Shown: positions 1 to 64,000 of the stretch, piece by piece
Numbering within the stretch: position 1 is the stretch's first letter
Layout: each line of letters begins with the position of its first letter
Source: Rhynchobatus australiae
Lineage: Eukaryota
NCBI GenBank assembly: GCA_034780895.1
Contig: JAUZTB010000098.1
Span: forward strand, 78,660,508 to 78,724,507
Reading direction: 5' to 3'
Length of the DNA stretch: 64,000 bases
Made by a program: the position numbers and the translations under genes
The notes under the pieces: model-generated
The model's database searches: none
Told to the model about the DNA's origin: nothing
What the model saw: only the letters and a program-made list of their open reading frames with translations

Positions 1-660
1 AGGAAAAGGGGAAGCCCAAGATATAGGGGGGGGCGGAAACAGAGCAGTGATGGGTAGACAAAAGAGGAGAGGCGGGGTGGGCACAAGGTGGTGATAGGTA
101 GATGCATGTAAGAGATAATGATAGGCAGGTGAAGGGGAGAACAGATTTACGGGGGGATGGGCCAAAGGTATGGGGAGAGGAAAAAGAGAGACGAAAAAAA
201 TGGTGAGGAGGGAAAAGAGGGGCTAGGAAAGGGAAGAAAAGAAGATGCGTGGGGGAAGGGCTGGTTTACTTAAAATGGAGAATTCGATGTTCATTCCATT
301 CAGCTGTAAGGTCCCAAGATAGAAAATGAGGTGTTGTTCCTCCAGTTCGTATTTGGATTTCTCCTGGCATTGGAGGAGGCCGAGGACTGACATATCAGTG
401 ATGGAATGGGAGAGGGAGTTGAAGTGACTTTCAAAAGTGAAATGCAGATCATGGTTATGGACACAACTTAGGTGTTCTACAAAACGGTCACCTAGTCTGC
501 GTTTGGTCTCGTCAATGTAGAGGAGGCCACACTTGGAGCACCGAATGCAGTAGGTGATATGAGGGGAGGTGCAAATAAATCTCTGCCTCACCTGAAAGGA
601 CTGTTTGGGTCCCAAGATGGAGGTGATTGAAGTGGTGTAGGGACAGGTGTTAGAGTTTGC
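1..660 (-). mobile_element. Penelope-like element (PLE) 3' fragment with GIY-YIG endonuclease, truncated by window edge
   Basis: ORF 223-723(-) has YCIRCSKCGLLYIDETKRRLGDRFVEH...HFNSLSH...LEEQHLIFYLGTLQLNGMN, the CCHH/GIY-YIG signature of PLEs. Bases 1-30 match the reverse complement of 44810-44840. Confidence 0.9.
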
Positions 661-3610
661 CTTCATGGCTTCTGAGTGTATGTGATTGATATAAGTGAAT
701 GGAATTACATCATATTTTTGCACAGAATGTGACAGTACAGTACTCGTGAGTTATAAAGACTTTTCTTTCTTGTTACAGCTTGAATAATATAAGTTTAGTT
801 TGAGATTTGTAAGCCACGGCATNNNNNNNNNNNNNNNNNNNNNNNNNNNNNNNNNNNNNNNNNNNNNNNNNNNNNNNNNNNNNNNNNNNNNNNNNNNNNN
901 NNNNNNNNNNNNNNNNNNNNNNCCACGGCATGGCCTTTAGAGAGAGAGAATTTATCTCAAAGATACATCCATTAAATTTATACTAAGGTCAGGATATGAT
1001 ATGATCCATCATTTGATCCAGACAGCTCATTCACAGGCACAGGATGGTTTGATTGCATTTATGTATTAAGTAGCCACATCGCCCATGTACAGTTAAGAAC
1101 CACCCATGAACTTCAAGGCTGGTAAAATGTAGGGAGCCATACTGTTGGGATTTGAATGTCATGCTTGTTTTGGACAATATTTTAGTCCAGTCTTTATTTC
1201 CATTCAACAGTGACAATGGTACCAGAAAGGGTTCATTGAAACTTTACCCCAAGTTGGGTTGGGTGTGGGGGATAGGACGTGAATACACAGAGGCCCCTTT
1301 GGATAGGGAGCTGTGAATTACTGATGATTCGCACAACCTGTTGTGTGAAAGACTGCCTTCTCGCAGCCCACCCTGTCAGGTGAAGTATCAAGGCTAATGT
1401 CATTGGATCAATAATGGAATGTCAGAAATGACATCTTGGTCAACTTTTGAAATCATACAATGGGTAAACCTTTAGAGAAAGTCACAAAATGTTGTAAGCT
1501 GTCTGCTTATGTGCAATGCCTAAGAAAAGAATATTTGTAATAACATTATGCTCTTCAAACTTTTAATTCTTTTGAAGATTTTTTTAGTATTAAGTGCTTT
1601 CTGTTTTGTCAAGACACAGCCACTGTTTTATTCAGCAGACATTCCTTTCAAAAGTAATAACAGGTTGCTTCTGGATGTCAGTACCTCAATCACGTCCATC
1701 AATTTTGAGAGGAAAACAAACACTAAAGTAAATAATATCTGCATCTGAAAAGTACACAGGCATGAATGAATCTGCAGGTCATGTGGTAATGTGAATCACA
1801 AAACCGTAGATGATCCTCGGCATAGAATGGAAAACTGCATGAAATGTCTTGTTCCCCTTGCAATCATAATTTGTCATTCACGTCAAGGACACAGACACAT
1901 AAATGTGAAACATTAATCCTGTTTCTTAACGTAAAAATCCAAAGAGAATAGAAAATTGATAGCTGATTTTTAAACTCGAGACCTCTTTAAACTCACTTTT
2001 TTAATATATTTAATTGTGTTGCATGGAATTAGACACCAGGGGAATTTTCTTAACAAGACATAAATCCAGGCAATCCTGTGATATGCAGACAGTCCCTGAG
2101 GGGTTTTAAGTTTTCACAGCAAGGAAATAAGTTCAGAAGTTGTGGCAGGATGGTGGAAGCAGTTTAAAGGAGCTTGTTCTCATGAAAGTGCACTTGAGAG
2201 TCTTTTTTTTGTGCTTGAGGAAAGGCTAGTGAATCATCATTTTCATCTGGTATACAATTCGGAACAATTGACGATAATATCATGTGGAGGTAAAACAAGC
2301 ATTTCCTCATAAAGTCAGCAACATTTTAGCATAATGTTGCCAAAGCCAGCAGCACTTTAACCTATAGCAGTTTTTCATTTCGAATAAAAATATTTTAGTA
2401 ATAACATATAAATATTTTCTGCCCCTTACTCTCTTCCCTCTTTCTCTTGTCTCTGAGCATCAGGTAGATCAAGTCATGGAACTGAAAACATCTTCATTGA
2501 TTTATATTGGCATGAGCTGCTCAGTTTTTCCTCAAGTAACAGCTAAAAGCTTTGTTAAAGGCCTGTACATCATCTAGAATGTTGTTCTTCCCAGAAAAAA
2601 ATCCAGTTTACAAGCTGAAAGCTGATTTTGATTATCGCCACTATCAGCAGAAATATAAATTTGGCATAATCCTTACAGTACAGACGGTTGGGAAGGGAAT
2701 GACTGTGTGGTTCTTTCAGAAGTGGGCTCTTCTCTTTAAGAATGTGACTAAATCTTGTTTGTGTAAACATAATTACCATGCGAAACCTCAGCTGTAAGTT
2801 TCAGTAAGTTTCAGTTTGATGATTTGGTAGCTCTTAGCCCATTTCTGGCTTCAGTTTTGTTTACGTGCAGCTTATCCTCAAGGCCAACCAGTCTGCTTGG
2901 GAGCATTTGCTGCTGTAAAACTTTTTGTTAACCAAAAAGTCTTAATTGTGAGATCATCTGGATTGGTTCTGATCACTTGATGGAATTGGAGAGGCATTTT
3001 TTGAATGACTTCTTTTATCTCCTAATTTTTTTTCTGTGTTTTTCCCTCTTGTGTGAAATTACGTTGCTGGCGGGAATAAGGGTTCAGGCATGAAGCCCTG
3101 GTCATTGTGATGTAGGCTTGGCTTGTCTTCTTCCATGTCAACTTCATAAGTGTTACGATGGAATGCACTTGTTTGGTTTGCAAGCATGTCCAGACTTTGG
3201 CCTGGGTAGTTCTGAAATGGGATCTGTGCTGTTAGTAACAGAGAGATGCTTCCATAAATATTGATTGATTCCTATGATTGGGATGAAGGAAAACTGTATT
3301 ACATGAGAAAAAAAAGGAGAAAGCTAATTTGAAGGTTAAGTTGCAATGGTAGGGTAGGAAAAAAATCATGGTAAAAGTAGACTAATCAATGAGATGCAAT
3401 CATAACAATAATCTGAAAGAAAACTTGCAACATTGGCAGGCATTGACAAGAAAAGGTTGCAATTCCATTGTGGTAAATTAGCACTCTCTTGTTTATTTAC
3501 AGCTTTGTTTTTTCCATTGCCCTGAAACTTTTAAGTGTGCTTAAAAGTCTATGCCTTAGTACTTGCTCTCTTTAAATCTTGTATTAGTGTTTTTTCTGCT
3601 TCCTCTTAAG

Positions 3611-3775
3611 GTTCTGGTGCCTAAGCAACCTGAATTTCTGGGGAAAATGATTGAGGTTGATATTTATGAAGCAGGGAAGCATTTTATGAAGGGAAAACCA
3701 GCAGACAATGGAAAGATCCACACTCCTTCGATTGTCAGACCACTACTGAAGGGCGAGATTTCGGGCCTCACAGAG
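3611..3775 (+). CDS. CDKAL1: CDKAL1 penultimate coding exon (tRNA t6A37 methylthiotransferase, TRAM-domain region), 165 nt, phase 0/0
   Basis: Translates [55 protein letters not shown], matching vertebrate CDKAL1 (VLVPK..GKMVEVDIYESGKHFMKG..GEVSGLT). Preceded by a pyrimidine tract and TAAG acceptor (AG 3609-3610); followed by GAG|GTATGT donor. Confidence 0.96.
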
Positions 3776-4539
3776 GTATGTGGCAGTCTTTTCTTCACTT
3801 AACATTTCTATGTTGTAAAACTTGATGGAGTGTGAAATTAAACTGTGTATCTGATTTCTGAGCATCATTTGATCTTGTCCGTGAGTGCAAATGCTTTTGA
3901 GTTACTGCCTTGCAAAACTAACATGCAGTAGTGAATTAATGCATGGGAAAGTATTTGCTTGTGTAATTCAGAACAAGTAAATTGCTCTAACAAACTAACA
4001 TCTCTAATTTAAAAAATAGGATTGAGATATTAATGAGTTTTAAAAAGTAAAATAAAGTTTTATATGTCCTTAATAATTAGAAATTTTCTCACGATGAACC
4101 TGAGAGCATTTAGAGCTTTTTGCTGTAAATGAGATGATAACTGTTTTCCAAAGCCGAAATGACTTAGTAATGTAGACTTGTTTTTCCCAAGGAAGAATTT
4201 GGTTTGAACAGACGCTGCAATATTTGCAGCCCAGCTATTGAAGTCAAAATGACTTTTTAACAAATTGTTTGAAAGATGTGTTTTTCTCTGACTTTCATTA
4301 TGGACAGTGACGATGGATTATAAAAATTTGCATTTCAGCAATTAGGTGAGTCATAGAGTCCTGCAGCACAGAAACAGGCCCTTCAGTTTATAATTGAGTA
4401 CCTTTCATCCTTATCATTGCCACCAAAATATGTGCTCCCCATTGAGGTGTAAAGTTTTAGTGTAATTGTAAATGCAGCAAAAAGTGCTGGAAAAAGCATT
4501 TGTGGAAGGCAAATGGATCAGGGGACTGAATAGCCCAAT

Positions 4540-4850
4540 CCTGTTATAATATTCCAGACACGGTATTCCAGAAGTGAGTGAAAAATGACTGCAATTGGCG
4601 TCAAGGCTGTATTTGACTGTGGAATCAGACTCCAAATGAATTTGAATCCTTTGGCAATTGGGGGAAAATTTCTCCAGTGGATGGAGTTATACCTGGAACC
4701 AGTCTGATAGTTGGAGCCAGTCATCTAAGCTGTAGGATATTCCTGAAGGAGCTCACTGTCCTTGGGACAGAATCTTAGGCCCAACCATATTCAGCTATAT
4801 CATCAATTATCTTTCTTTCATCTTAATGCCAGGAGCAAGGCTGTTCACTG
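4540..4850 (+). mobile_element. Degenerate non-LTR RT fragment (CR1/L2-group, same family as 53010-54640)
   Basis: Decayed D.KAAFD..W, LQW.ESYL and LGPTIFS..IN.L motifs at the DNA level; no intact ORF. Confidence 0.6.
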
Positions 4851-5189
4851 AGCCTGACTTATTAAGATGGTTTGAGAACTGGTTAAAGGTTAGGTCCATA
4901 TCCATAAATTGAACAGCACTTCTGTTGTCCATTTCCAATCAACAATGTCCTGGGATCGTCTTCAAACAGAAGCTAACCCACAGTGGATTCTTAATTACTG
5001 AAGATACTTGTATTTAATGGAGGGTGCAGAAGGTGAGCCCCAGGTTTCATGCAAGGTCCTATTCAAGGTTTGACTTGAACTCTGCTATTTCTCCTCTAAA
5101 TACTTCCCACTATGCAGATGAAGACTTGTGTGCAAGTAGATGCTCCCAATCTACCTTTGCCAGGCTCTCTGTTATGTTAATGAAATAGG

Positions 5190-5830
5190 CCTTCCCACTA
5201 TTTCTATGGAGAGGGTATCTTATCTATTTCCCGCCCCTTTGCTTTCACCCCCTTCTCCTCTGGGTCAGATAGCATTCCCATGGTTCTCGTCTTCCACCTT
5301 ACCAGCATCCGCATTCTCCACAATTTCTGCCACCTTCAGTGATTCTATCACTGGTCCTGTCTTCTTTTCCCACCAATCACCCCCCTTCTTATGATACTTT
5401 CCCTTTGCAACTGCAGGCGATGCAACACTTGTCCTTCCATCTCTTCCCTTCCTGCCATGCAGGAACCCAAACAGTTTTTCTATCTGAAGCAATGATTCAC
5501 TTGCACTTCTTCCAATCTGGTGCACTGCATTGGATGTTTTCACAATACAGTCTCCTCTACAGTGGAGAAACCAAATGTGGGTTACCTGACTGCCTTGTAG
5601 AACACATATGTGCACTCTGTAGGAGTGATTCTGAGCTTCCCATTGCCTGGCACTTTAATTCCTCATCCCACTCCCACTCTGACATATTGGCCCATGGCCT
5701 CCTTACTGTTACAGTGAAGCTCAATGTGCTCTTGAAGAACAGCAGCTCATCTACTGTCTGGGCAAGTTGCAGCCTTCTGGACTTCAATATGGAATTCTGC
5801 AACCTCAAGTAACTTGATTTCTTGGTCTGT
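5190..5830 (+). mobile_element. Degenerate Penelope GIY-YIG fragment
   Basis: ORF 5339-5812 contains LLYSGETKCGL.D..VEH....HFNSSSHSHSD, frameshifted. Confidence 0.85.
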
Positions 5831-6389
5831 ATCTGTTATCCATCTGTAATATTAGCTCANNNNNNNNNNNNNNNNNNNNNNNNNNNNNNNNNNNNNNNNN
5901 NNNNNNNNNNNNNNNNNNNNNNNNNNNNNNNNNNNNNNNNNNNNNNNNNNNNNNNNNNNTTGAGTCTTCCAGAACAGAATTAAATCTGTGATCTTGTTCT
6001 TCAAGAAGTTGGCCAACAAGCTTCCATTACTCCCTGTTTTTGCAACAATACAATCGTAAATCACCACCTGTACATCCCATTTCTAAACCATTTTCCTGGC
6101 ATTTAGTGGAAGCTGATCAGATCTGATGAGCTGAACTCCCTCTGACTTTTGTGGTTCAACTGTCAGCTAGATGGTATTTGTTGGATATCCGAAATCAAAA
6201 AGGCATTGTGAGGGGAAGGGGCAAGTGTGGGGGAACACTGAAACTGTTTTAATTTTACAAAACAGAAGAGAGTGTACGATGAGTGGGAAATAAAATGTGA
6301 GAATAAAGATGAACTACAAGCATTCTGCCCTCTTGAATGATCTCTGGCTCCGTACTAGGCAACCTATGACCACCAGTACCCTGTCCACA

Positions 6390-7495
6390 ATGCAACTAAT
6401 TTTCTTGACTCTAAAGGTCCCAGGGACTTCAGAATCATAGGTGCAACAACCCTATTCAATGGAAAGAGAGACAGAAAGCAGGAAACAGTAGGCCAGTTAG
6501 CCTGACATTTGTCATTGGGAAAATATATTGAAATCCATTATTAAGGAAGTCATAGCAGGATGTTTATAATCAAGCAGAGTCAGTATGGTTTTATGAAAAG
6601 GAAGTTGTGTTTGACAACCTTATCAGAGTTCTTTGAGGATGTAATGAACAGGGTGAATTAAAGAATCTATAGATATAGTGCATTTAGGTTTTTAAATGAC
6701 ATTCAATAATGTGCCATGTGAAAGTCTTTTCACAAGTGCTCATGGCATTGGGAGTAAATGTTAGCCTGGATAAAGAACTGGTTAAATAACAGAAAACATA
6801 AAGTTGGAATAAATGGATTTTTTCAGGTTGGCAAACCATAACCAATTGGATGTATTTCAGATCAATACTGTGGCCTCAGCTATTTACAGTATTAGTCACT
6901 GAGATGGAGGCACCAAGTATATTTACTGTATATGGCCATATTTACTGCTGATTCAAAGAAAGGTGGGAAAGCAAATGGTGAGGAGGGTACACAGAGTCTG
7001 AAAGATTAATTAAGTGGGGAAAAAGCTGACAGATAGAGTATATTGTGGAGAAATGTGAGGTTTTCCATTTTGGTAGGAAGAATAGAGTGAGACAATTGAA
7101 TGCTACTCTAGAAAGGGCTATGGGTATCCTTGTACATGAATCACAAGGTTAGTATGAAGGTACAGCAAGTAATTAGGAAGGCTAATGTAACATTTCCCAT
7201 TTTTACAAAGGATATGGAATATCAAAGTAGGAATACTTGCTACAACAGTGTAGGACAGTAGTGAGACCGCATTTGGAGTCATGCAAAAATCTGAAACAGA
7301 CAAGAATCTGAGGAAACTTGACAAAGTAGATGCTGAAAGGATGCTGCTCCTCGAGGGGGCAGTCCAGAACTTGGGGCCATGGTTTTAGTAAAATGGCTCT
7401 CCCTTTTAAGATGGGGATGAGGGAACATTTCTTCTTTCAGAGGATCATGAATCTTTGGAATTCTCTGCCCCAAAGGAGTAGTGGAGGCCAGGTTG
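6390..7495 (+). mobile_element. CR1 LINE ORF2 RT and 3' region, degenerate
   Basis: DNA reads as decayed NYRPVSLT..GK..ESIIKE, QSQ.GFMK..SCLTNL.EFFE, and later SRT.GH..K, FF.QR.MNLWNSLPQ (CR1 hallmarks). Confidence 0.88.
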
Positions 7496-7499
7496 TGAA

Positions 7500-7830
7500 A
7501 ACAGGAAAGATTCAACAGGTTAGACATCTGCAGAGAGAGAAACAGAGTTAACACTTCAGGTCAATGACTTCACCAGAACTGGAATAGGGAAAAGGCAAAT
7601 GTACGTTAAGTTGCAGAGCGGGAGCTAGGGGAAGAAGTTGGAGAGAAAATATCTGTGATTGGGTGAAAACCAAGGTTATCCAAGTGACATGATGCTGTCT
7701 AGTTAATAGATGAAAGAAGGGAGGAAACCCAGAAGAACATGCTGAAATAGTGAGATTGCTTAAAATATGAAACAAAAGTGAATTCTGGAAATATTTAGCA
7801 GATCGAGCAGCTTCTGTGGTGAGAGAAAAA
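7500..7830 (-). mobile_element. Old non-autonomous PLE-derived repeat(s) with hammerhead-like relic
   Basis: Reverse complement of 7546-7580 reads AGTT-CTGGTGA-AGTCATTGACCT-GAAG-TGTT-AACT; flanks resemble the pLTR motif family at 40345 and 43490. Confidence 0.6.
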
Positions 7831-9319
7831 AATATAGGATCTTATGTTGGAACTGCCAGTTCTAGCATAAATGGGAAAGAATGGTAATCTGAGATTATTG
7901 GGTTCAATATTAGNNNNNNNNNNNNNNNNNNNNNNNNNNNNNNNNNNNNNNNNNNNNNNNNNNNNNNNNNNNNNNNNNNNNNNNNNNNNNNNNNNNNNNN
8001 NNNNNNNNNNNNNAGCATAAATGGGAAAGACTGGTAATCTGAGATTATTGGGTTCAATATTAGTTAATGATTTGCCTGGATGGATTTGGGCTGCAGCGTG
8101 CTTAGACGTAAGTTGAGGTGCTGTTTTCCAAACTTACATTGGTCTTAATTGGAACAAGTTTCGGAAGCCAAGGACAGAAAGGGCGAGTGGGAGTGGGAAG
8201 AAGAATTAAAGTGATGGGCAATAAACCGATTTTTGGTCTATGGGGAATCATGGATAAAGGAGGACAGGCAGGAAAGTGGATCTGAGGCTAAGGTCAGATT
8301 GACTATGAATTGAATGGCAGAGCAGGCTCAAGGAGTAATATGACCTCCCTTTGCTGCTGTGGCCATTTCCCATCTTGTTGCTGCAGGAAGAAGTTGCAGA
8401 CCACTTTTTGCTAAAAGATAGAGAGAAGAATTGGTGTTTTTCAGTGTGTTTATCTGATGTGCTGCTATAGATGAATAGTTCGGTGTAATTCTTTGGTAGT
8501 GGTTGGTATATGAGCCTATGATTGTTAGGCCAGACTGTTGCTGAGGATTATTGTTAGTTGAGCATCGAAGGTGTGTTACATGAAGCAGTAGTTGTTTATG
8601 TGTGGGTCTCCTTCTGTGAGTTCTTGCAGCATATCCAAAGGACAACATTGCATGCACTGATCAGCTTGGCCACCTCCAACTTTTGACTCTTTGTTTTAGT
8701 CTCAAAGTGATTCATGAGCCGCTAGTATATGGGACCTCTCTCCGAGACTCCATTTCTTTTACCAAGATGTCAAGGGTGGCATTGAAAAAAGAGTGCTGCC
8801 CATTCTCACATCTGTCTTCTGTTTTTCTAAACACTCCTCCCAAAGTTGCACAATGAGCTCCTGCAGATACTGAGGTCCAATTTAAGAGGTACAGGCTTGA
8901 TGTGAATTAGTGTAGGTTGCTGTCAGCTCCTCAAATTACACACAGCTAGTCTGTGCTGACAGGAGGGAAAAAGTAGTGATTAGCTTAGTAAAAGAATCTT
9001 AGCATGAGATGTGTGTATGGCACCACGACAGTTTGGTGTGGGTCACTCAGTCTGAATCAGGGCTTATCTAGAGAGACAAGACTTATTTTATCATTTGTTA
9101 AAGGATCCAATCTAGTTAGCAATCATGATGCCTCCTTTAATTATTCTCCTTGGTGATCCTCCACTACTCCCCACCCATTGCTGCCAGGCTGATCCCAGCC
9201 TCAGATCCCACTCCATTGCCCAATTGCATATTTGACTCCCACTTGGATTTTGGTCCAATTGCATGTCCACCCCCGCCTCCACTCTTCAAAACATTATCAC
9301 ATGTCTGAACTGAATCTCA

Positions 9320-9883
9320 ACCTAAAGAGCCACTTCTTGAATGGCTGTGATCTTTCTGTTGAAGGTACATCCAGAGTACAGTTGGGGAGGGTTTACTTGG
9401 ATTTAGCCCTAGCAACAATGAAAGAAAGGCAACATGTTTTGAAGTCAGAATGGTGTTCAACTTGAAGAACATATGTGGTTGTGTTTCCATACACATGAAG
9501 ATATTGCACTTCTTGGTGGTAGAGGTCATAGATTTGGGACCTGCTGTAAGTGTCACCTAGGCGACTAACTGCAGTGAATTCTTTATCTGGTACACACAGC
9601 AGTCATTGTGTGCTGCTGATGGAGGGAATGAATTTTCAGGGTGGTGGATTGGGTACCAATGAAGTGGGCTGCTTTGTCCCAGATGTTGTCCAGCTTCTGG
9701 ATGGTGTTGGAGGTACACTTATCCAGGTGTATGAGTGAAATGTTGTGTAATCCATCACTTGTATATGGTGGGATGTAAGGAAATGAGTCATTCCTCTGAA
9801 TACCCGGCCTCCAATCTGAGCTTGTTGCCACAGTTGTGGCTGGTCCAATTGTGTTTCTGGTTGACACTCATCCCCAGGATGCT
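9320..9883 (-). mobile_element. CR1/L2-group LINE 3' fragment
   Basis: ORF 9583-9867(-) has TIQKLDNIWDKAAHFIG...IHSLHQQHT.TAVC; similar to 53100-53640. Confidence 0.75.
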
Positions 9884-11379
9884 NNNNNNNNNNNNNNNNN
9901 NNNNNNNNNNNNNNNNNNNNNNNNNNNNNNNNNNNNNNNNNNNNNNNNNNNNNNNNNNNNNNNNNNNNNNNNNNNNNNNNNNNGTGGGTCACTCAGTCTT
10001 TTAAGTTTCTTATGAAAAGGTGCAGTTTGCTGAAAGTCATTTCCTTTATATGTGAAGGGGAGAGAGGTCAGTTCTCAGGAGCCTTTCCATGCTTGCCCAT
10101 TTTCAGGTACCATGTTTTCTGTGATGCAGGAACTTTTGCTGCATTGCTTTGGGAAAATATGTATGGATTGTTGCAGGGATATGAGGGTCATAACATCAAT
10201 GTAAATGATGCTCTGAAGCATGGGAAGTGGATTAAAAGTAAACATGATTTATGTAGATTTGGTTGATTAGATTTACATGCAAAGAATTGGTTTTATTACG
10301 TTCTTTCTAAAAGGCTTCATAGGGATGTAGAGCATCCTATACAATGTGATCCAACAAGCATTCGGAGTTGGGCAGTTTGATTATTGGTAAAAGCGAGTAG
10401 ACTAAGTGGTTCAATGATTTGATTCTTTCATTAAGCACATAAAACATATTTTGGATGCCTGACTTGTTAAATTCCTCTTTATAATTTGTTGTTGTCATCA
10501 TGAAGTAAAATCCTTAATACAACCAGTATCTTATTGGGGAGGAAAAAAATTGATGGCTGAAGTTTGGTCTAATGACCCAGAGTTTGTTCTCAGTGCCTTT
10601 GTCAGGTCACCTTGTGCTCAGTGAGCAAAGATTTTACATGGGCTTGCAGGCAAAAGCTCCCACAAATGCTGGTTCAATACAGTGTCCTTCACACCAAGTT
10701 TATGTTCTTTGAACAGAACAGGCTACATTATTTTACTAGTTAGATTGAAGTATGTTCATTGAGCCATATAACCTGCAGACCCAAAGTGAAAGACTGGAAA
10801 TAAAACTGTTATTTAAATCACGTACACAATGCAGAATTAAGGTTGGAAAACAACAAGATAAAGGGAAGAACGAAAAAGAATAAGTAAACATAATTTTTAT
10901 ATTTTTTGAAGTATCCGTTTCATTTATTTTCTTTGAGGAAACGAGACTGCGCATTTAACTTTGGCATCAAATTCCTTTATGTCAGAGTTGCTCCTCGTCC
11001 CACTCCTGTCAACCTTGTTAGTTTTCCTCACAGTCATCTGGGGTCTAAAGTGGGAGAGCAATCCTGCAGACAAGTTACAGTCCACTTTACAGAATTATAC
11101 GTGACAGACAATAAGCCAGTGTCCTCCATCTCAAATCTAGGGTAGGTCCTGCCTGAACTACCAGAGATGGCTGGTGGTGGCAGGTGGATACAGGGAGGGA
11201 GGGTACAGAGAAACTTAATGGCTACAACATTTCTCAGCTGATGAATCTGTTTTCCTTCTTATTGAACAGTACTTAGAAGAAGCATTGCAAGTAGCAATGA
11301 CACAGAATATATTCTGTATGGGGGACTTTCTTATCCATCATCAAGCCAGGTTATATCATTACTGAATTGGCAGGGCTGG

Positions 11380-11720
11380 AAAAGGTTTGGGGTGTCAGGA
11401 AGTAACCTCCAACATCCAGAATATCAGCCTTGAGCTGCTCTTGTAACCACAGTATTTATATGGCTGGTCTGTTGGATTTCTGATTCATGGTGACCTCTCT
11501 GGATGTTGATGGTGTAGAGCCCAACAATGGTAATGCTCTTGGGGTGGGTAAAGGTAGTTGGTTCGACTCTGTCTTGGAGAGAGATGGCACTTATGTGACA
11601 CAAATGTTACCTGCCATTTATCAGCTCATGCCTGATCATTGCCAAGGCTTTGCTGCATGCAATAGTGGATTGCTTCACTTGTCCACGAGCTGCAAATGGA
11701 AATGAATATTGTGCAATCAT
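11380..11720 (-). mobile_element. CR1/L2-group LINE fragment
   Basis: Similar to 53480-53820 (ctgctcttgtaaccacagtatttatatggctggtc..., ggattgcttca..., atgaatattgtgcaatcatcag). Confidence 0.7.
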
Positions 11721-12696
11721 CAGTTAGCATGTGTTTTTTTTTAATCAGCCTGTTACTGTTACTTTTCAGTTCACTCATTGCTTCAGAAAATGAAATATTG
11801 AATATTAATGTCACCCAAAACTTTGACGTCATTAGTTCTTGCAGAATTATACTGACTATTGAGAACAGGAAGACTTATTTTATTCTTTGTACGGCATTAG
11901 CTGATCCCAGCTTGGAAAGTGGTGAATTCATTCTCATCAGTCTCCCTGTTACAAGGGCGAAAGGGGTGGTGATGGGAGCTGTGGAAGACAGAGGGGGACG
12001 GTGAAGGTGGAGGGTAGGATGAGAGGGAAAGAAAGAAAGAGACGAGAAATCTGTCTGCCTTCCCAACTCTGATAAGCAACTGCCANNNNNNNNNNNNNNN
12101 NNNNNNNNNNNNNNNNNNNNNNNNNNNNNNNNNNNNNNNNNNNNNNNNNNNNNNNNNNNNNNNNNNNNNNNNNNNNNNNNNNNNNNNNNNNNNNNNNNNN
12201 NNNNNNNNNNNNNNNNNNNNNNNNNNNNNNNNNNNNNNNNNNNNNNNNNNNNNNNNNNNNNNNNNNNNNNNNNNNNNNNNNNNNNNNNNNNNNNNNNNNN
12301 NNNNNNNNNNNNNNNNNNNNNNNNNNNNNNNNNNNNNNNNNNNNNNNNNNNNNTTTTTTACCTGGTCAGACTGGCTCAACTAAATAGGCAAGACTGTTCA
12401 TTCTACAATGCACGTACTGTGGCTGCCGAGATTAAACAATGGGAATCGCTGTGAGTAGTTATGTAATTTTGTTACTGTTCTTGCAAAACTGGAAATCTGG
12501 AACACAATACTGGAAAGCATCAGCTTCAGTGTCCTAATTGTATTGAGTTTGGTAATGCTGACATACAGCAATAGTGCTGCCGAAACATCTTCAGGGTGGT
12601 ACAGTCAGACAGAGTACCCAGTCCCAATCACCATCCACTGATTGCTACGGTTAATGAATGTGTGCAATATTAACTGAAGAGGAGAGTGCTGCTGCA

Positions 12697-13013
12697 GTCA
12701 AAGTCAAGTTTATTGTCATATGCACAAATATGTGTATGCACAAGTGCAATGAAAAACTTACTTGCAGCAGCATCACAGGCACATCGTATTAGACGCACAA
12801 CATTCACAAGAAAAACCTAAATGAAACATAAATCATGCAAAACTATACAAGAAAGAACACAATTAGAATAAAAAAAAGTCCATTGTAGTGCAAAGTTGTC
12901 AAAGTGAATTTAATGTTGCTATTCTGAGGTAGCAATTAGGGTTGTGCCAGTTGGTTCAAGAACTTAACAGTTGAAGGAAAGTAGCTGTTTTTGAACCTGG
13001 TGGTGTGGGTCTT
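12697..13013 (-). mobile_element. Rex1/Babar-like LINE 3' end
   Basis: Minus strand encodes KTHTTRFKNSYFPSTVKFLN, then a 3'UTR ending gacaataaacttgactttgac; runs into a gap. Confidence 0.8.
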
Positions 13014-16000
13014 NNNNNNNNNNNNNNNNNNNNNNNNNNNNNNNNNNNNNNNNNNNNNNNNNNNNNNNNNNNNNNNNNNNNNNNNNNNNNNNNNNNNNNN
13101 NNNNNNNNNNNNNNNNNNNNNNNNNNNNNNNNNNNNNNNNNNNNNNNNNNNNNNNNNNNNNNNNNNNNNNNNNNNNNNNNNNNNNNNNNNNNNNNNNNNN
13201 NNNNNNNNNNNNNNNNNNNNNNNNNNNNNNNNNNNNNNNNNTATTACAGGCACATTGGGAACAGTAATAAGCCTTGAATCATGTTTCATCTGCGTCTCAA
13301 CTCCATTTTTGCACCTTTGCTTCATATCCTTTGATGACCTACTTAACAAACCCACTCTGTATTTTTTTCTCTCTGAGTACTTCTTGAGTTACTGTGAAGC
13401 ACAGCCTTCTTCAGGTGGTCTCAAGTCATGTACCAGTCAGCAAAGCCATCCATTGTGGTTGGCATGGACTAAAAGTTGTTCCCTCAACAGTCTCATTGTT
13501 GGTGGTCTCTTGCTTCCAAGTGGTTCCAAAGATTTTTTTGGAACTTTGAAGTTAGAAGCTGCTCAGCTGACAGTGAGGAGACCAGAAGCAGTGGCAGGAG
13601 TTCCTGGAATTTAACCCCAGAGAATCAAAACTTTGAGGAGTAGGATTGAATTTAAGAATTAATGAGGGGAAAAAGTATCAATTGCATTGCATGATTTACC
13701 TTTCCAACATCTATAATAGTCACTGTTAAGTTTAGCTGAGTGTGAAATGAAATATCTGAATATAATTTAAGAGCATCTCTATTATAATTAGACATGCATT
13801 AAATGTCAAACTGCCAGCAATTTCAAGTAACCTGCATGAAAGAATTAATATTTTGTATTCTGTTGCATTGGATTATATAATAAGTCACGAACTTGTCTAC
13901 AAGTTAGTCTGCACTTTGATAAGAGTGAGATTTTATGTAGTGATGTCAATCCTTTGAGTATGCTGTTGCTCATATTCATTGAGTTAAATCAAAGATCCAG
14001 CAAATCTGGTCATGTGAGTTAGTCTTAAAGTTCTCCTGAGGTTAAAGCCAAAGCCATAATGCCATTGCTCCACTGCTAGAGAAGGTGCTGATGTGTCCAT
14101 CTATATTGTCACCAAATTGTTGACAGTTTTCTACAGTTAATTCAGGTGATGCAGCAGCATATTCTCTCATTTTGTTAGGGCACAGACAGCAGGTCCGATA
14201 AATAGTAATGATAAATGGAGGATATAATAAATGGGTTACCAGTTGGCTTACAAGTCATTGAGGGCAGAAAGTTGCATGTAAACCTGAACACANNNNNNNN
14301 NNNNNNNNNNNNNNNNNNNNNNNNNNNNNNNATGTAGTAGGTGTTTACCACTGGGAAGAGATACGTGCATTGTAGTGATCACTCATGCACATCTAGTTGA
14401 GCCAGTTCTGACTGGATAACAGTTGAAGCTGGCAAATTCATACAAGACTATTTCCCTGAAAAAAAACAATTCATCCCCACACCTTTTCCACGTCTCTTGG
14501 AGGCATGACAGCTGCCAGTCATTCTCAAGGGGAGAGTATCTTGCTCAAGGGAACTCAACTGAAGGGAAAGGAAAAGAGGAAATTTAATAGGATTACACAA
14601 CATATTGAGCATGTGCACACACACATATATAACCATGCACCCATTTCCCTGTGCAGAGCTCTCAAATTTCAGTTATGCTTCCACAGGAATACAACAAAGC
14701 TATTGCCCCTTTTCATGATATAATACAGATTAAGAGAGGAGAAAATTACCACTTCACCCATTGAAATTTGTCAAAAGCCCATAAATTGAGGAGAAATACT
14801 GGTACATCGTTAAGGTCACAATACAACTTGAAGTTGAATGACAATGAATGCAGCTTCTCTGGTGTACAGGACAAAGGCTTTATCCAAATTGAACCCAGAA
14901 GATTTCATAATCCTGGTCTGTAAATCAGCTGATCTTCGCCGAAGCCTCAAGAGTACTGTTGGTATCTTTGGGCAGACAGGTTTAAAATCTGTTTGACAAG
15001 AAGTAACTTGCTTTAATTTTTTATCAATTTGTCTCACCAAAAATGAAAAAAAAAATCATCTCTTCAATTTAATTCAATTGAATGTTGCAAGCTTTATTCC
15101 TTGATGTAGAATTCATGAACACCACTCCCATGAACACCAGAAGTGTCCCTGCTGTTAATGGCAATTGAATCATTTCATATTTTTGACATCAGACCAATTT
15201 TAGTGGTGTGGTAATTTTACAAGTGGGTCATGTCAGTGGACAACTGGGAGTAGGTGGAAGAAAGGACAAAATGTTTTTTTGTCGGAATCACAGATGAGTG
15301 CTTGTCTTTCCTTTTTGGTTTTATTTTTAAGGACCTGGGATTATGTTTTCAAATTTATCTCCAATGCACATTCTAGCAACAGTGATCCTTTATTTAATTT
15401 CCACTCCATTAAAATTTAGCTTTCATTTAATGGGTTTGTATGAGTCTGCATACATTAGCATCTGGTCATTTCCTCCTTATCATACTTATTTCAAGTTTGA
15501 TGCGTATCTGGCTTATATGGGCATAATTATGGGTTGTGCTGTGTAAGCAGCACATTTTGCTAAGAAATCAGTGGTAAGTTAAAGCTGTCATTAATTGCTT
15601 GCCTGCAGATTTAACCATCTAGTGTATGGATGTTAGGCTTCAGCAGTTTATGAAATCTTTTATACTTTTCATTTACTTCTGTAACACTATTGTGGCTAAG
15701 GAGACAACTTGCATCCTTTCAGTTTGGAATAATGTTAATCATCCATTCATAACCCAAAGACAAAAAACAAAAAAAAATTTCATTTGTGCTAATAACTTAT
15801 TCAAAAACGGGTTGCAAGTGAGCTCAGGTGGAAGGCAGGTTGTTGCACAAGTATTCTCAGTACGATTTGCATATTATTGATATTTATGGCAGAGAAAGGA
15901 GACCATGTGCCCCATGGCAGCCAAAAGAGCAGCAATGAAGGTTACTCCCACTTTCCAGCTCTTGGTCTGTGGTCTTGCGGTCATGGTTCTTCAAGTGCTC

Positions 16001-16674
16001 TTCCAAGTACTTTTACTGTGATGAAGGTTTCTTCTTCCTGACAGTTGTTTCCAGACTATTTTTTCATGATTTTTTTCCCCATTCAACTTCACTGTAATCC
16101 TTTCACACTGCATCTTAAATATTTGAATTAGTATAGTCAAAACAGAGAAATGATCACTGATTATATGACTCTTTTGGGGAATTTTCTGTGTAAAAGATAG
16201 CAGGTACTGATATCTGCTGCTTTGCACAAAGCCAAAGTAAATTGACAGATGCAGTTATCTACTTAATAGTGGTCACTCATCTTTAAAGGTAATTAATTCA
16301 GAATCTTTCTGATCCTCTGCCTCTGAACTTTTTGTTTATCCAGCTGCAGCTATACGACATACTCCTCTTCTCTGCTTCATAACTTCATTGCATTTAGGAT
16401 ATTTCATTACTTGCTATTCTAAATTATCCTTTCCAAAGAGACTCTAAAACTGTGGAGTTAATTTTTCGCAGTTTTCCTTTCTGGTACAGATTTGCAACTT
16501 TCAAAATCTTACTATCTGCACTTCAACATTACTTTCCAAATTATTGTATCTTCTCTTTTCATTCCTCTAACATCTGTAATACTGTCAACTATTGTTGTGA
16601 CTATTCACTTGGAGCCAAAAAAATTGTTGATCTGTATTATGTAATTGTGTCAAAATAAGTTTCCTGAACTCACA

Positions 16675-17290
16675 TATAACATAGAACATAGAACAGTGCT
16701 GCACAGGAACAGGCCCTTCGGCCCATGGTGTTGTGCTGAGTTAATTAAGCTAATGACGCCTAATCCCTTCTGCCTGCACGTGGTCCATATCCTCCCATTC
16801 CCTGCACATTCAAGTACCTATCTAAGAGCCTCTTAAACACCTCAGTCGTATCTGCCTGCACCACCACCCCTGGCAGTACATTCCAGGCACCCACCACTCT
16901 CTATGTAAAGAAAACCTGCCTCTCACATCTCCTTTGAACTTTCCTCCTCTCTCCTTAAATGTATGCCCTCTAGTATTAGACTTTTCAACCCTGAGAAAGA
17001 GATACCGGCAGTCTACTCTATCTATGCCTATCATAATTTTATAAATTTCTGTCAGGTCTCCCCTCAGCCTCTGCCACTCCAGAGAAAACAACCCAAGTTT
17101 GTCCAACCTCTCCTTTTTGTACATGCCCTCTAATCTAGGCATCATCCTGTTTAAACCTTTAATGCACCCTCTCCAAAGCCTCCATGTCCTTCCTATAATG
17201 GGGCAACCAGAAAATTAATTCACTCCTCCAGATGTGGCCTAACCAGAGTTTTATAAAACTGTAACATAACCTCCTGACTCTTGAACTCAA
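16675..17290 (-). mobile_element. CR1 LINE 3' end
   Basis: ORF 16822-17145(-): ERLDKLGLFSLE..RLRGDL.E.YKIM.G.DRVD...TRGH; tail (ttctatg)n at ~16680-16695. Confidence 0.92.
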
Positions 17291-18389
17291 GTGTGTCAAG
17301 AGTTGTGTCACAAGTCACTTTTATGCATCCCTGAAGTGGATACCTCAGACGCTCCATGACTCTATCCTCAAGCCAAATGTAGACCCTGTCAGGACTTGAT
17401 AAGAACAGGTCTTTTTAGTGGTGAAGCACAAGTCCTCTGCACTTAACACCAGCATGGATCTAGCACAAAAGTATTGTACTCTTCNNNNNNNNNNNNNNNN
17501 NNNNNNNNNNNNNNNAAATGTCTTGGCTAATTGGTTGGTTGAGGTTTGTGCCATGCTCTAAGGAAACCTAAACAGGGGAGAAAGATTTTCTGGAAGAAGG
17601 AAAATTTTTAAAAATGTATTCAAGAGCAGGATGTTATGATATTCTGCATTTCAGAACAGTTCAAATGAGCCAAGAGGGATGCCACGTAAATAATCAGTAT
17701 TGGGTTTGTTTAGAGAGTGTCTTTTTGGTTTCAAAAACGGCTAATGATGCTTTGAGGATTGCATCATTTTGCAAGCAGACATGTCATTTTTATTTTCCTT
17801 GATGGACCAAATATGACCCATCAGGATAACTCTTGTCTGAATGAGCTATTACAAAAAACAAATCTGTCAATTTTGTATTGATAAGTACTCCTTTCAGCCA
17901 TCATTGCTATTAATGATATTCTCAACTTGACCCCAAGGACCAACAAGCCTGCAGCTACTGCATGGATTTTGCCTTTTCTGTAGGGGAGTATAGATCTCTG
18001 ATGGGAAATTGACATNNNNNNNNNNNNNNNNNNNNNNCATGCTGCAGAGAGTTGCACTGAACTGACTTTAAATCAAATGAAGTAAGATGGAAAATGGGCA
18101 ATCATTCTCTAATGAAAAACTGAAGCGATGCAGTTTTAGATATCAAAATACATTAATAATCTAGCTTTGGAAGATCAGTAATCATACAGCAGTATCTAAA
18201 ATCAGTGCTCATTTACTTTTATTTTAAAATTGATTGCATTCCAATCTGGTAATTGTTAGCATTCCAATTTGTTGTATGTCTGTTAAGTTCTGTTAACTTT
18301 GGGTACTGCAAAATACACTTTCATTTTTTGTAGCACAAATTGCATGTCTCCTGATGCAGCTCTAATTAGATATTCATATTTCCTCACAG

Positions 18390-18672
18390 CATAGAAGGAG
18401 GCCATTCAGCCCATGAAGTCTACACCAGCTCTCTGGGCATTAATCCCATTACCCCACTTACTTCCCTGTGAGCTATTCTCTCACACATGCCCATTGACAA
18501 CCTCTGTTTCTCCCACCAACAACCAACACAAGGAGTAATTTACAGTAGCCAATCAACCTGCCAGACTGCACATGTTTTGGAATGTGGAAGGAAACCAGAG
18601 TATCTGGTGTGGGAGGACGGGTGTGGGGGTTTGGAAGAGACCAACAAGGAAAATGGGAAAACTCCACTGTGC
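18390..18672 (-). mobile_element. V-SINE (HE1-like)
   Basis: Reverse complement contains the V-domain ctggtttccttccacattccaaaacatgtgc and a CR1-like tail. Confidence 0.8.
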
Positions 18673-18772
18673 NNNNNNNNNNNNNNNNNNNNNNNNNNNN
18701 NNNNNNNNNNNNNNNNNNNNNNNNNNNNNNNNNNNNNNNNNNNNNNNNNNNNNNNNNNNNNNNNNNNNNNNN

Positions 18773-19205
18773 TGCTACCTTTAAACACACCAGGGCTCCA
18801 TTTCCATGCTACCTTTGAACTCATTGGAGATGAATTTCCTTATTCTCTTTGAATTCACTGGAGCCCCGAATTCCACACTCACTTTAAACACACCTGGCTC
18901 TGTTTTTGTGCTCTGTTCAAACTCATAGGGCCCTGTTTTCCATGCTCTCTTTCAGTTGACTGGGACCCCATTGTTTGTGATCTCTTTAAACTCACTGGGA
19001 CTCTGTTTCCCACACTCCCTTTAAACATACTTCATTTTTGTTCCAGTTCTCACTTTAAAAACATGGAGAGAAAATTAATTATACCTCTGTATAACATCTA
19101 AAAATATAATTAAAATATGTTGAGGTATTATTCAGAGTAATATCCAGTAATCTGGAAAATCAGCTAGTCCAGCACCACCAAATTCCCGGAGTGCCAGTTT
19201 TATAT
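18773..19205 (+). mobile_element. Non-autonomous DNA transposon/MITE-like relic with internal ~34-35 bp degenerate tandem array
   Basis: About 9 units like ctctttaaactcactgggactctgtttcccaca (18773-19060), then a block ctggaaaatcagctagtccagcaccaccaaa shared with 62160-62192. Confidence 0.6.
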
Positions 19206-19979
19206 ATAAACTGGTATGAGATGTTTTCTTAAATCAACCAAAAAAGGACATAATTTGCATTTTATATCCCAACTTATAGGGGAAGCAAAACAGTAAGTTT
19301 GCTAATAATAGTAAGCCTCTGGGTTTGAACACAGTCTCCTGTTTAAACCTGTTAAATAAGAGTGATGGGGCTGAAAAAGAAACTAAGATTTGATCATCTT
19401 AGCTTTACTAGATAAGGCTGTCAAAAGAACAAATTACATTACAAGGTAAGCAGTTGGCATTAAAATAATCCTGCCTACAAGTTAAATATATTGCAAAAAT
19501 GTTTCAGGGTTCAATAAATAAAAAATTTGATTTTCGAACCAACAGAACAGAAGAAGTGTTGGAAAGGAATGTAGATCACCAAATGCTTCAAGAAAGAATT
19601 AAATATTTTTATGGAAAGCTTCAGCCTTTATTCACATTTACTTTATGCTATTTTGTTCATTCTAGAAGTTTTAAAGTTAATCTTTTGGCAATTCCATCAA
19701 TTTGTTATCAGCTTGATATCTTCAAAAAATCTGTGTAGTTTCCCCGATCTATTGAATGGTTTCTTATGACCATAATTGCTGGACTCTGGATCTGTCACTA
19801 TTACCTCCATTTGATTTCTTTATAACATTAGTGTTCTAATCTTGTTCTCTGTTAAGAGAGGACTTTGCAGGAAAGTCTTAAGAACTTCAGACAAAACTAC
19901 TGTCAGAATGGAGGTGCAGAACAAGTGTTGACTGACCTAAAAGAAGGTCGAGCACTACATTAGTCAAATCAGATACTCG

Positions 19980-20260
19980 AATCATACTGCACAGAAACAA
20001 GCCCTTCAGCATTCATTCCAATTTTAATTTCCCCACATCCCTATCAACTCCCCCCAGATTCTACCACTCACTTACACACCAGGGACAATTTACACTGGCC
20101 AATTAACCTATTAACCCACATGTCTTTGTGATGTGGGAGAAAACCCATGCAGTCACAGGGGGAGCATGCAAACTGCACGCAGACAGCACCAGAGGTCAGG
20201 ATTGAAGCTGCCTTATTGGAGTTATGAGGTAGCTGCTCGACTAGCTGACCCATTGTCCCA
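19980..20260 (-). mobile_element. V-SINE (HE1-like)
   Basis: tRNA-like head at ~20200-20260, V-domain (gggttttctcccacatcacaaagacatgtg on - strand) and CR1-like tail. Confidence 0.85.
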
Positions 20261-20409
20261 TCCTGAGGCATACTGGGAAATGAGGATAGGGGGCGGGGGA
20301 GAGAGTTATCACATTGAAGATGTGCAAAGGAGAACCTTTACATGAAACCTGAAGTCAATGAATATGCAGAAGAATGCAGGAAATACATAATTCCTAGCAT
20401 TTGTCCAAA

Positions 20410-20625
20410 TCAAGTCAAGTTTATTGTCATATGCACAAGTACAGGTGAAATGAAACATTCACTTGCAACAGCATCAAAGGCAGATAGTATTAGAGACACA
20501 GCACTCACAAGGAAAACATTAATTAAACATAAATTATACAAAATTATACAAGAAAGAACACAATTAGGATGAAAAACAAAACAAATCCTATCATAGTGCA
20601 AAGTGGTCACAGTATTGCTATACTG
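20410..20625 (-). mobile_element. Rex1/Babar-like LINE 3'UTR fragment
   Basis: Near copy of 12700-12925 (caagtcaagtttattgtcatatgcacaa...). Confidence 0.75.
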
Positions 20626-22666
20626 TCAAGTTTTCAAAAAGAAGTTTCAAATCTTTGAAAGATCACTGCTGATGACCACTGGTTCTTGTTACTGCTCAGT
20701 TGTGTTGCATTATATAGTATAGGTGTTCAAAGTGGGGTCCACAACCATCGAGTGGATCTCAGGATGTTTAAAAAAAAAATGAATCTCTGTCCCTTTAAGT
20801 AAGCACTGGATCCAAGACAAGAGAATTTCTTATTGTTTGGTCATGTGGGTGAATCATTAAAGTGGGTCACCTAAAAAATAGATTAAAGACACTGCTTTAC
20901 AGAACACGTAGAATAAAAAAGGAGTGGATTCTATCAGTGCTAGCCCACACTTGGGATATTTTTCATTTTTGGGAGAGTAAGGAAAAGCTCAGTGGAAGGG
21001 AAGTTCAAGTGGATAATTCAACAAGAAACCAGTTTGCTGCCATTGGTTTTCAGATCCCAAATAAAAGTGTAAGGTCCCCACCATTTTCCTCATCTGCAGT
21101 TTGCTCAGTATTGAGAAAAGTTCCTTTTCTTTACACTGGTGCACTGATCAGAATAACAATACCACAAGCCTCAAATGATAAGATACATTCAACATTTTAG
21201 TTGACCAGGGGCATTGCTTGGAAGTCAGCTATTACGACTCACTTTTATGCCTTATCTCACTACTGCATTCATTAGTAGAGATCTGAGCACAACTTGGTTC
21301 TTGTTTTTGAGAAGCCATTCTTCCTGCCATCTCTGTCGAAATAAGGGAACACAAAATGCAGGTAAGCTGCCAAGGAATTTAGGGCTGATGTGGATAATCC
21401 ACAACTGATGATCACAAATCACTGCACACTGCGAGTGTGTAGTCTTTTGCAATTGACAGGTTGCCTTGATTTGGAAGGTTTGCGTTGCCACTTGAATGCG
21501 GTGAATAATGAGATCTGTGATAAAAGTGATGTTTTTTGTCAGCTATTGTCACTCCTGGGAGAAGAATCATAATTTCTGTTGCAACAATGAATCGCAGTTT
21601 GACTAACAATGCAAATATGGACCACAAAGGAGGTGGTGAGCAGGTGGTGCCCGTAATATACAAATTAAGTCCTTTGCTATAACTGCCAGTTCCGTGTGAC
21701 CAAAAATTGTATGTTGGCAGATTATCCTCCTGAAATGGTCATATCGAATGGGTGTCACTACCACCTAACTGAAACATGTAATTCTTGGACACTATTCCTT
21801 TGATAAACTGAGATGGCTATGCTGACGGTGATGCATCTGCTGAATGGAATAGTACCAAGGACAGTGGGTTCATCATTGATGGATTCATCAGGCTGAAGAT
21901 GGCTGTGCCTGGCTGGTCCTCTTTCACCTTGATGCGCATTGCAACTTTTCAGTGGGTGCACGGATGATCTATTGAAAGGAAATGTAAACACTAGGGAAGG
22001 CAGGAAACCATCGCCAATCCCAAAAGTATGAACAAAAATACATACAATTAAAGAAACAACAGAGAATATCGATTCAGTGAAAATCACTTCAGTTAATTGA
22101 ATTAAATTCTCTATCAGAGCCAAATAAACATTTGTTGTGTCTAATGAGTAGAGTTGAAGTCAGTTTTTTGTAACTGATTTCACCCTTTTACTTTTTAATG
22201 TGTGCTTCAGATCATAATCCTGAATTGCTCTGACCAATGTACTGTAATTTTCATATTTGTAACACCTGAGGGAGAGATTGCATGCTCTTTGGTTGATTGA
22301 CAGTTTCAATTTTCGTGGTTAACTGAGCTTATCTTGTTGACATAATGATCCTGCATTAGGATGGAGCTAACTATTCCTGTTTCAGGTGAGGAAAACTGTG
22401 GAAAACTTAAACACACAGGAAGTTATGTTAAAGAGTGCAGAGATAAGGAACTAACAAATGATTGATGGATAACTTTAGATTATGCATATTAACTGACAGA
22501 GGAAAAGATCAGTAAGTCTAGTTTCTTGGTCTCTTAATGTTTTACAATCCTATTTGATGTGATTTCTGTCTGAAAAGACTGTTTAGACTCAAGGTTGAAC
22601 TTTAGTGCTAATTCAAATTCATTAGTAATATTTCTGTCCTGACAAGCAGTGACATCAAATAACATG

Positions 22667-22767
22667 CCTTCATTCCCTCCCCTCTCTCTCCCTCGCTCTC
22701 TTTCTTTCTTCTCTCTCTCTCTATTGTCTCTCCCCCTCTCTCTCTCTCCCTCTCCCTCTCCCTCTCT
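22667..22767 (+). repeat. ~100 nt CT-rich tract serving as polypyrimidine tract of the terminal exon
   Basis: Imperfect (CT)n/(CCCTCT)n directly abutting the TAG acceptor. Confidence 0.9.
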
Positions 22768-22769
22768 AG

Positions 22770-22952
22770 GAATTCAAGCCCTTCAGTGAGAATGGTACAG
22801 CTCTTCCTACACATCAGTTCTGGGGCAGTGAGAAGTACTTCAGCACAAGCCTGTTGCCATGGAACCTGAAAAGCTCCAGAGTGAAGATACTGTACATGGG
22901 TCTGGCTGTGTTGACAGTGATAACAGCTGTAACTATGGCAATATTCAGATAG
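22770..22952 (+). CDS. CDKAL1: CDKAL1 terminal coding exon with C-terminal transmembrane tail anchor
   Basis: Not in the ORF track. Hand translation gives EFKPFSENGTALPTHQFWGSEKYFSTSLLPWNLKSSRVKILYMGLAVLTVITAVTMAIFR* (60 aa + TAG). It is in phase with the previous exon, has a strong acceptor, and its length and hydrophobic end (..GLA.L..) parallel the vertebrate CDKAL1 C-terminus. Confidence 0.9.
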   Translation, partial: EFKPFSENGTALPTHQFWGSEKYFSTSLLPWNLKSSRVKILYMGLAVLTVITAVTMAIFR

Positions 22953-23830
22953 GTCCCTTGCTGAAAACTGAGTTGCATTCTACATGTAAAGAGATCCAGG
23001 AGATGTTGTTTCAGTATATTTACACACTATACAGAGAATATTTTTAAGGTATATGCAATGGTTGAACATTGAAAACTATCCTTTTATTTAAATGTAATTT
23101 GTAAAAGCCACTTTTTTATTTCTGCCAATGATAATTTCAACATGTAAAATCATGTTTCTGAGTGTATACCGTGTTAGCCAGTAAGAAGAGTATTTTTATT
23201 CAAATTGGAAATTTACCTCTGAGATTTTACATGTACAAAACTCAATAAAGCAATTGTTCTATTGCCAGTTTTAAATGTGCTAGCTTCCTTTTCTTGCCGT
23301 ATGTGCAATCCTAGTCCAATCAAATGTTTAGTCTCAAAACATTACGTTTGGTTAATTGGTACACTGTTGCACCTGATGAAACTGTTAATGGGAGAAGTAA
23401 GGCCCAAGTAAACTGAGTGGCCTTTGATACTGCCAAACTGCAAACTTGAATAGAAGCTCTGGCATGTCTTTCTGTTTTTGTTTACAGTGCGACTCCAGGA
23501 ATGAAATAAATTGATGAATGTGTGCCACCTTCAAACTTTATTTACAATCAAACATAATGTCGTAAAACACGCTTCCATGCTCTTGATGTGGTAGGAAGTC
23601 AAAGCACTTGACTTAATTATTACAATTAAAAATACTCTTTCCATTTTGTATGAAATATTTTGCACATAATGAGATTTATATTAACCAGATAAACAGGATC
23701 AGGCAGCACCTTGCATTTTAAATGTACTGGATTATATTTGATGTGCACTTGCTCATCTTAGACGTGGTTTTTGTCAGTTTGCTTTGTTGTTGCCTATGCT
23801 AATAAACCTTGTGATAGTGGAATTGGAAAC
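22953..23830 (+). other. CDKAL1: Probable CDKAL1 3'UTR with candidate polyadenylation signals
   Basis: AT-rich and repeat-free; AATAAA at 23244-23249, 23505-23510 and 23801-23806. The true end is unknown. Confidence 0.6.
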
Positions 23831-24364
23831 TCAGAAAGATAATGAGTATGATGTATTTAACAGCTACAGTGGATTTTGGGATTTGCTGCTAAGAGCATGT
23901 TTTGAAACCAAATCCATGGATGATCTTGTGGAAAGTGTGAAATAATAGTAGCCATGAAGGATATCTTGTCATGAAACTCTCCGAAGCTTTGAGTTAAAGT
24001 TTACAGATTTTATAATTTCACTTGGGGCATAGATAAAAGGTTAATTGTGCTGATTTATTCCAGAACCACTTGAGGATNNNNNNNNNNNNNNNNNNNNNNN
24101 NNNNNNNNNNNNNNNNNNNNNNNNNNNNNNNNNNNNNNNNNNNNNNNNNNNNNNNNNNNNNNNNNNNNNNNNNNNNNTGCTACACACACAACACCAGAGG
24201 GTTGGATCAAATCCTTGTAAAATGGCTTATTAGGCCACTTCAGAGGGAAGAAGAGTCAAGTACATTACTGTATAGGTATTGATTCACAATTAAACCAGGT
24301 AGGTAAGGATGGCTGTCTTCCATCCCAAAAACACATTTGTGATAAATTGTCATCAGTCTGTCAA

Positions 24365-24500
24365 TGTCATATATATAGCACTTTACACAACCATAGAGCT
24401 TCATTGCCAATGAGTACTTTTGGAATGTAGTCATTGTTGTAATGTAGGAAATATAACTTCTACTTTCCACTCAGCAAGATCTAGAAAGGAACGCGCAGCT
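24365..24500 (-). mobile_element. DeuSINE (SacSINE1-like) 3' fragment
   Basis: Reverse complement reads tttcctacattacaacaatgactacattccaaaagtactcattggc, the typical DeuSINE 3' portion. Confidence 0.7.
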
Positions 24501-27261
24501 GAATAATTATTTTTTGCATGGTAATGTTCACAGGATGCTATAACACAAAAGGAGAGCATTTTACCTACTTTGATTCTTTGATGGAACTATTCAATTACTT
24601 CCATTCCCATGCCCTCTCCCTATAGCCTTTTATTAAATAAAAGTATGATTTTTTAAAAATAAAAGTTGTCACAGAGTCAGTGATACAAAGAGTTGAATGG
24701 TAGGGCACAATTCTTGAAGACTTATCAGTGGGTTGGGGCAGGGAAATTTTGGTGAACTATAGTCAAAGTGGGGGNNNNNNNNNNAATTAAAATACAAATC
24801 CCTCTTATGACATGAAGTGTAATAATGACTGTTAGTTTCCTGAGATTACAGCACACTAAACTTTTCCAGTCCTATTGTTTAATTTGCAGTTCCTATGCTT
24901 ATGTACCATATGGAAGTAATCAGAGAATTAGTGGAGCAAGTGGGGTGTGTATTATCGTTAATATCGTTTTGTTAGTCATTGCACCTACAGCCAAAGGAAT
25001 ATATTTGCAGCAACCTGCATTTATTAAATAAAGGTATGAAGGTTCTTCAATTGATTGACATCAAGTTTCAGAAACAATTAAGATAGATGATCAAAGGTTT
25101 GATCAAGCATATGGTTTAAAAAAAGCATTTTAACAGAATATAGAGAGGAGAAAATGTTTAGGAAGGGAATTCTAGAGCTCAGGTTTTGGCAGCTAAAAAG
25201 CAATTCAGGGTTATAAAATCACCACCAGTGAAAACTGGCAATCCTGGACATCTGAGCCCATGAAATTCAAGCAGACAAACCAACTGGTTCAAAATGCAAG
25301 TAAGTAGATTCATTGCCATGGCTTAATGAAAATCTGTAAGAGTAATCAGTGATTTCTCAACTTCTCGCTGATATGTACCTTTCAGTGTCTTTTACTTTAA
25401 ATTTCAAGATTAAAGCTCTTGAGCATATTGGTTGAACCTTATAGCTGTACATGAGTAGATAATGGTGCAGTGATATTGTCAATACAGTAGTTGTCACCAT
25501 TCCTGCAGGCAGCCAATATCAATCTAAATTCTGAAAAATGAATATAACCTGACGTCACACCATAGCTTTTACCCAGAATCCCCACCACAAGGCCATAAAC
25601 TGGCAGTCAAGAGAGGCAATTATAATTTCACAGTTTAAAATTAAATCTCTTCCCATGTGCTTCATCGTAATAGGAACTGTCACATTGACACAACTTAGCA
25701 ATTCTGAACTATGAGAACCTCACTGGTCACAAAATTAAATGTATTTTTCAAAGCCAAGCCAAGAAATGCCTACAAAGAAATAATATTTTCAGCACCAATA
25801 ACACTAGGCACAGTCAGCATTTAAAAGCTTGAGCTGAAGTTTGCAAACTATTTTTCTCCCAAATCAAAAAATAAAAATGTGATGTGCAAGTGTGCCACTG
25901 ATTGTGTTTGAAACCTTCAGTCCTTAGTTGCTTCCTATATATCAGTTGATGCCTCGACTGTGCTTGTTTTTAGTATCAAGGCATTAGGAGTATCTAAGCA
26001 ACTGTTTACTTTCCACATTTTTCAAACACACTGATAAGATGCACCAGCACACATTGCCACTAAACATGGAGTTATTTCAGAATAGTTTTTGAAATTGTTT
26101 TCTGAAAAGTGCAGCATGTGACAGTCCAGATTTTCTGCTGATCATATCAATTTTTCATCCTTTAGAAAAATAAATTCACGGGGAAATTAAATGTGCTCCC
26201 AGCAGCAGGCAGGTAAAATAGTGACAGCTTTTCTATTAATTCCTGTTTGACATCTGTCTTCTGAGTTTGGAAACACTTAATCTTTAAAGACCTTTTTTTT
26301 TAAATTTGTTTTTGAGGAAATGTTATGCTGTTAAAATGGTAGAATTTGGTTTCAGTTAATTTCTATGATGCATGAAGAATTACAGCTCCAACCAATAAGT
26401 TAGCCCAAGGATGACCCGAGATTGGATTTCAGGCATATTGACGTTATTTGAGCAAACTCAAAAGAAATTTCATCCATTTCATAATGAAGAATTTCAAGCA
26501 AATTGTCTTGTTGAATGTAAATTATCGGAGAAGACATTAGTCGTATTGTAGAAAGTACATTGATGCTGCAATTCCCACAATAGTGTCTTTTAAAGGTTTG
26601 ATTTTTGAATGAAGATGCACCTTTCATTGGCAGATGGAGGCTAACTATATCTGCCACTGAAGAATCCTGTTCAGCATTTCACATATGCTCTTTTAGGCAT
26701 GGGACAGTGCTCCTTTTGCTGTTTTCTGACCATAAACTGTGCCAGTTTTTACCCCATGAATCCCTGGTTGTTGAAAATTGCAGGTTTTTACCTGCTGGTA
26801 ATACATTTCAATAAAGCAGATCACATTGTACACTTTTCAAGGATCCCTGTGCAGGTTAGCACTGTATTATACTGTTCAGCTAGTCTGATTTAGAACTTTT
26901 TTCAACATGTAAACAATATAGGGCTAGACATTGTTCTGCATAGCAGCAAGTGTTTGTTCTCTGGATCACTTATACAGATACAGAGCATGGAAACATCCAT
27001 TTGCTCCAGACAATCTGTGCAATATTGTGCTCCACTTAAGCCTCTTCTTCTAAGCTGTCTACACCTTTGTTCCTTATATGCTTGAATACCCTCAAGTGAA
27101 CCTTAGTATTTACTTGTAGCAAGGTCAGCATTATCAGCTCTCTTTGGATGAAGAAGTTTCTTCTGATTTCCCAGATGGATTACTTGGTGACCATCATATA
27201 TTGATGGTCTTTAACTTTGCTGCGCTCCACTAGTGGAAGCATTCTCTATCCATTTTATCAA

Positions 27262-27600
27262 GGGCAGCCTAGTGTGCAGCTAGTGAAGCCACTGCCTCAC
27301 AGTGCCAGAGAGCTCAATCCTGTTGGGTGGAGTTTGCATGTCCTCCCTGTGACTGAGTGAGTTTCCTCCAGGTGATCCAGTTTCCTCCCACACCCCAAAG
27401 ACATGCGGGTCGGTGGGTTAATTAGCCGTTATAAATTGCCCCTAGTGTAGATGAGTGCTATAATCTGGGGGCATTAGATGGGAATGCAGGGAGAATAAAA
27501 TGAGATTAATGCAGCATTAGTGTAAGTGGGTAGTTGACAGTCGGGGCAGACTCGGACTGAAGGGCTTGTTTCCATGCTGTATCTGTTTAGGGCTCTAAAG
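27262..27600 (+). mobile_element. V-SINE (HE1-like), apparently inserted in an old CR1 fragment (26980-27870, -)
   Basis: tRNA-like head, V-domain gtttcctccaggtgatccagtttcctcccacaccccaaagacatgc, tail ctgaagggcttgtttccatgctgtat. Confidence 0.85.
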
Positions 27601-30600
27601 TCTTTCATCATTTCAAAGGTCTCCATTAGGTCAGCCGTCAGACCTCTTTTATGAAAGAAGAGGTAATGTCAGTTCTTTCTTTCCTGATATGTATACTCTC
27701 ATCTTTCTGCAACCATCGTTGTAAACTCTCTCTGCACCTTTCAAATGCTTCTACATTTTCTTCAGGATGCGAAGACCAAATTTGTACACAATACTGCCAA
27801 GTATGGTCTAACCAACATTTGATACAGCTATAGCATAACTGCCTTGGTTTTTTTTATGCCTCTCGAAATTAACGACAATGCTTTATTTGCTTTCTTTCTG
27901 GTGTTAACCAGTGACACAAATTTTACTGGTCCATTCTGACTACTCCTTATTACACATTTTATTTCTAGATGCTCTTCTATTCTCACATTTTTCCCACCAG
28001 CAATGTTCACATAATTTATAACCCTCTGAGCATATTATATTTCCTCTCTTAAATATACTTAATCTAAAATCTAATCTCAAAATATGATCAAGACGTTTGT
28101 GCATCAGTCAAAATTCATTCTGGTTCCTCCTTGCTTGTTGCCTTAAGCCACTCATGGCTACATGCTACATGTTGACAGCTTAAGAGTCATCAAAGTACTT
28201 GTCACTTTGGTTTGCTTCTTTGTTCTCTGCAAAGTTTTTGTCAGGCTCTTAACTGGTTTGGAAAACTTGAGCATCATTCTAGAAATGAGTGAAAATATAA
28301 ATTCCACTCTCAGTGATTAAACCGAGCCTGTTCTGCCCTGGATTCTAACNNNNNNNNNNNNNNNNNNNNNNNNNNNNNNNNNNNNNNNNNNNNNNNNNNN
28401 NNNNNNNNNNNNNNNNNNNNNNNNNNNNNNNNNNNNNNNNNNNNNNNNNCTGCCCTGGATTCTAACAATCTTAAATTGTTCTTTCTCCCTCATCGTGATT
28501 ATAGATCTTTGAATTAAAATCTTCACAGTTTCTCTGTACATGGATGCTGCCAGTCCTGCTGAACATTTCTAGTTTTTTTTTGCTTTTATTTTTGATGTCT
28601 GGATTGCAACATATTAGGGGGAAGTGTGGACCTGACATTGCAAGCTGTATTGTGCAGCCAATTCCAACTATGAACTGAAGCCTTGATTTAACTTTGGGTG
28701 AGTTTGAACTTAGACAACTTGCTTGTTAATGAACTTTGAAAGCATGGTTATGTTTAACTTCTGCTTGTACAAGACTGTTGAAAATGACCATGCCATTGGC
28801 TTTTATGTTGAATATTATGAAAATTGCTTGGAAAATGTAATTAATGAATATCAGTCTATATCACTTGTAATACAGACATTTAATAATGCTCTATCTTGTG
28901 TATAATTCACAATCCTTTGCTGAGTGATTTTAATTCTCATGTTGAAATAAGCATAGGGTAGGATAAAGAAGCAATAAAATATTTAAAATGTTTGTTATTG
29001 CAATACGACAAGATTAATGTAGGAAAGTGAACAATAACTAAATAAAAATCATAAAATTTGATCTTCGATAAAACAAAGGAGCAAGGAGTAGTGTGTAATT
29101 AAAACTGGCTGAATGAATATGAATACAGTCTGTATCTCAGTGCAGATCGGACTTATCCTGCTGGGTCCCTGTCTGATTAGTTACAATACATCTGCTCTGG
29201 TTCTCAGTACCCATCTGTAATGCTGAAGGGAATTACATTCTTATTGCATCAATCAGAATAATAACATCCAGAGATGTCAGCCCTGAATGACTCCAGATCA
29301 TTGTATGGAGGGAGAGTGATTGTGAAAGCTTTTTTCTCAGACATTATGATGGTTGTGTTTCTTTCTCTCTCTTTTAGCACTGTGCTGTGAATCACATATG
29401 ACATTTAAGTGTAGTAGCTGTCTGATCCCTTCCCCTACAATGACAAACCTAACCTAATTATGCTTCTTTCCCAGACAGATTATATTAAGCCTGTGAACAC
29501 ATCAGAAATAAATGTTAACTTGACGTTAAATTAGTGTGTGGCAATAACAAAAGTAAAATAAAAACTGCAGATCACTATATTGTCTGAAAATGACAGCAAT
29601 ACAATGTAATATTATGTGCAGTTAATGATGCCAGTATTAGCCATCAAGGTGTGGAATCTTAAATCAGATGATAGATCATTTAGGAAAGAAAATGATCCCA
29701 TGTTACCTGGGTGTTTCTTCGCTACAGGCCCTGCAAGTTGTTGTGGCATTTATATTGAATGATTGATCCATTGCTTGGAACATCTGTACTGCTTGGAACA
29801 ACAAGAATACAAATATAATGCTGCTGNNNNNNNNNNNNNNNNNNNNNNNNNNNNNNNNNNNNNNNNNNNNNNNNNNNNNNNNNNNNNNNNNNNNNNNNNN
29901 NNNNNNNNNNNNNNNNNNNNNNNNNNTTTGGAGAAATTTGTCTGCCCCCTCACCATGAGTGGAAGGCTTCCGTCATGAATTCATTCTGTTTGGTTTCACT
30001 GTTGCCTTCCAACATCTGCCATGGTCTAACTCACTGTGGATTCTCCGGCTGCAAGGTTAAGACCAATTGCACTATCACAAGCAGCACTGAGTTCTTTCAT
30101 GTCAAAACTGGTACCAAATCAGACCACGTACCCAGTACTCTGCACAAGCACCAAGCAATGATTCCTGCTCTACCCACCCTGACATTGAAATAGTGACCAG
30201 GATAAACCTCTCTTCACTTACACCTCATGTAGAAGTATTTCTATTTGCTAATTGTTGTGATGTGACAACTATAATTTACTTTAATGTACTGTTATTAACT
30301 TAAAACGTCCCTAGACATATCATTATTCCTTCAAACCTAAGTGAAGACAATCCTTCCTAGTGGTTGAGCAATAAAATAAAACAGGAGTGCAAGAGATTTT
30401 ATCTGGAAGAGTCCAGAGAGTTACAGGGTCAGAGGGGATTACTAGTTTAAGGAGTGACAAGATCACAGAGAAATTTGAAAATAAGGGTGAAATTATGAAA
30501 TGCCAGACCAGTGGTCATTTTGAGTCAACAATCAATGGTGATGGATAAACAGGGTGAGATAGAATCCAAGGAACAAAGTTTTGGGTGAGCTCAACTTGAT

Positions 30601-30841
30601 GGAAAGCAACAGGTAACCAGAGATTTATCCAAGTAGAGGCCTAGTCCTTCATCAGATGATTGGAAAATTTGCACTGGGTGAAGAAACTATCCTTCAATAT
30701 TCCGGGTGAAGATTTGGGGGCTGTCATGTATTTCAGTAACTTGGATTTGATTTGTCAGACTTCGGTCTTTTCGATCCTCATTTTCACTGGTGGTTTGTTG
30801 CATCACTGGATGAGAGCTTGGCTAGAGGCCAATGGTTTCTT

Positions 30842-32395
30842 GGTATTGGTTTATTATTGTCACTTGTACCAAGGTACAGTGAAAAGCTTGTCTTACAAAC
30901 CGATCGTACAGGTCAANNNNNNNNNNNNNNNNNNNNNNNNNNNNNNNNNNNNNNNNNNNNNNNNNNNNNNNNNNNNNNNNNNNNNNNNNNNNNNNNNNNN
31001 NNNNNNNNNNNNNNNNGTGGTATCATCTGCAAACTTGCAGATGGAGTTAGAGCAGAATCTGGCCACACAGTCATGAGTGTATAGGGAGTAGAGTAGAGGG
31101 CTGAGGACGCAACCTTGTGAGGCACCAGTGTTAAGAATAATTGTGCTGGAGGTATTGCTGCCTGTCCTCACTGATTGTGGTCTGTTTGTTAGAAAGTTAA
31201 GGATCCAGTTACAGAGGGAGGTGCTGAGTTCTAGGTCTCGGAGTTTGGTGACAAGCTTGCTTGAGATTATTGTATTGAAGACAGAGCTGTAGTCAATAAA
31301 CAATAATTTAACGTAGGTGTATTTACTGTCCAGATGCTCCAGAGCTGAGGGTAGGGCCAGGGAGATGGCATCTGCCATAGACTTGTTTTGCCGATAGACG
31401 AATTGCAATGGGACCAGGATGTCTGGTAGGCTGGAGTTGATGCGTGACCATGACCAGCCTTTCAAAGCACTTCATGATGGTGGATGTCAGAGCCACTGGT
31501 TGGTAGTCATTGAAGCATGTTATCTTGATTTTCTTTGGTACCGGGATGATAGTGGTCTTCTTAAAACAGGAGGGAACCTGAGACTGAAGCAGGGAGAGTT
31601 GAATATGTCCGCAAATACTTCTGCCAGCTGATCAGCACAAGATCTGAGCACATGGCCAGGGACCCCATCTGGGCCAGGTGCTTTCCTCGTGTTCACTCTC
31701 CAGAAGACTGATCTCACATCCTCCAATATGATCACAGGTTCAGCTGCATTGGTGGCTGTCAGGGTGGATGCTGACAATCCACTTCCCTTTTGTTCAAAAT
31801 GTGCATAGAATGCGTTAAGTTCATCAGAAAGGGCTGTGCTGTTGTTAGCGATGCAGCCTGACTTTGTTATGTAGCCTGTTATGGCATGTAAGCCCTGCCA
31901 TAACTGGCGGCTGGTCAGGGATTCTATTTTGAGTTGGTATTGCCTCTTGGCATCCCTGATAGCTTTCTGAAGGTCACACCTCGATTTCTTGTACAGATCA
32001 GGATCACCAGATTTGTGTGTAGCAGTCCTCTCCTTCAGTAGAGAGTGGATCTCCCGGTTCATCCATGGTTTCCTGTTTGGGAACACCCGGATTGTCCTCT
32101 TTGGTACACAGTCCTCCACACACTTGCTGATAAAGTCTGTGATGGTGGTGACATACTCATCAAGGCTGGCAGCTGAGTCTTTGAACATGGGCCAGTCCAC
32201 TGTCTCAAAGCAGTCACGGAGGAGCTCATCTGTTTCTTCAGACCAGCACTGCACGACTCTCCATACCAGATCCTCCTGTTTCAGTTTCTGTTTGTATGCA
32301 GGGAGAAGGAGCACAGCCCGGTGGTCTGATTTCCCAAAATGAGGACGAGGGGTGGCTCGGAAGGCACTTTTAATGGTTGTATGGCAGTGGTCAAA
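30842..32395 (-). mobile_element. 5'-truncated Rex1/Babar-like LINE (endonuclease end + RT), relatively young
   Basis: ORFs 31520-32431 and 30893-31465: [56 protein letters not shown]. Frameshifted; 3' tail at 30842-30916; candidate TSD GGTTTCTT at 30834-30841 and 32396-32403. Confidence 0.93.
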
Positions 32396-32640
32396 GGTTT
32401 CTTCTGAGGTATCCACCCCCTGAGCAAGCACTGGACCTGCTTGTTAAATGCAACAAAGCCTACGGGGAGGCAGCATGGTTACTTTACTGTCGTCAGCAAT
32501 GGTTGTCTTGCTAAAGTAATGTTGGATTTGGGAACCTGAGCTTGATTTATTCAAATTTCACATAAAAATTTTCAAGACTGAGTAACAGTGAAAATCAGTA
32601 ATTTAAATTTCAGATCAGAATATTTGACATGCAATGAACA

Positions 32641-32866
32641 AACAAAAAACAAACTGATGGAGGAACTCAGGGGGTCAGGCAGTATCTGTCGAAGGAAACG
32701 GACAGCCAACGTATTGGGTTGAGACCCTTTACCAGATGAAATGGCTCAACCCGAAGCGTCGACTGTCTATTTCCCTCCACGGATCACAGATGCTGCCTGA
32801 CCCACTGAGTTCTCCAGCAGTGTGTTTTTTGCTCCAGATTCCGGCATCTGCAATCTCTTGTGTCTC
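32641..32866. mobile_element. Palindromic non-autonomous PLE-derived element (two inverted pLTR arms)
   Basis: Left arm ggaggaactcagggggtcaggcagtatctg...gggttgagaccct is complementary to right arm ...caacccgaagcgtcgactgtc...cagatgctgcctgacccactgagttctccag. Confidence 0.8.
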
Positions 32867-33759
32867 CAATGAACAAACGATGTTGCTTCAACAAAACACT
32901 TTGACTAAGCTCATGTGTGAGACAAAAATTAACCAAGATTTTATGAATAATGTATTGATTAAGGTCAGGATTCATTGCAAGTAATTTATTGATTAGGACT
33001 AAACTTTCAGTTTGCTTTGTATGGCTTCTTTCTCTGGAGAAATGCATGTTAATGATGACTTGAATCCTACTGAGGAGTACCTATGTTCCCAGTAATTATT
33101 CCCATAAAAGGATTTGTGGATGGGAGCACATCTAGCTCAGGGCATTATTGTCCCATCACCATCCATGGAATTTGGCTCATTCATCAGAACCATAGAAAAA
33201 GAGCAATAGAAGGCCAACCTGGGCCCTTGTGCTGTTCAATAAGATCGTGGCTGATCTTCTCTCATTTTCTGCCATATCCCCGTGTTGATTCTATCAACTT
33301 CTACTTGAAGTGCATTTGATCACTGCACTTTCACAGGTAGTGAATTCCAAGGACTCATCAATCTCTGTCTGAGGAAATCTCTCCTCGTTTCTGTTTTACC
33401 ATTCATTTTGGAACTGTTTGGTTAAGACCAGGATTGTGCTGTGATTTGACCTTCATATTCAACAGCCAGATAGCATTTTACAGTGGCTCAACACGATTAA
33501 AGAAACCCATCAAACACATTGACAACATCACCAGGCTAACAGTTCCCTCCAGGCTATTTAAATCAAGCATGCCAGAATTCAGGCACACAATGCCTCCCAT
33601 AACACTGGATATCCTGTTTGCAGGAATGTTAAAGGGATTTCTTTGGACAAGGTGTTACATGTAGTTGAAATTCGGATCTAAGATAAGAAATTTGGATCTA
33701 AAATAATCCTCAATAGAGTTGAATTAAATTAATGCTAACTTTGGCTGTAACAAGGATTA

Positions 33760-34240
33760 GTTACGTTGGTTTTATGGGGCATCTAAAATGAAGAAGGGGT
33801 GGAGAGCTTTAAGTAGAGGATTTCTAAGTTCATACACAAATGAAGTCTTGACTGCTAATCATTGTGGGATTAAAAACAGGAGTTCAGAGCTATCGGGGGA
33901 TAAGCAGGGATGAATCTTGGCTAGATTTGAAATAAAGGTTGAGAATTTTAAAATTGAGGTGTTGCGAGATTGAGAGCGAGGGAAGGTCATCATGTTGGGT
34001 CAATAAGTGAATTGGCACACAAGCAGCAAAGATGTGGAGCAGCCCAGGTTTACAGTAGGTGCCATGTGGAGGTAGGCTTGAGGAGCATTGGAATGTTCAA
34101 ATAAACTGATAAAAAAGGTGTGGATGAAGGCCTAGCTACAGGTAAACAAATGCAGGGGTGCAGCTGGGAATGTTAAAAAGAATGAAAATAAGCAATGGTA
34201 TTGATCAAAAGGATATCAAGTTGGAAGCTCAGCTCACCTG
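33760..34240 (-). mobile_element. Ancient L2-like LINE fragment (similar relics near 25070, 30400, 38120, 51190, 62240)
   Basis: Recurrent decayed motif (ggagggaattccagagc, gagatttgaaaacaaggatgagaattttaaaatt) typical of the antisense L2 3' region. Confidence 0.5.
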
Positions 34241-35739
34241 ATATCAACCAGGGGAGAAAGGACCCTCCATCAGCTTTGGTTGCACTGAAATGACTTATGT
34301 GATGACCGCTGCCTGGCTTCGTTCCAACATTAAACCTCCACATATTCTGCTTATTAACACAGCAGAGAATTAGGCCATTCAGCCCATCAGGCCTGCACTA
34401 GTTCCCAGTTGAGCAATCCCATCCGTCCCTTTCCATTTTTCCTATACCTCTACAACTTAAAGAGTCATGCAGCATGGAAGCAGGCCCTTTGGCCCAACTC
34501 ATCCATGCTGACCAAGGTGCCCATCTAAGCTAGTCCCATTTGCCCACATTTGACCCACATCCCACTAAACCTTTCCTATCCATGTACCTGTTCAAATATC
34601 TTTTAAATGTTGTTATTGCCTCTCACATACCTGTCAACTCCCCTTTGATTCTTTTGCTACTTACCTGCACTAAGGGGTAATTCACAGAAGCCAATTAATA
34701 GACAATGAGCTACTTTTAGTGCTTTAGACTGATACAGGGGCTGCTGGCAATTTTCACAAAGGAAGGTATGGACGACAGAGAAGAAATGTTTCCACTCTAA
34801 GTGTGACACCTTATTATCCAAAGTGCACCAGTCTTGTACAGGCTAGTTTTTTTTAAGGCATGTGTTTAATAGCTGTTAGTAGTTCTGCAGACCCATGGGT
34901 TCCTGTATTTAGAGAATGGCAATTCTACTTGTGCCTTGAGAATGGTACTTATCTCCCACCAACAAAGAGAGGAAAATGCATTTTCATAAGAAAAGCAGCA
35001 TCTGCCCTGCAGATAGTAGATTTTGATCAGTGTGTGAATATAGTTTGTTTTGCACTTGAAACAATGGCTCTCACCTCTGGAATGGGTTATTTTTAACTAC
35101 TATTGACTTTTCCTTAGCAGAATTGTTAACTCCCATGTTATCTTTACCCTAGGCAATCAGAGGCTCACTAAAAGCTAGTAATTCATCTTTATCTGGTTGT
35201 GAAAGCTGTCATCAGAGATATTCCCAATCTAAAGCAAGGACATGAAAGTCTTGTATACAGTTTTAGTTTCTCATATTAAATCTCATTGAATTTACCATGC
35301 AAAACAGCATAATGGGCATATACTGCCACTTAAGCTCGAATTGATCCTCCTCCCATCACTCACCCTATCAGTTTGTTCTCCTATCTGATGTTGCTTAAAT
35401 GCATCTCCTTTATTCCCCATTATGTTGTACAGATTATTCTATATTCTTTTACCATGATTTGAATGAAGAGATTTCTCCTGAATTACGTAACTGTTTTATT
35501 GGTAACAACCCCTTCTATTTATGCCTCATAAATTTATGCCTCATAAATTTCGTCACCCCTTTATTCTATCTGATCTCATAATTTGAAAGAGCTCTTTGAG
35601 GTTACCTTTCATCCAGCTCTGTGGGGCTCCTTTCCCTTAGTCTTTCCTGAGAAATATTTGGTTTCACCCTCACTCTCATTAGTCATTTATGATTTAGTTT
35701 TACAAGTTGCTTAATCTTTGCTAATGAATTTAAATTTTA

Positions 35740-35972
35740 TTTACAGCATGGTAACAGGTGCTTCCGGCCCAATAAGTCCATGCTGCCCACTTTAAACTCT
35801 AAATTAACCTACCCGTACGTCTTTAGAATGTGGGAGGAAACTGGAGCACCCAGAGGAAACCCACGCAGACACAGAGAGAACGTACAAACTCCTTACAGAC
35901 AGCGACGGGAATTGAACCCTGCTTGCTGGCGCTATAATAGCGTTGCGCTAACTGCTATGCTACAGTGCCACC
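35740..35972 (-). mobile_element. V-SINE, short young subfamily
   Basis: Close reverse-complement match to 48759-49010, including the V-domain and the tail gctgtaaataaaa. Confidence 0.9.
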
Positions 35973-36429
35973 AGGACATCAAGGTGTCCCAGTGGTAATT
36001 CCGCTCCTCCGTGATAATGCTTGCAGGTGAGGCAAAGATTCACATCTTTGTACCAAGATGTGCACCAAAAATGCATCGAGTCCATTTTAGTACAGAGTGA
36101 TCAAAGTGTTTCTAAACTCTAGTGATTAGGGTTGTGCCGGTTGGTTCAAGAACCGAATGGCTGAAGGGAAGTCCCTGGTCTTGAACATGGTGGTGTAAGA
36201 CTTCAAGCTTAAATAAATGGCAGGATAAATGAGTCAGCATCATCCTGACCTACATCCCCACTAGCAAGACTCTAATTACACTCAGTCAGCTCTGAGGGGG
36301 AGAGGATCCACAATTCCAGACTGGGCTCTCTACTCTGAGGTCGGTCATGGCAAGGGATTATAAGGAGGACAGAGGAAACCCTTTAAGAATGTTCTCAAGA
36401 GTCTCCTTAAAAATAGTAACATCCTCATC

Positions 36430-36650
36430 ATCTTGTGGGAATGCCTGGCCCGTTGCTGCTTAGACTGGAGAAGGAGCATTCAGGATGGCACTGAGAGCCT
36501 CGAGGGAGCACGTAGAAACCCAGTGGAAATAACAGAAGGAGACCACTAGCTCCCAAACTACCCAGCCTGACATGCGCCTCTTGGCCCACCTGTGGCAGAA
36601 TTTGAGGTTCTACTTCAACCTCATCACCCACCTCTGAACTCACAGGTCTT
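36430..36650 (+). mobile_element. RTE-clade LINE C-terminal fragment, degenerate
   Basis: cccacctgtggcagaatt...ctcatcacccacctctgaactcac is a decayed CPTCGR...LISHLRTH C2H2 motif as found at the RTE ORF end. Confidence 0.6.
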
Positions 36651-36679
36651 GTGTAGAAAGAAGGCATTAGAGACAAACA

Positions 36680-37185
36680 GTTATACAGGTCCTTCAGCCT
36701 AGCTCATTGATGCCGACCCAAAGTGCTTATCTGAGCTAGTCTCATTTGCCTGTGTTTTGCCTATATCCTTCCAAACCTTTCCTATCCATGTACCTGTCTA
36801 AATGTCTTTTAAATGTTGTAATTTTACCCACCTCTACCACTTCCTCTGGCAGCTCATTCCATACACCCACTACCCCCCTCTGTGTGAAAAGCTTGTCCCT
36901 CAGATCCTTTTTAAGTAGTTCCCCTCTCACCTTAAACCTATATATAATAGTTTTGGAATCCCCTACCCTGGGAAAAGAAGATTGTGACTGTTCACCTTAA
37001 TCTGTGTCCCTCATGATTTTATATACAAGGTTATCCCTCAGCCTCTTTATGCTCCAGGGAAAACAGTCCCAGTCTCTCCTTGTAAGTAAACCCTCCGGTC
37101 CCAGTAACATCCTCGTGAATCGTTTCTGCACCTTTCAATAGCTAGGTGACCAGAACTACACACAATGCTTCAAGTGTGGTCTTGT
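36680..37185 (-). mobile_element. CR1 LINE 3' end
   Basis: ORF 36742-36930(-): DLR.KLFTQR.VVGVWNELPEEVVE...TFKRHLDRYM. Confidence 0.92.
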
Positions 37186-39524
37186 TCTTGATCTCAAGAG
37201 ACTGCCTCAGGATAAGAACTACTCTCTTGGTTTATTCATTGTGTTAATGTAACATTGTGTTAAAAGGTTCTAAAGTCGCATCTTCTCAGCATTTTTAAAT
37301 GACAATGGCCACCCTTATTAATATGATATCTTTAACCATGACAAGTGTTCCTAGGTACATCGCAGATGGAAACGTGATCAAAATGAGATTTTAGGATTGG
37401 TGATCATAAAAGCCTGATCAAAGAGGTGTGCTTCAAGAAAGTTCACAGCAGGGAAGCATGATGTGACTTTGAAAGAGCCATGAAGAGACCAGAGCTGTAG
37501 CTCCAACAGGACTTTATTCGGCATAAGGAGACACACAGCAGACACCTGGTGAGGAAAGCTTCCAGCTGATGACTAAATACAATTTCAGTAGTTAACAATT
37601 GCACAGTTTACTTTAATGTCCTGGGTGTAGACAAACTGTTCCATAGAATTACCTATTTACAGTGGGAGTACACCTTAACTGACAAGACCACCAAGCACCT
37701 AGGTTGGGATGAAGTGATTCACATGGATAGTCTACAACAGAAATAGAGGACAGAACCCCTGACCATGTTTGATGTGCTAATCGGCAAACTAGCCAGTCTG
37801 TAACCTTCCATGAGCTCATCCAGTGGGGTTCGATGTAAGTCAATTAACATAGCTCCATTGTCTACATTTGGGCAATGCATATGAATATGACTGGTGATTA
37901 TGGCAGTTTCCAAATCATATGCATTAAGTGGCCTCCTCCTCTGAGCCAGTAGTCTGTTCACTTCAGACGGTGGTATTCATGCAGCCATCCTTTCAGTTTC
38001 AAAACTGATTACTATGTAGGTTGCACTTGAAATAAAAGACTGCTTATTTGTTTCAATGGCCGCTATTTCTTACACTTCATATTTTCTGACTATGTCTCCT
38101 TTTCTCTAACAAAGCACAAAGATTTAGCAGGGGAATTCCAGAGCACATGATCAGGGCAACTTAGGACATGTTTGGCAACAGCTGGGCAAGGAGTAGTTGG
38201 TGTCTGAGCAAAGCGAACTCTGGGGTGTTACACAGAACAGGAAAAGAAAATTGTGAGTCCATTTTAGGGATCTGACATAAGGATGAACGTGTTAAGTCTG
38301 AAGTATAGGGAAGCCGTTGTTAATCCAGAGGAAAGGACATGCAGGAAAGAATGTGGGCAGCAGATGCTTAGATGTCCTGACATTTATGGCAAGCAACGAA
38401 AAATCCAAGAGAAATTGTCATCCTCAGATTTGATGATTCCAATTGCAGAGAAACTGATTTCTGTCACAGAGGGCTAAGGTTTCGGCTAGTGCTGTAAAGT
38501 GTTTGGGATAGAGAGAATAAAAGGTCTCAAACTCAACTCAAGGTTGAATAAGATATTGAGTTTTGAACAGTCCTGAGAATGTATCTTGCTATAAATATAG
38601 TGAGTGACAAAAAATTGGCTTTGATATTCTAAAGGAAACAGTGGCTCATCTGTATGTTATATTTATGCCCCCTAATTTTGGTCACACATACATGTGGAAA
38701 TGATCTCTGTATTCTATCAGACATCTTAATTCCTAACAGCTCTATTGCATCAGTTGTCTGCATATTGAATGGGCTGACGTGCAATAGAACAGTCAATAAA
38801 AATAAAAGTAAAGACCTCAAGCTTAGTAGCTCCCAGTTGCTGCAGCACTTCACGTGTTAAAATAAAAACTATTTTCTATTAAAAATTAGATTAAATATAT
38901 TAACTGATATAAGTTATTTTAAAAATCAACAAGATGGAGAAAAAATACGGACCTATTATTTCAGTCCAGGCTGGATAAGGCAGAAGGCCAGCTGAGAACT
39001 GTACCAGGCCCCTGTGTCAGCATGACTGAGCTCTGTCTCGACTCAGCGCTGGGTCCATGGGTGGAGTCGGAGGTCAGACATGCTGGCACCTCCAGCAGAC
39101 TGCTGTCATCTATGTTAGGATGCTCAGCTGCGGTAAGTGGTAATGCACTGATTTGCTAATGGTTTTCTACAGGCCCACTAGCTGCAGTCCAGAACACACC
39201 GGACCATTATAACCAATGTCTGAACTGCCCTTTCACTAAATCTCCCACATCAGAGTAGCTGGCGATACAACAAATTGCCCATGTCTTCACTTAATCACAG
39301 CAGCAGCACGTTACTTAAAAAGATTGTATTGACGGGGTTAACCAAGTTGTGGGTATTTATAGGCTGGCATTAGTTCACTTATCCTGACAGTAGGGTTGGA
39401 GGAATTTGCAGAGGAGTGAAGGACTGTTGCACCTTTCTGGTGCTTTAAAATGCTTGCTGTAGGTAGTCCATGTCACTGGAGCATATTGTGGGGGGCATCA
39501 CCACTGCCTGCTAGACTCTGACCT

Positions 39525-39785
39525 TAAAAGAACACAAAAACACAAGAAAATAGGAGCAGGAGTAGGCCACCAGGCCCCCCCAGGCCCCTCCAGCCTGCCC
39601 CAGCATTCAATAAGATCACGGCTGATCTATGCTGGCCTCAACTCCTCTTCTGTGCCAGTTCCCCATATCCCTCAATTCTTTGATCTTTCAAATATTCATC
39701 TATCTCCACCTTGTCTGATGATCTGGCCTCCATTACCCTTGAGGGCAGAGGATTCCAGAGATTCACTGCCCTCTGAGAGAAGAAC
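39525..39785 (-). mobile_element. CR1 LINE 3' end
   Basis: ORF 39638-39856(-): FFSQRAVNLWNPLP...EID; 3'UTR with ctactcctgctcctatttt. Confidence 0.85.
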
Positions 39786-41990
39786 TGCTGGGTTTGAGGT
39801 CTTGATCTTTGAACATACTTTTCCTCAGTTGGACGAAGACTGATGTCTCCATTCACTGAGAGATGAACCCCGAAGTTTGGAAGCTAATGCAGGTTTCAAC
39901 ATCCCCAGCATTGTCATCCACAGGCCTAACACCATACCCTGGAAACAGATACAGTAAGAGATTGTTAGAATGACAGAGGAAATTATCTAGGAATATTGTC
40001 AAAGTTTCCCTTTCAAAAAAAGGTTAACACCTCAATCGACCCCTGGGAATCCCAAATCAACATAGAGAAGGATGGCACTGGAATTCTCGAGTTCCTTTGT
40101 TGGGAGTCCTATGTAAATGACAGATAGAGCAATCCACCTCCCAAGCAATCCACCTATCTGCCCTGCACTGTCACATCTGTGGCAGAGCCCACAGTGGTCT
40201 CAACCCACAGAACCAGAGTGGAAACAAGTCGTGCGCGATCCCGAGGGTCTACCTTGGTAGAAAGATTCACATACTTTTCTCCAGTTTGTACAGACCTAGC
40301 TATTTCAAATTATGTTGGGAGAAAAAAAACCTGCTTTTGCTGGAAAGCTGAAATAAAAATAGAAAATGCTGGAAACATTCAGCAGATCAGGCAACATCTG
40401 TGGAGAGAGAAGCCGAGTTAATGTTTCAGGTCAATGACCTTACATCAATAAAAAGATATGGGTTTACTTTTTTGCAAGAAAGATTGTTTTCTGCAAAGCA
40501 ATAACATCTCCACCTCTCTGTGTCTGACACTGATGAGAAAATGAAAAGGTAGTTCTTGAAATCCCAGACTCCTTCCTGCCAGAGGATTTGATGTGAAGAT
40601 AAATTATTTTCAGCATTTTCTGTCAACAAGAGTTTTAAAGTAATATAAAGGTCTGAAAATTCAATTGCATGGTGCAACATATGTATATGTGTTTTTTTTC
40701 CTCTGGGACTTCTGTGCTTATGATGCTCTAATGCAAGGACCTTGGACATGGACAATGGCATGAGATGGGACTTTCATTGATGTGTGTGCGGTCACTCGTC
40801 CAGGAACTTGCCTTTACAGAGCATGTGATACCTCTTTGGCATTACTTAAAGTGGACCTGCACTTGGACCTGACTCCAGTGTGCTTTCAGTAAAAAAAATC
40901 TTCACACTTGAGCAGCTGTCCTTCAGGCCTGTTAACCCATTCCTCCCATCCCTGATTGCAACTCAACCCCTTAACAACTGATCACACCCCGTCACCGCAC
41001 TTCTCCGCGGCAACCAATCGTGATCTCAAAGTCACATCCATCTTCAGTCCTTGCTAGCCCCGCTCCACTGCAACCCCATTTCCTTCAAGACAAGTTCTCA
41101 GTCTTCCTCATGACTTCCTCAGTCTTGCTCCACAGAGGAAAGACCTTGGAGCACGGTAAGTGTACACAATCTTTTCAATTGCACATGATGTCTGGGGCCT
41201 TGTACACATCGAATTTTGCAGTGACAGGCCCTTAAAGAGACCAGCTGTCGATCCACTGTGAACAGCATGTTTAATGGTTCTTACTAAGTGTTAAAGAACT
41301 TCCAGGCTGTGAATTCAATTCCCATCAGAATTTACAGTCTACTGAAAACATTTATATAGTACAATGATTGTAATTATTATGGTGGTGATATCAGATTTTT
41401 ACAATGGGAATCCTTAAGATATTAAAGGCAATTTGTCAAAACGACCAGTGTAATGGAAATTTCCAAATGATAATTTTAAAAATAATAAAGAATGTTTAGA
41501 ATAAAAGGTGTTTTGTTTGCTGAATGCCTGCATTAATTGAACATTACCATGACCAACATTTTACATGGGAGGCAATAAACATGAACGGTGGATTGACGAA
41601 TGTGACTTAATTATATAAAATGTGTTGTTATTTAACTTTGTGATACATTCAGACACAGCCAATAATCTTAATAATTTATGAGCCCATTTGTTGAGTTTCT
41701 AAGGAGGCAGATATCATGGCAAATGTTTGAGAAACATTGATTTCAGAGTTCAGTTCTACTGGTCAGTCGCTGAATCCTCATCAGATGTGTCTCATTCCTG
41801 TTCTTTTTAGAAGGTCCCTCAGCATCATGAATGACTTGCTTCCACTCTGGTTTTGAGGATTCTGAGGTGACTGATGAGCCTTACCACTAGGCAGTCACAT
41901 CAGAAGGGAAGATTCAACCATGTGCAAAGGATGTGCCTCCGTGACAAAGATGCAACATCCCCACCGACTCCTGGAAACTTCTGGTCCATG

Positions 41991-42800
41991 ACTACACTCA
42001 GCACTGTCCACGTTCTACACCCAATTCTGACCGTGTTCTACACCCAGTGCTGACCACGTTCTACACCCAGTGCTGACCACATTCTACAGCCAGTGCTGAC
42101 CATGTTCTATATCCAGTGCTAACCAAGGTCTACACCCAGTGCTGACCACATTCTACACCCAATTCTGACTGTGTTCTACACCCAGTGCTGACCACGTTCT
42201 ACAGCCAGTGCTGACCACAGTCTACACCCAGTGCTGACCACGTCCAACACCTAGTGCTGACCACAGTCTACGCCCAGTGCTGACCATGTTCTACACCCAC
42301 TGCTGACCATGTTCTACACCCACTGCTGTCCACATTCTACAGCCAGTGCTGACCATATCCTACAGCCAGTGCTGACCACGTCCTACACCCAGTGCTGACC
42401 ACGTTCTACACTTGGTACTGACCATGTTCTACACCCGGTGGTGACCATGTTCTACACCCAGTGCTGATCGTGTTCTATACCCATTGCTGACCACGTTCCA
42501 CACCCAGTGCTGACCGCGTTCTACACCTATTGCTGACCACTTTCTACACCCAGTGCTGACCACGTCCTACATCCAGTGCTGACCACAGTCTACACCCAGT
42601 GCTGATCGTGTTCTATACCCATTGCTGACCATTTTCTACACCCAGTGTTGACCATATTCAATCCCCCAGTGCTGACCACAGTCTACACCCAGTGCTGACC
42701 GTGTTCTATACCCCGAGTTGACCACATTCTACAGCCAGTGCTGACCATGCTCTACAGCCAGTGCTGACCATGTTCTACAGCCAGTGTTGACTAAGGTCCA
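41991..42800. repeat. 23-bp minisatellite, ~35 copies, consensus TTCTACACCCAGTGCTGACCACG
   Basis: Head-to-tail repeats with scattered substitutions and no spacers, directly visible. Confidence 0.97.
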
Positions 42801-43489
42801 CAGCCTGTCCTGGACCTGCCTCACTATTATGCACCAACAAACACATGTAATCCAGCAAATCCTAATCTGGAGTCTCTGCACTTGCTCTGCATTCACGTTC
42901 CCTTGTTTCTCTAATGTGTTATCAACAATGAAACCCACCAAATGCTGATCTTAATCCTTAGCTGTGTTGAAACCAACAGCATTCACTAAAAGAACAACAA
43001 ATGACATTTTTCATTGTTCTTGCATGAACGATATGAACCAATCCAAATGGTATCTTCCTGATGTGATACTTTGTCAAGAAAGAATGCTTACTTTAAATTT
43101 ATCCATTTGCTTTCGATTAGCTCTCCCTCTAGATGGCAGGCTGATTTTGCTCACCTTTAGAACAGACAAAGATAGCCAGATGCTGCAACTGTTAGTGGAT
43201 GGCTAGTTTCTAGACTGCCATTGGATAGACTGACAATGAGAAGACAACATCAATGCAACGAACATAACACAGAGATCAGCCTTCTGCTTGTGGCCCAGAG
43301 GCATGCAATGCTTGGCAAGTGTACTGAAAGTAGATAGGGGATTACATCTTTGAAGAGGCTGTGTGTATTCGCATTTCAAAGGAGTATAACTAATTCAAAC
43401 ATTTTCTTTGTGGATTTGTTCAGTATCAGAGAACTGAAAGCAGATGTTAGAATAGGAAGGAACCTGACAGAATGAAAAAGAAATTCATA

Positions 43490-43765
43490 AACTGCAGATG
43501 CTGGAAATCTGACATAGCAACATAAAATGCTGTAAACGCTCAGCTGGTCAGGCAGGATCTGTGGAAAGGGAAATAGTTAAGGCTTCTAATCTGACATACA
43601 TCATCAGAAATGGGAAAGAGAGAATACCAAGTTAGTTTTGATGCAGGGTTCCAACCCGAACTGTTGACAATTCCTTTCCTCCCGCTGATGCTGCTCGGCC
43701 TGCTGAGTTGCTCCAGAACGTTGTTTGTTGCTCTGGATTCCCGCGTCTGCAGGGTCTTGGGTCTC
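43490..43765. mobile_element. Inverted pair of PLE pLTR-derived arms
   Basis: ctgcagatgctggaaatctg...ctcagctggtcaggcaggatc faces gatgctgctcggcctgctgagttg...ctggattcccgcgtctgcag; hammerhead relic TTGATGC-AGGG-ttccaa-CCC-GAAC at ~43638-43665. Confidence 0.7.
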
Positions 43766-44228
43766 TCAAGTAAGTTTTCAGCAGGAGAGAAGGTCGGGGG
43801 GAAGGGAGGGATGGGTAGAACAAAAGGAATATCTCTGAAAGGGTGAGATCAAATGTTTTTCTCCCTTTCCCAAACTGGCCTCAATCGCCACCTCAGAACT
43901 CAAACTGAAACTATAGTGGAAGCAAGTAACACTCAATCTCAAAAGATGAGGGCAGTTACCAGCACCTTAGTTGCGTTGTTTGTGTAATGTGTTGTAAATG
44001 GTGAGGCTGTGAACATGCTCATCAGGCCAGACTACAAACAGAATAAGAAAAACTGAGCCAACGTGATAACAGACAGGAATGGCCAGTTCTGATACAGACA
44101 GAAAAAGTGAGGTACCTAAAGTTGGAGAATTCAACATTGTTTTTCTCCCTTTCCCAAACTGGCCTCAATCGCCACCTCAGAACTCAAACTGAAACTATAG
44201 TAGAAGCAAGTAACACGCAATCTCAAAA

Positions 44229-44975
44229 GATGAAAAAAACACCATGATGTTGGAGGAACTCAGCAGGCCGGGCAGCATCCGTGGAGAAAAGCAGCCGGTC
44301 AATGTCTTGGGTCAGGACCCTTCTTCAGGACTGAAGATAGGAAAAAGGGGACGAGGTGACAATTTTGCAGAACACCTGCGCTCTGTCTGTAACTGCAATC
44401 TGCATCTCCCCGTTGCCAGTCACTTCAACTCCCCACCCCACACTATCACTGATATGACAGTCCTCGGCCTCTTCCACTGCCAGAAGAATTCCAACAGCAA
44501 AAAAGTGGAGGAACAGCACCTCACTTTCCACCTTGGAACCTTGCAGCCTAACGGCATGAATATTGAATTCTCCCACTTTAGGTAATCCTCACTCCTCCCT
44601 TACACACAACCCCCCCTCCTCTTCTTCCCTTTCCTGGACATTTTGTTCCTCTCTCTCCTTACCTTTAACCTATCCCCCGGTGATCTGCTCTCCCCTCCTC
44701 CCCCGCACCTGCCTCTCACTATCTCTTACCTGCATCCACTTATCACACATTGTGCCCCCTCCCACCGCCTCCCCTCTTTCGTCCACCCATCACTACTCTG
44801 CTTTTCCCTCCTATATATTGGGCTTCCCCCTTTTCCTATCTTCAGTCCTGAAGGAGGGTCCTGACCCGAAGCGTTGACCGGCTGCTTTTCTCCACGGATG
44901 CTGCCTGGCCTGCTGAGTTCCTCCAGCATCATCGTGTTTTTCATCTAGATTCCCACATCTGCAGTCCTGTGTTTC
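44229..44975 (+). mobile_element. Penelope element: inverted 5' pLTR piece + GIY-YIG C-terminus + 3' pLTR
   Basis: ORF 44244-44585 has GDNFAEHLRSV...VASHFNSPPH...EEQHLTFHLGTLQPNGMNIEF. 44229-44351 is the reverse complement of 44825-44945 (~120 bp inverted repeat). Confidence 0.92.
44843..44880 (+). ncRNA. Minimal type I hammerhead ribozyme relic in PLE pLTR (second copy 44296-44333, -)
   Basis: CAGTC-CTGAAGG-A-GGG(tcctga)CCC-GAAG-CGTT-GACCG. The inverted copy reads CAGTC-CTGAAGA-A-GGG(tcctga)CCC-AAGA-CATT-GACCG. The two copies carry different mutations and together restore CUGANGA/GAAA. Confidence 0.7.
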
Positions 44976-45509
44976 TCCAGCCAGTCGAGTCTGTTCTGCC
45001 ATTGAATGAAATCACTGCTGATCTGCAGTTTAACCCACTCGCACTTCATTCTTTGAGCTCAACAAAAGTATAATTACCTTAGATTGGGTGTTTTCAATTG
45101 ACTGATTTTTGTGGGAGGGAATGTTCCAGCTTCTCACAGACCTTTGACACCAAGTAACGGGTTGGAATGGGTTTATTATCGTCACATGTACTGAGATACA
45201 GTGAAACGCTTTTGTCTGCGTGCCATCCAGACAGATCATTCCATACATCAGTACATCCAGGTAGTACAAAGAAAACAGAATGCAGAACTTGCATTGCACA
45301 GAAACAGGCCCTTTCGCGCATCGAGTCCGTGCTGACCATCAACCACTCATTCACACCAATTCCATTGTATTCTCCCCACATTCCCGTCAACTCCCCCCAG
45401 GACGCCCCAGGATAAAGGGCCTCGATCTGAAACATTGACTGTCCATTTCCCTCCACAGATGCTGCCAGACCCGTTGAGTTCCTCCAGCATCTCGTACATT
45501 GCTCCAGAT

Positions 45510-45841
45510 CTCCTCCTGGCTGGCAATCAACACAGGCACACCTCAAGGATGCGTGCTTAGCCCACTGCTCTACTCTCTCCACACTCCTGACTCTGTGGCT
45601 AGGCACAGCTCAAACACTATTTCTAAATTCGCCGATGACACCACTGTTGTTGGCAGAATCTTTGATGGCGATAGATCGGCTGGTTGAGTTGTGTCACCAC
45701 AACAACTTCTCATCGTCAGCAAGACTAAGGGGTTTGGGAGAATACACACCAGTCCTCAGTGAGGGGTCAGCGGTAGAAAGGGTGAGCAGCTTCAAGTTCC
45801 TGGGCGTCAACGTCTCAGAGGATCTATCCTGAGCCCTACAC
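45510..45841 (+). mobile_element. Rex1/Babar-like RT fragment within a patchwork of LINE tail (45165-45290), SINE tail and pLTR (45410-45510)
   Basis: [22 protein letters not shown]...SN.I.KFADDTTVVG and VERVSSFKFLGV. Confidence 0.88.
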
Positions 45842-46020
45842 NNNNNNNNNNNNNNNNNNNNNNNNNNNNNNNNNNNNNNNNNNNNNNNNNNNNNNNNNNN
45901 NNNNNNNNNNNNNNNNNNNNNNNNNNNNNNNNNNNNNNNNNTTTGTGTAGGATGTGGGTAAGTCTGGGTTTAGAACATGGTCATGAGTAAATATAGAATC
46001 TAGCCAGCAAGTTGATTTAA

Positions 46021-46255
46021 GACAGAGACACAAGACACTGCAGATGCTGGAATCTGGAGCAACACACAAGATGATGGAAGAACTCAGCAGGTCAGGCTGC
46101 ACCTATGGAGGGAAAAGGATAGTCAGCATTTTGGGTTGAGACCCTTCATCTGGACTCATTATCAGTCGAGATGAAGGGTCTTGACCCAAAACATTCTTTT
46201 TCCCATAGATGCCGCAAGACCTGCTGAGTTTGTCCAGCATCTTGTGTGTTGAGTT
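46021..46255. mobile_element. Palindromic non-autonomous PLE-derived element with back-to-back hammerhead relics
   Basis: ttttgggttgagacccttcatctggact[cattatc]agtcgagatgaagggtcttgacccaaaa forms the inverted-repeat centre; arms extend ~90 bp on each side. Confidence 0.82.
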
Positions 46256-47225
46256 GGTCCAAGACATTGTATTTGAATCCTTTTTGAATGCTGTTTTCAC
46301 CCCTTCACTAATCCTCTCTTAACTGTATTTGTATGACTTTGTAATGTTCTTGATGCTTTAATTCCCACAAGGCCAGCAGCAACATCAAAGTGAAACTGAT
46401 GGACAGAGCACCTTGGAAAAAGACTAATGCAGCAGAAGGTGAGAATTTAAAGGAACTATTGCTGGTGGTTGCTTTAGAACGTGTGGTGGAACATGGGGAC
46501 AAATCATAAAGTGGACAAGAACACACTAAGCAGCTTCATGGAGTCACCTCTGCAACAGATGGAACAGTAAAGAGGAGGGTGTTCTGACTTTCCTATTCAT
46601 TTTGAAAAATATCTCACAGAGACACTACGGCAACAAGGTCAACAAGCTGATCTAANNNNNNNNNNNNNNNNNNNNNNNNNNNNNNNNNNNNNNNNNNNNN
46701 NNNNNNNNNNNNNNNNNNNNNNNNNNNNNNNNNNNNNNNNNNNNNNNNNNNNNNNNNNNNNNNNNNNNNNNNNNNNNNNNNNNNNNNNNNNNNNNNNNNN
46801 NNNNNNNNNNNNNNNNNNNNNNNNNNNNNNNNNNNNNNNNNNNNNNNNNNNNNNNNNNNNNNNNNNNNNNNNNNNNNNNNNNNNNNNNNNNNNNNNNNNN
46901 NNNNNNNNNNNNNNNNNNNNNNNNNNNNNNNNNNNNNNNNNNNNNNNNNNNNNNNNNNNNNNNNNNNNNNNNNNNNNNNNNNNNNNNNNNNNNNNNNNNN
47001 NNNNNNNNNNNNNNNNNNNNNNNNNNNNNNNNNNNNNNNNNNNNNNNNNNNNNNNNNNNNNNNNNNNNNNNNNNNNNNNNNNNNNNNNNNNNNNNNNNNN
47101 NNNNNNNNNNNNNNNNNNNNNNNNNNNNNNNNNNNNNNNNNNNNNNNNNNNNNNNNNNNNNNNNNNNNNNNNNNNNNNNNNNNNNNNNNNNNNNNNNNNN
47201 NNNNNNNNNNNNNNNNNNNNNNNNN

Positions 47226-47565
47226 CAGACACGGGGAGAACGTACAAACTCCTTACAGACAGCAGCGGGAATTGAACCCAGGTCGCTGGCGCTGTAATAG
47301 CGTTACGCTAACTGCCATACCACTGTGCCTGCTCACATTCCCATCAAATTCCACCTCCCTTGTCTACAAGTTTCTACCACCCATCTGCACACTAGGGGCA
47401 ACTTAGAGTGGCTAAATGACCTTCCAACCTGCACACCTTTGGGATGTGGGAAGAAACCAAAGCACCCTGGGGATACCCACACGCAGTCAACGGAGAACAC
47501 GCAAACTCCACAGACAGCACTGGAGCTCAGGACTGAACCCGGGCAGCTGGAGCTGTGAGGCTGTG
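47226..47565 (-). mobile_element. Two adjacent/nested V-SINEs
   Basis: 47226-47330 matches the head of the 35740 subfamily; 47330-47565 matches the 19980 subfamily. Confidence 0.82.
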
Positions 47566-48169
47566 GAGACACTCTGAGATGTGGAGAGAGAAAACCAGGA
47601 AAGTGTGGAATTACCCCAAGAGCTTTCCAAGTATCAGAAATTCTTGTCTTGGTTCAGCCCTTCGTTGTAATGTACATTTCAGTCTGTACTGAGTTAAACA
47701 ATCATGGCTCACTCAAGCAATAACGAGTCCCTGACCTCATCCAAGATCAATTCCTCCAGTGCTCTGAGCTCCATGGGTGTTCCCCAAGCCTTCACCATCC
47801 ACAACACACCCCTTCCACCCTGTTTAATCACCTAATAATAACACTGTGCTTTCAACTCCAGTCTTATAATGTTAGCATTACAGCAGCTGGCACTGTAATA
47901 AAATGCAGCTAAAATAAATAACAATTCTCATGCATTCATCATTATGAGATTAGGAGTTTCCTCCTCCGTTCTGTATAAAGTCAGGCCATGCAGTGGTGGA
48001 AAGGGAAGGAACATATGCAAGGAAGCTTCCTGTCAGATTCCCAGTTATGCCAAAGCAACCAGGAATATTCCCCCTTCATCTTTTCCTGCAGGGAAATTGT
48101 TTTTTGACCTTTGGCTTTAATACATGCGGTAGGGGCAAGGTCAGGAAAGCCAGACAACTCTCAAGGTTC

Positions 48170-48395
48170 CTGCCTGATAAACGTCAACAAAACAGAAGGG
48201 AAACTTGACTGGTGGTCTTCGATGCAGCATTGTGACATCTTTTATAAGCACCCAAGGGAACAGTTGGGGACTCTGTTTAATGCTGCAGCTGAATGACAGC
48301 AGTTCCCAGGGTGCAGTGTTCCCTCGATGTGCCCACGTCCCTAGAGTGGGGCATAAGCCTCCAAGCTTCTACCTCAGAAATGAGAGTGCTACCTG
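48170..48395 (-). mobile_element. DeuSINE (SacSINE1-like) 5' half, degenerate
   Basis: Reverse complement begins ggtagcactctcatttctgaggtagaagcttggaggcttatgccccactctaggg (tRNA-derived head), followed by a Deu-like segment. Confidence 0.55.
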
Positions 48396-48758
48396 ACAGA
48401 CCAAGGTTGATCCAACTCAGGCAACTATCCAAAGGAGGGCTGACAACATCATTTATTGCTACCAGAAAGACCACAGAAGGACTTTTGCAAGGAAATGAGG
48501 GGGAACGGCTCCTTCTTCTCAGGGGCTTTCCTTGCATTTATCAAGCATCAGTTTCATGTTTTGACTCCAGCATTCCTTTGAGTTGCCTTCAGATCCCACA
48601 CAGCACTTACATTTTGTCCCAGCACGGCAAGAAAGTACCTGCTTCATATATATGCAAATCTGCGATGTGAAAATTGTGGGGCAACAGTACAACCATTAAG
48701 TAACTCATTGAATAGGAAGCTCTTATATGGATTATATATTTTTGTACATGCACCATTA

Positions 48759-49010
48759 GGGGTGGTGCAGTAACGTAGCGATTAGCATGATGCTATTACA
48801 GCACCAGCGATCAGGGTTCAATTCCTGTCGCCGCCTTCAAGGAATTTGTACCTTCTCCCCATGTCTGCGTGGGTTTCCCCTGGGTTCTCCGGTTTCCTCC
48901 CACATTCCAAAGACATACGGACAGGTTAACATGGGTATAACTGGGCAGCGCGGACTTGTTGGGCTGGAAAGGCATGCTACCGTGCTGTAAATAAAGTTTT
49001 CAAAAAAAAG
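48759..49010 (+). mobile_element. V-SINE, full-length short subfamily
   Basis: A-box-like head, B-box GGTTCAATTCC, V-domain gggtttcccctgggttctccggtttcctcccacattccaaagac, A-rich tail. Confidence 0.9.
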
Positions 49011-50199
49011 CTTTTAGAATTGTACAGTGATATTGTTTTGTGGCGGCACATTATTTGTGATGCTGACCATCAACTTCAGGTGTTGACATTTTAGTCTAGT
49101 TGTTGTCATTTGAATTTGAATGAGAAACTTTAGAATGGCATTAAATGGCTTCTTGTCACCTCATAAATTGTGATTGATATCAGTTCACTATTGAAACATT
49201 GCAGGTCTAATTGGGACCTCGCCCAAATATCATGAGAACTTTCAACTGATTCACTGCTCACAAATAATGCCAAAATGTATAGCTTTCCTTTTAAAAGTTG
49301 CATTAGGATGCAAAATCTGGTGACTATGGCCTTTTGATTTTAATATTTGACTGTGATGGACTAATAACTATCAACACTGAAACAAATGCTATACTGCACA
49401 GCAAAGTTCGTTAATGCAAAGTATTCAATATGAATGTCAAGTTGGAGACATGGTGACTTTTGACGCTGGATTGCTTATTGACCTTTTAAATATCAGAGAC
49501 AGCGGGAGTATTACATTGGGAATTTCCAACCAGAATTATTTTTCCTTGACATTTTAAGCTAAACCACGGTTTAACATTCTTGTGCACTGAGAAGAGATAA
49601 ATGCTGCAGGTTTATTTACAAATGGGAATTTCAAATTAAGATGGACTAAACACACTGGAAACAAAACCTTGGGTAAATTGGGTAAAGCAGGCTAATCCTT
49701 TATGTGAAATTTATTAAATAAACATGAGAACTGCAATGATCACGTGTAAGACTTTTTTAAAAATCTAATTTACAGAGATTTAGGATATTCTATCATATTT
49801 TTGTAAATACTTTAAGCCAAACTAAACTGTATCCAAATTATCATCCTGTCCCAGACTGCGTAGAATTTCAGGCTGGTACGCTAAACCTCAATTTAAGTGT
49901 CTCTGCTATCCAGGTGTCAGCTGGGTGTTTGCTGACACAGATTATAGTGTGAAAATCCTGTGCCTGCAGGCTGGAGGATGTGTTCTGTGTGGCTGGGTAT
50001 CCTGAAATTAGAATCAACACTCAAGGCTAGAATATGTGCTAACCAGTGGAAGATGTATCACCCTAAAAATGTAATGGCTCTTCCATAGTGATTCAGGTTG
50101 CATGATAGAAGTAATGAGAAATTCACTATAATAATGAAATAAAGGCTCTCTGACTTTCATAATAACTTGTGAAATTGGTTGCTCATTATCTGTTAAACT

Positions 50200-50400
50200 C
50201 ACTCAGCAACATATGAACCTAATTGGACCCCTGTCCATCAATTTCAAGTTGTCACTTCAATTTACCAGTTCACTCCCACTTTGCCCTATCTGTCTCTGCA
50301 CTGTTCACTGTCCTTGGCCCAACGTGAGCTTGAGGAACAAAACCTCATCATCCATCTGGGCATGATGCAGCCTTCGAGTCTCAATATTGAATTCAACTAA
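50200..50400 (+). mobile_element. Highly degenerate Penelope GIY-YIG fragment
   Basis: cttgaggaacaaaacctcatcatccatctgggcatgatgcagcct...aatattgaattc reads LEEQNLIIHLG.MQP...NIEF. Confidence 0.7.
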
Positions 50401-51069
50401 CTATTTTACGTGAGTCCTGAACTGATTCCTAACTATTTCAGGATAAGTACATGGAGGTTCGGAGGGATATGGGCCAAACGCGGGCAAGTGGGACTACCTT
50501 GGTGGGCAATGTGGAGCCAAAGAGCCTGTTTCCAATCCGTATTACACAATGTCTCTATGACTCACTTTTTCTCTTTTTATCAGAACTGGCCATTTCTACT
50601 GTTAATATTTTGTTTTTGCAGCATATTAAAAAGCGCAAAAAAACAAAAAGTTTTCCTTCTGTCTGTGCAGGCACTGCTTGATCTGCTGGACATTTCCCGC
50701 ACTCTCTTTTGATTTCAGATTTCAGCAATAGCACTGACTGCATCTCACAGCATTATATGTCCCTTTGCATTTTTTAAATCTCTCTCCATCTACCCACATT
50801 AAACAATTAACCAAGCAGCTTGAAAAACATTGGGATCACTTTGGCCACCCTCGACTCACCCTAACAGAGATATTCCCTTTGTCCCATCCATCCTTCCCCC
50901 ATCTTCTCTGCAGCTTAAAACTTACTTGTTTTCTCACTTTCCCAGTTACAATAAAAGGTCCTGAACCCAAAACATTAACTCTCTTACCACAGAACCTGCC
51001 TGACCTCATGGGTGTTTTCAGCAGCTTCTGTTATTATGCCTAAACACTGTTTACTGGTCCTCTGCCACC

Positions 51070-51074
<5 letters not shown>

Positions 51075-51152
<78 letters not shown>
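51075..51152. repeat. (TG)39 microsatellite
   Basis: Perfect dinucleotide run. Confidence 0.99.
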
Positions 51153-51154
<2 letters not shown>

Positions 51155-51789
51155 TAGCATCCATTTAGAGCTTAGAGTCCAGTCAGTTGAAGACGCTAAT
51201 GGTGGAGCAGGAAATGATGAGAGCCAGTCTTGGAAGAGCACAAAGTTCTCAGAGGGTTGTGGAGGGTTTACAAAGGTGGGGAAAGATAAAGCTATGGAAA
51301 GATTTAAAAGTGAGGATGAGAATTTTAAAACCAAGGCTAACAGAGCCAGGAGCTAAAGAAAACCAGAAAGCACAGGGCACATCGGAGAACATAACCTGGC
51401 ATCATTTAGAATGTGGCAGGAGAGTCTTGGATAAGGTTAAGTTTATGTTGCAAATCAACTCAAGTACTATATAAACATATGGGCAGAATATATGACTTTA
51501 AACTGAAGGCTGAGTTTATTTCTGGTGTAACCTGGTCTGTTTTCTCATGAGCTTTGACCTAAGTATCGCTTGAGAACTATATTTTCCCTTGATTATCTTA
51601 TAAGAAACGTTGTATGAAATTGTCTACTCGAGCAAAAAATGATTAATGCTTGTTGAAGAATCTCTTACAGATTATGGCACTGGAATAAATCAAGCAGGTT
51701 CCTTACAAACAAATTAATGAAGGGGTTGATTCTTAAAGTTTATAGATCGATAAAAGGAATTTTTTCTGGTTGCATCTTTTATGATATAG

Positions 51790-52450
51790 CAGCATATCAC
51801 AATAGAGAATAATTTAACCCTGGCAGTAGTTGTGTTACTTTGGTTAAAATGGTTATTATGAGGTAAAGCTAATTTTACCTCTTCACAGACAACTTCTTTA
51901 TACCCTTCCATGCAAATATTGATTTCAGAAGTTTCTGGAAGTTGCGCTGTGATCATCTGCTGTGGATTGTGGGATGACTGCTGTCTGTGCTGGTGAACAT
52001 AAGCTCAAATGACAGTGCTGTAATTTATGCCTGGTGTGACCTTTACTTCCTGGTATGAGAAGCAAGGTCTCTCGAGAAAATGCTACTGCACACACATATC
52101 AATAATTTTTACATATAAGTTAATTTATTTTTTCTTTTTTGAATTGCATATTACAATAGCAATATTTCCCCCAGTTTAATTAGTTGTGTGAGTATGTGTT
52201 ATTAGGTAACTTTACCTCATAATAAGTCTTCTTTATATTTTTCAGGGCAAATGTAGATTTTAAGAGGTTCTTCTATGTTGCACTGTCATCATCTGCTGTG
52301 GATTGTGGGATGACTGCTGTCTGTGTTGGTGAACGTAAGCTCAAATGACAGCACTGTAATTTATGCCTGGTGTGACCTTTGCTTTCTGGTATGAGAAACA
52401 AGGTCTCTCAAGAAAATGCTACTGCACACACATCTCAATAATTTTTACCC
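51790..52450. repeat. Two-copy tandem duplication, period ~340 bp
   Basis: 51953-52112 vs 52289-52448 differ by roughly 10 substitutions; upstream parts align only loosely. Confidence 0.9.
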
Positions 52451-53009
52451 ATATGTTGGTTTACAATTTCTTACTTTTGAACTGCAGAAGATTTTAATAA
52501 TATATAAAGCAGTTAAACAACTGAAAATGAACAATACTGTGCATATAAGCAATATTGTTCCTACATCAATGAATTTTGAACATAGTTCAAATAAGGCAAT
52601 GACCTTATAAAAAGGGGAAATCTGTTTCTGAGCTTTGAGCTTTCCTCTTTTAAGACACATGGGAGACCTACTAAACAAAATCTCTGAAAGATCTTCCTGG
52701 ACAATAATCATTGCCATTAATAAATGAAAACTAGCTATTGTTAAGTTTTGCTCTAATTTACAACACTGAATTGCATTGGCTAGCTTATACCTCACAATTC
52801 AACATTTAGAGACTGTAGAGACTCCCTGATATAAAAATGGAATACAGCTGTTGCCCGGGTAGTTAACAATTTTGAATCGTACTGCAAATCTGCTGATATA
52901 CCAACTAATATTGGTCAAAGTATGTGTAACATCATTGAATTTCTGAAACTTGCAACATAGAAGAGAGCCACTTGGTGTGAAGGGCCTTTTTTTATGCCTG
53001 TTTTCCTTT

Positions 53010-54640
53010 CAGAACGCAGGAGTCACTGGCAAGGCCAGTATTTATTGCCATCCTTAATTGCCTTTGAGAAGGTGATGTTTAACCACAGCAGTCCTTCTGG
53101 TCAAGGTATTCCCACTGTATAAGGAATTCCAGGATCTAGATCCATTGACAATGTAGGGCTGGTAATGTATTTCCAGGTCAGGATGGTGTACAACATGGAG
53201 AAGAACCTATACAGGTGGTGCTGTTCCTAAGTGCTTGCTGCCCTTGGCCTCCCTGGTGGTAGAGGTTTGGGAGGTGTTTACATTTTGTAGATGGCACACT
53301 ACAGCTGTTGTGCATCAGTAGTGGATGTAATGAATGTTCAGATGGTCGATAAGTAGCCAGTCAAGTGGGCTGCCATGTCCTAGAGGGCATTGAATTTCTT
53401 GAGTGTTTTTGAAGCTGTTAAATCATGTAGGCAAGTCCAGGGCATTCTATCCTTCTTCTGCGTTGTGCCTTGTAGATGGTGGAAAGGTTTTGGGGTGCCA
53501 GGAGGTGAGTGACTCAGTGCAGGACACCCAACCTCTGACCTGCTCTTATAACCAGAGTACTTACTTAGCTGGTCCATTTGAGTTTCCAGTTAATAGTGAC
53601 TTACAGGATGTTGACAGTGCGGGACTCAGCAAAGCTAATGCCATTGCATGCCAAGAGTAGATGGCCATTGCCTGGTATTTTTTGTGAAATGGATTTAACT
53701 TGCCTCTTGTCACCCCATATCTGAATGTTATGTTGGTCTTGCTTTGCGTGTGTACGTTTCAGGCATGGATTGCTTCATTTGCCGAGAAAATGAATATGGT
53801 GCCAGCATCAGCAAACATCGGCACGCCACTTCTGAGCTTATGATGGAAGGAAGATCATTGTTGAAGTAGCTGAAAATGGCTGGGCCTGGATACTGAAATG
53901 AGGAACTCTTGCGGTGAAATCCTGGTGCTAGGAAAATGGACCTCTGATAATCACAACCATTTCCCTTTGTGCAAGGTATGACTCCGATCGTTGGAATATT
54001 TTCCCTTTGATGCCCATTGGCCAGTTTTACTAGGACTCTTTAATGCCATTCTCAGTCAATGCTGCCCCGACGTCAAAGGCTATCACTCTCACCTCCCTTC
54101 TGGAATTCAGCTCTTTGATCCATGTTTACACCAAGGCTGTGAGGGGTCTGGTATTGAATGATCCTGGCAAAAGCCAAACTGAGCAATGGTGAGTAAGTGC
54201 TTCTTGAAAGTGCTGTTGACTCAATCCCTTTCCTAATGATAAAGAGTGGACTGATTGGGCAGTAATTAGATTGGAATTTACCTACATTTTGTGGTAAGAT
54301 GTACTGAGGGAACTTTCACATTGTTGGATGGATGCCAGTATGTAGCTGACCTCGGGCAGCTTGGCAAGAGCTACAGCTATTTCCACAGGGCAGGTCTTCA
54401 ATACTATGGCTCGGATGTTGTTTGGTCCCATTGCCTTTACTGTATCCAATGCCCTCAGCCGCACGGTAAATCAAATTGGCTGAAGACCGGCTTATGTGGT
54501 AGTGGGGATCTCAGGAGGAAGCCAAGCTGGAACTTCCACTTTGCACTTTTGGCTGAACATGGTTGCAAGCAGATCCCCCTTGATCTNNNNNNNNNNTGGA
54601 GATATTCCTGCAGCCATCTCCTCCTCTCATTAGTTGTTTA
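53010..54640 (-). mobile_element. CR1/L2-group LINE, long degenerate RT-to-3' end fragment
   Basis: ORF 54282-54464(-) RLRALDTVKAMGPNNI.AIVLKTC..E.A..LAKL; 3' end ggcaataaatactggccttgccagtgac at ~53020-53050. Confidence 0.85.
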
Positions 54641-55289
54641 ATTAAACATCACCAATCCACCATGGTCTGGATTTTTCTGGCTATTCTGCAGCAAATTTAC
54701 CCATGAACTTGTTGCTGGGAGAGACACCTGTAATCAAGCCTATCACCACACCACACTCTGCTGTCAGAACCTGATTGTGGATCCTACACCAGATTAAACA
54801 CGACGCAGGATTCACAAGCTCATTTAAATGGAGATTTCACCGCTGNNNNNNNNNNNNNNNNNNNNNNNNNNNNNNNNNNNNNNNNNNNNNNNNNNNNNNN
54901 NNNCCCCCCCCCCCCCCCCCGCCGCTCAGCTGGAGATCCTAAAATTAGGGATCACAGACTCAAGATAAGCCATCATACATTCAGAGGAGAAATTTTTTAC
55001 TGAGAGGGTTGTACATCTCTGAACGTTAGTCTATTAACCTCACCACAATGCTACAATACCCCATGATCAATTGTCCACAGCACTCTGGTTGAGTCCCAAC
55101 AGTGATTTATAAAATCCTAGCATTGCTTTTATAATCTACTCCACTCATTATGAGCACGTATCCATATGTCTGTTCAGCTGACTCACTGACCCTCTCTGAG
55201 TACATGAAGTGCAGCTGCTCATTGACAGTTTTCAAAATCATGCCATTTATAATATGCCATCTTCTCATTTTTGTCCTCAGAAATTCTCC

Positions 55290-55525
55290 GTCTTCACACA
55301 GAGGGTGGCAGGTATATGGAATGAGCTTCCAGAGGAAGCAGCAGAGGTGGGTAAAATTGCAATATTTAAAAGACACATTTGAACAGGTACATGGGTAGGT
55401 AACGTTTAGAGGGATATGGCCAAATGCAGGCAAATGAGACTAGCTCAAGAAGATACCTTGGTAGGCATGGATGATTTGGGCTGAAGGACCAGTTTCTGTG
55501 CTGTACTACTCTATGACCCTATGAC
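55290..55525 (+). mobile_element. CR1 LINE 3' end
   Basis: ttcacacagagggtggcaggtatatggaatgagcttccagaggaag... with tail ctctatgaccctatgac. Confidence 0.85.
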
Positions 55526-55809
55526 TTCCTGTGCACATTTCACTAACCTGTCCATGTCCTCCTGAAGTCTATAACTATCTTAATCACTGACTACCACTTA
55601 ACAGGATTTTGCATCATATACAGACTTTACAAATATTGGAAAACACAGCACTCCTGTTTAACTCCTGTTTGGGATGTCAGCCTTGATATTTTTGCTGGAA
55701 TATTTGGAACAGACATGAAAATGTAACTATAATAGATCATTTGGTTTCTCCTCTCATGACTTTGGCCAATGTGTAAGGGCAAGTTCAACTTGAATGAACA
55801 GCAAAAGAC

Positions 55810-56210
55810 TGGCAACTGTATTGTGCCTTTCATGTCCTCAAAACCCTTTACAACCAATTAAATACATCTGAAGTGTAGTCACAGCAGCTGATTTATGCAC
55901 ATGAATGTCCTATGAACAAAAATCTGGTAATGACCAGACAATCTGTTTTTTTTCGCAGTAAATGATAAATATTGGCCAGGATACTTGAAAGAACTGCTCT
56001 ACTTTTTGAGTAGAAGCCATCAATATTTAGTACCCTGTTGAAAGAACACTTGTGGACCTTGATTTAACACCTTAACCAAAAAAGAAATAGTGCCTTTAAC
56101 AATGTCATTTTTCCTCAAAACTATATGGAATTGTTAACCTAGATTTTGTGCTCAAACCTCATGAACCCACAGCATTCCAGCTCAGGGATGAAAGTGCTAT
56201 CAACTACTGT
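55810..56210 (-). mobile_element. Near full-length DeuSINE (SacSINE1-like), degenerate
   Basis: Reverse complement contains tcctggccaatatttatc, aacagattgtctggtcattacc and gtgactacacttcag, plus a tRNA-like head. Confidence 0.8.
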
Positions 56211-57004
56211 AAGTGCTATCAACTAGAGTGGTTGCTGAGATGTGAAATTAGGTAATTGTTCTGCCAATTTAGAACACTGCTTTTGTGAAATGTCAAAGNN
56301 NNNNNNNGATGCAATGATAATCTTCATCATCAGCTGATTTTCATGGGACTGTGATTCTTCAAAGTCTTGTACATACTTCAATGTCCCAAGTAATAACAGC
56401 AGAATCTCACAGTCTCTGTAAAGTAATGCACAAGTGTTCAAATTAATAAATAAAATAAATAACTTTGTATAATCCTGCAAGATATTTAGTGCTTTAATCT
56501 TATTGAAGAGAAATATTATTCCAGCACTAAACTAAAACAAGCACTGGTGTGAACCCCTTTAAAGAGATAATGCAAGTTAAGGCAGTCATCTACCCCTCAA
56601 AAACTATGCTCAAGCTATGGCAGATCTCTCAGTAGTCTTTGAATGTCAGCTGCTGTCTGGCTCCTTAGGTTCTTTGTGAGCATGATGTGGCATAAATTAA
56701 GAGTGAACTGGATATGCAACAAATAAGATCAAATGAAACAAATTCGATCAGAGTTGTCAAAAACATTCTCAAAATTCTAGTGGCAATCCTAAACTTCATT
56801 GCAATAGCTTAGGAAGAAAATGGGTTATCTGTGACTTCATGGCTCCCAAAAGCCTTTCCAACATGTACAAGCCCAGATCAGGAGTGGGATGGAAGACATT
56901 CCCCTTTGCAGGGCAAAATCGTTGGTTTGCACAAAAACTAAACGTGCTCTTCCTTCACCATCTATTCCAAGATGTATTGCAGCATTTCAAAGGCTGTTTC
57001 ACTG

Positions 57005-57550
57005 GTAATTGGTTATTAGTTTATTATTGTCACATGTACTGAGATGCAGTGAAAAGCTTTGTTTTGCATGCCATCCATACAGATCACTTCAAAACATGTA
57101 CATCGATGTAGTACAAGGGAAAAGCAATAACATAATATAGTTACAGTTAAAGAGAAAGTGCGGTGCAGGTAGACAATAAAGTTTGGGCCATGATGAGGTA
57201 GATTATGAGGTCAAGAGTTCATCTTTAAATACAAGAGGTTCGTTCAAGAGTCTTATAACAGTAAGATATAAGCTGTCCTTGAGCCTGATGGTGCGTGTTT
57301 TCAAGCTTTTGTATCTTCTGCCCGATGGAAGGCGGGGAGAAGAAAGAATGTCCGGGGTGGGAGGAGTCTTTGATTATGTTGGTTGTTTCCTCGAGGCAGT
57401 GGGAAGTNNNNNNNNNNNNNNNNNNNNNNNNNNNNNNNNNNNNNNNNNNNNNNNNNNNNNNNNNNNNNNNNNNNNNNNNNNNNNNNNNNNNNNNNNNNNN
57501 NNNNNNNTTGGTTGTTTCCTCGAGGCAGTGGGAAGTGTACACAGAGTCCA
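57005..57550 (-). mobile_element. Rex1/Babar-like LINE 3' end
   Basis: ORF 57225-57554(-) VYTSHCL...NIIKDSSHPGHSFF; tail gtgacaataataaac. Confidence 0.88.
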
Positions 57551-59864
57551 CCAACCCCCCCTAAATCTGTGACATCTACCACACAGAAAGGCAAGGGCAA
57601 CAGTTTCATGGAAACACTATACTTGTGATTCTTCTCAAAGTAACACCCTATTCTGACGTGGTCACATTCCATATATTAATGGTTGAAATCCTAGAGCTAC
57701 CCACCTGCCAGGGGAGCAACTTCACTGCATGAGCTGCAGCAGTTCAGGAAGGCAGCCTACCACCATCTTCTCCAGGGCACATAGGAATGATTAATAAGTG
57801 CTGGCCTTGCCAATGAACATAACCTGAGGATCCGTTTTTAGCAAACACCATGTAAATCCAAGCATTATGGCACATCCATGCAACCACCTGCAAAGAAGCT
57901 GTTAACATGAGGATTTATGTAGATGGAATTCAAAATAAAATGTTAGAAACACACGGTCAGGAAGCATCTGCGGAGAAAAGCATTGTTTTAAGATGCAAAG
58001 AAACCGAGCTGCGAGCAGTTCAGGAAGGCAGCCTATGATTAAATTTATGTATAATTTAGGTTCTGTCTGTTGTTTAAATCTACATGCCTGTGATGCTGCT
58101 TCAAGCAAGTTTTTCAATGCACCTGTACCTCACCGTACTTGTGCACAGTTGACTAGACTTGACTTGAAATTTGTAAAGGGTTGTAAATTGACTTGGTTTC
58201 TAATCAGAATATACTCCATTCTAATTGACCTAAACTCTAATCTTGTCACTGCCCCACTGTGCCCATTTCTCATTCTTTCCCCTCTCACTTTAGGATAAAC
58301 TTCTTGGCCCATTCTTCTCCCTCAGTTTTCTGAGGACACGCACCAGCCATGGCAAGCTATGGCTTTGAAGTTTTGCCAGCTTTTTCTCAAAACAGTCGCT
58401 GCCAAAGTGCNNNNNNNNNNNNNNNNNNNNNNNNNNNNNNNNNNNNNNNNNNNNNNNNNNNNNNNNNNNNNNNNNNNNNNNNNNNNNNNNNNNNNNNNNN
58501 NNNNNNNNNNNNNNNNNNNNNNNNNNNNNNNNNNNNNNNNNNNNNNNNNNNNNNNNNNNNNNNNNNNNNNNNNNNNNNNNNNNNNNNNNNNNNNNNNNNN
58601 NNNNNNNNNNNNNNNNNNNNNNNNNNNNNNNNNNNNNATCTTTCTTGACTCACAGTGCTATTATTCCTTATTATATTTTTAAGCAGCAGCTGACTGAGGA
58701 AATATTTTCTTCAGGAAACAGGGATAGAAATGTTCATTCATTGTAAATCTCAGTGGTTCTGTGCTCCCAATGCAGTGTTACACCAAGGGCATGACTTTTC
58801 ACTCAAATGGAAAGAACAGCATCAGGCTATTTAGCCAATTAAGCCTGTTTCCCTATCCTTGGCTGATCTATAATCCAACCTCATATGGCTGTCTCCTCCC
58901 ATGAGCCTTGGTACATTTGGTTAACAAAAGTCTAATTATCTCAGATTAATCTTTTAAGATTAATAAATGACCCACCATTAATTGTCATTTGTGGAAGAGG
59001 GTTTCCTAATTCCACCTCAGAAATGGGAAAATGATTCCTGGCTCTGACAAGGCAGACTTCCAGTTTTCAGACTTTTCGTTCTGTTCTGGGCTTCCCAACC
59101 AGCAGAAATAGTTTCTGTTTATCGACCCATCAATTTCCCTTGCTATCTTGAAAGGTTCAATAAAATAGACTCTTGGTTTAAATAATCTNNNNNNNNNNNN
59201 NNNNNNNNNNNNNNNNNNNNNNNNNNNNNNNNNNNNNNNNNNNNNNNNNNNNNNNNNNNNNNNNNNNNNNNNNNNNNNNNNNNNNNNNTTTAAATAATCT
59301 CACCTTGTGATATCTCCCATGGGCACAGGTATCATTTTGGTACATCTACATTGCACAACCTCCAGGACTGAAAATCCTTCCGAAGGTGTTGTGACCGGGG
59401 GGGTACAACTATATCTCCGGGTGTAATCTAATTAGGTTTGATTGATCTTGTATAATCTCAACCCATGGAGAAATGTACCAGTTCCCACAGAAATTGCAAC
59501 GAGGGGAAGGTTTTGGGTTTGATAGACTTGGGGCATGGAGTATGAATGTTGAAATTTTTATACCCCAGATCTTTGTTGGGACTGAACAAAAGGTCAACTT
59601 AAAATGGCGGCATAACACTGTGGGCTGAAGGGCCTGCACTGTGCTGTAATGTTCAACGTTCTAGTGTTTTATCTGACCTATTGATAGCTGTGGAACTTGC
59701 CACACTGGGTCTGAGCTGGGTTGACAGCTCAACCCTGAAATTGAGCCAAGAATTTTTCCAGATGAATATCTGTTTTCTTGTAGAGAACAAGGAGGCCTAT
59801 CTGACATTATTCCCCTATCTCCCACCACCTCAACCCCCCCCCCACCTACCCCTTCCCTGAATTA

Positions 59865-60180
59865 CTGTGTTTCAAATGAGATATTGAATTGAGGCTCCTT
59901 CTATCCTCTCAAGTAGATGGAAAAGATTCTACTGCGCAATTTCAATAAAACTAGGAGTGAGCCCTGGTGCCCTGGTCAATAATTAATCCTCATTCAACAT
60001 CACATAGAAAGATTCATCATCACCTTGCTGTTCATGGAAATTTTCTGTGCACAAATTGGCTGCTCTGTTTCCTACTTTACAGCAACTGAAGCAATTCAGA
60101 TATATGACAATGGCTAAAGAGAGTTTAGGGACAATCTGAAGTTAGGAAAGGAGCAATCTAAACCCAAACTTTTCTTTCAT
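59865..60180 (+). mobile_element. DeuSINE (SacSINE1-like) central Deu domain and tail
   Basis: tcaaatgagatattgaattgagg...ccctggtgccctggtcaataattaatcctca...ctgtgcacaaattggctgctctgtttcctac follows the Deu-domain consensus order. Confidence 0.8.
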
Positions 60181-61038
60181 TTGTTATTGAGAACTGAGGA
60201 CAGAAAAACGTTAACTTCCCCGAACACTTAAATCCATGATGTTGTGGGGAGTTGGCAGCAGCGAATGCTATTGGTTTTTCTGAGCATTTAAACTCACCCT
60301 GCAGGTTATTGCAATCTGAGATAATGATGTTTAGGTACTACAGTTAAATACATAACCAGTTTGCCAAATGATCTGATGACATATGTTTCTGTGAACTGCA
60401 GACAGAAATAGCTTGTTTACAGCCCTTAGTATCACAACATTCAAATCATTCCATCTAAACAAAAGTGACAGAAAACTCTTGAAGTAGTGCTCCTTTCATA
60501 AGTAGGATTATTAAAGCTCGTGTTGGGTAAAGTTCTCATCAAATAGCAAGAGTTATAATGATGCATTATCTTAAAATATAAACACTCTTCTCAGAATTGG
60601 CATTTGGTGTTGTCCTTTCCAGCAGCTGGCTTGTCTCATGCAGATCCTATGTTAAGACGATTGCTGGGGGGAGAAGAATGGATTGGGTTGATAAATGTGC
60701 TGAGGAGGCAGTGTTGTTTCATTTGGTAGAACTTTTGCCTTTGCATCAGAAAGTTATGGGTTCAAATCCCACAACAGAGAGTTGAGCTAAACTGACACTA
60801 CAGTGCCGAACTGAAGGAATATGTCTGACATTCTGAAAAATTCAGAAAGAATTAAATATAAAATAAAGAATATAAAATTGTTAACAGTTAATAAAATTTA
60901 AAATAAGATCAACTGCAAACCCTCCCCACCATTGAGGACATCTTCAAGAAGCAGTGCCTCAAGAAGATGATATCCATCATTAAGGACCATCACCACTCGG
61001 GACCTGCTCTCTTCACGTTACTACCATCGGGGAGGAGT

Positions 61039-61642
61039 ATTGGAATTGGTTTATTATTGTCACTTGTACCAAGGTACAGTGAAAAACTTGTGTTGCATAC
61101 CAATCGTACAGGTCAATTCATTACACAGTGCAGTTACATTGAGTTAGTACAGAGTGCATTGAGGTAGTANNNNNNNNNNNNNNNNNNNNNNNNNNNNNNN
61201 NNNNNNNNNNNNNNNNNNNNNNNNNNNNNNNNNNNNNNNNNNNNNNNNNNNNNNNNNNNNNNNNNNNNNACAGGTGGGAACCTGAGATTGAAGCAGGGAG
61301 AGGTTAAATATGTCCACAAATACTTCTGCCAGCTGATCAGCACAAGCTCTGAGCACACGGCCAGGGACATCATCTGGGCCAGATGCTTTCCTCCTGTTCA
61401 CTCTCCAGAAGACTGATCTTGCGTCCTCCACTGTGATCACAGGTTCAACTGCATTGGAGGCTGTCAGGGTGGATGGTGACAATCCACTTCCCTTCTGTTC
61501 AAAATGCGCATAGAATGCATTAAGTTCATCAGGAAGGGATGCGCTGTTGTCAGCTATGCAGCCTAACTTCATCCTGTAGCCTGTTATGGCATGTAAGCCC
61601 TGCCATAACTGACAGCTGGTCAGGGACTGTATTTTGAGTTGG
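61039..61642 (-). mobile_element. Second copy of the young Rex1/Babar-like family, nested in an older + strand Rex-like fragment (60910-61038, 61643-61712)
   Basis: 61270-61640 closely matches 31565-31940; same 3' tail as 30842-30916. Confidence 0.9.
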
Positions 61643-61824
61643 GATACAGGAACCTGAAGACCCACACTCAGCATCTCAGGAACAGCTTCTTCCCCTCTGC
61701 TATCAGATTTAACCAGGTTTAACCAGGCACAGGGCCCGGGAGCTGATTTTCCCACTGTATGGAGGTCCTGGTTTTGCAGCCATTCAAATGGGTAAATGTT
61801 TGCTTTCCAAACTGCTGGAATTTA

Positions 61825-62230
61825 CAGTCAAACCGCAAAAGTCTGGCACCTGATTGTTCGGAAACCCTGATGGTTTGGTGTCTGGTTTGCTCATTTGTCC
61901 AGTATGTGAGCTGGGGGTTCTTGAGTGCAAACTGTGTGGCTAGATCCAAAAGTCTGGAGTGTGGCCAGGGCCAGGGTCTGGACCGTGGGCCAAGTGTGTG
62001 GCAGGAGTGGAGATTGAGGTTGGGAATTTGGATAGGTTTGCAATCAGAGCCTTTATATTTCCGCTAAACTCACTGCGTTTATTGGAAAATTTAATAAACA
62101 ACCGTAACAGAAAGAAAAGTCAAATAGAAGTCTGTTTGGGTATTGGAGTCTGGAACATTCTGGAAAATCTGCTGGTCCAGTACCACCAAAATGCCATAGG
62201 TATTAGGACAGGTAACCAATAGGCTGGTAA
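61825..62230 (+). mobile_element. pogo/Tigger-like MITE relic, same family as 18773-19205
   Basis: Begins TA|CAGTCAAACC..CTGGCACC; shares ctggaaaatc.gct.gtccag.accaccaaa near its right end. Confidence 0.55.
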
Positions 62231-63814
62231 AAGAGCTGGGTATTAACAAGTATCTTAAGGAGGAGAAAGAAGTGGTGAGGTGAACTGTTCTGGTGTTGTG
62301 ATGTATTAGGAAATGAGCACCCGGACACCTGTAAGCAAGACCGCCAATGACGCTGTAAAGATCAACAGAGATTGTCAAGAGGCCAGAAGTGGAGCTGGGT
62401 TCTTTCAAGAGGCAAAATAAATAGGTTCAGTTAGACTAGATTAAAGAAAAGAACATATTCTAGAGGTGAAATACTGAGGTAATACATTGGGAAAGGAAAA
62501 AACAAAAGTCTTGAAATTCCTCTGGTTTTGCTAAAGTACCATAATATTAATTTAAATTCTATAAGCAAGCTACTCGTGATATTTGAATTACAGTAATAGT
62601 GTTACTTCATAGATTTATGGAGTTGTACAGCATAGAAACAGACCCCTCAGTCCACCACGTCAATGCCGTCCATCCTGCCTATCTATACCAATCCCACTTG
62701 CCTACATTAATTCCATATCTCTCTATGCCTTGCTCATTCAAGTACCTGTCCAGATGCCTCTTAAAGGCATGCCATACTCAGTAGGTTCCATGTCATTCTC
62801 CATAGTAAATAAAGAAGTTCATTGTTTTGCTGGGAATTAGACAATACAGGGAACCTTGAATTTCTCCAGAGCTCTGCTCTGCAACCAATGTTTTTTGTAG
62901 ATACATTATGTTATGCTCACGTTCTCCCCACATTCTTGTGACATTATTTAATCCTTTGTTTTTTTTGTGTTGCAGGATCCTTGACTTCCCTTTCCCCTTC
63001 TATGTCAGTGATCTATCTCTGGCTGCAGGGCAGAACTGCGACTCCATTCTTGTGGTCCACAAGGAAATCTCCCAGCTCCTTTTCTTCTTATCCCACGGGC
63101 ACCATGAAGGACAAGGAAGGATTTCTTTCTCCACATCCATCAATTCTGCTACACTTGCAGGTGATGAAATGTTTGAAATTCTTTTGCAAGCTTACTTAAA
63201 AGCAAACCTCTTTTGCAACACAGTTTCTCTCTTTCTGTCTCCAGCATTCCAGATTCCAGCTCCAGGATCATCCTCTAGCTTATCAACTATGGGATAAGGC
63301 CCACTGAATTTCCCAAAAAAAAACAAATTTACTGAGAAAGTGAAATGGGATTCAGTTATCTTTATGATTTACATAAGGAGTGGGTAAAAAAATTGATGGA
63401 ATCCAATAATACTGTGACTCCACTGACATATGCCAACACTCTGTATTGTAAATGCTCTGATCCAGCTGATTTGCATCTATTTACACACTAACCATCAAAC
63501 CACCATAAAAACAATCATTCATAAATGTCTGATATTCTACAGAAGCTATTTTATTTTATGCACTCCAAAGGAGAAAGCTTTCATTTTGGAACTGAATTTC
63601 AGAGAAAAATACAACAAATCACCGTCACCCATTCTGGAATCCAATTTCAGGTTTGGAAGGTTAATGAAAGTCGGGCAGGGATTTTCCTTTCTAAATGTAA
63701 AAACCTGGCCCTAACAAAAGTCAAAATAAGAATAAAATAATTTCTAGAAAAGGCAGAAGCGGTTGAGATGGAGTGCACGACCAAAACAGGCAGACAGAAC
63801 ATATCTCTTGTTGG

Positions 63815-64000
63815 TCTACTTGGCAAGTAATTGAATTAAAGATACAGGGTAATAGTCTCCTTTCATCCCTGGGGATCTAGGATTGAATCCAGCCGAGACA
63901 GATTGAATGAAGCTTTTCCTCAACTGCTGGCTGGAAGAACTGTGTGTAACAACAGTTGAGACAGTCTGACATCAACTCATTTCCTCGCCATGCAGGGTCA
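63815..64000 (+). mobile_element. LF-SINE-like ancient SINE 5' region
   Basis: cctttcatccctggggatctaggattgaatccagccgag...ctgctggctg...cagttgagacagtctgacatcaactcatttcct parallels the remembered LF-SINE head (CCTTTCACCTCTAGG..GGGTTCAAATCCAGCCCAG..CTGACGGCTG..GAGTTG..CAGTTCCT). Confidence 0.5.

What the first reader, a model, noticed from the sequence alone, without database searches (positions are those of the whole stretch)
46021..46255. Small palindromic, non-coding element made of two back-to-back hammerhead-bearing pLTR arms
Seen: a ~235-bp hairpin element with no ORF. Its centre is two divergent hammerhead-like motifs 7 nt apart: AGTC-CAGATGA-A-GGG(tctcaa)CCC-AAAA-TGCT-GACT on - (46121-46156) and AGTC-GAGATGA-A-GGG(tcttga)CCC-AAAA-CATT on + (from 46164). 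The same architecture recurs at 32641-32866 and 43490-43765, with single arms near 7546, 40415, 45415 and 50945. Inference: this looks like an abundant non-autonomous, MITE-shaped retroelement family mobilised by Penelope RT/endonuclease (retrozyme-like), with a ribozyme motif on both strands. The core appears as CAGAUGA rather than CUGAUGA in several copies, which may be a family-level core variant.
Basis: partly seen in the sequence, partly recalled or inferred. Interest (0 to 1): 0.7.

Follow-up and report, generated by a model that had tools for sequence, protein, structure and literature searches.

The report
Head-to-head Penelope stub, variant hammerhead
This hairpin is an old, decayed stub of a known kind of jumping gene (a Penelope-like element), one of likely tens of thousands in a shark- or ray-like genome, each probably built afresh at insertion rather than copied as a unit; its odd ribozyme letter is real and shared by a whole protein-coding lineage, but whether that variant cuts RNA is untested.

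Summary
The hairpin is real: 227 bp (46025-46251) between a decayed 15-bp target duplication. Its arms are the hammerhead-bearing end (pLTR) of an endonuclease-coding Penelope-like element, one arm 35 bp longer (the known "tail"). It is not a MITE-like unit or a retrozyme: outer ends are fixed, but 41 both-arm loci have 40 different centres, duplications vary from 8 to 17 bp (41 of 80 hairpins against 4 of 600 controls), every lineage makes such hairpins, and the two arms share their source variants. In 12 of 33 unselected hairpins each arm holds sequence the other lacks, which favours two priming events on RNA. Arms often begin at the first bases of the hammerhead, preceded by an extra G, likely the RNA 5' end. 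CAGAUGA (U4A) is a true lineage variant (66 of 100 copies; carried by endonuclease-linked copies); a sister lineage has CUGAUGC. Both motifs at this locus are broken. The architecture is published (PMC3846280, PMC8557442, PMC4209133) and this scan found it before in many other genomes; I did not find U4A in print, but one key paper was unavailable.

The parts
46010..46024 (.). Left target-site duplication (15 bp)
   Evidence: 12 of 15 identical to 46252-46266, all three differences transitions; 6 of 2000 random flanks as good
46025..46156 (-). Long pLTR arm (132 bp), CAGAUGA lineage; 3' end of the insertion
   Evidence: profile columns 2-133; family end at 46024-46026 in DNA contigs
46025..46059 (-). 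35-bp 'tail', present on the long arm only
   Evidence: short arm pairs only to 46060; arm ends cluster at profile columns ~100 and ~133
46121..46156 (-). Decayed minimal type I hammerhead: U4A core, stems I and II intact, G12 and the cleavage triplet mutated
   Evidence: sequence, alignment with other lineages
46157..46163 (.). Copy-specific 7-nt centre; a G precedes the long arm, native T-C precede the short arm
   Evidence: centres differ among 41 loci
46164..46251 (+). Short inverted pLTR arm (88 bp) with hammerhead remnant: C3G, U4A, G12A and a 9-nt deletion that removes the cut site and 3' strand of stem I
46252..46266 (.). Right target-site duplication (15 bp)
32632..32878 (+). Second hairpin of the same lineage, perfect 12-bp duplication, junction inside the hammerhead of the short arm
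44235..44976 (+). Longer insertion of a canonical-core lineage: inverted short arm, GIY-YIG C-terminus (44352-44585), untranslated stretch, long arm
43640..43766 (+). Solo arm (CUGAUGC lineage) with its own 12-bp duplication, nested in an older element on the minus strand (arm 43489-43611)
45411..45509 (+). Solo short arm, decayed
40325..40447 (-). Solo arm, older lineage
50941..51031 (+). Arm of older lineage with upstream untranslated stretch

Best explanation
The element is a single old insertion of two head-to-head pLTR copies of an endonuclease-coding Penelope-like retrotransposon, likely made by two priming events on one template RNA and joined in the middle, not a unit that moves as a hairpin. 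Shown: arm identity, link to a GIY-YIG/RT frame, long-plus-short geometry, variable duplications, copy-specific centres, shared source variants. Inferred: the enzyme nicks both target strands 8-17 bp apart; one end primes at the outer site (column ~133), the other at the inner site (~100); both cDNAs run towards the RNA 5' end; when the pLTR copy at the front of the transcript is used they stop after about 100 and 133 nt at the first base of hammerhead stem I (likely the capped start); end joining with filler or 3-4 nt microhomology fuses them. The CAGAUGA core arose in a protein-coding source lineage that then amplified widely, so efficient self-cleavage by this motif was probably not needed for spreading. 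This copy is inert.
For: Arm follows a GIY-YIG-type frame in 22 of 30 loci listed and in 27 of 30 loci; a longer frame matches shark and ray proteins with PF26215, and others with PF01541 or PF00078. Duplications in 41 of 80 hairpins against 4 of 600 shuffled pairs, 8-17 bp. 33 of 36 unselected back-to-back pairs are long plus short. 40 different centres at 41 loci, 10 at 10 loci in the sister lineage. Arms of one hairpin agree at six non-CpG source variants (p 0.0005-0.004) and not at CpG sites; own-arm distance 0.169 against 0.203 between short arms. Short arm reaches at least 15 nt further 5' than the long arm in 12 of 33, the reverse in 3 of 33. 27 of 66 arms start in columns 1-6; about 57 of the first 100 exact CAGAUGA copies break within 2 nt of the start (read by eye); the untemplated base before the start is G in 40 of 67 (p 9e-6 against one third). 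In vitro, an anole PLE protein cuts and extends both strands, starts at two internal sites that bound the tail, and does not need hammerhead cleavage (PMC11167929).
Against: No RNA data: the start site and cap are inferred from junctions only; an RT that prefers to add C, or exonuclease trimming to the base of stem I, would look alike. In D. virilis Penelope the start lies about 120 nt upstream and an intron ends at helix I (PMC2377424, PMC4209133), and the pyrimidine tract plus CAG here also looks like a splice acceptor. 39 of 80 hairpins had no duplication above threshold, this locus among them under the strict score. The G count pools script and by-eye counts. Three columns (14, 65, 109) differ between short and endonuclease-linked copies at p<0.01 of 134 tested. 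In run X1 a contig matches 46164-46552 exactly but has 1,506 unexplained bases before it; not resolved.
Confidence: 0.8

Rival explanations
1. The hairpin is a discrete non-autonomous (MITE-shaped or retrozyme-like) family copied as a whole by the Penelope enzyme.
For: Fixed outer ends, high copy number, own duplications. Two junction types recur: 14 loci with a GACT overlap and about 18 of 100 with a GAC overlap. pLTRs alone can mobilise sequence in trans (PMC3846280).
Against: Centres differ. Recurring junctions occur in both orientations (4 vs 5 and 7 vs 6 of those classifiable), with both core types and mixed variants, as expected from microhomology. Short arms are closer to their own long arm than to each other. 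No head-to-tail array.
Confidence: 0.06
2. Each hairpin arises at insertion by self-priming (fold-back) of one cDNA or of an antisense template, as proposed for rotifer Penelopes.
For: Published proposal for head-to-head palindromes (PMC3846280); microhomology junctions and arm-derived filler; arms share source variants.
Against: In 12 of 33 hairpins the short arm holds 5' sequence that the long arm lacks while the long arm holds the tail, so neither can be a copy of the other; the inner end matches the end of solo copies.
Confidence: 0.12
3. Solo arms and hairpin arms carry an internal promoter and act as sources of new short insertions (a Penelope-dependent SINE-like cycle), each new hairpin getting a new centre.
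For: Sharp start at an initiator-like TCAGT/CCAGT with extra G; Penelope promoters are internal in Drosophila (PMC2377424); short copies are very abundant.
Against: Variant spectra of 86 abrupt-start and 46 upstream-bearing copies match at the source-variant columns; no lineage private to short copies was seen. It is compatible with, not exclusive of, the best explanation.
Confidence: 0.15
4. Junctions record hammerhead cleavage of the template RNA in vivo.
For: 14 loci have one arm starting at the cut site.
Against: That junction is a 4-nt microhomology forced by stem I; it is no more common than the 3-nt overlap at column 22; canonical cores are not enriched in it (2 of 14 against 11 of 100, p 0.66); only about 3 of 100 other junctions fall at the cut site (by eye).
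Confidence: 0.08

Closest known systems
Insertions of endonuclease-positive Penelope-like elements with inverted 5'-truncated pLTR, 30-40 bp tail and TSD (PMC3846280 passages; PMC8557442 passages)
   Same: Head-to-head pLTRs, tail on one arm only, 8-10 bp TSDs in rotifer, GIY-YIG frame upstream of the pLTR
   Different: Here the body is often reduced to nothing, and such stubs hold about 28% of all arms (68-72 of 242)
Minimal hammerheads (min-HHR) of metazoan PLE pLTRs (PMC4209133, results and discussion read)
   Same: Short stem I, extra base between 9 and 10.1, palindromic helix III, high variation within a genome; dual motifs 100-700 bp apart on opposite strands already noted
   Different: U4A and CUGAUGC cores; the variants named in the text read are U3-A8 and the D. 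virilis form
PAc (Poseidon of Anolis) in vitro reaction (PMC11167929, main text read)
   Same: Two internal RT starts bounding the tail, both strands cut and extended, hammerhead at the ORF start and dispensable in vitro
   Different: Head-to-head products were not described in the parts read; the element here has a CxxxCxxC linker as in Neptune/Nematis
Animal non-LTR retrozymes (bioRxiv 10.64898/2026.07.22.740005, introduction, methods and passages read)
   Same: Non-coding, PLE-derived, type I hammerhead
   Different: Retrozymes are head-to-tail repeats with two same-strand motifs; this is head-to-head with one motif per strand
Twin priming of LINE-1 inversions (recalled, not read)
   Same: Second nick primes internally, giving an inverted 5' part and microhomology junctions
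   Different: Here both primings copy the same stretch from two fixed sites, giving a palindrome

Membership tests
EN+ Penelope-like element insertion | pLTR downstream of an RT + GIY-YIG frame | tested here: met
   Pfam alone was weak (PF01541 E 0.054; none)
EN+ Penelope-like element insertion | Inverted 5'-truncated pLTR at the 5' end | tested here: met
   44235-44976 and 36 unselected pairs
EN+ Penelope-like element insertion | 30-40 bp tail on one end only | tested here: met
   33 of 36 pairs long plus short; 35 bp here
EN+ Penelope-like element insertion | Short variable TSD | tested here: met
   41 of 80 against 4 of 600; 8-17 bp
Neptune/Nematis clade | CX2-5CxxC linker before the endonuclease | tested here: met
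   motif seen in frames of L257 and L270; definition from PMC8557442
Neptune/Nematis clade | Placement in an RT tree | not tested
   no reference RTs in hand
Minimal type I hammerhead | Stems I and II around the core, supported by covariation | tested here: met
   stem I AGUC/GACU in lineages A-C, AGUU/AACU in lineage D; fold of intact copies. Rfam gave no match
Minimal type I hammerhead | Conserved core CUGANGA...GAAA...UH | tested here: not met
   U4A in the lineage; G12A and other changes in both arms at this locus
Minimal type I hammerhead | Self-cleavage (as dimer or protein-assisted) | not testable with these tools
   needs an assay
Non-LTR retrozyme | Head-to-tail repeat with two same-strand hammerheads | tested here: not met
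   head-to-head; same-strand neighbours under 100 bp apart are rare (4 of 63)
Non-LTR retrozyme | Circular RNA | not testable with these tools
   no RNA holder listed
MITE-like discrete unit (definition recalled) | Uniform length and internal sequence | tested here: not met
MITE-like discrete unit (definition recalled) | Fixed-length TSD and symmetric terminal repeats | tested here: not met
   8-17 bp TSDs, asymmetric ends

The most novel reading that the evidence does not exclude
Two protein-coding Penelope lineages in this elasmobranch spread to tens of thousands of copies with altered hammerhead cores (CAGAUGA, CUGAUGC-A) while keeping stems I and II, so either these are active natural core variants or the fold serves the element as a 5' cap-proximal protein-binding structure rather than as scissors; and the hairpins are a genome-wide record of two-site twin priming on the front pLTR of a capped transcript that begins at the first base of the ribozyme.
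Probability: 0.4. Interest if true: 0.55.

Novelty: new member of a known kind. Interest (0 to 1): 0.32.

Why it matters
How Penelope-like elements build their inverted repeats and tails, and what their hammerheads do, are stated open questions (PMC8557442, PMC11167929). The stubs give counts that favour two primings on RNA over fold-back, point to the RNA start, and supply natural core variants that can be assayed next to canonical sister sequences differing at one base. For annotation, they explain why such stubs look like MITEs and are not. The locus itself is inert.

Tried and rejected
Rfam scan of the window: no match at E up to 1. Pfam on the 77-aa piece: none; on longer frames one weak GIY-YIG match. 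RNA runs: no RNA holder listed; three DNA contig sets were laid, which cannot show expression; the left flank had next to no cover there. MITE/discrete unit: rejected. Host-exon splicing onto the CAG acceptor as the source of the sharp 5' end: disfavoured, A two places before the G in 7 of 113 against roughly a third expected from the recalled exon-end consensus. Cut-site peak: not supported; one search was biased by its first letter and was used only as a lead. Selection on the core after insertion: none seen, 408 of 440 against 1192 of 1314, p 0.21. Gene conversion between arms: no concordance at CpG sites. Separate short-copy lineage: not seen. The first 30 loci are biased towards the query and were left out; duplicates of the window and of two loci were dropped before counts; 38 of 118 hairpins were left out of the duplication test for N, short flanks or ends outside the range. 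Paper searches for U4A and for twin priming in PLEs found nothing specific; Lunse et al. on PLE hammerhead variants was not held, and figures and supplements of the other papers were not seen, so U4A may be in print. Earlier-findings look-up by sequence was empty.

Full report
Observation. The stretch folds into one long hairpin (-133.7 kcal/mol, z -11.7). The two motifs and the 7-nt centre are as quoted. The insertion is 46025-46251, bounded by AGTTGATTTAAGACA and AGTTGGTCCAAGACA (12 of 15; 6 of 2000 random flanks as good). The minus-strand arm is 132 bp, the plus-strand arm 88 bp with a 9-nt deletion; the extra 35 bp lie at the outer end.

What the arms are. At 44235-44976 the same two arms enclose a 77-aa frame and a pyrimidine-rich stretch. 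That frame has 35,740 first-look candidates in the genome; 22 of 30 fetched loci are listed with an arm behind it, mostly 250-440 bp away. A longer frame with GIY-YIG and CCHH-like residues matches proteins of sharks and rays carrying PF26215, and invertebrate ones with PF01541 or PF00078. RT-like and CxxxCxxC linker motifs appear upstream. The arms are therefore pLTR ends of an endonuclease-positive Penelope-like element, likely Neptune-type; the host is likely an elasmobranch.

Abundance. In 120 stretches of 10 kb taken at fixed steps (986,644 non-N bases) a profile found 239-242 arms and none in the reversed control. 34 minus-plus neighbours lie under 100 bp apart against 3 plus-minus and 4 same-strand; a more sensitive pass gave 36, of which 33 are long plus short. 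Extrapolated, that is some 400,000 arms and 60,000-80,000 hairpins; 5 of the 33 have both arms starting at the hammerhead as here.

Not a mobilised unit. An exact both-arm pattern gave 41 loci with 40 different centres of 2-30 nt; the repeated one is 2 nt long, and 1-3 hold native upstream sequence. The sister lineage gave 10 centres at 10 loci. Junctions in unselected pairs run from 118 nt inside the arms to 500 nt into the body. Duplications were found in 41 of 80 testable hairpins against 4 of 600 shuffled pairs, 8-17 bp long. Two junctions recur through 3-4 nt microhomology, but in both orientations and with mixed variants. Within the CAGAUGA-type lineage the two arms agree at non-CpG source variants (columns 7, 54, 87, 88, 89, 95; p 0.0005-0.004) and not at CpG sites; all 11 unselected hairpins with both arms classifiable had arms of one lineage. 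Short copies and endonuclease-linked copies share those variants.

Mechanism. Arm ends cluster at columns ~100 and ~133, in hairpins and solo copies alike, the spacing of the two RT start sites that bound the tail in the anole element, whose protein cuts and extends both target strands and is predicted to be a dimer (PMC11167929, parts 1-2 of 4 read). In 12 of 33 unselected hairpins the short arm reaches at least 15 nt further 5' than the long arm, while the long arm alone has the tail; neither can be a copy of the other, which counts against the fold-back model proposed in PMC3846280 (passages) and for two primings on RNA (inference). 5' ends pile up at the start of stem I: 27 of 66 arms in columns 1-6, and about 57 of the first 100 exact copies break within 2 nt of it, 36 keep the upstream stretch and 7 keep part (by eye). 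The untemplated base before the start is G in 40 of 67 cases (p 9e-6), as expected if a cap is copied; the site reads like an initiator (recalled consensus). So the stub likely comes from priming on the pLTR at the front of the transcript. This is inferred from DNA only; in D. virilis an intron ends at this position (PMC4209133; PMC2377424 passages).

The core variant. U4 is A in 23 of 129 unselected arms, tied to one downstream signature. With that signature the first 100 of 2,437 exact matches read A 66, T 30, C 2, G 2. Of 27 endonuclease-linked loci of this lineage 17 read CAGATGA exactly and most others are decayed forms of it, so the variant sat in protein-coding sources. A second lineage has C at position 9 (27 of 28; 18 of 29 exact in selected loci, 4 with an endonuclease frame upstream). 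Stem I covaries between lineages, so the fold was kept over long times. Among fully intact 35-nt motifs (155 in the genome) the first 100 read T 65, A 35, so canonical cores dominate the best-kept copies. After insertion the core decays like its flanks (p 0.21); lineage divergence is 8-18% at non-CpG sites. Both motifs at this locus have lost G12, and a transcript through the whole element would pair each with its complement. Core changes usually cut activity sharply, though a U4C variant supports viroid infectivity (PMC3088659, passages and section 8). A cut-site signature was sought and not found beyond stem I microhomology.

Age. Contigs of two other coded organisms cover the short arm with its right flank at about 92-97% identity, so the insertion is probably older than their split. 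One contig of the closest run matches 46164-46552 exactly but has 1,506 other bases before it; this is unresolved.

Comparison. Inverted truncated pLTR, one-sided tail and TSD are described as typical of PLEs (PMC8557442 passages; PMC3846280); opposite-strand min-HHR pairs were noted in PMC4209133. Retrozymes are tandem (bioRxiv 10.64898/2026.07.22.740005, part 1 and passages). This scan has 88 notes in at least 16 genomes with these words and three on this family in this genome; none named CAGAUGA. Searches did not show U4A in a PLE, and 54 did not show twin priming applied to PLEs, but PMC5785218 was not held and figures and supplements were not seen.

Verdict. Real, ordinary in kind, with two modest additions: lineage-level non-canonical hammerhead cores in protein-coding PLEs, and counts that favour two-site priming up to the RNA start. 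Interest 0.32.

Noticed in passing
window 43640-43766; L326-L355: A second lineage has the core CUGAUGC-A (C at position 9 in 27 of 28 unselected arms), also forms hairpins and is linked to an endonuclease frame in 4 of 29 loci.
   Followed up: partly
window 43854-43949 and 44138-44233: 96-bp direct duplication (98%) whose second copy ends at the 5' edge of the 44235-44976 insertion, which shows no clear target duplication; possibly a rearrangement at insertion.
   Followed up: no
window 41992-42791: 23-bp minisatellite, about 35 copies, 80% matches; 45946-46009, next to the finding, resembles it in reverse (72%).
   Followed up: no
   Followed up: partly
L181-L215 centres: Many centres hold short copies of nearby arm sequence, and CC before AGT is commoner than the native TC, as in templated end joining.
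   Followed up: no
window 277-504 and 50296-50394: Further GIY-YIG fragments of the same superfamily.
   Followed up: no
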